From Amoebophrya sp. A120 (Eukaryota; Protista; Dinoflagellata): DNA of 64,000 nt. Each line of letters opens with the position of its first letter. Position 1 is the first letter of the stretch. A program made the position numbers and the translations under genes. Below, one piece after another: positions 1 to 64,000 of the stretch. The notes beneath the pieces were generated by a model, which saw nothing but the letters and a program-made list of their open reading frames with translations, ran no database searches and was not told where the DNA came from. Location of the stretch: positions 6,242,476 through 6,306,475 of the forward strand of contig CAJINV010000002.1 of the NCBI GenBank assembly GCA_905178155.1, read 5' to 3'.

Positions 1-532
1 CCTCCGTTTGACATCTTGGATCATGAATAAAACGAGCTTGAGAACTTGTACTTGATCGAGCGCAGGACCAGGAGAGAATAAAATTTTCGTGAAGACCCGA
101 AGAAGAAGTGTGCTCCTGTGCACCAGCGGCAAATTTTCACCTGGAGCTTCCAGAACATGAAAATCACCAGCCCGCTTGTGCACCAGCTGCAAGGACGTCG
201 CCGCGCTTGTACGTCCTGGCGCCAACACGCTAGATAGGCAATTTTGAAAGATGTCGCTCGGTAGCTAGTCAGAGACAGAAATATTAAACGTCGATCCGCG
301 GATGATAGATCATCACTGTAGATTTGCAATTAGTTGCTGAGCCAGCAGAAGTATATGCCTTCCAACCCTTTTTCGAATTATTGTGTCGCTCTTTACCATT
401 ACGCTTACTGGTACAAATCATTTGATATTCTGGTCGTGCTTGCGCGCAAACAAACAACGCCTTTTGTGAAAGTTAGAGCTTCAACCTTTGTTCTCATATT
501 ATCCCCTACTTCAACATTTTCCCGTCACAACA

Positions 533-3500
533 TCAGAATCGCCCCCTCTGTTGCGAAAAGCGTCTCTTCGCCGCCCCCATTGGCTTATTTGCCTGAAACG
601 GATTGCCGCCGAAGCCAGCCTGTCCGCCCCCGAAGGGGTTGTTCGCGTTGCCTGCTGCATTGTTGGTGTTCGCACCGGCACCACCGCCAAAGATCCCTCC
701 GCCACCAGTACTAGCTCCTCCGCCACCGAAGATGCCACCACCCGTGCTCGTCGCGCCACCCCCGCCGAAGGGATTCCCCCCTCCCGCCGGCGCGGCACCG
801 CCAAAAATGCCGCTACTTGTGGTGGAGCCCCCGCCGAAGGGGTTGCCGTTGGCACTGGGTTGCGCAGAACTTGTATTGGCTCCACCGCCTCCAAAGGGGT
901 TTTGTTGTGCGCCGTTAGCTGCTGCTGGTGCAGCACCTCCGAACAAGGAGTTTGCAGTTCCTGTGCCGTTGTTCGCTGCATTGTTTCCCGCTGCGTTCCC
1001 CCCGCCAAACGCACCCCCGAAAACACCCCCGCCGCCGCCAGCAGGATTATTAGTGTTCGCACTGCCGAAAATACCACTTGAATTGTTGTTCGGCTGCGCC
1101 GGGGCGCCGAAAACATTTGTCGCTGGTGCTGCTCCCGTCGTTGCACCACCGCCGAACGCCCCCCCTGCGCTGGTGGTCGTGGTGCCGCCGAACGGACCAG
1201 GTGCGGCTGCCGTGGCCCCGAAAATGCCACCAGTGCTCGTTGCTGCCGCGGGTGCTGCTCCACCTACTCCGCCAAAGATACTACTACCGGAAGTAGCTGC
1301 TGCGGTGGTGGTCGACGCTGGTGCAGCTGCACCCCCTCCAAAGATGCTGGCGTTGCTGCCCGCTCCTGTACTGGTTGCAGCTCCTGCGGCACCAAAAATG
1401 CCGCCAGCACTCGAGGTTGGCTGCGACGTGGTGTTTGCTCCGCCGCCAAAAATCGAGTTTCCCGCACTGGTCGAGGCGGGAGCTCCACTGCCGAAAATAC
1501 CACCGCCTGCAGCAGCGGGTGCGGCACCGGCACTACTAGCAGCGCCGAAGGCGGGGGTCGCTGTCGCAGACGCTGGTGCACCTCCGCCGCCGAAAATGCT
1601 TTGCTTCGAGTCCTGGGAGGTCGCTGCAGGAGCAGCAGCTGCTGCTGCTGCCCCAAAAATACTACCTGTCGTTTGCTTGGAGTCCGTTTGCAACCCACCA
1701 CCAAAAATACTGCTTGCCTTTGATTCCGCTGGTGGTTGCGCTGGTGCTAAACCTCCACCAAAAATACTGGATGCCTTCGCTTCTGTACCAGCAGGGGCGG
1801 TAGCTGGCGCTGAACCAAAAATGCTAGCTTGCTTCGCGTCAGCAGGTGCACCGAAGAGGCTCGTCGTATTTGAAGCGGCTGCTGGCTTAGCTGCATTCTC
1901 ACTAGCGGGAGCTGCAGCGCCAAAAATGCTGCTTCCGGTCTTAGCCTCTGGTCCAGAGGTAGAGCCGAAAATCCCCCCCGTGGGTTTAGCTTCCGCAGGA
2001 GCTGCGGTCCCTCCGAAAATGCTGCTCGCTTTTGAGTCTGCAGCTGGCGCCCCGAAAATGTTCGAAGATGATCCAGCTTTGGCTTGCTGGTCTGCGGCGG
2101 GCGCAGGTGCGCCGAAAATGCTAGATTTGGAACCGTCGGGTGCCGCAGCCGGACCGCCAAAAATGCTCCCGCCCTTGGAAGGTTCTGCCGCCGGTGCAGC
2201 ACCGCCAAAAATTGACGCAGCTGCTCCACCAGCCTTAGAGGTCATCTCTCCTGAAGATGCAGTAGCTGCGCCCCCTGGTGCACCTCCGAAAATGCTGCCT
2301 GCCTTCGGCTGTTCTGCTGCTGGTGCACCGCCTCCGCCGCTGCCAAAAATACCGGCAGCCTTGTCGGTCGAGCTACCGAAAATGCTGTTTCCGGTTGTAC
2401 TATTTGCCGACGTCGCGGGGTCGCCTTCTTTCTGTGCACCCGTTGCTGCACCACCACCGAAGATACTCTTAGACTTTGACAAACCCTCTCCACTGCCGAA
2501 GATACCACCAGGAGCAGGTTGCGTTTTGTTCTCACCAGAGCTGCTATTTTCCGCCGCACTTATTTCCGTTTTCTGCTCTTTTGCGGCATGATCTCCAGCG
2601 GCCCCGGAGGCAAACATGTTCGCAGAACTGTCTTTATTTTGCTCCTTGAATTTCGCCAAAAAGGGGTTGCTCGCCGGTTTCGACGCGGACAACGAGAACG
2701 CACTTGCGGAGCCGAAAATGCTGTTCGAGGAAGCATTGGTCATCCCAGCTGCGCCGGGCTTCTTCTCGTTCCCCTCAGGTTGGTCCTTGCTGTCTGCTCC
2801 TGTGGTAGTTTTCGCTTTCTTGTTCGCGTCCTCCTCTTCCGCTTTTGACACGACATCCGCACCGAAAATGTTGGTGATCGAGGTCTTTGGCTTCTGGTCG
2901 ACTTTGGAACTGCCAAAAATCGGCGACTTCTTCACCTCATGATCCTCCTTCGCATCAACATCCTTCGGGGTTGTAGTCGTGTCAAGGATTGGCCAACGAC
3001 CAACACTTTTTTTTTCTCGTCCGGTGGGGGGATTGATTCGGTGCTGCATTTGCTTAAAGTCCTTGACAACCGTAGTTGCAGTATCACCTCCAGTAGATGC
3101 TCCGTCTTTTATTTTCTCTGGTGCAGCTGCTCCAAAAATGCTATCCTTTCCGGCCTTTGCACCGGCGCTGCCCACAGCACCTCCATCCTTCGACGCAAAG
3201 GAGTGCTTCTTTATCGGCGGTCCCATGGGTGGAAGCATGGATTTCTTGCTGACAAGTTCCTTCTTCTCGGTGATGCCGTAGAGTGTTCTCAGCTCCTCGT
3301 CCTTTTTCTTCTTCTCGGGGTCCAATTGTACGTCATGACTATCAGCAATTCCCCCATCCAGCGACGTCTCGTTGTCTTGCTCCCAGAGGCTGTTCAACAC
3401 GTCCTGCTTTGTCAATTTCCCGTACCGGCTGCTGTTGATCTTCCTCTTGTTCGCCCCGAAAGTGATCCGTTTGGGCTCCGAGGGCACGCGCGCGGTGCTT

Positions 3501-3772
3501 TCTTGTTCATCCCGATGCAGCTTTCCTCCTCGGCGGGAAGACGACCCAGCGCGACCCTTTGGACTAGAGGCGGGGTTTAATATTTTGGAGGAAAGGGTCG
3601 ACGTGTTATTCTCCTTCATCTTTTCGTCGCTTTTTCTGCCTTCTTGCTGTACCACCTTACGGTACTTCGCGCTGGGCTGATGTTGACCACCACGGTAATT
3701 GTTCGCCGCGCCGATTTCTAGCGACGAATTGCCTTCCTGGTCCGGGCTCTCAAGCTCGTAGTCCGGAGACAT
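533..3772 (-). CDS. FG-repeat nucleoporin (Nup1/Nup153-like architecture)
   Basis: 1079-aa intronless ORF. It has dozens of SIFG/GIFG/NPFG repeats in A/G/S/T-rich spacers, a charged N-terminal half, and a short basic C-terminal tail (AKRRFSQQRGRF) as seen in nuclear-basket FG-Nups. Confidence 0.85.
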   Translation of the reverse strand: MSPDYELESPDQEGNSSLEIGAANNYRGGQHQPSAKYRKVVQQEGRKSDEKMKENNTSTLSSKILNPASSPKGRAGSSSRRGGKLHRDEQESTARVPSEPKRITFGANKRKINSSRYGKLTKQDVLNSLWEQDNETSLDGGIADSHDVQLDPEKKKKDEELRTLYGITEKKELVSKKSMLPPMGPPIKKHSFASKDGGAVGSAGAKAGKDSIFGAAAPEKIKDGASTGGDTATTVVKDFKQMQHRINPPTGREKKSVGRWPILDTTTTPKDVDAKEDHEVKKSPIFGSSKVDQKPKTSITNIFGADVVSKAEEEDANKKAKTTTGADSKDQPEGNEKKPGAAGMTNASSNSIFGSASAFSLSASKPASNPFLAKFKEQNKDSSANMFASGAAGDHAAKEQKTEISAAENSSSGENKTQPAPGGIFGSGEGLSKSKSIFGGGAATGAQKEGDPATSANSTTGNSIFGSSTDKAAGIFGSGGGGAPAAEQPKAGSIFGGAPGGAATASSGEMTSKAGGAAASIFGGAAPAAEPSKGGSIFGGPAAAPDGSKSSIFGAPAPAADQQAKAGSSSNIFGAPAADSKASSIFGGTAAPAEAKPTGGIFGSTSGPEAKTGSSIFGAAAPASENAAKPAAASNTTSLFGAPADAKQASIFGSAPATAPAGTEAKASSIFGGGLAPAQPPAESKASSIFGGGLQTDSKQTTGSIFGAAAAAAAPAATSQDSKQSIFGGGGAPASATATPAFGAASSAGAAPAAAGGGIFGSGAPASTSAGNSIFGGGANTTSQPTSSAGGIFGAAGAATSTGAGSNASIFGGGAAAPASTTTAAATSGSSIFGGVGGAAPAAATSTGGIFGATAAAPGPFGGTTTTSAGGAFGGGATTGAAPATNVFGAPAQPNNNSSGIFGSANTNNPAGGGGGVFGGAFGGGNAAGNNAANNGTGTANSLFGGAAPAAANGAQQNPFGGGGANTSSAQPSANGNPFGGGSTTSSGIFGGAAPAGGGNPFGGGGATSTGGGIFGGGGASTGGGGIFGGGAGANTNNAAGNANNPFGGGQAGFGGNPFQANKPMGAAKRRFSQQRGRF

Positions 3773-3937
3773 GAAATTACTGGACGATGCACCGCCAGAA
3801 GAACGCCGCCGGTCCTGAGTTTGGGTGGAAGGTGGACAAGTCTGCTACTGTAAAAATTTTCTGTACAAGCTTTTCACGACCCAATAGTGGTATAAACTAA
3901 GAATGTCGACTTCATTCCGCATATCCTCGTTCAACAA

Positions 3938-5554
3938 TCAGAAGTATACTTCAATCGCCTGCGGCGGCGCGACGGCGTGGGCGAACGGGTGAGACGAGGG
4001 CGCTCCGAACGGGTGGAATAAGTGCTGGGAGCCGACTGGCCAGGGCTGTCTTCTGTCCCGGTTTTTGTAGGCTTCGGAAAACAGAGGCTGCACGGGGTGG
4101 TAGTGCTGCATCACGAAGTGCTGGGGGAAATGAAGCCGGTTCAGCCGGGGATCGTGCGGGCCTTTCACGGCAGCTGTTATAGAGTGTGTAATCATATGCG
4201 TTGTTATGCGCGATTCTTGTTTCAGAATCCAATTGCCTCCATCGTTGTTCAATCATGAACGGATAAAAAAAACTTCCCTGCTCGCAGAAACAGTGAAAAA
4301 TTTAGAGCAATCATTCCGATTAAAAAAATCACAACAAAACGAAGGTGTAGTTCATCAAGTGTTTAATCTTCAATACTGGATCTGTAGTTCATCCAATGCT
4401 CTTTGTTCTTCAAATTCTTCTCCCGCTCCTCCTTGCTCAAAAGCTCCCGCAAGCAGCTCTTCGGCGCGGCGTACTCCTGTTGCCAGTCCGGGCGAAACAG
4501 GTTCACCTCTTTCGGCTGCAGGAAGGGATTCGACCGCCACACGGCCAGGTCGCGCGCGGCGTACGCATTCTGCTCGTGCACCCCGGCCAGCCGCATGTCC
4601 TTCACGCCCGCGAATTGCGGATACAAAAACGTCCCCCGTTCCCGCTCCTTGCTCGTCATCGGCTTTCGCTGCTGCAGCTGGTGCTGGCGGAACTTGATAT
4701 CCTGCTTTTCAAACACTGCTCTCGCGTCCCCCGCGAAAATCGGCCGGCCGTCCTCTTGGAAGCCCAGGATCGCATCGTTCGGGACCATTTCCAGGTTCGA
4801 CTGCTCGGCGTCCTCTTCAGTTGTCCGCGCGGCTGCAGTTCTTTTGGGTTGCTTCTTGTATCGGTTTTCGTTGGTTCGCTCATCGGGGACGAAGAGCTCG
4901 GGGCGCCGGGAAGACGAACCGCGGGAGGCAGCAGCGTTAGGTCCTCCACCTGATGGGATGTTGGAACAATAAGCACCGTTGTAAGCGCCACCAAAGTAAC
5001 CTGTCGCCCCACTAGATGAGTCAACGTAGAGGCCCTCGTTTGACGCATTATATCGAGCGCCGTACTGATGTGGTCCTGAAAGTTGCTGGTGCTGACCAAA
5101 CACTCCGAAGCTGGACGAGGGAAGAGTGTCCCGGGAATAGTTAAACCGGTAATCCGGAATATTAGAAGAAGCTGCGCTGTAGGGGTTGTAACCAAAAGCA
5201 CCTCCCGGATGCTGCTGCTGCTGCCCCGCGTTGCTGGGAGAATCCGACTCACCTGTGTTTTTTTTCATCAATGGTCTCCAGCTTCTCGCTCTATCTTGAA
5301 ACACGCACCGCGCGTCTGCTTCAAGACAGTATGTAAAAGGCACTAACATTCGAAGAGTTTGAATTTTCCATATTACCGCAAGAATGATTTTTTTTTTAAG
5401 AATCTTCTTCTATGCCCAAAGTTATACCTTTCAACAATTTCCAGAAGGCTTCTCCGACCTCCCCAACGTATTTCTTTATTCTTTTTAACCCAGTAGTCTG
5501 CTGCTCCTCCCCCCGCTCATTTTCCTCACTGTGCCGGCGCTGTCGCTTGTTCAT
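3938..5554 (-). CDS. Hypothetical protein, three predicted exons
   Basis: ATG at 5554 (MNKRQRRH...). It joins through GT-AG introns to the 4363-5349 ORF and then to the GC-rich end of the 3938-4252 ORF (PHDPRLNRLHFPQ...IEVYF*). No family recognised. Confidence 0.55.
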
Positions 5555-6516
5555 CTTTTCCTGTCAGACGAGGTCCTCGACGCCCCGCAGCTGATACGTA
5601 GTATGGAGCACAGCTCTTGGAGTAGGCGTGGGCGGTCTTGTTTCTGCTCAATACTTCTTGGAACGCTTCATATCGTGGAAATCAAAATTCTGGGCGAGAA
5701 TTTTCATTTACGGCAAAGTAATATTCACTTCATCTTCTAAATTCTGTGCCAACTTTCTGGTCGCGACGGTAACTAGCAAACCTATCGAAAAATAGTAGCA
5801 TATTTTTCTCCAATCTGTCTAGAGCAGCTGACACTGAAGCTACAACATCAGTTACAGAGGAAACAAATGGTCGCTGCGCAAGATAGAATACAGATCGCAA
5901 ATCAAATATTATCCGACATGAATTTATGGAGCAGAGGAAGAGCATGGTAGACCTTGAGAAAACGCAAACTTGACTTAGCGATCTTCGCATCAATTTCACT
6001 GTGCACTATCGCATTTTTTTTCTGAAGCTTAGGATCCTGGTTCGCTTGGTAAAATGATTTCTGAGATTGAATTCGTGCCATTTTGTTGAGCTTCGTATGT
6101 TTTGCGGGAGACGCTGGAGCAGAATCTATTTTTGCCCAAAGAATCACTTTAGGTGTCAAGGCCGACCTGTAGATGCTAAAAAGTAAAAGAACTTGAAAGG
6201 GCAGCTCATGAAGAATTGTTTCAAACTTGTTTACAACGATCCCTGGACCTTCACAGAGCAGCGCTGCAGCAATAGCCTGTGTGCGACCACATAGAAAATC
6301 TGCGTTTAACAGAACAGGAGCTAGAAGCCGTGACAACTGCAAGCCGACATGGTTCCACCAGGGCTTACACGAAACGCAGCGGGTAATGTTCTTTAGCGCA
6401 GCACCAGCAGCACGTCAGGCTGGTTACTGGGAAGTAGAAGTACACGCATCGTTATTTTCTCCTGAAAAAAATTCCTTCTGCAGCGTATTCATTGAGCAGT
6501 CGTTGCACTAAACCTC

Positions 6517-7395
6517 CTACGACCACTTCGGGTAGTGTGCCCCGCGCTTCTTCTTCAGCCCCGGCTTTTCCCCCCGCGGGCGATGCGCCCACTTCCCGCG
6601 CAGGGTGTGGCCCGCCTTGCCGAAGGCGCGGATGTGTGCCTCCTTTGCCATCAGCTTCCGCTTCAGCCGGCTCATCTTCTCTTTTTGGTCGAAGATGACC
6701 GCCTTGTGCCGGGCCGTCATGCAGTTGTCCACCCGCCCGGTGGACTCCAGCATGCGGCGAAAGGCCTCCGCCTTGTATTTGGCCTCCATGAAATTGAACT
6801 GCGCGCGGAAAACCCGCTGGCGGTGCCGCCCGCGTTCGTGCCACTGCACGCACCACAGGTCGACCTGGGAGTGGTACTGCACCCCGATTTCCCCGGACTC
6901 ATCCATCGGAATGTCGTGATACGACACATTGTACCTAGATTAAAGTGTTGATCTCATTACAGTAGGCATGGACGTTCCACCTCCTTCGTTTTACTTCTTC
7001 TCGCTGCTCGTGAAAACGCTGTTCTTTCTGTGTAGTACTAAGGGGGCATCTATCAGGGTGCTGCTCGTTTTTTTTCTATACGTATACCTTCTGTGTCCCC
7101 ACATAGGCATTCCGAGGAAGTTGTACGGGTAGTCAGGTCCGAGGTACTCCCCGCTCCTGATTGCTTCCATCTGACTTTGCATCTGGAAATTCTTCGGAAT
7201 GTACTTCCCCCGGCCTGGGTCGAGCACCGCCTTCTTCAACGGCAGCGCTTTTATCTTCGTGGGCACCGGCGGGTGGAAGACCTCATACTTTTGCCCGGGG
7301 GCGCCCGGACGCTGGCCGGAACCGAGGGCGGGTTTGGAAAACCGAAAAAGCGAGCGAGAGGAGGTGGAGGATCGGGAGGGCAGGGAGAGACGCAT
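6517..7395 (-). CDS. AP2-domain (ApiAP2-type) protein with predicted mitochondrial presequence; candidate mitoribosomal AP2 protein
   Basis: Exon 1 starts at ATG 7395 (MRLSLPSRSSTSSRSLFRFSK; R/S/L-rich, no acidic residues). A GT-AG intron spans 6935-7087. Exon 2 contains GVQYHSQVDLWCVQWHERGRHRQRVFRAQFNFMEAKYKAEAFRRML, an AP2-domain pattern. Confidence 0.75.
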
Positions 7396-8045
7396 TTCCA
7401 AGGTGGCAGAGCCGTGCTGGTCGTCCAAGCGAATCGGTCGCGCAGAAGATGTTCGTTAGCTGTTGATGGTAAGTACTCACCACCAACTTAGAAGAACGAT
7501 TTTAGCCAACACGGCTTCGCCATCCGCCATGATACAGTTTTCAAACGCCCAACGTTTGTTTTTTCCAACGAAAGACGTAGCAGATGGATCAAAAATCGAT
7601 TAAAAGCAAAAGATGTTGTGGTCGTCTCCAGATTGCCTCTAGAGAGTGGAATCGAATCTTCCTACTTGAGCTGAGCGGACGAAGAGAACCGACTTTGTTG
7701 TGCGGCCTGCGGCAAAAGTGCAATTGCAATTGCAAATAAGGTCTTCCTGATGATTATCCCGACACCAAATCTACTGGAACCTTCATCTTCCGAACAGTTT
7801 GCTTGCGTAAAGTGGCAACGCCGCTTCGCGCCCGCGGGGTCCGCGGACAAGTCACGTACTCACAGCATTGAAGCTGCAAATCGGATGACGGGTGCAATGG
7901 CAATCGAAGTATTCAGCGCAAAAGATAAATAGCGGGAGAGACATCAGGCAACAACATTTTATCCGCCCCTTTCAGGTGGGCAGCTTGTCACTCACATCAA
8001 CATCTGCCTCTAATTATTGTTCCACATTTGGGATCCAAACCAAAA

Positions 8046-9496
8046 TCACGCCCGACTGTGCTTTCTCAGTAGATCATCGACATCATCGGCGTACACGTAG
8101 CAAATCCGTATCCCCTCCAATATGCACCCCAATGCCAATACCGTCGCTGCAATCGGCTCTGCCTTCCAACTCCACTCCTTTTGGTAGCTGTAGTTTACGG
8201 TTTATTTTAGATCGTCTGCAAGTACTTACTTAAACTCCCTGAGCCTGACCCTGCAGTATGACGATGACCTGATCCGGACATACAAAGAAACTTTATTCAT
8301 CATTTTCATCGTACGAAGCAAAAACTCCCGCGGCCAATTATACCTCGCCGACACGCCCAGGACAAAGCAGTAGATGGAACTGACGGCCGACACCCAAAAA
8401 ATGTGGTTCGTGAACTTGTGTCCGATGGTGTCTTGTCGGGCGAGAAACCGCAGGCCTGCGTGGAGGAAGTAGAGCGCACCTGCCTTCCACGCGAGCACCT
8501 CGCAGACGATCGTGATCGTTTCGTCAGCTTGCTGGTGGTCCTCATACCACTTGTCCCAAAACTTGTACTTGCGCGCCGCTTTGAACAGCAGCGCCACAGA
8601 AGAAAGCAGCATGGTGCAGCCAATCGCGATAGAAAGAATCTGCTCCCGGAAAAGATCTTTGCGCCCTGCATTGTAGAGTTTTGCATTTTGTTTTTGCATT
8701 TGTTGTTGCTCTCCTCTATATTTATCCCATATTATGCACATGAATCAACTTTGCGTGGCGGAAAAATTTAGAATCGAATGCGATCTCTACGTTCTGTCAG
8801 CAGCGTCGCGTCCTCGGCGTCGGCATCCTCGGGGTCTTCCTCTGACAAAGTACTAGAAGTCACGGCAGATTTATTCGTCTCCCCGGACGTCGAGGTACTA
8901 TTCGCCCTCCCATCGCGTTCCCCGTACTTCCCCCATCTGCTCTCCTTGTAAAACCGGCACACCGTGCAAAAAGACGCCAGACAGTGTGCGAGGGCCTGAA
9001 TGCCGATGCAGTAGAGGGAAACGCCGATGTCCTTGTAAGCGGTAGAAAAAGCAATGACGGAGACGAAAAAACTGATCGGCACGTCCAGCAGACTGGTAAC
9101 GACGAGGCGGGAAATCCAAATGCGCTCCCGTTGCGTGAGAACGTCCATTTTCGAGTACGTCTCGAAGGGTAGCGGGAGGTCTGAAAGGCGGTTGGGTGAT
9201 GAAGGATGTGGTAAGAAAAAGAATTCGTGGTCTTGATATCATGACTTAGAGACAGACTTACATCAAAAACATCACTCTTCACAGGCCGCACTTACGACAA
9301 TGTCAGGAACAGGATGCGCAGCATTAGCACAATCGATAAAGTGACGTTTCCCATACTTACCAGCCGTCAGCTCGGAGAAATTCGAGTTACTTCTGGCCGT
9401 CCTCTGCCGCAACCCTGATTCGCCCTGCCCCAACGCGCCCATGACCACTGGGCCGGGCTGGTAATCCTGCAGCTCTATCGAGCTGATGTCGGCCAT
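8046..9496 (-). CDS. TMEM163-like (cation diffusion facilitator-related) multi-pass membrane protein, 4 predicted exons
   Basis: Several hydrophobic helices. REQILSIAIGCTMLLSSVALLFKA and WKAEPIAATVLALGCILEGIRI resemble TMEM163 helices. GT-AG introns restore a single frame. Confidence 0.55.
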
Positions 9497-10255
9497 CTTG
9501 GATTTTGTTATTCCACGCTCACTCACTCTCGGCTCAAAAATTTTTGGCAGAGCCCCACCAACAGACTGGTGCAAACGGCAAATACCGACCTGGGTCGTGA
9601 CAAGAGGCTGACTAAGCTACTTCAGACATTTTTCGCTCGACAGACACGCCTCTCGTCGCCCGGTTTAGCAAGAAGTCTATTTAGACCATTTTCATCTTCT
9701 CAGTATTCATAAGATAGAACATCAAGCGGAGGAGCAAAGACACCCACCACGACGCCCAGGTGGCTTCCAAGCCCGATTTCTGGCAAGGTCAGGACGATTG
9801 TCATCGTCATGCTGCACTTTTACTGTTTGCTCCAGTTTCTTCATAGCTTGACTTGAAAAAACCCTGCACCGCAGTGCTTTCATATCGGTAGTTATTTTCC
9901 ACCCGTCAAGACTCTTCAGCTCAAAAGATAAGTTTCATACTCAGCTCAAACCACTTACGCAGCTTGTTTCTGTTTTTCTATTGCGAAATATTCAGCTCTA
10001 AAGAAGTATTTGAGTGCCTAGAACCCTTTGTTTTGCATGCAAGAAATCCGCCTGCCTTCACGCCCATCTTCAGCGTCTCTCTTAAGATACACCCGTCAGG
10101 AAAATGAAAACGTATTTTTTTTGCGCAAATTTATTTACACACTCTTATCAAACCAAGTACCACAGCAGGGAATAGAAGAACCAAAATCAATCCCAGCTTC
10201 TCTAGTACTTCTTCCACTGTTGCGATAGATCCTGCTTCCCGTTCCCACCCCCGGT

Positions 10256-13200
10256 CTAATAGCCCGTCATCGGGGATATTTTCATGCAGTTTGTGATCAG
10301 AATCTTATTCACCGCCTCCATCGTGTTTAAGACCTTGTCTCGCTGCTGACTGAAGTCGGCTTCTGCTTCCCTCGTCGCTATAAACGTCTGCATGTGGAAC
10401 AGGTTCTGCTCATACCTACAGTAATTTTCGGTAGAGTTGGGATTTTATTAGAGAAGTCGCTTTTTGTCACGCCAGACCAAGCATTGCATCCTTATCTTTT
10501 CTTTTCATACAGCAACAGATTCACAAGCCAAGCAATACTGCTTTATCTTGTTTTCCAGCGCCTCCAAGTTCTGGTTCGTTTCGTTATCTGACAACTGCTG
10601 CTTTTTCCCGTCCACTTTTATCTGCAGAAAATGCACCAAGTTGTGCAACTGTGCGAGTCTCTGGTCGTATTTTGCCTTTCTCCTGGTCAACTCGGTTGTC
10701 TGCATCTGCTTCTCCGCACGCATAGAGGTATGCAAGGAAATTTTTGTGCATTTTGACTTTGCGTTGTGTGGTCCCACCTCGTCTCGTCGTGTCCTGAAGC
10801 AGTTCAAGTCTATATATAATTGTCGTGTTGTTGTACGTCATATGTATTGCCATTGTCCTTGTACTGACTGGACATAGAAGTAGGAGTACGACCAGTACAA
10901 GACACGACCTGCATTAAGAAGTTGTAGTACACCTACAATCGATGTGACAGCACAAGTTCGCGTTGGTGACTCAAAGCCATCAAAAGCACTTCGATTTCCC
11001 GACATAGCTGTCCACGTGGAGATACTTTTCTTGTATTTCCTTTTCCATCGTCTGTTGCTTCTGTGCGAGCTGAACCTGTTCGATAATTATTATATATTGC
11101 TTTTTTCAGTCTCTGACACTTCTCTTGCATGTTGAAATAGGGCCTGTTGGCAGAGTATGTGCGAGACACGCAAAAGAACAAATTGTTCTTCAACTGTTCT
11201 CGCCCTAAGAACCTGCGTCCTATCTTCAGTACCAGTTCCTGCGAAATCTTCGCGTCTAGATTTCTAATTTTCTCCAGCTCTTGCTTTCTCTTGTCCACTT
11301 GCCCGATTAATTTTTGATTGGTTGCGGTCGACTGGTCAAGCTGCGACTTTTTGAAATTCAGCTCGTCGTCCAGTTCCTGGCCCAGCTTGTCCAAGTCTCC
11401 CTGAGATTTCTGCCCGAGGTACTTGCTCGTGTCTTCCAGGACGGCTGTTTTTCATGAACATGGATCGCTTGATGAGGTGCATTCACGCATTTCAGTATTA
11501 TTTCGCTGGAACCAAACACGTACTTTCTCCTGGCGAAACAGCAATCTTACTCGAGCCACGCCAAAAGATTTTGATCAGGCGCAGAAAAAAACTATGCGAA
11601 CATCGACAAAGTAGTTGTTGACATCGGTCACCATACCAAGCTCCTCGGTCTAAATTCAGACTTTAAAATCGTTCGGAATTTCAAAACGTACAAAAATCGT
11701 AGATCGAAAATCAAAGGGAGAGCAAAACTAAAACTAAACCAAAACACCACGCCACTGACTCACATGAACAAAATGAAACTTCAAAACTTTCTGCAGCTTC
11801 TAATCGTGTTGAACATATAAAACCCGACCCGATTCTGGAACTTGAACCAATTCGAACGTCCTCGCTGTGTTCTGAGTTTAGACCGCACCAACATAGGTTA
11901 TCAGCCTGCTTTACAGTTTTTAAGTTTGCCACTTTAAAACTTTCGCCAATAGTTTTTATCGCTTTTTGTTTTTAACTTTGAGCCAAACCCCATAAGAATT
12001 ATAGCGTTTTTATATTGGTGACATTTTGCACACAAAAACAAAAACCATGACTCTCAACGCCGGGCAGTGGGTGAACATCGCGGGCGACAGTTTCTTCTAC
12101 CTGCGCAATGAAGGGCGTACGCGGGTGCTGATCCAGATGGCGGACGATGACGACTATGATTTTGTCGCGCTTTCGACGCCTTGGAAAGTTTTCCGCAAGC
12201 ACATGCGCACGAAGATGGAGCCTGACGCCACCACCGCAAAAATGACGGACGCGATGACCTGCATGCTGCTGCTGGCTTACGACAAATATCTGGAGGGGAA
12301 ATTCATGGACAGCGCCGAAGAACGGGCGCAGTGGCAAGATGGTGAGGACGAAACATTTTTTGACATTCCGCCGCCGAAACCGAAAGCGGAAAAGCCGGAG
12401 GAGAAAACGAAAAACACGGAGTCCGCTCCTGTAACTCCTTCCGCCGCTGCTGCCAAGACTATCCCCGGAGTTTATTCGAAAATTGTTGAGCGCCCCCCCG
12501 TGCTTAGCAAAGAACCAACCCCGAAGGACTTCATCGAGGAGGTTGAGCGCTGGGTAGGCATTGTGGGAAAATATTTTTCGGACGAAGCCGACTATCTTTA
12601 CCTGCTTCGCGGTGGGATTGATGATGAAGAACTTCGCCGGAATTTGAAGCATTGCAAAACCTGGGCCACCTTCCTGCCGAAGTTGAAGGAGTTACTTTTA
12701 CCGGATAGCGCTGGGCAGATCTTGGCAGCTTGGAACGATTTCGCGGGTTGTAACCGTGGCGATTCCAATTACAAAAATTTTATCGAGGAATGGGAACGGT
12801 GCAAGCGCGAAATGGAGGCGCAGGGGGTTCCGGTGACGGATCCGCTTGCCGGTGTTCTGCTTTTCACCGCCGCAAACTTACCGGACACGGAGAAAATTGT
12901 TGTTCTGGGTAACCTTCGCGGAGATTTTTCGCTTGACAAAGTGAAGAAAGCGCTGAAGGACTTGGGCGACGATAATCCGGCCGGGGCTACGGTGTGCGCG
13001 ACGGTGACCACCTGCACGCATTGCAAGAAACCGGGGCACGAAGAAAAATCTTGCTGGGTCAAGTATCCCGAGCTGAAGCCGAAGAACAAGGGGAAAGGCA
13101 AAGGCAAGAAAGGGAAGAAGGGGGACAAACCTCAGGGGGAGCCCCGCCGGGCGTGACTAGCGTCGCGATCCGGAGATGAAGAAAATTTGACTAAAGATTT

Positions 13201-16200
13201 TTGCGATCATTCCGAGGGTGGTAGGGATGATCCCGGTGCGAATGCGGAGCGGGAAGGCGGAAAAGAAATTTATCAAACAATCGAGGCGGAGTGCAACTTT
13301 TTAGATATTCGGAAACCGCATGCAGCGCAGTGGTTTCAACCTTTAACCAACGGGAGAAGCTTGCAGACATCCAGGAAGTTTTTACTGGATTCATGTGCGA
13401 CCGCGCACATTATCAAGGATTCGGATTTGATTGGAGACGAAACTAACAGGCTGGCAAACGTAACTTGTGCGAACAAAACGCGCATTGAAAAACAGAAAAT
13501 AGTCCGTCCTACCGCGTTAGAGTCGGAACAACTTGGAACGATCAACCTCGGCGAAGCTATCCACGCTCCTGGTGTGGGCTACAATATTCTATCGCTAAAG
13601 CTTTTGATCGACGATGGGTATAAAGTCAATGAAAACTTTACCCGCCTACGGTTCGGGAAATCGAAGCGCTTCGAGCCGATTACCTGGGACGGGAGCGACT
13701 TGCCGACGCTACAGCTGGCGCCTATCAAAGAACAATATAAATGCTTTACGGTGGAAGCGGTTGAAGACGCAGCGGAAAACGAAGCCGCCGAACTTCACCG
13801 AAGGCACGGCCACACCACGGCGCGGAAGGAATGCAAAATTTGCGCACGACAAAAGGCGCAGCGCAAGCCGCACAAGAAAAACCGAAAGGGACGCGGTAAG
13901 CAGAAGCGCGCGGAGAAATTCGGCGACAAAATTCACGGCGACAGCGTCGGACCGATGCCAAAGACCAAGAATTTTAAGTATTTCAACTCGTTAACCGATG
14001 AGGCTACGCGTTGGGTACAAGCTACGCCGTTGGCAACGCATAGCGCAGCGGAATCACGCAGGGCGCTACGCAGGTGGATCAAGCGAAACAAGCGACCGGA
14101 GACCGTCCGCACAGACAACGGGCGCGAGTTCCTTGCAGAGTTCGAAAAGGAATGCATCGACCACGGGATAGCCATGGAAACTTCAGCACCTTACACGCCG
14201 GAAGAAAACGGGCTGGCTGAAGCTACCAACAAGCGAATCCTGACGGTGTCGCGATGTCTTCTGCAAGATTCCGGATTGCCTGAATCGTATTGGCCGCATG
14301 CTATCGAGTGCGCCGCCTTTCTTCTAAACCGAACGCCGACGAAGATCCTCGGTGGGATTTCGCCATACGAAAAACGTTACGGGGAAGCGCCTGCCCTTGG
14401 GTTCCTTCGCGTTTTCGGGGAAGAATGCTGGTACCGCGATGAGCATCCAAAAACGAGTAAAATGGCGTCCAAGTTTATTCCAGGGATACTTCTCGGATAT
14501 TCAGAAGAATCCAGCGCCTACAAGGTGCAAGACGTGAAGACAAAGAAAATTTACGTCGTTCGCTCCGTCCGGTTTCCGTGTAAACTGACCAAGACCAAGA
14601 AACTGGAAACAGCTAAGGCCGAGCAGATGACGCCAACCGAAGAAATCGCAAACGCCGCAAAAGTTTCCAGCTTGAAAACCAAGGGCGCAGGTATTTCCAG
14701 CTGGAAATACAAAAACTCCGGAGGTTCTCCAGAAACGTCTCTCCTGGGCCCAGTTTGGGCATTTCTCATGGTGCTCTACTCGATCTTCGGGTCGTTATTC
14801 ACGATGCTGGCGGGCGACTTAGATTTTTCATGGGTGTGCCGAAGTAAGAAATCCAGACCGAAGAAACGCATGGTAGCACGGGCGACGCTGCAAGAGGTGC
14901 ATGCATATTTTACGCAGCACCGACCACCACCAGAATGGAAATTTTGGCGAAGACAGCGGAAGGGGCGCGCAAGTCGAAAACTCGGAATTTGTTTCGAAGT
15001 CGATGCGTTCCAAACGGTGGCAGCAGCTAAGCGGGACGACCTCGCGTCGTTCGCATCCAAATACCTTCCCGCAGAATCTATATGGAAGGATGGATATCTC
15101 GACACGCACGAGCAAAAACTGATCGACCGATTAGTACACGAAGCGCATTGCTTCGCCACCGAGCGAGTTCCACTACGTGAGGGGCTCAACGGGCCGAACG
15201 GCGTGGAGTGGCGTGCGGCAGTCGAAAAAGAATTTGACGGATTCAGGAAGCTAGGGGTCTACGAAGAAGTCCCATACTCAGCGATGGGTAAAAACGAAAA
15301 ATCCATACCGCTGATGGTATTGCTGGAGTTGAAGGACAACGGCACACGCAGAAAGGCGCGGGCCGTCGCGTTGGGAAACAAGCAGGCCAACGCCCCGCAG
15401 GATGTCTACTCTCCAGTTTGTACTCAGCTCTGTTTCCGGCTACTTCTACAAAAATTACTATCCGACCCAAAAATGGATTTTGAAATATTCGACATCAGCC
15501 AGGCCTTCCTACATGGAGACCTACGCGAGCGAGTTTTTGTGAAACCCCCTCCGGAATTGGCAAACCCGGAAAAACCGCTCTGGCTACTGAAGAAAAGTCT
15601 TTATGGGCTGACAGTGTCGCCCATGATGTGGAATATCAAATTTGTGGACTGCCTCAAATCGCTGGGGTTTACGCAGGCAGAAAGCGATGCCTGTCTGTTC
15701 ACACGGGGAGGGGTTAGGCTCTGCATCTATGTCGACGATTGTTTTGCAGTAGGACCACCGGACGAACTGAAGAGGGCGAAGGAAGAAATACTTTCGAAGT
15801 TTTCCGGGCGGGTGCAGGACAAAACCGCCGACAGCGTGCAGCAGTTTACGTTTTTGGGTGTCGATGTCAAGTACGACAAAAAGGCGAGAACGATGCACCT
15901 GAAAAATTCCGGGGTCATCGCCCGCATGCTGGACAAGTTCGGCGATCTCGTCGAAGGAAAACACGCTAAGACTCCGATCGTGACTCAATTGGTAGGCCAA
16001 ACGGGAGACACGGCGGAACCAGAGCACGACGAACACCAAGGAAAATTCCCGATGAGGGAAATAGTAGGCGTGATTCAATACTTACAGACTTCCTGCAGGC
16101 CCGATGTCGCTTACGCAGCGAAGGAAGTCGCGAGGTTTTTGGAAAACCCGAACAACGAAGCGAAAAGCGCAGTGCTACGCATCCTGGCCTATTTGCGTGA

Positions 16201-19049
16201 CACGAAAGACCATGGCTTATTTTACACTGCTACGACAGGCAGCGACGCGCGCAAAAACTTGCACGCATACTCCGACGCCGATTTTGCCGGAGAAGTTCCA
16301 GGGCGAAAAAGCACGACAGGGGGAGTCGTACTCTGGAACGGATCGCCAATCTCTTGGAGATCCTCGACGCAGCGACTAGTTTCGATGAGCACCATGGAAG
16401 CGGAACTTATCGCCCTAGCCACGCTAGTGAAGGACTTGAAATTTATCGACTACCTTTGCGCCGATATTTTCGGAGTTGGAGAAGAAGAAAAGAAAAACGA
16501 AAAACGAAGTCCCTGCTTGGTATCCTTTTCGGACAAATTCACAATCCGAACCCGTTGCGACAACGAGGCAGCGATCCAGCATGCTCAGAGGGATTTTGCC
16601 ACAAACCGCACCAAGCACCTAGACATCCGGCATAACTACGTAAAACAGTACTTGGGTGCGCTTGTGGACCTGACATACGTCAAAACCAGTGAGAATCTCG
16701 CTGATGTGTTTACCAAGCCAGTTACGAAGCAAAAGATGGATGCCATCAACATCCGAAAACCGTCCCAGTCGCCGAATCCCGATGAGAAAAAGAAGTAATG
16801 TGAAGTCAAAGTGGTAGTTAGCTCGTGATATACAGCAAGACCATATATCTCTACGTGTAGAATTTTACAAAAATTTCTCTACAAACATAAGACGGACCAG
16901 ATCCGCAAGTTTGAAAAACTCAAGAACTTTATCGAGATTTACTAATTAAAAACTATAGAAGTTATCTGATTCCGACGGAAGTACAAACACAAAGAAAAGA
17001 AGCAAAAACCAAAAACCTAGAAAGTTATGCGAAAAACCTTACAACAGATTTTATTTATTCTTTTCCTTGTGCTTGTTTTCAGTCTTAAGAATTTTACAGA
17101 CCTCGAGACTCAGTTTGAATTTACTAGGCGAATTACACTTACCAGTATAATTCGAGGGGGAGTATGTCGACATCGGTCACCATACCAAGCTCCTCGGTCT
17201 AAATTCAGACTTTAAAATCGTTCGGAATTTCAAAACGTACAAAAATCGTAGATCGAAAATCAAAGGGAGAGCAAAACTAAAACTAAACCAAAACACCACG
17301 CCACTGACTCACATGAACAAAATGAAACTTCAAAACTTTCTGCAGCTTCTAATCGTGTTGAACATATAAAACCCGACCCGATTCTGGAACTTGAACCAAT
17401 TCGAACGTCCTCGCTGTGTTCTGAGTTTAGACCGCACCAACAGTAGTTATCTATACCCAAAACCTCCTGCTGTTTCGCCTGCACCTTCATCTGTTCATCC
17501 TTCAGATTCCTCGGGAAATCTTCCAGAAATTTGCTCATTTCCTGATCTTTGGTAAACAGAACCTCGTATTTCTGCTGGTCCGCACTAGATTGCTCCGCGC
17601 TCGCGTTCACTTCTATCAGCTGCTTCTTGCAGTTCTCCATCTCTTTCCGCGTCTCGCTTATCCTTTCCTCCGTCCGGACGATTTCCTGATTGTTGTCCTT
17701 CACTTTCTGCAGCAGCAGATCCCGCTGCTCGGGGATGGATAATTGCGACTCTTTTGCCTGCTGCTCCAGGTTCTGCAGCTTCGAAAACAGCTGCACCCGC
17801 TTCTCCTTCAGTTCCTGCATGCGGAGCCGCAAAGGCTCCTGCCGCAGCCGCGACTCCCCCATCAGCAGGTTCTGCGAAATCATCTCCACCTCGTGCCGGA
17901 GCTGCGGCAGGCTGATTTTCCGGTTCTCCTGCTGCAGCTGGTCGTATTCGTGCCGTTGGTCCGGGTGCAAGTCGTTTAGTTTCTCCTCGTCCGCACGCGT
18001 AAAAGACTCTAGGATCTGATGCGAGACATTTTTTCTTGTTTCTCATGTTGAAACATGATCTTCAATCAAGGTACTTTTTATCGTCTTTATCCTTGATTCT
18101 CATGTTTTCGTGCTGTGACCACGAAACAAACATCCATGACAAACTCACCCCATGAAAAATTTTAGCCTGTACATCACATACCTCGTCAAACTTTTTTATC
18201 TCCTCTTCGTGTGATTTTTTCTCCAGAAAAATTTGGTCCATCTCCATCCTCTGGGCGTCATTCTGACTCTTCAGCAGCTGGTACATGTACTGCACCTCTT
18301 CCGGCCTCGTGTCCGTGCGCTGCTTGTCCAGGGCCAAATTGTAATCTGCAAGCTCCCCCTCCAAATTTCGGACCGTTTTTATCAACTGCTCATACCTGGT
18401 GATATCAAATGCCGTACAACATTTCCTCTTTGCCACTACTTACTTGCTTTTCAACATAACAATCGTACTTAATCCTTCCTGTCCAATGCCTACAAAGAAT
18501 GCCACGACCGGCATCAACCTTCAAGATTGAGAAATTACAGAAAGTCTCTTTATTCACGACCTTTTCTCCAGCATGGTGAAGGTGTTGTTGTCGTTCTGTA
18601 TTTCCACCATCTCCTGGTTGAATTTCTGGAGCGCGTCCCGCAATTCGTTGTGCTTCCCCCGCAGCTGCGTCATGTAATAGCTCTTGTCGTAAATTTGCCT
18701 CCCGGGCTTCCCCTGTCCCTGGTTCACGTGCACGCCCATCTGCGTGAGCGGCCGGTCCTGCACGCGCACGTCGGTGACAAGACCCACGCCCGGTCCCTGT
18801 CGCATCGCCGCGGTACCTGGTGTCGTAGAAAAATACAAATAGCTTTTCGCTTTTGCTCATAATAAAATCAACCGTAAAAATCAAATGGCACACACCTCGC
18901 TGATCTTCGTCTAAAAACTTACCCATCCGCATCGCACTGGTGCCCATCCGCGAGGCCGGCACCGGGGCCCGCAAGCCTCCCGGGGTCGCAGCGCCGGACA
19001 TGCCGCGGCCGGCGGACTGCATGCCCCGGGACTGGGGCCGGTTATTCAT
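10256..19049 (-). CDS. IFT74: Intraflagellar transport protein 74, multi-exon; one intron carries a copia LTR element
   Basis: MNNRPQSRG... N-terminus, then VQDRPLTQMG, RQIYDKSYY, LEGELADYNLALDK, coiled-coil exons, LSDNETNQNLEALENKIKQYEQNLFHM and stop TAG at 10256-10258. GT-AG intron 11445-17456 gives QQEVLAVLEDTSK. Confidence 0.9.
10729..11006. mobile_element. Decayed TAT...ATA introner in IFT74
   Basis: Degenerate inverted repeat (tatgcaaggaaatttttgtgcattttga vs tatgtcgggaaatcgaagtgcttttga). Removing the element plus 5 nt restores the frame (HVDSMRAEKQ). TSD no longer recognisable. Confidence 0.55.
11616..11893 (+). repeat. 5' LTR
   Basis: TGTTG...CAACA. Matches 17165-17442 except at position 4 (T vs C) by manual comparison. 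Confidence 0.97.
11894..11910 (+). promoter_or_regulatory. Primer-binding site of half-tRNA type (taGGTTATCAGCC)
   Basis: Lies immediately after the 5' LTR. Resembles the GGTTATGGGCCC/GGTTATGAGCC sites of copia/Ty5, which pair with a tRNA anticodon arm rather than the CCA end. Confidence 0.6.
12047..13156 (+). CDS. gag: Copia Gag with CCHC zinc knuckle
   Basis: ATG at 12047, CTHCKKPGHEEKSC knuckle, ends at TGA 13154-13156. Confidence 0.92.
   Translation: MTLNAGQWVNIAGDSFFYLRNEGRTRVLIQMADDDDYDFVALSTPWKVFRKHMRTKMEPDATTAKMTDAMTCMLLLAYDKYLEGKFMDSAEERAQWQDGEDETFFDIPPPKPKAEKPEEKTKNTESAPVTPSAAAAKTIPGVYSKIVERPPVLSKEPTPKDFIEEVERWVGIVGKYFSDEADYLYLLRGGIDDEELRRNLKHCKTWATFLPKLKELLLPDSAGQILAAWNDFAGCNRGDSNYKNFIEEWERCKREMEAQGVPVTDPLAGVLLFTAANLPDTEKIVVLGNLRGDFSLDKVKKALKDLGDDNPAGATVCATVTTCTHCKKPGHEEKSCWVKYPELKPKNKGKGKGKKGKKGDKPQGEPRRA
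13157..16798 (+). CDS. pol: Copia Pol (protease, integrase, reverse transcriptase, RNase H), in frame with gag after a single UGA
   Basis: Protease LLDSCAT; integrase HGD / RTDNGREF / NGLAE (DDE); RT DISQAFL and YVDD; RNase H YSDADFAG, EAE and ADVFTK. No internal stops. Confidence 0.95.
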   Translation, partial: LASRSGDEENLTKDFCDHSEGGRDDPGANAEREGGKEIYQTIEAECNFLDIRKPHAAQWFQPLTNGRSLQTSRKFLLDSCATAHIIKDSDLIGDETNRLANVTCANKTRIEKQKIVRPTALESEQLGTINLGEAIHAPGVGYNILSLKLLIDDGYKVNENFTRLRFGKSKRFEPITWDGSDLPTLQLAPIKEQYKCFTVEAVEDAAENEAAELHRRHGHTTARKECKICARQKAQRKPHKKNRKGRGKQKRAEKFGDKIHGDSVGPMPKTKNFKYFNSLTDEATRWVQATPLATHSAAESRRALRRWIKRNKRPETVRTDNGREFLAEFEKECIDHGIAMETSAPYTPEENGLAEATNKRILTVSRCLLQDSGLPESYWPHAIECAAFLLNRTPTKILGGISPYEKRYGEAPALGFLRVFGEECWYRDEHPKTSKMASKFIPGILLGYSEESSAYKVQDVKTKKIYVVRSVRFPCKLTKTKKLETAKAEQMTPTEEIANAAKVSSLKTKGAGISSWKYKNSGGSPETSLLGPVWAFLMVLYSIFGSLFTMLAGDLDFSWVCRSKKSRPKKRMVARATLQEVHAYFTQHRPPPEWKFWRRQRKGRASRKLGICFEVDAFQTVAAAKRDDLASFASKYLPAESIWKDGYLDTHEQKLIDRLVHEAHCFATERVPLREGLNGPNGVEWRAAVEKEFDGFRKLGVYEEVPYSAMGKNEKSIPLMVLLELKDNGTRRKARAVALGNKQANAPQDVYSPVCTQLCFRLLLQKLLSDPKMDFEIFDISQAFLHGDLRERVFVKPPPELANPEKPLWLLKKSLYGLTVSPMMWNIKFVDCLKSLGFTQAESDACLFTRGGVRLCIYVDDCFAVGPPDELKRAKEEILSKFSGRVQDKTADSVQQFTFLGVDVKYDKKARTMHLKNSGVIARMLDKFGDLVEGKHAKTPIVTQLVGQTGDTAEPEHDEHQGKFPMREIVGVIQYLQTSCRPDVAYAAKEVARFLENPNNEAKSAVLRILAYLRDTKDHGLFYTATTGSDARKNLHAYSDADFAGEVPGRKSTTGGVVLWNGSPISWRSSTQRLVSMSTMEAELIALATLVKDLKFIDYLCADIFGVGEEEKKNEKRSPCLVSFSDKFTIRTRCDNEAAIQHAQRDFATNRTKHLDIRHNYVKQYLGALVDLTYVKTSENLADVFTKPVTKQKMDAINIRKPSQSPNPDEKKK
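17154..17164 (+). promoter_or_regulatory. Polypurine tract
   Basis: GAGGGGGAGTA directly before the 3' LTR. Confidence 0.85.
17165..17442 (+). repeat. 3' LTR
   Basis: TGTCG...CAACA, 278 bp, followed by TSD GTAGT. Confidence 0.97.
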
Positions 19050-19604
19050 GTTTTTGTTGTATTTATTCACAAAATGTAGGACACTACAACGAGCTCGGGA
19101 CGAAGTAGACAAGATAAATCTACAACCGACTTCTGTATCCGTGCACGCAACTACACGCAGCTCCGTCATCCATCCCCGTATCTCCCAACGGACTCACCGC
19201 TCTATCTCACTCTTTCGCTCGGGCAGCTCGTCAGAGTAAAAAGAAAAAGAAAAACGTAAACCTCTGACTCTCATAAAACTAGGTGTCTTGTTTTTGTGCC
19301 TTGAACGGAAGGATGTCGCGCAGGAACAATCCGCAAACACCAATTCCAAACCGTGATGGCAGTTCAGAAGTCGCAACAAAAGAAACATAAAAAATCTTTC
19401 GCGCGCATTCATCTTCTGCAGAGCGAGAAGATTCCGTAAACGTGGTCTACGCAAAATGGAGTTCAAATCAACTCATTTAATGATACAAGCATTACACAGT
19501 CGTATCAAAATCGTCGCTGTCGCCATCACACTTCTTCTATCTAAAGGAGTGAAACACTAGTACTACACACCATATTTTCGTCCTTAGCTCGAAAATCTAC
19601 TTTC

Positions 19605-20933
19605 TTATCCATCGATCTTGAGCAGGGCGTCCAGCCTGCCCAATATATCCTTTTCCATGGCGAAGAAGCTCGGGTAGCGCGGCGCCTCCGCGCTGCGAAA
19701 ATTGTCCTGCTTGTCGGCTCGGAGAAAGCTGGACTGCAGGATGCTGTTCGGCCCCCCGTCCGCATCGTCCCCGAAGTCGTCGTCCCTGCCCGGACTGGGA
19801 AACAATTTCCGCCTCTTTTTCACTCTTTCAATGTCGCTGGCCTTCAGCTGCGGCCCCGGGTCGCAGAGTTTCGGCAGTTTGTTGATCCACGCGAAAGGGA
19901 ACTTCTTCTTCGTGGCCTTCTCCGTCAATAGGAATTCTACACACTGCCGCGCGTTGTCCCGCGTTTCGAACTGCAGCTCGCAGTGCACAATTGGTGTATT
20001 TTTAGAAGAAGAAGAAGTTGTCCCCCCTGCCGTCGTCGCTGTTGTAGAGGATGCTGAACTCGACCCTTTGTTCATCTTCCCTGAAGAAAATTCATCGTCG
20101 GCAGCTCCTCCACCTATTGCTTCGTCCACGAAAATCCGCACGGAGCCTTCAAATCCCCGAATTTTCCGATCCTTCTCCAACCCTTCGAAGTCGCTCTGTA
20201 TTCTGCGGATCATCTGTCGCTTGGTCGCGTTGCTGAAAAATTCCTCCTCTCGGATCTCCTCTATTGTCGCCTTCTGCAACGATTCCACTTCCGGAGCGAA
20301 GTTTTTCCGTTTCACCTGCAGTAACACCCTCGCGTCCCGCAAACCCACTTTCGCCTTCTTCACCTGCACATCCAAGTCCTCGCGCAAGTACCTGCGCCGC
20401 TCCTCGTTCTTCTGCTCGATAAACGCCCGGTTTTGCTCGCGGATCTGTGCCAGTTGCGCGGACAACCCACCCGTCTTGGTTCCACTATCCCCGGTTGTAC
20501 CGTGCACGTAGCGGCTCCCCGCGCGAATGAATTCGTCCTCCTTTTGCTTCTGCTTCGCCTTCTCATCCTGCTGCTTCTCCCGCGCGTCCAAATCCCGCGC
20601 CATCTTGCCCCGCGCGTCCTGTTGCTTGGCGAGAAACACTTCCTCCTGCTTTTTCCGATTCATCGCCCGCTCCAGCTCCTGCTTCACGTTTTCGTCCAAG
20701 AGTAAATCCCGGGCCTCCTTGACCTTGATGAACATGGTCGCGTCATTGTTGTCCTGCTTGTCGGGGTGGTATAAGAGGGACAGTTTCTTGTAACTCTTCG
20801 AAATTTCCTTCTCCGTCGCCCCCGGCTTCAGCTGCAGAATCCCGAACACGTCCACCTTCTCGCCATACTTCTCCCGGAACTGCTTCAGTGTCTGCTTCGT
20901 GGAAGCAGCCTGCTCCGGCTTCTTCGGCGCCAT
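19605..20933 (-). CDS. J-domain protein, DNAJC17/Cwc23-like (spliceosome-associated)
   Basis: N-terminal J domain (ILQLKPGATEKEISKSYKKLSLLYHPDK) followed by a coiled coil RGKMARDLDAREK typical of DNAJC17. Confidence 0.75.
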   Translation of the reverse strand: MAPKKPEQAASTKQTLKQFREKYGEKVDVFGILQLKPGATEKEISKSYKKLSLLYHPDKQDNNDATMFIKVKEARDLLLDENVKQELERAMNRKKQEEVFLAKQQDARGKMARDLDAREKQQDEKAKQKQKEDEFIRAGSRYVHGTTGDSGTKTGGLSAQLAQIREQNRAFIEQKNEERRRYLREDLDVQVKKAKVGLRDARVLLQVKRKNFAPEVESLQKATIEEIREEEFFSNATKRQMIRRIQSDFEGLEKDRKIRGFEGSVRIFVDEAIGGGAADDEFSSGKMNKGSSSASSTTATTAGGTTSSSSKNTPIVHCELQFETRDNARQCVEFLLTEKATKKKFPFAWINKLPKLCDPGPQLKASDIERVKKRRKLFPSPGRDDDFGDDADGGPNSILQSSFLRADKQDNFRSAEAPRYPSFFAMEKDILGRLDALLKIDG

Positions 20934-21940
20934 CTTTGCGGTACTTCTACTATACCGTGGAGTTTGTTACTCGACGACGTCTTCGCAGGTTTTGTTTATA
21001 ACAACGTTTGAATGGGAATCTTACTTAGATGACTTTCGACGTTTTCCTTCACTTCTTAGACTTCCACATCCTCTCCTCTGACCTGCTAAACTTGATTTGA
21101 CACGAGTAGACATGATAGTTGGAACTTCACCATAGGTATGAGCAAGCAAAAGCTTTAGGTGCCTTCGATCTGGATCCGGTGACATTCGCCTACTTGATAG
21201 AAAACGACTCATTGTCATTCTTTGTGATCTGCATACTCTGACGTGACCAAGTTATTCCATTCTGGTGCACGACTTTAAGCAGACTGCTTTTGCTTCTTGT
21301 TTGAATTCTAAAAATTTCTTGTCCACCAAGCGAGAAAAATGATCCTTTCTTCCCAGATCAATCGAAAATGCTGACCTCGTATTTTTGCATGAACAGCCAC
21401 ACTTTTACATACTCGAACGTCACTTCTACTTGTCAAAGTCATCGCAGTCCACCGCTCGGTCGCAGCATCTGCGCGAAGACCTTCAGGTCGTATGGATTGT
21501 GAATGTTTCTTCGTTTTGCAAAGTCGAGACAGCAGATGGAGCGATAGTATACCGCAGTCACAAGTTAGACCACCAACCGACCATCCTCCACCACCACCTT
21601 TGAAAATACACATTTAGAGGTACTTTGAAAAATTGCATCATGCACTGAGGACAAGCAAAGAAAAAGAATGGCGATGCATTTTCATTTAGGGGAACGAAGT
21701 AGTTCGTATACGCGAAGAGTTTGCAAAATGAGCGCTCGCAAAATATGTTGAAGAAAAGCACGGCTTCAAAGCCGATAAAACTGTAGATACGCCTATCAGC
21801 ATTTCTGGGTGCGAAGATGAGAAGAAAACAAGGCCTGATCTTGCTATTCCTTCCCATTCCTGATCAATCAATGCGTAAGTGCAAAAAAAAGTTTGAGATG
21901 TACATTAGAAAGCTGGAGCCGACCAGAAAGACCTAAAAGA

Positions 21941-22010
21941 ACTTGTTGCCACAAACCCTGCACCACTTTCATTAAACAAACCCTGCACCACTTGTTGCCA
22001 CAAACCCTGC
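21941..22010. repeat. Short intergenic tandem repeat (acaaaccctgc x3; acttgttgccacaaaccctgc x2)
   Basis: Read directly from the sequence. Confidence 0.7.
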
Positions 22011-22083
22011 CGCAAAAAATGTGTCAATCTCCTTGCTTTTCCGGGGACATCGAGATGAAAAAGCGGTGTGAAAAGTGGCTCGA

Positions 22084-25011
22084 TCAGATGTAAATTTCGC
22101 GCTCGGTCGGAAGCTGCTGCTGGACAAGCACCTCCGGGTCAGGCGTTTTTCCAGCAGTGAAAATCCCATTCCCAGCGACGGCGTTGCTGTGGTCGCGGCC
22201 ATTATCACTTTTGTACACCTCCGGCACAATGAGCTCCCGCTTTGCGGTGACTTCGATCGGTTGGATGTTCCGCTGCAACGCGGTCTGTGGCCTGTAGTAG
22301 TCCGGAATGACGTAGTCTTCTAGAAAAACCTTCATCTCGTCCTGCGTCACGGGTATGGGAAGGAAAAGCCGCGTTCGTGCGACACTGCCATCAGGGATGA
22401 GATAATTTCATAGATCTTGCAGAACTCTAAATAAAATTAGAAATCTGTTCCACCTCGTTGTGCATGAAATGTGAACACACATGATCTACTCCTCGTTGTC
22501 TCTTCTGCAATGCCCAATCTCATACACTTGTTCACGTGCTGAGGGTTTCGGGCTTCGTCCTGTGTGCCCCGACGTACGTAATCTTCAAATTTGTTGACCG
22601 ATTTTCGCGATCGCGATGAAGATCAGCAGAAATCACATGGCAACACGCAGAAGTGTGTGATTTTCCACTACAATAACGTCCATGTGGCCCCTAGGCGTCG
22701 TGCGGAAGTGAACCTTCTTGGCTTCTACTATTGTGCGCAACCCGAAGGTGTCATTGGTGTACCTGGGATGTTTTTTTGGTTTTTTCCCCGAATCAATTAT
22801 TCGACAGCGACATGCACATGAAGGTACACATAAATCTTCATGATCAACGTGCAACGCGAATGAATTACTAGTTAGTCTCTGTGCGAAGATGACTTCTTGA
22901 AAAGAGTCAAACCAGGATTGGTGTGGCATGGTGTAGATGCTGTCGTATGTGTTTCCGTAGAATGCCCACCACTCCGCGTCCCTTGGAAGAATAATGTTGT
23001 CTTCCAAGCCCTTGACGAAGACAAATTTCTTGGTCACGTTGAACTTGCTGTCCACCTTGTGCACGGGCATGTCGTCCCGATCTTCCCCGTTCATCCTCGC
23101 CATTTCACTGTTCTGCCGGTACGTCGGCTCGGATATCTGAATATTTTGAGTCGGTTTATTTTTAAAATACGCTCGCTGTTCTACTTCCCGACCGAGCTGA
23201 CCAGAAATATTTCGCATAAGAGAGAAGTGCCTCCAGGTCCAACCACCCAAGACCAGAAGAAGAACGAGGTCTTCACACAGCAATCAAAGAAATCATCATC
23301 ATCATCATCATCATATTTGTGCTTGTCCTTGATGTTTCTTCATCATCATTTAACTTATGAGTGGACGGGCACCCAGTACTGCTTTATCCGGAATGACCCG
23401 AAAGTCACTCCGCTTGCCAGGTATTTTCCTGGCCTTTGTAGAAAGTGAATATCGAAATAAGTAATTTCCAACACCTGTATGGGGTTCCGGAAGTATCCGC
23501 AGGGCGTGATCCTGTCAACCAACAAGGAACTGTGGCACAGCGTTCCCTATGAAATGTAAAAATGTCTGGGTCTGGAAGAGTGTGAACTTGTCATGCAGGT
23601 TTACCATGACCCTTGAGGTCTGGAATGCGGGGCCTAGCATGGCAGAGTCTGAGAGGTCTCTTTCATGCCTATCCTGCATGAGAAACTCCCTCCTAACTTG
23701 GTCGAAAGTGGGCAGCTTTTGGCACTCATGCAACACAGATTTTTGCATGATTCGGATTTAGCATGACAAGTTGCAACCTTCCAGACCCAGACATTTTTGC
23801 ATTTGATATTCCCGCCAGGTTGCTGATGGGGCGGTAGATTTCCCGGAGCGCTAAGGAGAGCGGGTCCAGCCCCGGGACGGCCCCCTCTCCGCCGAGCACG
23901 CCGTGGAAGGCCATCCAGGTTAACACGGGCGGGTCGTTGAACTTCTGTACGTAACCGCGCAGAATGCCGTTGCCCTGCGAAAAGCCCAAGGCGATGAACC
24001 CCTTCCGCAACTTGGGGTCCTGTCGCACTTTTTTCCGCCATAGGTCGATGCTGGACTTGAAGCCGTAAAACCAGCTCGCGACGTACTGTTGCACCTGCGT
24101 GTCGCCTCCGGTCGAAATGCAGGTCACGTAGGTATTCAGGTAGTTGCGAAGGAACGACTCCAGCTCGATGCGCTGAAACTCGTAACAGGAGGAAGAAATA
24201 CCGTGGGAAATCACGATCTGATAATGTGAATCTTAACACTATTTCCCAACAATCAATTCGTCGTCTTTTACAAATGGCCGCCACAACAAAGCAGTGTAGT
24301 GTAAGTACTCCCCCGCCTCCGCAGTAGATCTACTATCTACGTCAAGAAATGCTAAGCAAAACCTCAAATATTAACCTACAGCAGCAATACTGGCGGAATG
24401 AGTCCCTCCGGAATATTCAACGGGTTCTTCGGCCCTGGCGGGCCCATGTAGGGCAGCGTGAAGTTCTCCCTGGGGATGAGATTTTCGTGAATCCAGTCTA
24501 TCAGTTGTTTTTTCTCCTGCAGCGACCCGTCGACAGAGATGCGTTCCAGGTTTGCTTTCGTTAAAACATCGTTGTTAGCCCATTTTTCTGCTGAAGAAGG
24601 TAGCGATGTCTTCATCTCTGGTGTAGTTGTAACAGCGGGGGCCTGTCGATCGATGGTTTTTAGATCGGATAAATGTGAAACATCTCGCTTTTCTTTCGCA
24701 GCCGCGGTGGAAGGTGAAGATTCAGATTTACTCGCTCGTGCTGTTCTCGTTGCTTTTGATAGCTGGCTCTTTGTTTCTCCGTGTTGCACCACATCCTGCT
24801 CCGCTAGGCCGGCTACGCTGGCACCAGTAGTTGCGAGCTCCGCAGACGCTGGCCCATCTCGTCGTCCACTCGCTTGCGAAGAGGACGCTGCAGTGCTCCT
24901 TGTTTGCAGTGGCTTGAAGAAGTTCTCCCCTGCAACGAGAGTCGCAGCTTCTTGAGACACAAGCAAAAGCGACGAAACACGAAGCGTACGCCGGTGAGGG
25001 AGAAACACCAT
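22084..25011 (-). CDS. Palmitoyl-protein thioesterase (PPT1-like), multi-exon
   Basis: SHGISSSC, catalytic GFSQG, LEDNII (Asp) and DTFGL...RGHM (His). Hydrophobic N-terminus. Exons joined by GT-AG introns and two TAT...ATA introners. Confidence 0.88.
22354..22675. mobile_element. Decayed TAT...ATA introner in the PPT gene
   Basis: Termini tatgggaaggaaaa / ttttccactacaata, flanks acggg and acgtc. Removing the element plus 5 nt gives GHMDVTQDEMK in frame. Confidence 0.55.
23548..23808. mobile_element. Introner/MITE copy A (261 bp), TSD TTCCC
   Basis: TIR tatgaaatgtaaaaatgtctgggtctggaag / cttccagacccagacatttttgcatttgata. Excision plus one TSD gives NLAGTLCHSSLLVDRITPCGYFRNP. Confidence 0.93.
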
Positions 25012-25526
25012 GTTCTTTGTCGGGTGGACGTGAAGCAGATAAATATTCAGACACTCAACATTTCTTCATGTACAGTACCGCATCTAACGTTGTTGCCGCA
25101 TCTAACGTCCTTGCCCCTCATTTGTCAGCCTTCTGCTGCAACAGACTGGCTACAAGTTCCATTCGCCTCTCATCGCTCAAACATTGCCGCCCTTCTTGCA
25201 CATTTCGCAAAAAATGATGCCATTGCATTCCCGTCTAGTATAGCGTGCTTTCTTTTCAAAAGGACTGTGACCACTGAGAATAACAAATTGAAGGAAACAG
25301 ATCGACTTACCCAACATGCCCGGTTCCGTGGACGCCTAATCTGCGAAAGTTCAATACGATCCTGTTTTTCATCCTGTCATCGCCGACACCAGACGCAAAT
25401 CTAACGGCACATTTTCGTTCCGCCTCTGCTCATCCGATGCAGTAAAACACGAAGACGCGGATGAAACACGACTATGTCGTACCAAAACCAAATTGCGTCA
25501 ATCATCATCATCTATATATCCTGCAC

Positions 25527-28500
25527 TTAGGGCGGGGCCCCATAGTAATAATCCACAATAATCGGACTCTCGCTTTCTTTCATCTCGCTTTCTTCTTCGT
25601 AGCCGAAGGCGTCCGACGATTTATTTTTCTCCTTCGTTTCTACACCGGACTCATTCTCGACGATGCCGAAGGTAAAGCACAGCTTCGCAACCCGCTTCGC
25701 GACTCCGCCTACCGGGCTGGTTTCCAGATCTTCCTGGCCATTATTCGCCTCTGCTGCCGCCGAGCTGCAGGATAGTTCCTCCTCGTCCTCCGAGAAGGAG
25801 ATCTGACTGTCGCCCTGGCTCTCCTGCGCACTGTTGGATCGGCTGCCTTTTGCACGTGCCTGCTCGACCTGGTCGGCGTAGTCGTACAGATTGGTGAACG
25901 TGCTTAGATCCGTGCTGACGCCCGGAGTCACTTCCTGCGGGAAAAACCGCCACAAGCGGGAGGGACGGAGCATTACTTCTTGGTGCGCATGCACTTCTTC
26001 CTCACCGTCGTCATAGGAGTGGTACAGCTTACGCGTGAGCGGGTGGTGCGCAAACTTGTAGTTGAAGGCTGGGACGGTGGTCCTCTGTAGTTCTTTTTCA
26101 CCTGCTGTCTTCGTACAAGAAGAACACTGCTCCGAGACGAGCTGGCTCAAAAACTTCCAACGCCACGGATTTTTCGGGAGCGCCATGACCTGCTGTTCAT
26201 TTCGAGCCTCACCCTGCTGCGGCAGCACTCCACCTTCGTGCGGAATGCGGTCGATCCTGGCCAACAAATCGTAGGCAGCAGGAACAAGGAGTGGGCCAGT
26301 GTTAACCGGAGCCGCTCCGATCTCTCCCGGGCGGTCGCGATAGTAACCGAGTCCACACACGTCGAACTTGAAGATGTACCCGGCCTTGCTCCCCTGAAAC
26401 GCATCCGCCGGCAGAAAGCCCTCCTCGTCGTCCCGATCTTCGGCCCCTGCTTCCACTGGAACGTCTGTACTAGCGCCGGTTGCGCGATCTTCTCCTATCG
26501 CGCCCCCCACACCCACTGGAGGTGCACTACTAGTCGCCGATGTTGGACCACGAGCTACTGCTCCAGAAGCGGAGGAGCTCGACGGCGCTTGCTGGCCAGG
26601 AGGAGGAGCTGCAGCTGCAGCGTCGTTGGCGGCCTCGCGCTGTGCGGCGGCCCTCCTTTGTCGGTTTAACTGTGCGGTCGTGCGGAAGGTGCCCTCTCGG
26701 TACTCTCGATCAAAAGACTCGCCCAGCTGTCGCCAAACCACATCGTAGCCCGCGTCTTGCAGCGAGAACCCACACCCGCGCAGCTGCGTGCGCAGCAGGT
26801 GCCACATGCTCTCGTCCCGATTGAAAAAGATCTCCGGAAAAGTCAGGCGGAACCAGTCAATCTTCTTCTCAGCTAGCTTTTCCCGCCGCTCCACGAAGCT
26901 CGCAGTGCTATATAGGAAAAAATTTTTGAAGTACAGGCTCAAAAAGATGGCGGAAGTTGTCCACAAGGTCAAACCATCTTACGTGCTTAGACCATGAAGC
27001 AACAATTCATTTTACTGCATGTCTCACTCTAAGAAAATCTTGATGTTGATGCGCGGCCTGGCAGACTCGCTAATAATCTCTAGTACCGCGAGGCAGCCAG
27101 AAAGGAAGTGTGGACCGCCGAGCTACAGTGGCGGCTTGTCTTCGTCGCAAGTTCCACCCGTTCCTCCCGCAGAAGCAGGAGCTCCAGCCCGGACAAGCTG
27201 AAATCGTCCGGCTCAATAAACATAGCCAAACACTGCGGAGGGAAGATCACTTCTTTGTCGTTTGCGAGGCGACGCCTTCGTGGCCCTCGGTTGTTGGCCT
27301 CATAGCGGGAAAAAAAATCCATCTCCTCCTCGTCAGCATACTCGTGCACAGACCCTTCATCATCATCGTACCGATAATGGTAGCTGTGGTGGTCTTCGTC
27401 TCGCCCAGTCACCGCCTCATTCGCGAGCAGCACATAGCCGGCCAGAGACTTTTTGACCCAGGGTTTTAGTGTGGTTGAGAGGCCTGCACCGGACTTGTCT
27501 GTTTCCGGGTTCGGTACTGCCACACAGGCGTACAGGCGCAAGGGCGCCCGTGTCTGTTTCCGGGAAATGCGGACCTCTCGTTCCCGTCTCTCTTGCAAAT
27601 ACGAGCGACGAGACATGACAGGCTTCCCCTCGCTGCCGGGCTGCCCCCGCTCCACTGGCGGTGGCGTCGCTGAGGCTACCTGCCCGGGTGGGGGAACGCC
27701 GTCGGTCAGCTGAATCAAGAACGCCCGCTCGACACCGTTCGGCACGCACCGCCAACCAAGCGAGCCTCTGACGTGCCCCAGCTCAAACACATCTCCCGTT
27801 CTCATCAGTGTCCGGTCCGCCCTGCGGAGGGTGACGGGATTGCTCGCTATCGTTTTAACATTGGTCGTGGAGTCCTTCGTTTTTTCCAACTTGGAAGTAG
27901 TTCTCTCACTGTTCACTTCCTTCTTGTTCGCATCTTCGGGATTTGCACTGCTGCAGCCATATGGAAGAGCAGAGTCCTTTTTAGGAAGTGCGGCTTTGAG
28001 TCTGCTCAACAAATCAGTACCGCCTACGCGGCCAGCACTCCCACCAAGCAACGTTGATGAAGAAGCTGCGCTGGTGTCTCTCCGCGATACAGCTGCACCC
28101 TGCTCAGCAACACCTCCTACACTAGTTTTCTCCCCGGTACTTCTATCGGTGTCAACACCAAGCAGCGACGGCGCCCCTTGTTCCCTACTGTCATCTTCGT
28201 GTTCCCCTTTTTGCGGCAACACCACCGGATCCAACTTCAAATACCCCACCAGAGAGCGCACAATCGCATCATCCAGCAGCCAGACGCGCAGCAGCGAAGA
28301 AGTAAGGAGACTAGAGACGATGAAGCCGCCGCCGCGCTGCATTACGTCTTTTACCAGAGCAGCCTTGCGGTCGCTTCTTAGATCAAAAACTCTTTCACCT
28401 CGCAGCGACTCTACCACGTGCGCAACGCCCGAGCCCCCGAGATCGCGAAGGCGGTCCTTCTCTCTAGCGTCGAGGATCTCGTAATGTTTGGTGATGACCC

Positions 28501-30238
28501 GATTTGTGATGACGGAAACCCGTGCTGTAATGTAGCTTTTGAAAGTTTTGATTGTACCGAGGGGAATGTCCCAATATTCTTCAATGCTGAGCGGCGTACA
28601 ATTAGTGCTAGCCGCTCCCAGCATGCCGTCCTCGGAAACTGCACGCACCGGCTTCACGTTGTTTGGCCCGTAAGCAGGAATCGGGTGGTAGTTGGAAAAT
28701 TTCGTAATGCGCCGGTTGTCCTGCGGCATGGTCGCGTTACTCGAAATGGTTGAAAAAAGAGCACCCTCCCGGTAGTCGTCTCCACAGCGTAGGTATTTGA
28801 ACACCGCAAGAAGCTTTTCTTCGAGCGCTTGGCGCATAAAATGAAACAGCAACGCATCCACCGTGACCGTTTTCGTTCGCTGCAATTCCGAGGAAAACAT
28901 TTTCACGTCGTTGTACTCTGTGAGGTCTGTCAGTTTCGCTTGTGCGGACGCGCCGTCGTCTCCTGGTGCCCGGCGGTACTTTATGTCGTTGATCAGATGC
29001 AAACATGACCGGTCACGCGCATCCCCGCGACTCTCCACTGGCAGGACCCGCTTCCTATCGCACAGGAGGTCACCTCCGATGGATCGAACCTCCAGAGACA
29101 GGTCCGGAAAGGCTGCGTCGCTCGACGAAAACAGCAGCTCGATGTGCTTTCGGAAACACCGGACCGCATCGTCGCGCATCGCTCTTCCCCTGCTCTGCAC
29201 GAATAATTCAGCAGCTTTCATTTGCTTGTAAACAGGATGACGGTCTTTCTCACTGTAGTGACCATGCTTTTCGCCGACGAAGGACAGCTTCTCGACCTCC
29301 TCGAATTTGGCGAAGGCGCGCGTCTGCGCACGCGAGAACTCCGCGAATTCCGATACGCCCGGTGTCTCAGCCAGTCCCACACTCTTTTGTTCCACAAACT
29401 TGCTGGATGCGGACCGTTTTTCTTCATACACATCCAGGTACTTTTCCGCCGTCGCAATTTGCGTGTCCACCACGAACTGATCCGGACAGAGCCGATAAAA
29501 CTTCGCCTCCGGTTCTGTATTTTTCACTTTATCCTCGGAACAACCACGGCGCTGATCCTGATGTGCCCCTACTGCTTGTTCCGTACCGCTAGCGTCCTGC
29601 ATTTCCACATCTTCAACAGCACTGCCTGTCTCAAGCGCCGCAGCTGTGGCTGGCTTGCCTTTCTCAGCAGGAGGAGCAGACACAGGTCTGTCTACTTTTC
29701 TTCGTTTTGCTGCAGTATCTACAACTTCCGAAACATCTTCGTGGCGTGTCGTCACTTCAGAGCCAGCATCGGCCTTCTCTTCTCCACCGCCTTTTCTACT
29801 TCCATGTTGGTCCTCTTGTTTACCAGCAGTTTCTGCAGCTTCGACCTGTGGCAGCTGCGGCCCCACCACAATCGCCTCCGCGCTATTCTCCTCATCGGCG
29901 TCACCGTCACCGCAGTCGACGTTGGGGTCCTCCTCTTCTGCTTCTTCGTCCTCCTCGGGGTCCTCGTCAGCCGCATCTTCAAATTTAATTAGATGGTCGC
30001 CGTAAAGAACCGTGGTGCGGAATGCCTCTAGGTCAAACTTCGGCAGCTTGGACTCTGCCTTTGCCAGCAGTTCGTCATAAGTGTCGCACTCTTTCAGCGC
30101 AGCAAAGTTGTCCCGCGTGCAGAGTACAGCGCCCTCTTCCCTCAGGCCATCGGGCAGTGACCGCAGGAAACATTCCTCGTCCTGCGTCGCTCCGGTCGGT
30201 GCTTTGCCACAGTCGTGAGCTTTGTCCGCTGCTGCCAT
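25527..30238 (-). CDS. Tandem-array paralogue P1, uncharacterised large protein (2 exons)
   Basis: ORFs 27080-30250 and 25527-26972 carry the family motifs FLRSLP, DQFVVD, EVRSIGGD, WDIP, RGGGFIV, MRTGD, GWRCVP, SGLELL, KKIDWFR and WRFFP. Confidence 0.85.
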
Positions 30239-30655
30239 GATTTTGTGCAATCTAATCAGTACCTATCAGCAGCGAAAAACGTCGACCATATGGCTTTTAG
30301 TGCCCCGCGTTTGAAAATGAAATGTCATGTGGCTCCTTTCTCCTACCTTCTTTGTTTTTCTTAATTCTTTAGAATACGCTGCCGGAAAAATTTATCAAAT
30401 TTCTTGTGCTGGTTTATTCAGTGCAGCTCGGTCGAAAGGATGCTTTTCAAAAAACACATTGGCAACTGGTGGAACAGTGCCCGGGAATAAAAGCAAGGAA
30501 AAGACGAGGCGTGAAGAAACACAAAATATGAACAAAGAGATGAGGATGAACAGATTTTCCGAATGACGCTTTTTTATTTGAGACCGTTGCGGTCTTCGTT
30601 TATCAAACTCTTTTTTTTCTGTTTCTCCATGGCTACACTGATTAGGGATATAAAA

Positions 30656-30834
30656 GATGTATGATTGTGCTTGTGACTGTTCCCTCGCGAAATGAAAGGC
30701 CGCCCACTCTCTGTATCGTGGCGCCGGCCCTCCAGATATGAATCTCAAACTGGATATGAATCATCTACAAAGGAGAAACAAGCTGCTACAGAGATACAAT
30801 TCTCCTACCTAAATCAACAAGTTCTTCCGCACCG
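30656..30834 (-). other. Conserved structured non-coding element, copy 1 (3' of P2)
   Basis: Near-identical to 35209-35393. Contains GGCCG/CCAC...GTGG/CGGCC and AGGAGAA...TTCTCCT hairpins. Confidence 0.75.
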
Positions 30835-30861
30835 CGTCAGCTATCGTGAATAAAAACCACA

Positions 30862-33800
30862 TCAGGGGAATAAAGGATCTTCATCGTCAAAAGGATTTTC
30901 ATCGTCATCGCTTTCGCTATCTTCGTCATCACTCGGTACCTCGTCGCCATCATCGTTTATTTCCTCTTCGGCTATACCAAATGTGAAGAAAAGCTTCTTC
31001 ACACGCTTCTTTTCGACATCAGGCTTGCCACTGTTTTCCGGCCCTTGGTCGGGTTCTTCATCGGTTGGATGGACTTCAAAATCACTTTCTCCAGCCTCGC
31101 TGCCGGTGGATGCCATGGCGTCGTTTTCGTTCAGCGCCCGTTCAACCTGGTCTGCATAGTCGTACAGGTTATCGAACGTCCGTAGAGGTTATCAAACAAC
31201 AAGAACTGCAGCCACGCGCTTGCTGCAACTGCACAAGATAATACTCCAGCTGCAAGCGCAAGTGGAATACTCAAGGATATTAAGCAATCTGAATCTTATC
31301 ATGCCCAAATCTTCTAACTATAGAGCAAATGCCTAACTTCGTAAGAACATATCGCCGCGGCCACTGCGGGGAGGGAGATCCTTCGAAGGTAGGAGGCAAA
31401 GTTAGGTACATGCTCAATCCTGCAGATCAAGTTCATACAAATTGCAAACTCCGACCGTTGTACTTACTTGTTCCTATCACGAGACCAGAGCCAGGCAACC
31501 GCGATCACTGCGTTCATTTTCTTACATCCGAGCTGACATTCGGAATTTCTTCCGAAGGAAAAAACCGCCAGAGTCGCGAAACCTCGCGCACAACACGTGA
31601 CTGCGCGGGTGATTCATCATCTTGGTCGGCCGCAATGTGAAACTCCTGCGGAGGGTCGTGGACCGGGACTTGACTATGTTGATTTACCGCCTTCCAGCGC
31701 CACGGATTTTTCGGAAGCGTGTCGCTGATCAGCCGCGGCCCGGCTGCATCATTGCTATTCGTAGCTGTCGAGAACCCCACGGCGTCCCGGTAGTACCCCA
31801 GACCCAGTTCACCTCGCTTGAACACGTACCCCAGCCTGCTTCCGTCAAACGTCTCCGCGGGTATGAAGTTGGCCTGCTCAGCTCCTTTGGCTGTCGCTTT
31901 GTTCTCGGATTCCTCTACTCGTCGCGCCTCCTTTTCGTCGAAAGCATCCGCGAGCCGGCGCCAGACGATCTCCTTGCCTAGAACGAGATCCTCCAGAGTA
32001 TAGCGGCAACCCTTCAACTGCATGCGCAACATGTACCAGACGCTATCGCTCGTGTTGAAAAAAATCTCCGGGTAGGTCAGCCGAAACCAATCGACTTTGT
32101 TCGCCGCGAGTTCGCAGCGTCGCCCCACAAGCTTGGAAAATCTGATTGAGATTTTCAGTCACAAATGTGGGAAACATGAAAATGAGAAAAAAAAACGTCG
32201 CAAACAAAAAACTGGTCGCTCTAACGCCACTCCTAAGCATAGCCATGCAGCAGTTTAAATAAACTGTAATACTCGGTTTCCTCTCTGGAGCCTCTGAATA
32301 TGCTTAGCTTACTCGGAGGAAGAACTGTTCGCGAGGGATCCAGGTGCCTATTGTCTGGTATGGCGTTGCGCCAGGGAGCTTCAACGGTCAAACGCTGCCT
32401 TGCCGCCGACCGCATCTGCTTGTCCCAGAGTTCTACCAATTCCGCGCCGGATAAGCCACATTCACCCGGCTCAATGAACATCGCCAAAGAGTTCCACTCA
32501 AACCGCACTCTGTTCCCGTTCAGCATTCTTTGCTCCTCTCCCGGCGACGCCACATCACGCCCCTTATACTTGGGAGGGGTCCGCGAACGACCCCACGACG
32601 CTGTTATTGCTCGATCCGGCAGGATGACATAGCCCGCCAATGAACGGTCCAACCAGGACGCAGCAGCAACACCATCAGAAGCAGAAGCCTTGTGCATGAC
32701 TGTATTTGACATGGAAACGCACGCATATATGCGCAGCGTTGTCTCGTGACTCATCGGAGTCTTCAGTTTCTCGTCCTTGCCTTTGCCGGCTTCCGACGAA
32801 ACCGCTGCTGGTGCAAGCGACCGAAGGGCGACTTCTTCTTCCGTGAGTCGAAGCAGCATTACTCGTCCTCCCGGTCCGTTCGGGAGGCACCGCCACCCAA
32901 ACGCGGGTAGTACGCTTCCGAGGGCAAACATATCACCCGTTCGCATCATCGCACCGTCGGCTCGGCGAAGAGTAGTAACATGAACATGGTTGCTGCTGCT
33001 ACTGAACTGATCTTGATTGTCCGTCGCTGAAGTAAAGTTGCTGCACTCGCCCGTGACGATACTTGTCGGTCCTGTTGCGTCTACTTCGCCCTCGCCCTGA
33101 CGGTGAAGTTGATCGTCCTCAGGCAACAAGTCAATTGGCCGTACGAAACTGCGGACCGTCGCGTCGTCAAGCAGCCACAAGTGCAACAGACCAACTGTTA
33201 GCAAGTTCGACACAATGAACCCACCACCGCACCTGTACAGGTCCTTCTCGCGATGGCTCCCACGACCTCTCAACTTCCTGTCCGGATCCGGAAGTTGTGG
33301 GTAGAAGTTCCTAACGTATTTCTTCTCACGTGACTGTACCAGCAAGAGGAGACCGTGCGCAAACGCAAAAATTGCTTCACACGGAATGTCCCATTGGAGA
33401 TCCAATAGGCCAGTGCTTGGCCCCGCCATGACGTCCAAGAAATTTTCTCCGTCTCGCGAAGAAGCCGACTTCAGCCCGCACCACACAGATTTGAAAACAT
33501 TCTGCAACTGCGTTTCCAAAGTTTGACGCAGGAAACTTTGCAGGACCACGTCGGCCGTCAAGATGTCTTTGCGGCCAGGAAGCGCGTTACTGTTGTACTC
33601 GTAGACGTTTATTGCTTTATCTGGGCCCCACTCCAAAACCTCCGTTTCGGAGTTGATCCCTGCCATCACCAGAACGCTCTCCATTGGCCAGATTCGCTTG
33701 ATCCCGCAACACAAATCGCCACCGAACGACCGTATCTCCACACCAAGATCGGGCAAAAGACGTCCAGGTAGAGACTCGTACTGGCCTAGAAACGCGGCGT

Positions 33801-34686
33801 GTGCAATGCCGTGAAGGTGTCCTGCCTCCAAATCGATGAATTCCGTTATTTTCCGCATGCTCTCCAGGTACGACGCCGCATTGGTGGCGCGGAACCGGGC
33901 GGCGACTCGCGTACCACTCCTGTTACCGAACACTCGCAACTCGCAAGTACCGGTGAAAGCCCGGGTCTGAGCACGCGACAGCTCCGCAAACTCCGCCACT
34001 GCTGTATCTTTCGATGGGCAAACTTTCGGACGGTTGCGATACTGTTGGTGCTTTTCGGAATAGTCATCGACTAGCTGTTGCTTCACCCGTAGTTGGGAGT
34101 CCACGACAAACTGATCCGGATGGACCCGGTAGAATTTTCCGTGTTTCTCGTCTCCGGTTGATCCTGAAGCAGCAGCCGCAGAAGATGAGCAGCTTTCCGT
34201 GCCGCTACTCTGCAGATGGGCAGAAGAGTCTGCGCCCTCCCCCACAATTTTCTGATCATTGTCGCCCGCGATTGAATTAACCTTAGGCTCAATGCCCGCT
34301 TTCTTCACAACACTGAAAACGCTTTTTTTCTTTTTTCGGCGGACACCGATCTCACCTTCGCCGAGCGGGCCGTGCAGTGCACTAACATCCTCCACGTCAT
34401 CCTCGTCACTGTCGTCTGTCACGGATTGCTCGTGGTCAGTGTACTCGTTTCTGATCGCGTTCTGCTCCTTGAACTTGTCTATGTCGAAAGGAGGAAGTTT
34501 TTCTTCCGCTCTAGATAGCAGCTCGTCGAAGGATCTCATGCGTTTCATGGCTTCGAAATTCGCGCGCGTCACAACAACGCCGCCTTCTTTTGTCATGTCA
34601 GTCGGAAATTGTCGGAGAAACGAGCCGTCCTCGGTATGATTTTTGGCCGGGACAGAAACGGCCGACGCAGCTGCCACCGGAATCAT
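30862..34686 (-). CDS. Tandem-array paralogue P2 (3 exons)
   Basis: ORFs 32233-34686, 31514-32128 and 30862-~31185 carry the same ordered motifs as P1. Confidence 0.85.
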
Positions 34687-35208
34687 GTTTCCTGCTTCTG
34701 TTTAAAGGTCCAGCGGCCGCCGGATCCACGATTCCTCACTTGTTTGTTCCCAGGACCGCTGGTGAGTTCATTTTGTCATCCTCAGTGAAGAAGAAGCACA
34801 TGTCGACGATCTACTCTCTACAAAGAGAAAGAGTTACAGTTGTTGTATCTGCCTTTATGAGTCTTCGGCCAATTTGTTCCAGATTTGCATATCGCAGATG
34901 ATACTTTCTTCGCAAAAGAAAAAAAAAGTTAGCTCTTGTTGGAACCTCAACTCGTACTTGCTTCCTGACTGAGAATACACCACATCGAGAGTCGTGGTCC
35001 GTCAACGACAACAACCAGCGGATCGCGGAGTGCGACCCGGCGTCAAGGCACAGGCGCGAAGTCAAGAAACGGAAGATAACATACGAGACGAAGAAAGAGG
35101 TGAACATGTTTGCCGACTACCGCTTTTTCTTCTTTTGACACAGATGCCATCTTTCTTTAGCAAACCCAAAACATTTGCACTTTCTTTATGGCTATGGCAA
35201 TATAGATC

Positions 35209-35393
35209 GATGTATGATTGTTCTTGTGACTGTTTCCTCGCGAAATGGAAGGCCGCCCACTCTCTGTAGCGTGGCGCCAGCCCTCCAGATATGAATCTCG
35301 AACAGGATATCACCTACAAAAGAGAAGGAGAAATAAGCTGCTATGCATGTAGTAACAATTCTCCTACCTAAAGCAACAAGTTCCTCTGCACCG
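35209..35393 (-). other. Conserved structured non-coding element, copy 2 (3' of P3)
   Basis: Near-identical to 30656-30834. Begins a few nt after the predicted P3 stop at 35399. Confidence 0.75.
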
Positions 35394-35398
35394 TCTGC

Positions 35399-38300
35399 TC
35401 AAGAAAGTCCAAACGTGGCGTAAGGGTCCGGATCCGCAAATTCGTCCGACACAAATCCGTCGCTGGAGTACGCCCCCCCGGAAAGGAACTCCTCATCATC
35501 TTCACTGTTCATACTGGCCTCGTCGCTGTGAAGCACTCTTGCCAGGTCACGCTGTTTTTTTATGCAGTCTGCAAACCTGTCGGTCATCTAGTTCTTGGGG
35601 AAATGCACATACGAATATTGCAAGCCACATACAACGTACACCGCTGGACAAGAAAAGGCTCAGTGCTAACATCAGCAAAGCGCCAGCACCAAGGGAGCTG
35701 GGACTCTTTCTTTCACGCAACACGCTGCAAGCATTATGTGTTCCGCGATCACGACGCAGTGGAGATGACAGAACAGGCATGCATCATGAGAGAGGTCTTT
35801 CTCTATCTCTCTCGACTCCACCCACACCGATTTTTCAAGTTTGCTTTTGATATGCTGCCTTCGCAGCAAGCGATTCCGCTCCTCCTCACCGCTTGCAGCT
35901 GTGGCCAGCGGATCCACAATCGTTAGTACAAACTGCAGCTTCGTCACCTTGTGCTCCACTTTTTCTGTCGCAGGAGGGTTACTATCATCTTCCCCAACAA
36001 AATTATCGCCCTCCTTTTCCGCTGAAAACTCCTCGTCATTGTAATCATCGTCCTCCTCCTCCTCGTCCAAAGCTCGTGGCTTGTTCAGCGCCTTCTCGAG
36101 CTGGTCAGCGTAGTCGAAGAAGTTGTCGTACGCCCGCAAGTCGGTCTGCAAGTCCGGGACCACCTCGGCCGGCGCAAACCGCCACTTATTGGAGACCTTC
36201 TGGATGACCCGGGTCCTGGTGGTGTCGGACGGGAGAGAGAGGGGCTGGTCTTTCATACCGGCGGGGACTTTCGATTTGCTTTTGGTATTTTCTGACACGG
36301 CAAGATTTTTTTTGCTGGACTGGGTCGCTGCTGTGTCGTCTTTCGAGGATGTACTAGGGTTTGCTCCTCCTTCTTGTTTTCTGCTAGTACTTGCGGCGGA
36401 TTTTTGTTTCTCGTTTGACGACGATGAAGCTTCGCTTTTTTGTTTTTCCTCTCCCGAATTGATTTTACTGCGCCCTTTGGAGTCAAGCACGTCGCCAGAT
36501 GAAGCAGCAGCTCCTGCTGTCCCCGGGCTCCCAGACGCCGTTTGGAACTCTTCTGGAGTAATTACCTGGATCCGCATCCAGGGGTTGCTTGCAATCGCCG
36601 CCAACGATCCTATCGGCGCGCCCGGCACGCTGATTCCCCGGGGCCAGTAGTCATCTCTGTAGTACCCGATACCTCTCTCCCCGCGCTTAAACACGTACCC
36701 CGGCCGACTCCCGTCGTGGTACTCAGAAAAAATGAAGTCGGGACGCAGAGCATCCAAAGCAGGATCGCTCATGTGCGTCACCGCGTTCCGACGGGCGTGT
36801 CCGCGCTCCTCGCCGGCCTTCTCTCGCTCGACGGCCGCGCGGTGCTCCGCAGCGTGTTCGCGGTCGAGGAAGGAGTAGACTATTTCGTCAAGGGTCGCTT
36901 CGTCATTTCCGACCGACTGTATGCCGTTTCCACCCAGTTTCTCGGTGAGAAATGCTTCCTTCACCTTCCGCGGATACTGGGCCAACCGCTCCAGTCGGGT
37001 CTGCTTCATACTGGTGTGGTGCGGGGAGAGTTGCTTTAACCCCACGAAGAAGGCCTTCATGTCCTCACAAAATCGCTTCAGCTGGTTCTCGAGCCTGCCT
37101 CCGGCATCGAAGGTCGCGGCGAGCTTCTTCAACACGCTCTCACGCCCCAGGGCGTGCACACCAAACCGGCAGCCGTTCAAAACCGTGCGGAGCAGCTGCC
37201 ACGCGCTCTCGTTCGAAAACATTCCCGGGTAGGTGAGACGAAACCAGTCGATTTTACGAATGGCGAGCTCTTTCCGCCTTTCGAGAAGCTTCGCAAACCT
37301 GAGGTGTAAAAGAAAGCAATGCGGAATAAGTCGCAATAAGTAGTCTAAATTTCGATCTTGAGTAAAAATGGTGCTCAACTCGAGAGACGCTTCACCCTAC
37401 GCAATTAATAGCGAAAAATAAACTACGATAAATCAATCCAAACTACTCTGTCAGTGCCAAGGCTGCCATGGGGTTTCCACGGGCGTGCTCTGCTCCCAGC
37501 GACCCAGCTTCCCGCGCGTCCTGCAGCTTCTCTTCCCGCATGGTTAACAGCTCTAACCCGGATTTTTCTTCGTAGTCCGCGGCGATAAACATGCCTACGC
37601 AGCTGTCCGGAAACAAGACCTGGTTGTCGGCGAGTTCGGTGTACTGCAGAGAACCCCGGTTCGTGGAGCGGCCGTACCGATACCCATAATCGTCGTAGGG
37701 GTCGTAGTAACTGGATCCGTGGGTAGGGAACGCATCCTTGGGAATCAGCACATACCCGACAATTTTGCTTTCGCTGACACTTTTGTTCGGTGTCGACGAT
37801 ATCACACTAGACGGCGCACCAGCAGTGCCACTCGCAGATGAAGCGTCACTCTTTATTCCGGCAGCCGCGACACACACGTACACGCGCAGTCCCTGTTTCT
37901 GTCCCTCACTTGCGTGACCGGCTCTGTAGGACTGCAGCCTTCTTCTTCTGTGCAAAAGTTCTTCTACTTTGCTGCGTGTGTTCGCTTTTTCCGGCACTTG
38001 TTCCACCTTCCCAGCCACATCAGAGCCCGAAGAGTCAACATTGGCGTCCGAAGTGACTCCTGTTGGCGCTGCCGCCTCCGCCAGGGACCCGGGCACGTGA
38101 TCAACTGCGGTCAAATGCAGCAACAAAGCCCGGTCCGCGCCGTACGGAACCGACCGCCAGCCGAACGCGCCTCGCAACCGGCCGAGCTTGAAAAGATCCC
38201 CAGTCTGCAGTTGCTTCAAATCCGGTTCCACGAGGCGTTTTCTCGCTTGCTTCGAACCTTTCTTCACGGCCATCAGCGGACAGGAACGGGCAGCTTCGTT

Positions 38301-41300
38301 GGCCGGAACTTGTGACGAACCGTAAGCATGATCCCTCGTGGGGAAGGACCAGACGCCGCGCACTTCGTCATAAACAGGCGGCTCCGAGGACTCTGTCTGG
38401 ATGGGCACCATCATGGCGGCAATTTTCTCGTCGCTGACCAACCCCAGCTGCAGCAAGCCCGCAGTCAGCAGCGACCCAACGACAAAGCCGCCGCCCCGGC
38501 TCCGGATGTCCTGGCGCCGGGCCTTCATATCAACTGCAAAAATGTCTGGGTCTGGAAGAATGCCAGACTTGTCCTGCAGGTTTTCCATGACCCATGAGGT
38601 CTGGTATGTAGGACAGAGCATGACAGATTCTGTGAGAGTTCTATCATGCCTATCCTGCATGAGAAACTGGCTCTCGATTAGGTCAAAAGTGGACAGCTTC
38701 TGGCGATCATGCAACACAAATTTTTACATGAGTCAGGTTTAGCATGACAAGTTGCTTTGTTCCAGACCCAGACACTTTTGCATTTGATACTCCACGTGCT
38801 TCCGCATCTCGGCCCGCCGCTGTTCCTGCGCGCGAAAGCGCTCGCGATGGTTTCTTTCCTGGTCCACAAGTGGCATGGTGGCCTCATCGCGGTGCCGCTC
38901 GGTTTTCCGGAAGGCCTTCTCTTCCTCCTCCTCGAGGGAGGTGAGTAGATCGTCGATGAAGTTGTTGACTGTTTGACGCGGGATGTCCCAGCTGGTGTCC
39001 ACGTTGTCCAAGTATGCACATGCGCTGTAGTTAACAATTCCCCTGGCCGCGCCGTAGGGCACGTCGTCCCGGGGAGTGGAGATCCCATTCGGGACCGGAA
39101 ACTCGTCCGAAAATTTAGAAACAAACGGCCGCTGGTGGCTGGAGTCAGTACTTCCTGCTGCTGCTGAGCTTGAACTAAGCGCGTTGGCGTTGTTAGTGAG
39201 CACGAAGTTGTTGTTCGCGGATGAAATAAAGTAGCTGTTTGTACTAGACCCCCCGCCGCCCGCCAGCAACGCTTCAAAAAGTTGCTTGACTTTCTTCTCT
39301 ATCAAATGTAAAAATGTCTGGGTCTGGAAAAGTGGAACTTGTAATGCGTGTCATGCATTCCTGGACAATCTGTGTTGCATGAGCAGCAAAACAGAGGCTT
39401 TCTTTGTCATGCAAAAACGCAATTTGCAATGCGTGCTAGGCATCAGCAGGCCTCTCAAAAACTTGTCATGCTTGGCTGCCATTGGAAGCGCTTCAATCAT
39501 GCGCAATTCAGCATCACAAGTTTCCACACCCAGACATTTTTACATTTGATATTCTCCAAATGCAGCCGCATGCTGTGCTGCAGCTCCACGTCTATCAAAT
39601 GTAAAAGTGTCTGAGTCTGGAAACTTGTGATGCTGGGTGGCGTCTCATGATGAGGCTACAAATGCTGGCTCAGCATGACAAGTTTCTGAGCTTCTCGGTG
39701 TTGCCTATTCTGCATGACAAACTGCGCTTCTGCATCACAGAAAAACGGAGCTCTTGGGTAACGCGCATGACAGATTTAAGAGTTATGTCAGACAAGCATG
39801 ACAAACATGAATTCTTCCAGACCCAGACATTTTTGCAGTTCATAACATCTAGCGTGAGCCGATTTTTTTCGCGAATGTTTTTCACGTAGCGGCCATCCGC
39901 GAGGTAGTAGCCCTGCGAATCGGCACGCTCACCGCGCCTGACGTGAAGTGGATCCTCTTCTACGTACTCCGCAACCGGAATTGTGCAAAAGCCGTTCGTG
40001 TGTTTCTTCTTCCCGACTTGTACACCTTCCGACGCGCTCGGAACATCATGACCGTGTAGATGCCAGAACTCCGCACTTTCGTGCGGGGCCACCTGCGCAA
40101 TGTGCAGACAGGAGTCTATGGATGTGTCAGGATTGAAATCGACAAAGTTGAAATAACTTGTAATGCAGAAAATGGATGAAAGTTGCAATCCAGTTGCCAA
40201 GTGGCGCATGACAAATTTGGGTAGAGCCGAAATCCAGTCTGTCATGCTGTTTGGGTATAGGAAGACGCTTTTTTCATGCTACTTTAGCAGCTCTATTTCT
40301 ACCCCGAAACAGGCTCACAATCTGCCCCCCTTGCCTACCCTGCAAGACAGACACTTTCTGCGTTGCATTTTATGCATGACAAACTATTTCAACTTTGACG
40401 ATTTCAAACCTGACAGTTCCATAGAGTCCCCGCCTAGCGTAGCGACCTCGACGGAAAGTTTGGGCAGGCGGGACAGCGTATCAAGTGTAAAAGTGTCTGG
40501 GTCTGGAAGATTCTGACACTTGTCATGCACGTTTTGCATGAGCCATGATGTCTGTGATGCATACCCTAGCAATACAGATTCCTTGAGGGCTTCTTGATGC
40601 CTATTCCGCATGACAAATGCCTTCTCAGCGTAGCAAAAATTGCATTCCCTTTGGTACTCATGCAATACAGATCTTTTTGGAATCCAAATGCAGCATCACA
40701 AGTTGCATTCTTCCAGACCCAGACATTTTTACATTTGATACAGCGGCGTCGTGGTGAGATGCTTTTTGTGCAAAGCAACGACCTTCAATAGCATTTCCTG
40801 GCCAATCTTCGTCAAGTCATCACGGGCCTCATACATGGCAGCATTGAACTTCCCGACCGCAGCAGGGCGTTGCACGACGTTGCGCTTCTCCGGGTAGAAA
40901 TCCATCTTTCGGATGGTGTCAATAGACTGAGAAGTTTCTTCTCTCAACCGCGCGACTTCGGCGAAGTCGGAAAGTTGTGAGACACCTGTCGCAGTTTTGC
41001 CTCCACCGGCCTGGTACAGTTTTTGCTTTTTCTCGTACTTCCGCAGCAAATCCGCAGCCCGCTGCACAGGGCCGCAGTCAAACACAAACTGGTTGCTCCT
41101 GACGCAGTGAAATTTTGGTGCAGCCTGGGCGGTAGTTTTGATGAGCGCAGTGGATTCATCTGAAGACAGTTGCGACGAGTTTTGCTCACCTGCATCGTCC
41201 GTTTTCCGCTTTTTTGAGGCTGGCCCAGTTGTGGTGGTGTCCTCATGTTGGTTCGTAGAAGTGGGGTCGCATCTAGTTATACTATCCGCACTACCTGCAG

Positions 41301-41766
41301 CATTCTTGTCGCCCGAGCTTTTTCCAGTCGAAGCCCCCGCTTCATCCGGGACAAGACCTTTATCGTCTGATGAAGCAGGTGATGGGCTTGGACGCTTGCT
41401 GCCTCCAAAACTGCCCTTCGCCCCAGGCACTGCTGTAGTCGTGGAAGTTGCTGGTTGACCGCTCTTGTTCAGTTTCAGCCCAGCTGCGGTTCTGAACTCG
41501 CTGTAGTCGAACTCCGGCAATTCCGGTTCGGCGATGTCCAATAAATCGCTGAATTTCGACAATTCTTTCCGTTCAAGGAGGCGCTTCAATTCTTCAAAAT
41601 TGCCCTCCGTGATCAGAATTCCATTTTGTTTCATGTCCGCCGGAAAGCTGCGGAGGTAGGTCGTGGAAGTGCCACTGGTGCTAGTTGCAGTGGCCTTCGC
41701 ACTACGAGTTGCAGCGAGCTCTCGTGCAGCCGCACTGCCGCTCTCATCTGCGGGGGGAAAAGTCAT
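35399..41766 (-). CDS. Tandem-array paralogue P3, interrupted by five introners
   Basis: The family motifs become contiguous once elements B-F plus one TSD each are removed (PLSRLPKLSVEVATLGGDSCLH; RLTLDVELQHSMRLHLEKKVKQLFEALL; RRQDIRSRGGGF). The last exon boundary is uncertain. Confidence 0.85.
38528..38789. mobile_element. Introner copy B (262 bp), TSD CTTCA/CTCCA
   Basis: Same TIR as copy A, and the interior is alignable to A. Confidence 0.92.
39300..39551. mobile_element. Introner copy C (252 bp), TSD TTCTC, inverted relative to A/B/F
   Basis: Same TIR. Interior aatctgtgttgcatgag is the reverse complement of ctcatgcaacacagatt in copy A. Confidence 0.92.
39593..39844. mobile_element. Introner copy D (252 bp), TSD ACGTC/ACATC
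   Basis: Same TIR. Leaves a ~36-nt exon between C and D. Confidence 0.92.
40117..40423. mobile_element. Introner copy E (307 bp), different TIR subfamily, TSD GAGTC
   Basis: 39-bp TIR tatggatgtgtcaggattgaaatcgacaaagttgaaata / tatttcaactttgacgatttcaaacctgacagttccata, with the same internal GCATGACAA motifs. Confidence 0.92.
40479..40740. mobile_element. Introner copy F (262 bp), TSD CAGCG
   Basis: Same TIR as copy A and a perfect 5-bp TSD. Confidence 0.93.
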
Positions 41767-42661
41767 GCTGATGATGCCTTCGATTCTTCCAGTTATCTAG
41801 TCGGGGAAAAAAACTAGAAATAGGTGTCGGGTGGTCACAATGGATCAGTATGCGCTTGGGGGAAAATGAGGTCGTTTTAGGAATGTAAAGCTAGATAATG
41901 AGGGACCAAATATGTTACAATTTGAAGATCATCGTTGTACATAAAAAGATAACAATACTTGAAACACATTCACACTGATTCGCCTGCACCGTCACAACCA
42001 AATGATTGTCATCTAGGACGTTGCGCGGGCTAGTCGAGGATCACGATCCTATGAAAGTGATCAAAGCCTGAAGGCTGATGATCGGAATCTCACAAAAAAC
42101 CTCTCGTATTGCAAAACAAACAATGGCTTCGCTTTTGGTGGCAGAAAAATTTACGCAGAACTCGTCCGGTAGCAGCATTGATAGTGCCAGTGCGCCATCT
42201 TGAATCATTGAACTTCGACAACAGAAAGAAAGACGATTCGGAATTTGATACACGATCAAATGAATAGATAGATACATAAGCGCTCCGCTTTTTTAGAACT
42301 TTAGCTGGTGCGCCCCGCTCCTCGCAGCTCGCACTTCTGATGGTGAGACACCGCAAAAAACGGCCAGTGCACTTCGAGCAAAAAAAATCAAACCGTCCAC
42401 ATCGATCCTGATTCTATGGACTTATGTGATCGAAGAGAACAATTGCCTCATGTTTTCAGTATGGATTGTTTTCTCAGACACGGAGCTCTCAGTGCAGCTG
42501 CGCAACAAGACTTTCTTATTGCACTAGCGCTTCGTGGACAATGTCCAGTGAAGCAGGAATGTCGTTTGCCAGTTACAGTAATGAGACAGCCGGCGGGTGA
42601 GATCAAAGGCATAGAAGTTCGGCAAAAACACATATTAGAAAGCAGCTATAGCCTTCGCTCG

Positions 42662-45600
42662 TTAATAGGAAGAACTAGAAGGTTCTTCATCTTCGCTCTC
42701 CCGTGCCTGCGGCGATGCAGCATCCTCGTCGTCTTCCGGCTCTGCGATAACAAAAGAGAACTGCAGCCTGGACACTCCCTCGCCTTCCGGCAGCGCCGCA
42801 TGCAACTTCGCCGCGTAGTCAAAAAAGCTCTCAAAGGTCCGCAAATCAGCACTCACACCGTCAACCAGCTCGGTCGGCGTAAACCGCCAATACGGCGACA
42901 CCCGAGCGATCACACGGTTTTGGTCCGGAACAGCCTCATCACCATCAGCCCACCACAGAGGTAGGACCGTGGGGTCAGCGCATCCTAAAGGGTGCAAACG
43001 GTTCTTTTCTGTCTTCACGAGGGCCTGCTCGCCCGTCGGAACAGCCCGCCGCCACGGGTTGCGAGGAGTCAACTTGATCTGCAGCCCCTCCTGCTTCCCG
43101 GGCGAAGAACGGCTGGTCGCAGCACTCCCTTTTTTGTAGTAGCCCGGACCCCGGTTGCCATGCTCCTTGAAGACGAATCCCGGGCGGTCTTCGCTGCCCG
43201 CAATCGCGGGTTGAAACTCGCCTGGTTCCTCCGCCTGGTCGTCGCTGGTGCTCGATCCCGCCGCCGCGGCTGTCTGTTCGTCGAAGGAATCTGCGAGCTG
43301 CTGGGCGATGATGGGCTGTGCCAGACTGTGGACGCCGAAAATACACCCGTGCAACTGCTTTCTCAACTGCTTCCAAGGGCTCTCCTCGAAGAAGATAGCC
43401 GGGTAAGTATTGCGAAACCAGTCGATTTTCTTCACAGCGAGCTGCTTCCGCGCCTCAAGCAAAGTTGCGAACCTGAGAGAACAAGTAAGGCAGGCATCAA
43501 CATACTTAAACCACCCGGTTGATCAACACTTCACTGCTGCATGCACAATTCCTATTACAAACGGACGCAATTCATTTATTACTTATACCGCGTCACGCAA
43601 TCCACACTTTCCGGCATGCCGCTGTAGGAGATTCGCGGTGGCAACGCGCCGCACGCCTTCGCCTGCCCTAGCTGCTTCTCGCGAAGGGACAGCAAGTCCA
43701 TTCCGCTCTTGTCGTGGTCGTTCGCCGATATGAACATTCCTACGGCCTGCGGGTGAAAGGCGATCTCGTCATTCAGCAACCACTCGTCGAGCTGCTCGCA
43801 GCGACTCGACGGGATATTTTCGCGCCGTTTGTTTTCCCTCATCATCAAGTTCCGATCCCTCTCCTCGTTGTGGGGTTCGGCGCACACAGTCGACAGGCCG
43901 CCAGTCGGAACCAGGAGGTACCCCGCAATGGCACTTGCACTGTCACGCGTACTGCTTGAGGACAGCGATGGTGCCCCTGCTGCGCCAGGCATTTCCACGC
44001 AAACGTAGGCGCGCCACGGAGATCGCTTCTGCATCTCCTCGCAGCGCAGCTTCGCGACATCTTCGTAACTGGGGGCGCCGCGCTTTTCACACTCCACCGC
44101 CCCGTCGATCTCCGCTTGCGACTCTGCTGCCACGGTCGAGCGCTTCACCGACGACGCAAGCCACTCGTCGTGATCCAGCCGCAGCAGCAATGCTCGCGAA
44201 TCCCCGCATGGCACGCAACGCCAACCAAAAGTGCCACGAATGTGCCCGATTCTGACCAAATCTCCCGTGACTAACTTCTTCAACTCGGTGGTAGGGAACC
44301 CCTTAGTGCTCTTGCGACCCAAGCGGGGAATGCGGCAACGCTTTTCATCCCTCTCAAGGTTAAAATGAAGTGGCTCTAGTTGTGGCAAAAGCCGGTGGTC
44401 TGAGGGTACCCGCCCGCCTTCGCTCGGTTTCGTGTCCACCGCTGCCAGTAGGTGGCGCACGCTTCCGTCGTCCAGCAGCCAGAGCTGCAGAAGCCCGGCG
44501 GTGAGTAGATTCGCAACGACGTAACCGCCGCCACGCTTTTCCAAGTCCCTGCCTCTTGTTACGCTAGGAATCTCCACCCCGGCACCTTGGGAGGTCGTTG
44601 ACTGTGGTGCTGTTGTTGTATCGGCTTTGTCTACTGCTTTCCTTAAGTCGTGCGCAAATCGGTACATGTCGTCGTGGTTTCCTATGTCCCACTGCAAATC
44701 GATCCTGTCGCTCGTGTCCTTTTTAACGGGGAGCGGCAGAACATCCGGAAACCGAAACTTGGCCGCCATGGTTGTTTTAATAATGTCCGAATCTTCAAAC
44801 AATTGCGCCGCACTCCGCGTACTACACGACGAACCAAGGACACCAGGAGCACAGATCAAATTCTCGTAAGCGGCCGCAATCTGCGCTTCCAAAGCTTCGC
44901 GCATGTGGTGCTGCAGTTCGATATCTAGCGTTAACTTTGACCACACGGAAGGCGAGTCCGGCACCGTTTCGTCCTTGCGATACTTCGTGTTGAAATCCTT
45001 TAGATCGCTATTAATCACGATACGCTTGATGCCCTTAATTTTCTTGCTCGTCTTCCGGTACTCCCGGGTGTGGTGGAGAAATTCCTGACACCCGTGCAGG
45101 ATCGCCTGCGGCAGCTCGAAGCAGCGGTCTCCGCCCATAGTACACACCTCCACGGCAAGCCTCGGCAGAGCCGCAGCTGCAGGGATTTTCGCCGAAGCTC
45201 GCAACTGCATCCCGTACGTGCGACGAATCAGTTCCTCCATGGGAGAGATGTCGTCTACTTGGAACCGTCCGCCCAGCTCGTCCATATCGTGAAGCAAGAT
45301 GTCCACAGCGGAAGGCCGCTGCTCAAGTCTTTCCGCATAATGAAACTGGTACAATTGACCAAATTCCTCGCACAGTTTGTAAGAAGAAAGCGCTTCGTCA
45401 CGCGCCCGCGAGAGGCTCACGAAATTTGTCAGCATTTCCATCCTGGCCCTACTGCTCGCCTCGCTTTTGGAAGACGCGCCGGGAGCCACGGAATCGCCCT
45501 CGCCGTACCGCGCGTAGTAGTTTGTAACTTGGAGCTCGTAGTTCAAAACACTTTCGCGACAGGTAGTCACGAAGCCCAAGTCAAACACAAACTGGTTCTC

Positions 45601-46266
45601 GTTTACCCGATGAAACATTGGCGCTGGAGTTGCTTGTTCCACCGCACCAGCTGCACTCGAACCAGCATCGTCTTTCAGCCCCTCCTCGACCCAGATTTTT
45701 CCTGCTGCAACTCCGTCCGGAGACTTGCTTGACTGCCGTTGCGACTCGTTTTCTCTCTTCTGCTTCTTCGCAGGCGGATTTATTTGTGGGCTCCGTTGCG
45801 CACCGCTGTCTCCTTCTAGGAGCGACGCCATCTTTTTGTTCGAGCCTGCATCGGCGGAATCCTCACCCGCCGCACGTTCCCTGAATCCATCGTCGACCAC
45901 TCCAAGCGCCGACTCCTCATACGGAGGCAGTTCCGGTTCGCTCTTGTCCAACAGTTGGTCGAAGGTTTGAAGCTTGTCCTCCTGGAAAAGCGCTTTTAGC
46001 GCGTCGAAGTTTGCACGGGTGACAATCACACCGCCGCCCCCGGCTTTCACGTCCTCCGGGAAATTTCTCCAAATTGTGCTTCGATGAACTCCTTTGCGAT
46101 CGTCTCCTACGTCCTCTGCCACTGAGACCGAGCATTCGCTCCGGGTCGGGAAAGCCGTTAAGTCAGTTAACATGTGCGTGGTTCGTTTGTGGTGATATCG
46201 GTATAGGTGTTCGTATAACTCACTGTCACTGGTGGTTCCAACTAAAAACCGGTGGAGATTGCCCAA
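42662..46266 (-). CDS. Tandem-array paralogue P4 (2 main exons; start uncertain)
   Basis: ORFs 43579-46266 and 42662-43462 carry the family motifs (NQFVFD, EVCTMGGD, LQWDIG, RGGGYVV, GWRCVP, KKIDWFR). Confidence 0.85.
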
Positions 46267-46813
46267 TCACAAACACTTTCGCGGCTTCCGTCGCCGATGG
46301 GATCTTTCCCTTTCCGATCGACGAGACCCAATGACATCCACAAGTGAAATGAGGACATCGGCGAGTATCGCTCCAGGTGACAATTCGACTTTTTCTCTAA
46401 GTAGTCAACATACCCGTTTACGCCCTCAATCACTTTAAGAGAAGGACGAAAGGTCAATTTTCACGAATTTCCGCACACACGCGCTGCCCCCGGTTTTGCA
46501 TTTACGCTTGTCTTCTAGTACTTACTCGACTACAGCATAAAAATCAGTGTATCCGCAGTGGGCGTGTGAAGAAGCAGAACCAAGTCCAAGTAAGAGCGCC
46601 GGCCAGGCCCTTTCAGTAATTTCGAGAAAATGCAAAACGAGCTGTCTTGCGGTACACAGTAGCAAGTGTTGCTTCGACTGCTCGTTGAGCGGACAAGTAG
46701 CAGGGCGGCTCTTTCTCGAACTACAACTAGTATTGTCAACAGATGGACTCCTTTTCTCTAGGCCTGTACGACCTTCGTGCTCAGCTGTCGCAAAGAAAGG
46801 CGGTGTTCATCCG

Positions 46814-49800
46814 CTAGTAGTAAAAATCGTTTCTGTAGCGGTCATTGTACTCTTCGTTCTTGCGAAATTGATTCTCCTGAAAATGGTAGTCATAGTCAGC
46901 GTTCTCTCTGTCTGCTATTGCGAGGGAAAAGTGCAACTTGCAGTAGGGCCGCTTCTTTTCGGAGGACGCGCTGTCTGGCTGTTGCAACTGCAGGATGCGG
47001 TTTTCCTGACTAGTGCTTGCGTTTTGGCTGTCTTGGTCACTGAAGCCACTAAATTCTTCCTCCTCCGATTTCGAGTCGTCCAGTTTGGCTTTCTCCAGAC
47101 AGTAGGCGTACTGGAAGAAGTTGTCGTACTGGCGCAAATCCGGATCCACGCCTGAGAGAGGCTCCCAAGGTCCGAATCGCCACAAGTACGATGGCTTTCG
47201 CAGGATGCGCTTCCGAGCCGTGTACGGCAACTCGAAAGCCGGCCCGGCGTCGGCCTGGCCTGCTTTCGCTTGCTGCGTCGAACGCCACAAATTCATTCTC
47301 ACCAACCCCGACACGGTATCCGCGAACGCCGCCAGAGGCTTCTTTTCCGCTGATTTCTTCCCGTCACCTTTCGCTCTGCCCTCTGCAACCGATCCCGTTC
47401 CTCCTTTGAGGGGAGGTCTCTGCGTAGTCACAGTTGCTTTACCAGCAAACCGGTTCCTTACGTCGTCATCCGTCATCGTCAAGGGCGCGCCCTCAACAAA
47501 CGAGTCGCCAAGCTGGCGCACGACAGTCTGCAGCCCTAGGATGTGCAGCCCGTAGTCGCAGCCCTGAAGCAAGGTGCGCAGCAGAGTCCACTGGCTTTCG
47601 CACTCCTTGTAGAAGATGACAGGAAATGTCGCACGAAACCAGTCGATCTTCTTTATCGCCAATTCTTCTCGCCGCTCCAACAATTCGGCAAACCTGCGCG
47701 GCGAAAAATTTTTCATTATTCAACTGTGCTGCATCTTCTATCTCAATAAGGCTATTCACAGAAGTTGAAACACAGCCAGTGCACAGAGCAGCAACAACAC
47801 ACAACTGAAAACATAAGTACCTCAGTGTAGTAGTGATTGATTGAGGGTCTTCAATGACGCTCAGATTCGACAACGCCTCGGTGAGGATGGCCTCTCGCAG
47901 TTTCTTCTCGCGCGACACCATCAAATTCAGACCAGACACCGAAAAGTCTTTCCGCTCAATGAACATGCCAACACTGCTGTGGAAGCCAAACTGCGGAACT
48001 CCAACCCGTCCGGGAGTGAGACTAGATATCTCCCCGTCAGGGGACCAGCGCGACTCGCCGTAGCCGAAGCCGTAGCGCTCCTCCGAGTCGTAGTTCCGGC
48101 GGTAGTCTTGTCGCTCGACGTCCGCGCGCACACGCGTGACGTTTCTCGTCGGAAGAATCGCGTATCCGACGATGCACTGGTCGTAGACGCATCCACCGCT
48201 GCTTGCACCTGGTCCAGACACTCCGTCACTGCTCCCCAACATCCTGACACACACGTAAAGGCGCCAAGGATGCTGCCGTGACACCTCGTCTCGCCGCTTC
48301 CGTGCCTTCATTTCCTCGGAACGTTGGTCCTTGTAGAGACTCAAACCAGCGTCGCACTCCACGCTAATCTTCACCGAAGGAGCTCCAATCACTTTGAGCG
48401 AGCCAGGGGCAAAGCAATCGTCCGTCAGGTGCAGTAAGAGCACTCGATCTTCTTTACCATACGGTAGGCAGCGCCATCCCAGCGCGCCGGCGCAGCAGCC
48501 GACTTGGAAAGCATATGCGACGAAAAGGTCGGCGACAGATGCTTATTTCGTTTCTGTGTCTTTACAACGGTACTACAGACGGCCGATGAAATCGAACGAT
48601 CGTGCAAAAGTTTATGACACACATATTCATATGAGGTGCCTGTGCAAAAAGAGAACTTCGCTTAGGCAAAGAGCAACTAGAAATCTATCAAACTGCGAGA
48701 CCTTGTCGAAATCGGCATTGCCATCGCGAAGAGGTACTCAAAACCTTCATCAGCATAAGAGATCGCCCGTCTTCATCTCTTTCACACTCTTTAGATCTTC
48801 GTCATCGGAAACCATCACATGCTTCGTGGTGAGGTTTATCTTTGATTTTTGCGCGCTTGTTTCCGCCACTTCCAGTTGCTCTTCTGCCGCTTGTTCTTCG
48901 GCTTCGCCATCATCTGCTGCCACAGCTTCTCCAGCACTATTGGCTTGTTCCGCAGTACCGTTCTCCCCTGTGCCGGCTTCGTCAGCACGGGTTGGGGGCT
49001 CTTCGGCCGCAGCCGCAGCCTCATCTTGTTGTACCGCAACGGCTTCCGCATCAGTGGCGGCAGCCGCTTCGACTACGGCGACTATATCGATATCGTCTGG
49101 GTCAATAATCTCGTCGTCTGAGTCGGTTAACAGAGCATTTCTCTGGAGAAGACCCCTGCGGCGCCGGCCCGCCCGCTGGCCCTGCAACTTGGCGCGTGCG
49201 GCTGCTTGCGCTGCCTCTTCCTCCTTCTTCTTCTTTTTCTGCGCGGCCACTTCCTCAGGCGTCGGAATCGTCACGATTCTTGTCATGCGTCGCACATATT
49301 CCTTGTCCAGCAGCCAGAGATGCATCAGCGCGGTCGTCAGCAGACTGCCCACCGCGAACCCGCCCGCCCGCTGCGCAGCGTCTTTCAGGCGCCGTTCTGA
49401 ACGAGACTTTTTTGCCGCTTCCAGCTCGTCACGCACTTTGCTCATATTATCGGCTCCTGCTTCCTTCAGCAGCTGCAGCTCGTCGAGCAACCCGTCACCT
49501 CCAATCAAAGAGGTTTTTTCCTCAAACTGCGTCACATCCCCGACGACATTGTTCACGAAGATGGCGATTAGCTCGTATGGAACGTCCCACAAAAGATCCA
49601 AATCAGGATCGCTGCCTCGCTTCTGGGACGCTTCCGGCACCGGCAAAACGTCGCAAAAGTTGCGCTGTCGTCCAGCTGCAGCTGCGGTCACACCGGATGG
49701 CTGAGACAAACTCGATGACGAGGTGCCTCCCGATGCTGCTGAACTGGTTCCAGTTTTGACGGTCAAACACGACGACCCCACGGCCACGCTGGCAGGATCA

Positions 49801-51116
49801 CCGTACAGGAGCTTCTCGTACAGAGCGGCTAGCTTCTTTTCGACGTCCAATCGTAGCACGCGCTGCAAATCCACGTCCAGCGTCGTTCTGTTTTTGCTTT
49901 TCAAGTCCGGTCGGTTGGGGTAGGAGGTATTGTACTCATGTAGCGGCAGTTTCTTGGGTTCCAGCTTATCCCACGTGTGTGCGAGGGGTCCTTTTGGGAC
50001 GACATTCCGTGCACTCTCGATGAATTTCGCCGACGTCGCCGGAACGGATTGCTCTGTACACATGATTACGTCCCCACCCAGCATGGAAACTTCAACGGTC
50101 AGCACGGGCAAGAAGCGCTGCGACGCTTCCTGGACATGCAGATCGTGAACCCGCGTCAAACGGGCACGAAGACTGTCTGTCGCGTGACCGATGTAGCTAT
50201 TCAAACGGTTGATCACTTCCCCGTAAGCTTTCACCGCCGCAAAGCGCCGCTTGTGCGCCTCGGTCAAGTGGTAGTATGCCTCCCCAGTGAAGTCCATTGC
50301 CTCCAGAACATCCACGCCCGCGTACGCCCGCTCGTTCAGCCGAGACATCTCTTGGAAGTCGACCGTACCCTCCTGTGCGCACGGAAGCAGGGAAGAAGCG
50401 TTCTGCCCTGACGTCTTCTGCTTAGCAACTGCTGCCAGCTGCTTCTGCATGTCCCCGTGCCCCTTTTCGTACTCCAGAACGAATTTTTGCACTCGCTGTA
50501 CAAACTCGCAGTCGAAGACGAACTGGCTGTTCCGGAGCGGGAAAAACTTCGGGGAATGAGCAGGTGCAGCCTGTGCCGCAAGACTTGATTTACAACCTTT
50601 TTCGACATCACATGGCTCTGCTGTAGTCGTCCCAGCAGCTGTAGTTGCGTCTTTCATATCGACGTCAGTGTTGTTGACTTCCGAGGCATCTCCTATCGCG
50701 TTCTTGGGCCGCATTGCCGTCGAAGCTGAAACTGCGATTTTTCTCCGCTTCGCGGCAGCTTCTTCCTCGACGTCGTCACTCTGGCTCGTACGTCTCTCTA
50801 CTGCACTCGAACTGTCCGCGCTGTCTTGTTCCCCGTCGTCGCTTGGATCCGGATCCTCGCCCTCCTTGAAGAAGCCGACTTCGAGTCCGAAGTCCCGCAC
50901 GTCGAAACTTGGTAATGCGGTTTCGGTTTTCCCCAGCAGCTGCTCGAAACTTTCCAACTTGCCTTCCTTTACAAGCTTCGTAAGCTCGTCGAAATTGTCC
51001 TTCGTTATGATCACGCCACCGTCCGTTCCCATGTTCGGCGGCAGGCGGCGCAGAAAACTTTCCTGCGCCGCAGGAATCGCGGCACCGCAACTGCCGACGT
51101 CAACGGCCGCACTCAT
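46814..51116 (-). CDS. Tandem-array paralogue P5 (3 exons)
   Basis: ATG at 51116 (MSAAVDV...FLRRLP). ORFs 48750-51275, 47493-~48510 and 46814-47716 carry the family motifs. Confidence 0.85.
48514..48757. mobile_element. Decayed TAT...ATA introner in P5
   Basis: Termini tatgcgacgaaaaggt / accttcatcagcata. Removing the element plus 5 nt rebuilds the conserved KTGDLFQVGCCAGALGWRC motif. Confidence 0.65.
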
Positions 51117-51342
51117 GATGACTTTCAGCGTTCTACGAGTTGTACTTGGTGTGGCCTTTGCAACCTTCTGCTTCAGAAAACAACAGCTAGGACCGCTTGC
51201 ACATGCTTGCTTTCTAGGTAGGACGCGACACTTACAACTCATACGGAAATCGAAAAACGCTGCTGGCGCGCGCACGGGCGTCTTCTATTTTCCTCGCAAC
51301 GCAGCCACGAAACTGGCGCCAACAGCAGCCTCAGGATCGGTC

Positions 51343-51411
51343 ATGAAATGAAATGAAATGAAATGAAATGAAATGAAATGAAATGAAATGAACGGAAATG
51401 AAATGAAATGA
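51343..51411. repeat. (ATGAA)n pentanucleotide microsatellite upstream of P5
   Basis: About 13 units with one interruption. Confidence 0.95.
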
Positions 51412-52025
51412 GGTACTCGCGTTTTATTCCCCTCGAACTTCTTTGAGGCAGAGTTGTATGTAAAGAGGATGAGTCTGAGAAACACAATATGGAAAAAAGT
51501 GAAACGCGTCGGTCGAGACACCGCTGAAGCTGAAGGTCCGTCGACCATGAAAGTAAAACCTAAACAGCTGTTACACCAGCGATATTTGTCCCAAAATTCT
51601 CAGACTCACAATATCTGTTCTTTGCACCCGCTACCACTTTCTGCGATTTTACCAGAAGTGCGAGCGCCCTTTGCGGTACTTGCAACGACTATTTCGCAAC
51701 AAGCGAGTTTCTGTAGTTTAAACGGAACTCGAAAGCGACATCTATCCAGTATCCCAATGGGACCATCTCCATCTCGGTCATATGGATGAGAAACTCTAGT
51801 AAGTGAGAAACAACACAAGCAAAAGCATTGACATCCGCATAATGCCACCACGCTCTGTACACCTTCTCCATGACATCGAAAATCATTCATTCTAAATGAC
51901 GCGCATCATTACTTTATCCTCCTCAGTGCCTGAGTCAATCAATGACACAGGAAAAAAAAACGATGACAGTGTCAGTCTCAGTCAGACTGAGAATCAGTCT
52001 TGTTCAAAAATGAACATAATACAAT

Positions 52026-55000
52026 TCATCCAAATTCGATCTCGTTAAGATCGTCATCGTTGAGGAAATTCGGATACGAGAGGCGACCTCTTTGTAGGGA
52101 AGAAGGATAATCCGGCATACCGCCGAGGCAAAACTCCGCAGCCGGATACTTCGGCACGTCCTTTTCGTCTTCCGCAGCGATGACAAGAGAAAACTGTACG
52201 TGGATTTTCTCCGACCGCTCTGCATCTCTTTCCCGAGCGTCCATACCTTCACAGTGCGAGACGGCCGGCGAACTTTCTCGTTTCTTCTCCTTCATCTTTT
52301 CCACGTACTCCATAACGTTCGTGTAAGTTGTCAAATCGGTCTCCAGGCCGGGAATCAACTCTACTGGACAAAAGCGCCATTTTTGCGAGACGCGGCTGAT
52401 GATGTCCACCGTCCTTGGATTCCACCGTCCTTGGTGCTCGCCCCATGGATTTTTGTCCGAGTCAGCGTCCTCTTCTCGACCATTAGCAGCTCCCGCCGAT
52501 TGTTCCTCCTCATCTTCTTTCCCGGTGGTGGGCCCCACTTCCTCCACTTCGTCCGCCGCCTCGGCCTGGTCCTCGTCAAAGCCCACCTCGCTTTCCTCAC
52601 TATCTGTGCCGGACTCTGTCCCTTCTCCCGTGAGCAAAGTTGGTCGACGGTTGAACATAGGTGAACGCCCGGCTTTTTTGGCTTTTCGGGCAGTGTATCG
52701 AACGTAGCTCTTTTGTAACAAGTCACCGATGGCCTTTTTGGCACATGAAAGTAGTGAGTACTCGCAACCCCGTGTCAGTTGGCGGAGAAGGCCAAAGTCA
52801 CGATTCAGCTCTGGGTACGTGCTGTTTAGCCAGCTGATACTCTTCATCGCAAACGCCTCTCGCTGATCTATCATCTCCGAGAGCCTGTGTTAGAAGATAT
52901 AATTCCATGATTTTTCGCAATCGAAAAGTGCACTCATCATTCCAGGCCAGGACGATTGAAGATAGAAAATATGGATCTTACACAAGAACTGAGAAACATC
53001 GAGAATACCACTTGGTGTGACGACTGCTCATCGCAATGCTGGACTTCTGAACGCCGTCAGTCCACATTACACGACTTTCGCGTAGGGCTAAAAGATCTAA
53101 ACCAGACATCTTCTCAGCAGGATCAATCCACATTCCGAGCGGACTATCGTCCGGGGCAAAGGTGACAACGCCTTTGTGCCCTAAATCGTAGACGTCCATT
53201 CCACCGTCTTCGTCGAAAAAGAAGGACTTGTACTCTTCCAGAGTCAGCTCCGCATCAGGGTGTCGCTGGATTGCTGCTGCAGGAAGGAGAAGGTATCCGA
53301 CGATGGAGTCCCTTCGGGCCTGAGCCACGCCTTTCCTGCCAGTACTGGAAGAACTCGTGCTCGCGCCGAAATTACCATTGTTTGGCAACACCACGCATGC
53401 GTAGATCCGCAATGCTGGATGTTGACTTGGAGGGACGCAGCGGCCACCTTCGACCAGCAAGGATCCGGCCTTCAGGTTCCACGACAAATTCAGCAAAATC
53501 GCCCTATTATTCTCGCCCCAAGGGATCACCCGCCAACCAAAAGCTCCACGGATCCCGCCCACCTCAAAGATGTCTCCAGTACGAAGGGGTGGCAGTTTCC
53601 CGGTTCGCCACTCAGGAGCCTCTGGGTCCAGCGTTTTTATCTTTTCTCCGTGCAGTCGTGCAAGTTGTCGCTCTGACGCGCTCGCACATCGACGATCGAG
53701 GTCCCGCGCATCTTTTTCCTCAATGTCCTCAGTGCGCGCCAGCATGCGCGGAACCCAGGCGCTGCGCAATGTGTCCAGATCGACCAGCCACAGCCGAAGC
53801 AACCCGGAGGTCAGCAAAGCCGCCGCCACTGTGCCACCCCCGCGCTCGCCGATGTCCTGTGCACACGCGTCCTGAGGCAAGCTGCCGTATGATAATTCCT
53901 CTGTTGGACTGAGAAACTCGCTCAACTGGGCGCCCCCTGCCGCCGGAAATTTCACGTCTACGTCGTCCAAAATTCCGGAAAAGAAAGCCCGAATGGCCTC
54001 GCCGGGAATGTCCACGCAGGAGCCGCACCGGTCCCGTTCGCTGTCTATCAAAACAGCAGCGAGCGAAAGGGTATCGCCAAATTTGTCGACAAAATTACCA
54101 CACATCTTGAGGAAAATCGATCGCAGTCTCGCCTCTGTAAAACGTCTGGTCCAATGCTGGAGATGCACGTGCAGGTTGAACGCGACACAATCGTACGGCC
54201 TCTCGCTAAGCTCTTCTCTGGACGATTTTTCCAGCAGAACTTGCGCAAAATCTTCGCCGACCTGATTCTTCAACCTGTTCACGTCCAGACTGGCGCAGAA
54301 GTCTAAGCACGCCCCTTCCTTCAACTGCCAGACACGGTCGCCGTTCATCGTCACTACCTCGGCTTGCACGAAGGGAGCTTGCTGCTTCCTTGCAGGGAAG
54401 GATCGTAGCAGGTATCGCCGGTAGGCATCCTCTACGTGCTTTGTCAAATACTCAACCTCTTGCGCCAACCGCTGGATCGCGCCGGTATATTCAAAAATTC
54501 CTCCCGAATACTTGTGCTGCAATCGGTCACGCCTGAAAAACTGGAGTGTTCTGCTGATGGGCTCTACCATTTCTAGGTTAAAAGACATGGATTCATCTTC
54601 CGTCTCCTGCAGCTCCTTCTCCCATCTGTTGACTTCTTCCCTCAATTCGTGCAACTCGTGAAAACGAACCAAAACATCATCCGCGCAAGTGCAATAAATG
54701 ACCGGACTGAGCAGGTGCTCAAGCGTAGCTCTTTCCGCGGCAGACAATCCGTCGTCGGTATTGGACTCTTTTGATTCAGCCTTCTTGTTGTCGTCTGTGG
54801 TGGTAACCTGCTGCACTTTGTCCTCCTCGTCTCCAGATGTACCTCCGTGCCTCCTGTTCCTAGAAGTAGAGGAAGTTCCTGTTGCTGTGTTCAAAGGCAT
54901 TTGGAGATCATTTTTTCGGCAAATATTGTCTTGTTCTATCTCCATCGCATCTCCTAATTTCAAACCGGTCCCGGTCGCACAAGCCTGCACAGAAAGCTTC

Positions 55001-55290
55001 TTGCTCGAAGAAGCCTTCTCAGAAGACGCACTTGCCACTGCCGGAATTCGCTCGGCCTTCAAGGCGCTCACAAATGTCTTCGCGTTGAACAGCGGTAACT
55101 GCTTCTCGGACATGTCGTACAGCGCTTGAAAATCAAACCCATCCTCCCGTCGCATCAACTGCTGCACGTATGCGAAATTGCTCTCCGTGACGAGCACTGC
55201 TTTCTCTGGAACTTGCCGCAAGGCCTCAGGCATCTCCAACTGCTCCACGGACTCGGACTCGCATTCATCTTCGTCTGCCTCGCTGCTGGA
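52026..55290 (-). CDS. Tandem-array paralogue P6, the most diverged copy; first exon probably lies further upstream
   Basis: ORFs 52978-55248 and 52026-52874: VLVTESNF, EVVTMNGD, RGGGTVAAALLTSGLLRLWLVD, LRTGDIFEVGGIRGAFGWRVIP, WRFCP. Confidence 0.8.
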
Positions 55291-56686
55291 CCTAGAGTGT
55301 TGGGGTGAACTGTTTTATTGTACGTTGCCAAGTCTGATTCTCATTTTGATTTTCTCTGCATGTGTCATCAAAAAACTCAATGCAAACCAGCTACAAGTTG
55401 TGGCACTCACGCTACACACTGCAGCTAAACATCGGTACAGCTCCGTCCCTGTTCTTCCCGACATTTCGGTCACCAAAATTTTTGCAGCTACTCCTGCGAC
55501 TGTGCCGATGTGCGGAAGACTTCCTTAGCGCGGCTCCCGTTACACTTCTTGACTTCGCGATGGGAACCGCAGTCACGCAGGCTAAGCGAATTTTTGAAAC
55601 AAACTGCACCAGTTCCAGTTTCAGGGGGTACAGCGGCGAGGGCGAACTAGTAGAGACACTCTTCCTTATTATCGACCTTCTCGCACAGTAGAATCAGCAG
55701 AAGCTTATTGTTTGAGTCTAAGTGTCTAACGAACTGAAACTCGTCAGGAAAGGTTGTCAACGTCGGCAGTGGGTGGGAATACGCTCACGCACCTATTTTC
55801 TGCAGGTCCAGCTACACGCAAAATCATCAACTGACGTGCTGCCTTTTTGAGAACATGAAAGACACGACTCTCCCACCCATTTCTAAATTTTGGTCGATCG
55901 CTCGGCCTAGACGCGACCATTTGCGCAACAAAATCTCTCGTGTGACTGCCTCGTTGAAAAACTCAAGAGAATAGAAAGAGAAACACAAAAAACCGACAGA
56001 TTTGTACGCAAGAACGACTTCAGTGAGGGGGAAACGGACTAGGCGGCAGCAGCACTTTTGAGAGTCGAAAAAAAATAAAAACTCGTTCAACCGAACAAAA
56101 TATGAGTGTGGCACTTTGTAGACAAAAGTCCTTTTTTCATGAAACGCATTCACGCCTTGGTCTGTGATCTTTCTATACATTTTCCGGAGGTGCTATACTT
56201 TTTGAGGTGTTTTTGCACAAAGAAATGAGTCTCTTCTTGTTCCAATCATCTAGCAGCTGCAGCTGTCACGACGATGACAATTCGATCACGCTATCGCAGC
56301 ACAGCTCGCTTCAACGACGACGACGAGTTAGAATTTCATGATCATACAATCGCGATTCGCGCCGGGGCCGGCATCTTCGCTGAAGCAAATAAATAAGCGC
56401 TAGCGTGTCTCGTTTTTAGAAATAATGTACTTCAACATCCTCCTGCTGTTGTTGCAAACAAGTGAAACCTATTCTACTATTGTTCATTGCGAATAACTCG
56501 AAAAAGAAGATCTGTGGGTGATTTGACATTTCTTTTTGGGTGGCAGAATGTAGTCCTGCAAGACATTTAATATTTGGAGCTACCTACAACAGGCTACATT
56601 ATTAAAACGGAATCCATAATTGTGACCACGAACGCAGAAGAACTCCTCCACCTTCTTGCGGCCTTATTCTCCAAAAACAACCTTTT

Positions 56687-59600
56687 CTACCTCCTCCTCG
56701 GCGACCCGCCGATGCCGCCTGGCATCCCCCCGCTTGCGGCCCCCGCCCCGCCGCCCACGATGGAGGCCCCGGCACCCTGCAAGGAGCTGGAGGTGGTGTG
56801 CAACATGCCTTCTTTCTCCATTTCCGCCCGGACCGTCACGGCCGTGGGCTTTTTGGACGGGGAGTAGGTGCACATGAACTTGCCGCCGAGCGTCGCGCTG
56901 GCCTTTTTCACCAACTGTTTTTCGAAGGGCGCATTTTGGTTGTACAGCGAGTAGGTGGCGGGTTTCTGGTACCGCGTCCGCGTGCCCGGGTCCCTCTCCT
57001 CGATCTTCTGGTTCAGCGCGTAGTACGTTTCGCCGTTTCGCAACTGGTCCTTGGTCGGCAAATCGATCGTTTCCACCTTTACCGGCGCCGGGTCGCGCTT
57101 CCGCATCGTGTCCAGGAGGTCCTGCACGTCAAAGGGGAGCTTCAACCGCGCCCGTTCGTGCAAGTCCTTGTCGATCTTCTCCAGCTGCGCGTTCGTATCC
57201 GGCATCAGAAGCCCGGTGGCGGTCCGAAAGCCCTCCTTCTCCTGGCCGGCCTTCGAGGGACTCTGCATCTGCTTCAGCTTCTCGGGAGACTGGTTTTTGC
57301 TGTCCGCAACATTCTTTTCCAACCGCTCCATACGCTCGATTTCGGCGAGCCGCGGATCGCCCACCATGAACACGCGGACCTGTTGTGTCGTGAAGATCGT
57401 CCGCAATTGCATACAGTACATCGTCTCTGGCGACGAGGTAGGGGAAATCGAAATTATTCTAAGACAAAAAGATTAGATACGTCTTTGACTGACAACCAAA
57501 ATTTCGTTCTTTCGCAAATGAACGCAAAAGCAACACATACCGGCTCGGTCTGCGTTTCCGCATCCACTCCGGGGCCTCTTGGCACGATGCTGCGCTCCGC
57601 CGTGCCGTCGGTTGGGGGTCTCTCATCGGTGATTTGGTCGATTTGTACTTGCTCTAGCTGATCCTTAGAAAGGTCGTGGGCGAGATTTGTGTCCTGCGGC
57701 TCGCTACTCATCTCGTTTCCGGAAAATTGCTCCATGATCTACAGCAATGCGTTTGTTGTGAATTTTCTGACATTGTTTTGGTCTTGGCTGCATGCCTATT
57801 GGCTAATAAATTATGTATTTCTCACAGTCAGCACAGAATTCTTTAATACACGACGATAGCACGCTCCTAAATTGCTCGAAAGCTGGACAGCTACATTTCT
57901 TCAAATCCGTACCTTTTTCTCCCCGCTCCCGTCGTCCAAATAGATAATCTTATCCTCCGTCGTGGCCGACACGCGGGCGTTGACGAGGAACAAATTTACC
58001 GGGCTGGCCATCAAATTGCTGTGCTGCTCGTACACATCGTTTTGGATCTGGTCCCAGACCTGCTCCTTTACCCGTTCTGTTACCTTCAATATCACCGACA
58101 ACGGCTCAATCGCGAACCCCATGCACACCACTTCGTGGAGCTGCACAAAGTCACTGCAGATCTGGTTGAACACCCGCTGGAACCTTCGCTTCAACACGTT
58201 CGCCGGACCCAGTTTGATGGCCGTGAGATCTGAAGTCGGCATGGTGATGCGGAGGAAGGCCCAATTGGAGGTCGGCATCGGAGGAAAGGAGTACTGGTGT
58301 TTGAGTGTGTGGGGGTGGGTGATTAAAGAACGATTTGTTTTTGAACAAACGAAAAATCTGCATACACGGGAGGTGCAGCTGCGACCCTTGCAAGTGTAGT
58401 GGTCGAAAGAAATCACTAGCAGCGAGAAAACCAGCAACCATTACCAAATGTACATCGTCAAGTTCGACAAGATTCTTACCCCATCTGCCATGTCGTCCAT
58501 CAGGGCCAGAGTGTGTGTGTAGTCCGGCTTTTTCTCCTCCTGCACGGCGAATTTCCTGGGGTCCACGCCCTTCGCCCCGACACTGGCCCCGAACGGGTCC
58601 TGTGCCCGTCGCACCTCGCCCTCGAGCCCCGCGTCCGCGAGTTCCAAATTCTGGTAGCCGTTGGGCATCCCCGCGGTTTTTTCCGCCGCGGTCAGCTCCG
58701 CGGCCGGCAAAACGATGGGTTTTGGCACCAAGTGCTGCAACTCCGGGATCTGGGCCCGGGTTTCGTGCACCCACTTCTCCAGCGCCGGGGCCTGCTTCCC
58801 GAGGCCCGACAAAAGCGTGTTCAGGTGCTCCGCGGCCTCGAAGATTTCCCCCGTGGTCAGGTGCCGCTCCTCCTGCTGCAACAACGCGTCCCGGTGCTTC
58901 TCCGCGCAGGGGTAGAACCAGTCTTGAAAGGTGCGCGGGGACAGCAACTCCCCGCCAAACGCGAGGATCGCGGGGTCCCCGTCGCCCAGAATGCTCATCC
59001 AATTGCGCAAGTCCTCTTTTCCGTTAGCGATTTCCAGGAGGCGCCGGTCGTCGAACGACTTCAGGACGGATTTCACCTGATAAATTTTTCACACAAAAAA
59101 GCTCTCTCTTCAAGATTGATGCCAGCAAGGTCAAGCTCATTTCAGCACCAAAGGACGACAATTCGAATTCCTCAAAATCTACGTAACATGTTGACCAAGA
59201 ACCCATCCCGTAGCCAAACAAGTACCTGTGGCGCCTTGCCCTTGGCGTGGAAGATGTCGTCGATGGCGGAGAGCCGTTTTCTCGCCAAATTCGAGAAATC
59301 GTTGACGTGCTTTGCGTACAGTTTCGACATTTCGTGGCGGAATTCCAGCACAAATTCGTTGTCGTTCCCTAACTCCTCGGCGTAATTCACGCTTTGCGGC
59401 CGGTACTTGGACACCGGCCCGGAAAAGGGCTTCTCCCACTGGTTGGTGATTTCGTACTCCTTCCGCTTGAACAAATTATATCGCGCCCGGTGCAGCTTCT
59501 CGATCAGGTCATCGTAGTGCTCGTCCGACACGCGGTTGATCCGGAAGTTCGCAAACACCTGCTGCTCGCACTTGACAATGTCCGGAATGGTGTCGTTGTT

Positions 59601-62600
59601 CTTCTTCAGAAGATTGCTCAAGTCGGCGTAAATAGCATCCATCTGCTCCGTCAGCAGCGCTTCCAACTGTCCGAAGCACTCGTGGTAGCTGCTGTTGCTG
59701 TACTGCCTTTCCAGTTCCGGGTCCTTGAAATAGATCCGCGCCACGTAGTCGATCACCTGCCGAATGCGGTGGTGCTCGTACTTTTCGAACAGGTCCCGCC
59801 CGTCGTAAAAGTTATTTTCGCCCTCCACGGGGTACCCGGTTACGTAGTGCCCCATCCCCACGACGAACGGGTTCTGGTCGTTGGTCTTCCAGGCCTTGTG
59901 GTGCTCGTTCGGCGTCTCGATGTGCCGCAGGTCGCCGGACTGCAGATCCTGGTCCGTCGGAAATTCGTTGCTCTGTTCCACGATCTGGTCTGTGTCATTG
60001 CGCTATGGCACGGAAATAAAACACCGCTTCACTGCAGAATGCCAAGTGTAACAAAGTAAGTACTTGGATGCAACTGCACCAAACTCTTGATAGTCGTGAA
60101 GTTCGTGTGCAAGTAAGAAGAATCATGATATGCCAAGGAACCTACTACTTTCAGGAGCTACTACGTATTTCTTCCTCACCTGCATCTGTAGGAACGCACG
60201 TACTTATATTAGAGTGCTTCTTGTTCGCCATGCGGAGCAAGGAACTCTCCGATCCAGACAACTAGCGCAGTTGCAGCCAAATTAGCACAGTGAAGATTGT
60301 TCGTTGTGTCTATCCGATATGTGCAGCGCGAGAGTCAGCAGCTGCGTGTCTCCGGACACGGCGGCGGCTCCGAGCTCAGGCCGCACGTCACCTGCAGTTG
60401 AAAAGTGGGAAATATTGAACCTTTGACTATGTCAATCATACCTGAGACCAACGTAAGTGACTCAAGCATGTGGCAAAAAACGTGATTTCCCGACGAGGAC
60501 ATCAAAAGTGCATTCTGCCAAGCTGCAAGAATACCGTAATTCGTGCTCCCTGGCGAAAATGGCTGTTGAATGGCTCTCGGGCTGCCACCGAAGTCCGTGG
60601 CGCCCTTCAAAAACGCCTCTCTTCGTCGGCCCGGGTCGTGCCTCGCCGCCTCCTCGTCGGAGTCCTCTGCTGTATCCCTTGCAAACAAGTAGTTCTTTTG
60701 CTGTCGGCTATGCACAAAGGACCGACTGTATATCATTTTCCCAAAAGTATTATATTGCTGCCATCTACAACAAGGTACTATGAATAGAGGTTTCTTATCC
60801 TGCAGTCATGTAGCGACAAGAGAAGATGAACTCCATTGTACTACCAGGGATAAGCGTATGACTTCATTAGTTCCGACACTGCCAAAGCGTCTTCTTTAAA
60901 CTGCCGGTCGTGTTGGCCCAAGTCTGCGAGCGTATGAGGGAGGAAAAGGTCCTGCTCAGTAGTAACATGCACAGACTTGTTGTCTACAACAACGGGGCCA
61001 AAAGAATCATGACGCCCAGCGATTACATTTTTAAACAGGACAGCACTCCATGCAGTGCATTCCCCTCTGTGTGTCTCTCAATCGTCCCATCCGAGTAATT
61101 CTGCCTCTGCGGCTGTTCTTTCATGACAAATAAACATCTGAATGTTAGTGTCAGACCATTTTCCGCATGATAAAGCTTTCTCGCAGCTAATTGCCGCTGC
61201 TTGATGTCTTCGTCCCGCGATTGCTGTGGCGCTGTGCCCCCTTCAGCGGCCTCGGCCGGTATCAACGCGATCGCGCCGTCCTCGCCCTGTTGCTGCTGTT
61301 CTAGCTGCTTCGCGTGAAACGAAGACAAGTCGATTACGGGCGGGTTTTCCTCGGTCGCGTCCACATTCATCATTTGGATGGGCCCCGAGTCTTCCGGATT
61401 CGGAACGAACGAGGTTGAGCCGGATCCGGTGGCCCCACCGGCTCCTGTACTGCCGTGCGCCCCATCATTCTCTTCCCCGAGCACGGGCTCCGCGCGGTCC
61501 GCTTCCAGGGGCGCCTGTGGTGCGGAGGAGCCGGTAGCGGGCTCATCTCCTCCCCCCGCTGTACTCGCTGCGGCCGCCTCGGGTGCTTGTTCTGCTTTTG
61601 CGGCATCGGGGGCGGCGCCTTCTCCGGGGGTCGTTGTCAATCCTAGTCCGCCTTCGACGCTCGTCGCGGACACCGCCGGCGCTGCCTCGTCGGAACCCGC
61701 GGGTGGTGATAGTTGTTGGTGACCGTCCTCGTCTACCCCGGTTGATGTAAGGAAAACCGCGCCGGCGAGGCCAACCTCGTCCCCCTTGGCCGGCTCTTTG
61801 TCGTTGGACGCGTTCTGCGGTGGCCGCGAGCTGGCGCTGTTCTCCTCGTTCTCGGGGAAGTACTCCTGCGTTTGGCCCCCGGCAGACGTGGACGATCGCG
61901 GGTACACCGTGGTCGCGCCGTCGTCCTCCGATCGGGAGGAGGACGCGGCGCGGTTCCCCGGCTGCGCAGCCTCCTCCCTATCCAGTGCAAAAGCATCGTA
62001 CTAGTATAAATTGCATTACAAATACAAATTAGCCCAGCATTACAAATTGAATTTGTAATGCTGATTCACCTTGACAAAGAAATTTGTAATGCATGAATGC
62101 AATTACTACGAATACGATACTTTTGCACAGGATACTCCCCGCCCTCCACCGACAACTCCGGCTGCGCCTCCGCGATGGTCACCTGTTGCGACGTACCGGC
62201 AGACTGTTGTCTTACCAAATCTTCTATCAAATGCAAATATGTCTGGCTCTGGAAACTTGTAATGCTGAGCTGGCAATAGTGAATTCTCTGTAATGCACAG
62301 CCAGGCATGAGAAATAAGTATTTGCGTTGCTTAGTATTGCCTATTGCGCTTTCCGCATGACAAACTGCGCTTTGCATGACAAGCAAAAGAGTCTCTTCTT
62401 GGACGCGCATCACAAAATCTTCAGTCATGCCAGACAAGCATGACAAATCTTGCAATCTTCCAGACCCAGACATATTTGCAATTCATATCTTCGTCGGGGT
62501 GGGCGGCGCCGTCGTCTGGCGGCACGAACGAGCTGCTGCTCCCGCCGATTTGTTCGCTCCCGTGGATTATGCATTGTAAGTATGCCTGGACCCACCTCTG

Positions 62601-64000
62601 TGCTGTGATGAGCTAAGTGACCCTTGATCACAACAAGCGCACTCTTCCAGCACTGCACCTAGACATACTTACACTTGATATGGATCGTCGCGAACGCATC
62701 CATTTGCCGCTTCTGCTCGTCCTCGTCAACAGGTGTGACCTGTTCTATGCCTTGCAAAAATTATGTCTGAGTCGGGAAGCCTGCTGCAAACTTGTTATGC
62801 AGCGCAGTGTCGATCTTGCAAAAATCTGTCAGGTTTATTCGGTAAAAGCAGTAGTTGACCTCCACTCCTTATTACTACAAGATGGGGGTACCACATTAAG
62901 CACTCTCACATGCGGGAAAGGCATTGAGACACCGTCTTAAAAATCTGTGCTTTCTCATGCATTTTTATATATAATTTTGTTAGTTTAGGTTTTAGTTTGC
63001 TATGCTTATTGTTGTACTTCTCTTAAAAATCTGTGATGCTCGTCGAGTTTGCATACCAGAGAGGACTCTATCGCGCACAAAAACAGCGTAGAAAACATCT
63101 GTATTCATCTTCCAGGGACCCAGACACAATAGTTGCAATTAATACGTTCCCCGCCATCTTCTATTACCTGCTTGGCCACCACTCTCTCTCGCTGCTGGCG
63201 CGAGCTCTGCCGCGCCGCCTGCAACTCCGAATCCGCATTCGCAAGTTCTTGCTTGGTCGAGCGTTTCGGGTTGGCCCGCTGCTTGTACACTCGCAGTGTG
63301 TGGAGATGAAAAAAACCTGCATACTGTTCTGAATCCTGTAGCCGAAACTGGTGCAGAAGTTCCGCCTTTTTGATAGGATGTGAATGAAAATTCAAGTTGC
63401 GACAGTACCACCACAACGCAACCCACTCTTTAGTGTACTACATACGAGTTCCAAAGAAAGGTCGTGTTGAGAGTGACTATCTACTACTTGTGGCGCAAGC
63501 GTGATGCTTAATTCCGACATTTTTACCCTGCTAAGTCTGTCATTCCAGGAGGCAACAACGGAACGACCTACATACATCGCGATTCAATCTGAATGCCGGC
63601 TCAACATCCCGTCCATACCGATCCGGATCGGAGTAGTAGCGGTCGTAAAAGGCTTCCTTGTCGCGAAAGTAGTACATCGCCAAGTCGTAGGCCTCGGCAA
63701 TCACGGTGGCCTGTTTCTCCTGCAGCATCTGCAACCCGCGGGAGCCGATCGCCTTCTCCTCGTAGTAGGGGACGAGGTCGTCCATCAGCGACAGCGACAA
63801 GTTTCGCTCCTTCACGCAGACGATGCCGGCGAGGCAGATCGCCTCCTTGTTGAAATCTATGAACTCGGTGCCCTCGGACCGCTGTCGTCGGACCAGGTAC
63901 AACGCCAGCCCCCACTCGGAATTCGGCGGGGTTTCCAGGTCCTCCAGATTCAAATGCCCAAAATTCTTCAGAAACACCGCCCTGATGAGAAGAAATGTTT
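56687..64000 (-). CDS. Very large multi-exon hypothetical protein, 5'-truncated by the window edge
   Basis: GC-rich exons (63540-63977, 63145-63330, 62135-62745 in pieces, 61023-61978, 59172-59981, 58441-59076, 57901-58290, 57454-57735, 56687-57421) can mostly be joined in frame through GT-AG introns and four introners. Junctions at about 60.0-61.1 kb and 58.3-58.4 kb are unresolved. No family recognised. Confidence 0.6.
61979..62134. mobile_element. Introner copy G (156 bp), third TIR subfamily, TSD CTCCC
   Basis: TIR tatccagtgcaaaagcatcgta / tacgatacttttgcacaggata. The interior is two GCATTACAAAT plus two ATTTGTAATGC. Excision gives SVEGGEEAAQPG. Confidence 0.9.
62225..62487. mobile_element. 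Introner copy H (263 bp), TSD TCTTC
   Basis: Same TIR as copy A, interior similar to copy D. Excision gives AAHPDEDLVRQQ. Confidence 0.92.
62568..62680. mobile_element. Introner copy I (113 bp, internally deleted), TSD TGGAT
   Basis: Termini tatgcattgtaagtatgcctgg / ctagacatacttacacttgata. Excision gives FATIHGSEQIGG. Confidence 0.85.
62746..63144. mobile_element. Introner copy J (399 bp, degenerate), TSD TGTTC/CGTTC
   Basis: Degenerate A-type TIRs (tatgccttgcaaaaattatgtctgagtcgggaa / ttccagggacccagacacaatagttgcaattaata). Excision gives IEDGGEQVTPVDED. Confidence 0.75.

What the first reader, a model, noticed from the sequence alone, without database searches (positions are those of the whole stretch)
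13151..13241. Copia gag-pol joined by a UGA-CUAG stop-codon readthrough signal with a downstream stem
Seen in sequence: gag ends GCG TGA CTA G (TGA 13154-13156), and the same frame continues without a stop into pol. Pol has no in-frame ATG before the protease motif. Downstream there is a hairpin gatcattcc (13205-13213) / gggatgatc (13224-13232) and a possible outer stem tcgc..ccgg (13163-13173) / ccgg.gcga (13233-13241). Established: UGA-CUAG is a leaky-stop context used by alphaviruses and several vertebrate genes. Most copia elements use a single ORF or a frameshift, with Candida Tca2 a known UGA-readthrough exception. Inference: programmed readthrough sets the Gag:Gag-Pol ratio in this alveolate element.
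Basis: partly seen in the sequence, partly recalled or inferred. Interest (0 to 1): 0.8.

Follow-up and report, generated by a model that had tools for sequence, protein, structure and literature searches.

The report
Conserved leaky stop in plankton retrotransposon
A young jumping gene, likely from a parasitic marine dinoflagellate, has one stop codon (TGA followed by CTAG) between its shell-protein and enzyme genes, and a very distant relative has the same seven letters there, so the enzymes are likely made by occasional ribosome read-through, a known trick not yet found described for this group.

Summary
An intact Ty1/copia element (11616-17442; 278-bp LTRs with 1 mismatch; 5-bp target duplication) has gag ending at TGA 13154-13156, then CTAG and a same-frame 1213-codon pol with no in-frame ATG until the integrase. 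A short-read contig shows the same letters, so it is not an assembly error. A scan keyed on an integrase motif found one clade member with its junction in view (L049; gag 22%, pol 33% identical). It also has TGA-CTAG in frame 0 at the gag end, with unalignable flanks. Nine of 9 related gag proteins, including one from Amoebophrya A25, are called apart from pol. A copy-specific nonsense mutation is therefore very unlikely and programmed readthrough is the best reading (about 0.85), untested in RNA or protein. The downstream stem is not supported: its stability is ordinary for the element and L049 lacks it. L049 also has a second, unexplained in-frame TAA. The strategy is known (Tca2; fission-yeast Tj1/Tosmo with TGA-CT), and this scan noted TGA-separated copia elements before in two other genomes, one a diatom. 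I found no paper on it in alveolates. New member of a known kind.

The parts
11611..11615 (.). Target-site duplication GTAGT, left copy (right copy 17443-17447)
11616..11893 (+). 5' LTR, 278 bp, TG...CA; 1 mismatch to the 3' LTR (young insertion)
11894..11912 (+). Putative primer-binding site; the same 19 letters follow the 5' LTR of L049
   Evidence: primer tRNA not identified (no tRNA gene in the window)
12047..13156 (+). gag ORF, 369 aa, with a CCHC zinc knuckle (about 13013-13054) and a Lys/Gly-rich tail; ends at TGA
   Evidence: no Pfam hit; 43% identical to Amoebophrya A25 P0040
13154..13160 (+). TGA-CTAG: in-frame gag stop in a readthrough-favouring context; identical in relative L049
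   Evidence: same letters in a short-read contig
13160..13245 (+). Predicted three-way stem structure 3' of the stop (pair probabilities about 0.76-0.98 in a 107-nt fold); not exceptional, not conserved, role unsupported
13157..16798 (+). pol, same frame as gag, 1213 codons: acidic spacer, protease (weak Pol_BBD hit aa 75-155, E 0.0035), integrase (rve aa 257-348, SH3 aa 408-474), RT (RVT_2 aa 711-942), RNase H; copia domain order; first in-frame ATG at 13955; ends TAA
17154..17162 (+). Polypurine tract GAGGGGGAG before the 3' LTR
17165..17442 (+). 3' LTR

Best explanation
The TGA at 13154-13156 is the inherited end of gag in an intact copia retrotransposon, and it is likely a programmed leaky stop that lets a minority of ribosomes continue into pol. 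Shown: one in-frame TGA followed by CTAG separates a 369-aa Gag from a 1213-codon pol that lacks its own ATG before the protease, and a distant relative has the same seven letters at the same place. Inferred: most ribosomes on the LTR-driven genomic RNA stop and release Gag; a few percent insert an amino acid at UGA (Trp, Cys or Arg by analogy with other UGA readthrough) and make a roughly 1,580-aa Gag-Pol that is packaged through its Gag part and cut by the protease. Inferred: the signal is mainly the primary sequence UGA-CUAG; the 3' stem is at most a lineage-specific helper.
For: (1) L049, found by an integrase motif about 1.1 kb from the junction, has gag ...GGKRK TGA CTAG in frame 0 with pol. 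It shares the putative primer site and falls in the same RT clade (SH-aLRT 98-100, quick tree). Flanks agree at only 22 of 60 (upstream) and 31 of 116 (downstream) positions. Rough chance of TGA plus CTAG at a gag stop: 1/3 x 0.0037, about 1e-3 (my assumption of equal stop use). 2 of 2 clade junctions seen as DNA have it. (2) All 9 hits over the gag capsid region (P0040-44, P0052, P0071, P0074, P0083) are stand-alone proteins of 240-426 aa with no protease. In A25, gag and pol are separate gene models on one 1.06-Mb contig and the pol model starts at an internal Met in the integrase. Two pairs from different contigs end at the same residue (P0041/P0114, P0043/P0115). (3) The element is young and otherwise undamaged and a short-read contig matches 11864-17198 with 0 differences. 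(4) 25 of 25 Trp codons of the element are TGG, so TGA is not an ordinary sense codon here. (5) UGA-CUAG is a documented readthrough context (PMC13517186, passages), and the TGA of Tj1, which lies in a TGA-CT context, is needed for transposition (PMC4600332 passages; bioRxiv 2022.12.06.519325 passages).
Against: Only two junctions were seen as DNA. The protein-level relatives show a gag stop but not its identity, context or frame, and 2 of the 9 (P0044, P0071) end inside the knuckle and may be damaged. L049 has a second in-frame stop (TAA) 270 nt after the TGA and before the protease, so that copy cannot make Gag-Pol by one readthrough; I read it as decay (4 of 256 LTR mismatches) but did not show this. 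The 3' stem is absent in L049. In Tca2 the 300 nt around UGA gave no readthrough in S. cerevisiae reporters (PMC2194720, abstract, Background and Discussion), so anatomy can mislead. No RNA or ribosome data cover the junction.
Confidence: 0.85

Rival explanations
1. A low-frequency splice removes the stop (or a spliced or trans-spliced pol mRNA is made); Amoebophrya has many non-canonical introns.
For: 12 frame-keeping GT-AG pairs between the knuckle and the protease could remove the TGA in the window. CTAG ends in an AG. An intron could also explain L049's second stop. Non-canonical introns and spliced-leader trans-splicing are reported for Amoebophrya (PMC7789003 passages). Plant copia elements set the Gag excess by splicing (PMC5580714 abstract).
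Against: L049 has 0 GT donors between knuckle and TGA, and only 1 pyrimidine in the 30 nt before the stop, a poor acceptor. Splicing would not require frame 0, TGA or CTAG. The spacer is open and acidic-coding in both elements. A leader added at CTAG would meet nine out-of-frame ATGs and no in-frame ATG before the protease.
Confidence: 0.07
2. Pol is made apart from Gag, from a weak internal promoter or by reinitiation at a near-cognate codon.
For: In-frame TTG at 13187 and other near-cognate codons precede the protease. Tca2 has a minor junction promoter (PMC2194720).
Against: It does not explain the conserved TGA-CTAG or frame 0; short out-of-frame ORFs start at 13176, 13227 and 13242; a free Pol would need another way into the particle (established retroelement biology, recalled; also argued in PMC2194720 Discussion).
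Confidence: 0.04
3. The TGA is a nonsense mutation of this copy (for example TGG to TGA) in a single-ORF element.
For: The element seems to be a single full-length copy (contig depth 25.5, like other contigs at 22-24), so no sister copy could be compared. 6 of 6 unrelated copia loci with the junction in view run from knuckle to protease without a stop (L034, L037, L042, L047, L058, L062).
Against: The same TGA-CTAG in L049 and separate gag proteins in 9 of 9 relatives. A search for longer, fused forms found none (weak by the tool's own statement).
Confidence: 0.03
4. TGA is read as an ordinary amino acid in this host (Trp as in Amoebophrya sp. ex Karlodinium veneficum, or selenocysteine), so gag-pol is one ORF.
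For: One Amoebophrya strain reads UGA as Trp depending on position (PMC6394959 abstract).
Against: The element has 25 TGG and no other TGA; nine long minus-strand ORFs of the window (7,012 codons, 55 TGG) are open under the standard code and pol ends in TAA; the ORFs were chosen for being open, so this control is partly circular. Rfam finds no SECIS or other family in the element.
Confidence: 0.01

Closest known systems
Tca2 of Candida albicans (Ty1/copia, gag-UGA-pol)
   Same: Copia element with gag and pol in one frame separated by UGA; pol is expressed from the gag-pol RNA (PMC2194720; abstract, Background, Discussion read).
   Different: Tca2 has a purine spacer and a predicted pseudoknot, and its junction gave no readthrough in yeast reporters. 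Here the conserved feature is UGA-CUAG and no structure is conserved. No Tca2 sequence was compared, so relatedness is untested.
Fission-yeast Ty3/gypsy elements Tj1, Tcry1, Tosmo1-3
   Same: In-frame TGA at the gag-pol junction followed by CTA or CTG; pol has no AUG; the stop is needed for Tj1 transposition (bioRxiv 10.1101/2022.12.06.519325 and PMC4600332, passages read).
   Different: Gypsy rather than copia order; they also conserve GAA before the stop, whereas here the 5' codon differs (GCG vs AAA) and the fourth letter G of CTAG is kept; different host kingdom, so likely independent origin (inference).
Type II viral readthrough signals (alphavirus UGA-CUA/CUAG) and mammalian UGA-CUAG genes
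   Same: Same stop and 3' tetranucleotide; a 3' structure is only conditionally needed for UGA-CUA (PMC13517186, passages read).
   Different: Here it joins gag to pol of a retrotransposon; efficiency is unmeasured in an alveolate.
Moloney murine leukaemia virus gag-UAG-pol
   Same: Same logic: about 5% readthrough sets Gag:Gag-Pol (PMC2194720 Background; PMC13517186 table).
   Different: UAG plus an obligatory pseudoknot; no pseudoknot was tested or shown here.

Membership tests
Ty1/copia LTR retrotransposon | Two LTRs (TG...CA) with a short target-site duplication | tested here: met
   278-bp LTRs, 1 mismatch, TSD GTAGT
Ty1/copia LTR retrotransposon | Domain order protease-integrase-RT-RNase H with an RVT_2-type RT | tested here: met
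   Pfam Pol_BBD (weak), rve, SH3_retrovirus, RVT_2 in that order; RNase H region aligns with copia relatives
Ty1/copia LTR retrotransposon | Primer-binding site and polypurine tract | tested here: inconclusive
   PPT present; 19 letters after the LTR are shared with L049, but the primer tRNA was not identified
Gag-stop-pol readthrough retroelements (Tca2, Tj1/Tosmo, MuLV type) | Single in-frame stop at the end of gag, pol in frame 0 without its own AUG | tested here: met
Gag-stop-pol readthrough retroelements (Tca2, Tj1/Tosmo, MuLV type) | Stop and context conserved in relatives | tested here: met
   2 of 2 DNA junctions TGA-CTAG; 9 of 9 gag relatives separate from pol; small sample, and L049 has a second stop
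Gag-stop-pol readthrough retroelements (Tca2, Tj1/Tosmo, MuLV type) | Gag-Pol fusion made by ribosomal readthrough at a few percent | not testable with these tools
   needs a reporter, ribosome profiling or peptide data
Structure-stimulated readthrough (MuLV pseudoknot, alphavirus extended stem-loop) | Conserved 3' RNA structure starting about 8-16 nt after the stop | tested here: not met
   stability ordinary; not predicted in a 300-nt fold; absent in L049, -4.9 kcal/mol over 110 nt; covariation untestable with two unalignable sequences
Amoebophrya ex K. veneficum-type code (UGA = Trp) | Stop triplets common inside coding frames | tested here: not met
   1 TGA in about 1,580 codons of the element, 25 TGG

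The most novel reading that the evidence does not exclude
A deep, undescribed copia clade of marine parasitic alveolates sets its Gag:Pol ratio by the bare seven-letter signal UGA-CUAG, with no RNA structure, arrived at independently of alphaviruses, mammals and fission-yeast gypsy elements. It would show that this leaky context works across the eukaryote tree down to alveolates, and give a natural reporter of UGA leakiness in the very genus in which one strain has turned UGA into a position-dependent Trp codon.
Probability: 0.4. Interest if true: 0.58.

Novelty: new member of a known kind. Interest (0 to 1): 0.42.

Why it matters
Gag-pol stop readthrough is a minority strategy among copia elements, and the one studied case (Tca2) resisted explanation. 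Here the conserved signal is the classic UGA-CUAG, held across 22-33% protein identity, which gives a clean test of whether this context is leaky in alveolates. It also matters for annotation: gene callers split these elements into a gag and a truncated pol, and they look broken when they are probably intact. The mechanism itself is known.

Tried and rejected
No whole genome is held for this window, so sister copies could not be listed. Run search: no RNA holder listed. Three raw RNA runs laid 0 reads (no test, the organism was not shown to be in them). Four more contig runs covered only scraps, none the junction. Viral-contig scans found no clade member (one search gave 33 weak integrase-core matches at 22-41% identity, not examined further). 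The metagenome scan gave 23 loci: 13 matched pol; 2 belong to the clade (L049; L036, whose contig starts in the integrase); 4 are other copia elements, 7 look gypsy-like by eye and 10 had no match. The prokaryote-genome scan gave 7 loci, 3 of them unrelated copia elements. A word-based gag search found 1 weak hit; the search for longer fused forms found none (weak). Rfam gave one chance-level match near the junction and none over the element. A predicted pairing of +1..+5 with about +290 in both elements lies at the edge of the folded window and inside the ribosome footprint; treated as an artefact. Slippery-looking T runs in L049's spacer do not bypass its TAA, because both other frames close sooner. 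The tree is the quick version (the careful search did not finish) and P0102 was dropped for lack of an RT match. Gao et al. 2003 on gag-pol recoding signals is not held, so I know it only as cited; it may list more readthrough elements. No supplements were read.
Full report
Observation. The letters GCG TGA CTA G lie at 13151-13160. Under the standard code one frame holds an ORF ending at this TGA (gag, ATG 12047, 369 aa) and, directly after it, a stop-free run of 1213 codons to TAA at 16798. Pfam places a weak protease-type domain, integrase core, SH3 and RVT_2 in copia order in the second part. The first in-frame ATG is at 13955, inside the integrase, and nine out-of-frame ATGs come before it. 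The element spans 11616-17442, with 278-bp LTRs that differ at 1 position, a GTAGT target duplication and a polypurine tract. A short-read contig of run X1 covers 11864-17198 with no difference, at a depth like that of other contigs (25.5 against 22-24), so the stop is in the DNA and the element is probably a single full-length copy (X1 may be the source sample, so this excludes an assembly error only).

Host. No genome is held. The closest named relatives are from Amoebophrya sp. A25: pol 57% identical overall and gag 43%. The window also carries dispersed inverted-repeat elements of the introner type (label recalled and from PMC7789003 passages). A Syndiniales host is therefore likely but inferred.

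Relatives as proteins. A full HMMER search with gag plus protease gave 74 hits. Nine match across the capsid region; all nine are stand-alone proteins of 240-426 aa without protease. Seven end in a basic tail like the window's; two (P0044, P0071) end inside the knuckle and may be damaged. Two pairs of cluster members from different contigs end at the same residue, so those ends are real stops rather than contig edges. In A25, gag and pol are separate gene models two numbers apart on one contig, and the pol model begins at an internal Met. A search for longer fused forms found none, which is weak evidence. These data show that the gag stop is inherited but not which stop or frame is used.

Relatives as DNA. 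I scanned metagenome contigs with a pattern for a clade-typical integrase motif about 1.1 kb from the junction, so the scan was blind to the junction (23 loci). Two loci belong to the clade. L036 starts inside the integrase. L049 is a complete element with 256-bp LTRs (4 mismatches), a TATTT target duplication and the same 19 letters after the 5' LTR. Its gag is 22% and its pol 33% identical to the window's, and it groups with the window, A25, L036 and P0082 in an RT-RNase H tree (SH-aLRT 100 for the five, quick tree). Its gag ends ...GGKRK TGA CTAG G, in frame 0 with pol (L049 minus strand, 5187-5181). The neighbouring DNA agrees at only 22 of 60 positions upstream and 31 of 116 downstream, so the seven letters are an island of identity. 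A rough chance figure is 1e-3 (CTAG frequency 0.0037, times one of three stops). Six of six unrelated copia loci with the junction in view have no stop between knuckle and protease. Against the simple picture: L049 has a second in-frame stop, TAA, 270 nt further on and before the protease. It is the only TAA or TAG among 1,612 codons, which fits a lesion in an older copy, but I could not check other copies.

The stem. A helper role in this lineage is not excluded, but nothing supports it.

Mechanism. Most likely, ribosomes on the genomic RNA usually stop at UGA and release Gag, and a few percent read through to make Gag-Pol. UGA-CUAG is a documented leaky context in which a 3' structure is only conditionally needed (PMC13517186, passages). 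Splicing is the main rival in a genus rich in odd introns: 12 GT-AG pairs could remove the stop in the window, but none exists in L049, whose upstream region is almost pure purine, and splicing would not conserve TGA, CTAG and frame together. Code reassignment, known for one Amoebophrya strain (PMC6394959 abstract), is unlikely because the element has 25 TGG codons and no other TGA. No RNA data reached the junction, so readthrough is inferred, not shown.

Comparison and novelty. Gag-UGA-pol is known for the copia element Tca2, where the bypass mechanism stayed unresolved (PMC2194720; abstract, Background, Discussion), and for the fission-yeast gypsy elements Tj1, Tcry1 and Tosmo1-3, which conserve TGA-CT (bioRxiv 10.1101/2022.12.06.519325, passages); removing the Tj1 stop abolishes transposition (PMC4600332, passages). 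Plant copia elements use splicing instead (PMC5580714, abstract). Searches for this arrangement in dinoflagellates or alveolates found no paper (listings only; open-access library; Gao et al. 2003 not held). Earlier notes of this scan report TGA-separated copia families in two other genomes, one a diatom with TGA-CTAG (unchecked), and no look-alike of this pol. Verdict: real, conserved, most likely programmed UGA readthrough; a new member of a known kind; interest 0.42.

Noticed in passing
window 10936-18439 (minus strand): The element sits antisense inside a host IFT74 (intraflagellar transport) gene: the pieces on either side match IFT74 residues 257-442 (E 8e-10) and 462-518 (E 7e-4). It appears to lie in an intron, about 14 nt from a GT donor near 17456, enlarging it by 5.8 kb; splicing not tested.
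   Followed up: partly
window about 14750-14830; also P0001, P0055, P0082: A hydrophobic, membrane-helix-like stretch of about 25 residues followed by a basic segment lies between integrase and RT in the window and in three clade members. Unusual for copia pol by my recall; not tested.
   Followed up: no
L049 4917-4915 (minus strand): Second in-frame stop (TAA) 270 nt after the gag TGA and 13 codons before the protease motif; decay, sequencing error or a second recoding site.
   Followed up: partly
window 11894-11912 and L049: The 19 letters after the 5' LTR are identical in two elements whose LTRs are otherwise unlike; their complement resembles a tRNA anticodon arm, as in half-tRNA priming (recalled, untested).
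   Followed up: no
window 11616-11776, 14693-14985, 16864-17052 against run X1 contigs: One 5,871-base contig carries an LTR-like piece and an inverted piece of the integrase-RT linker (119 letters identical); another contig, also seen in two probable RNA runs, matches the 3' untranslated part at about 80%. Possibly derived non-autonomous or related elements.
   Followed up: no
window 23543-23822, 38523-40754, 62220-62501: A dispersed family of about 280-bp elements with terminal inverted repeats, like the introners described for Amoebophrya.
   Followed up: no
L058, L062, L063: Copia retrotransposons on short contigs filed in bacterial MAGs, likely eukaryotic contamination.
   Followed up: no
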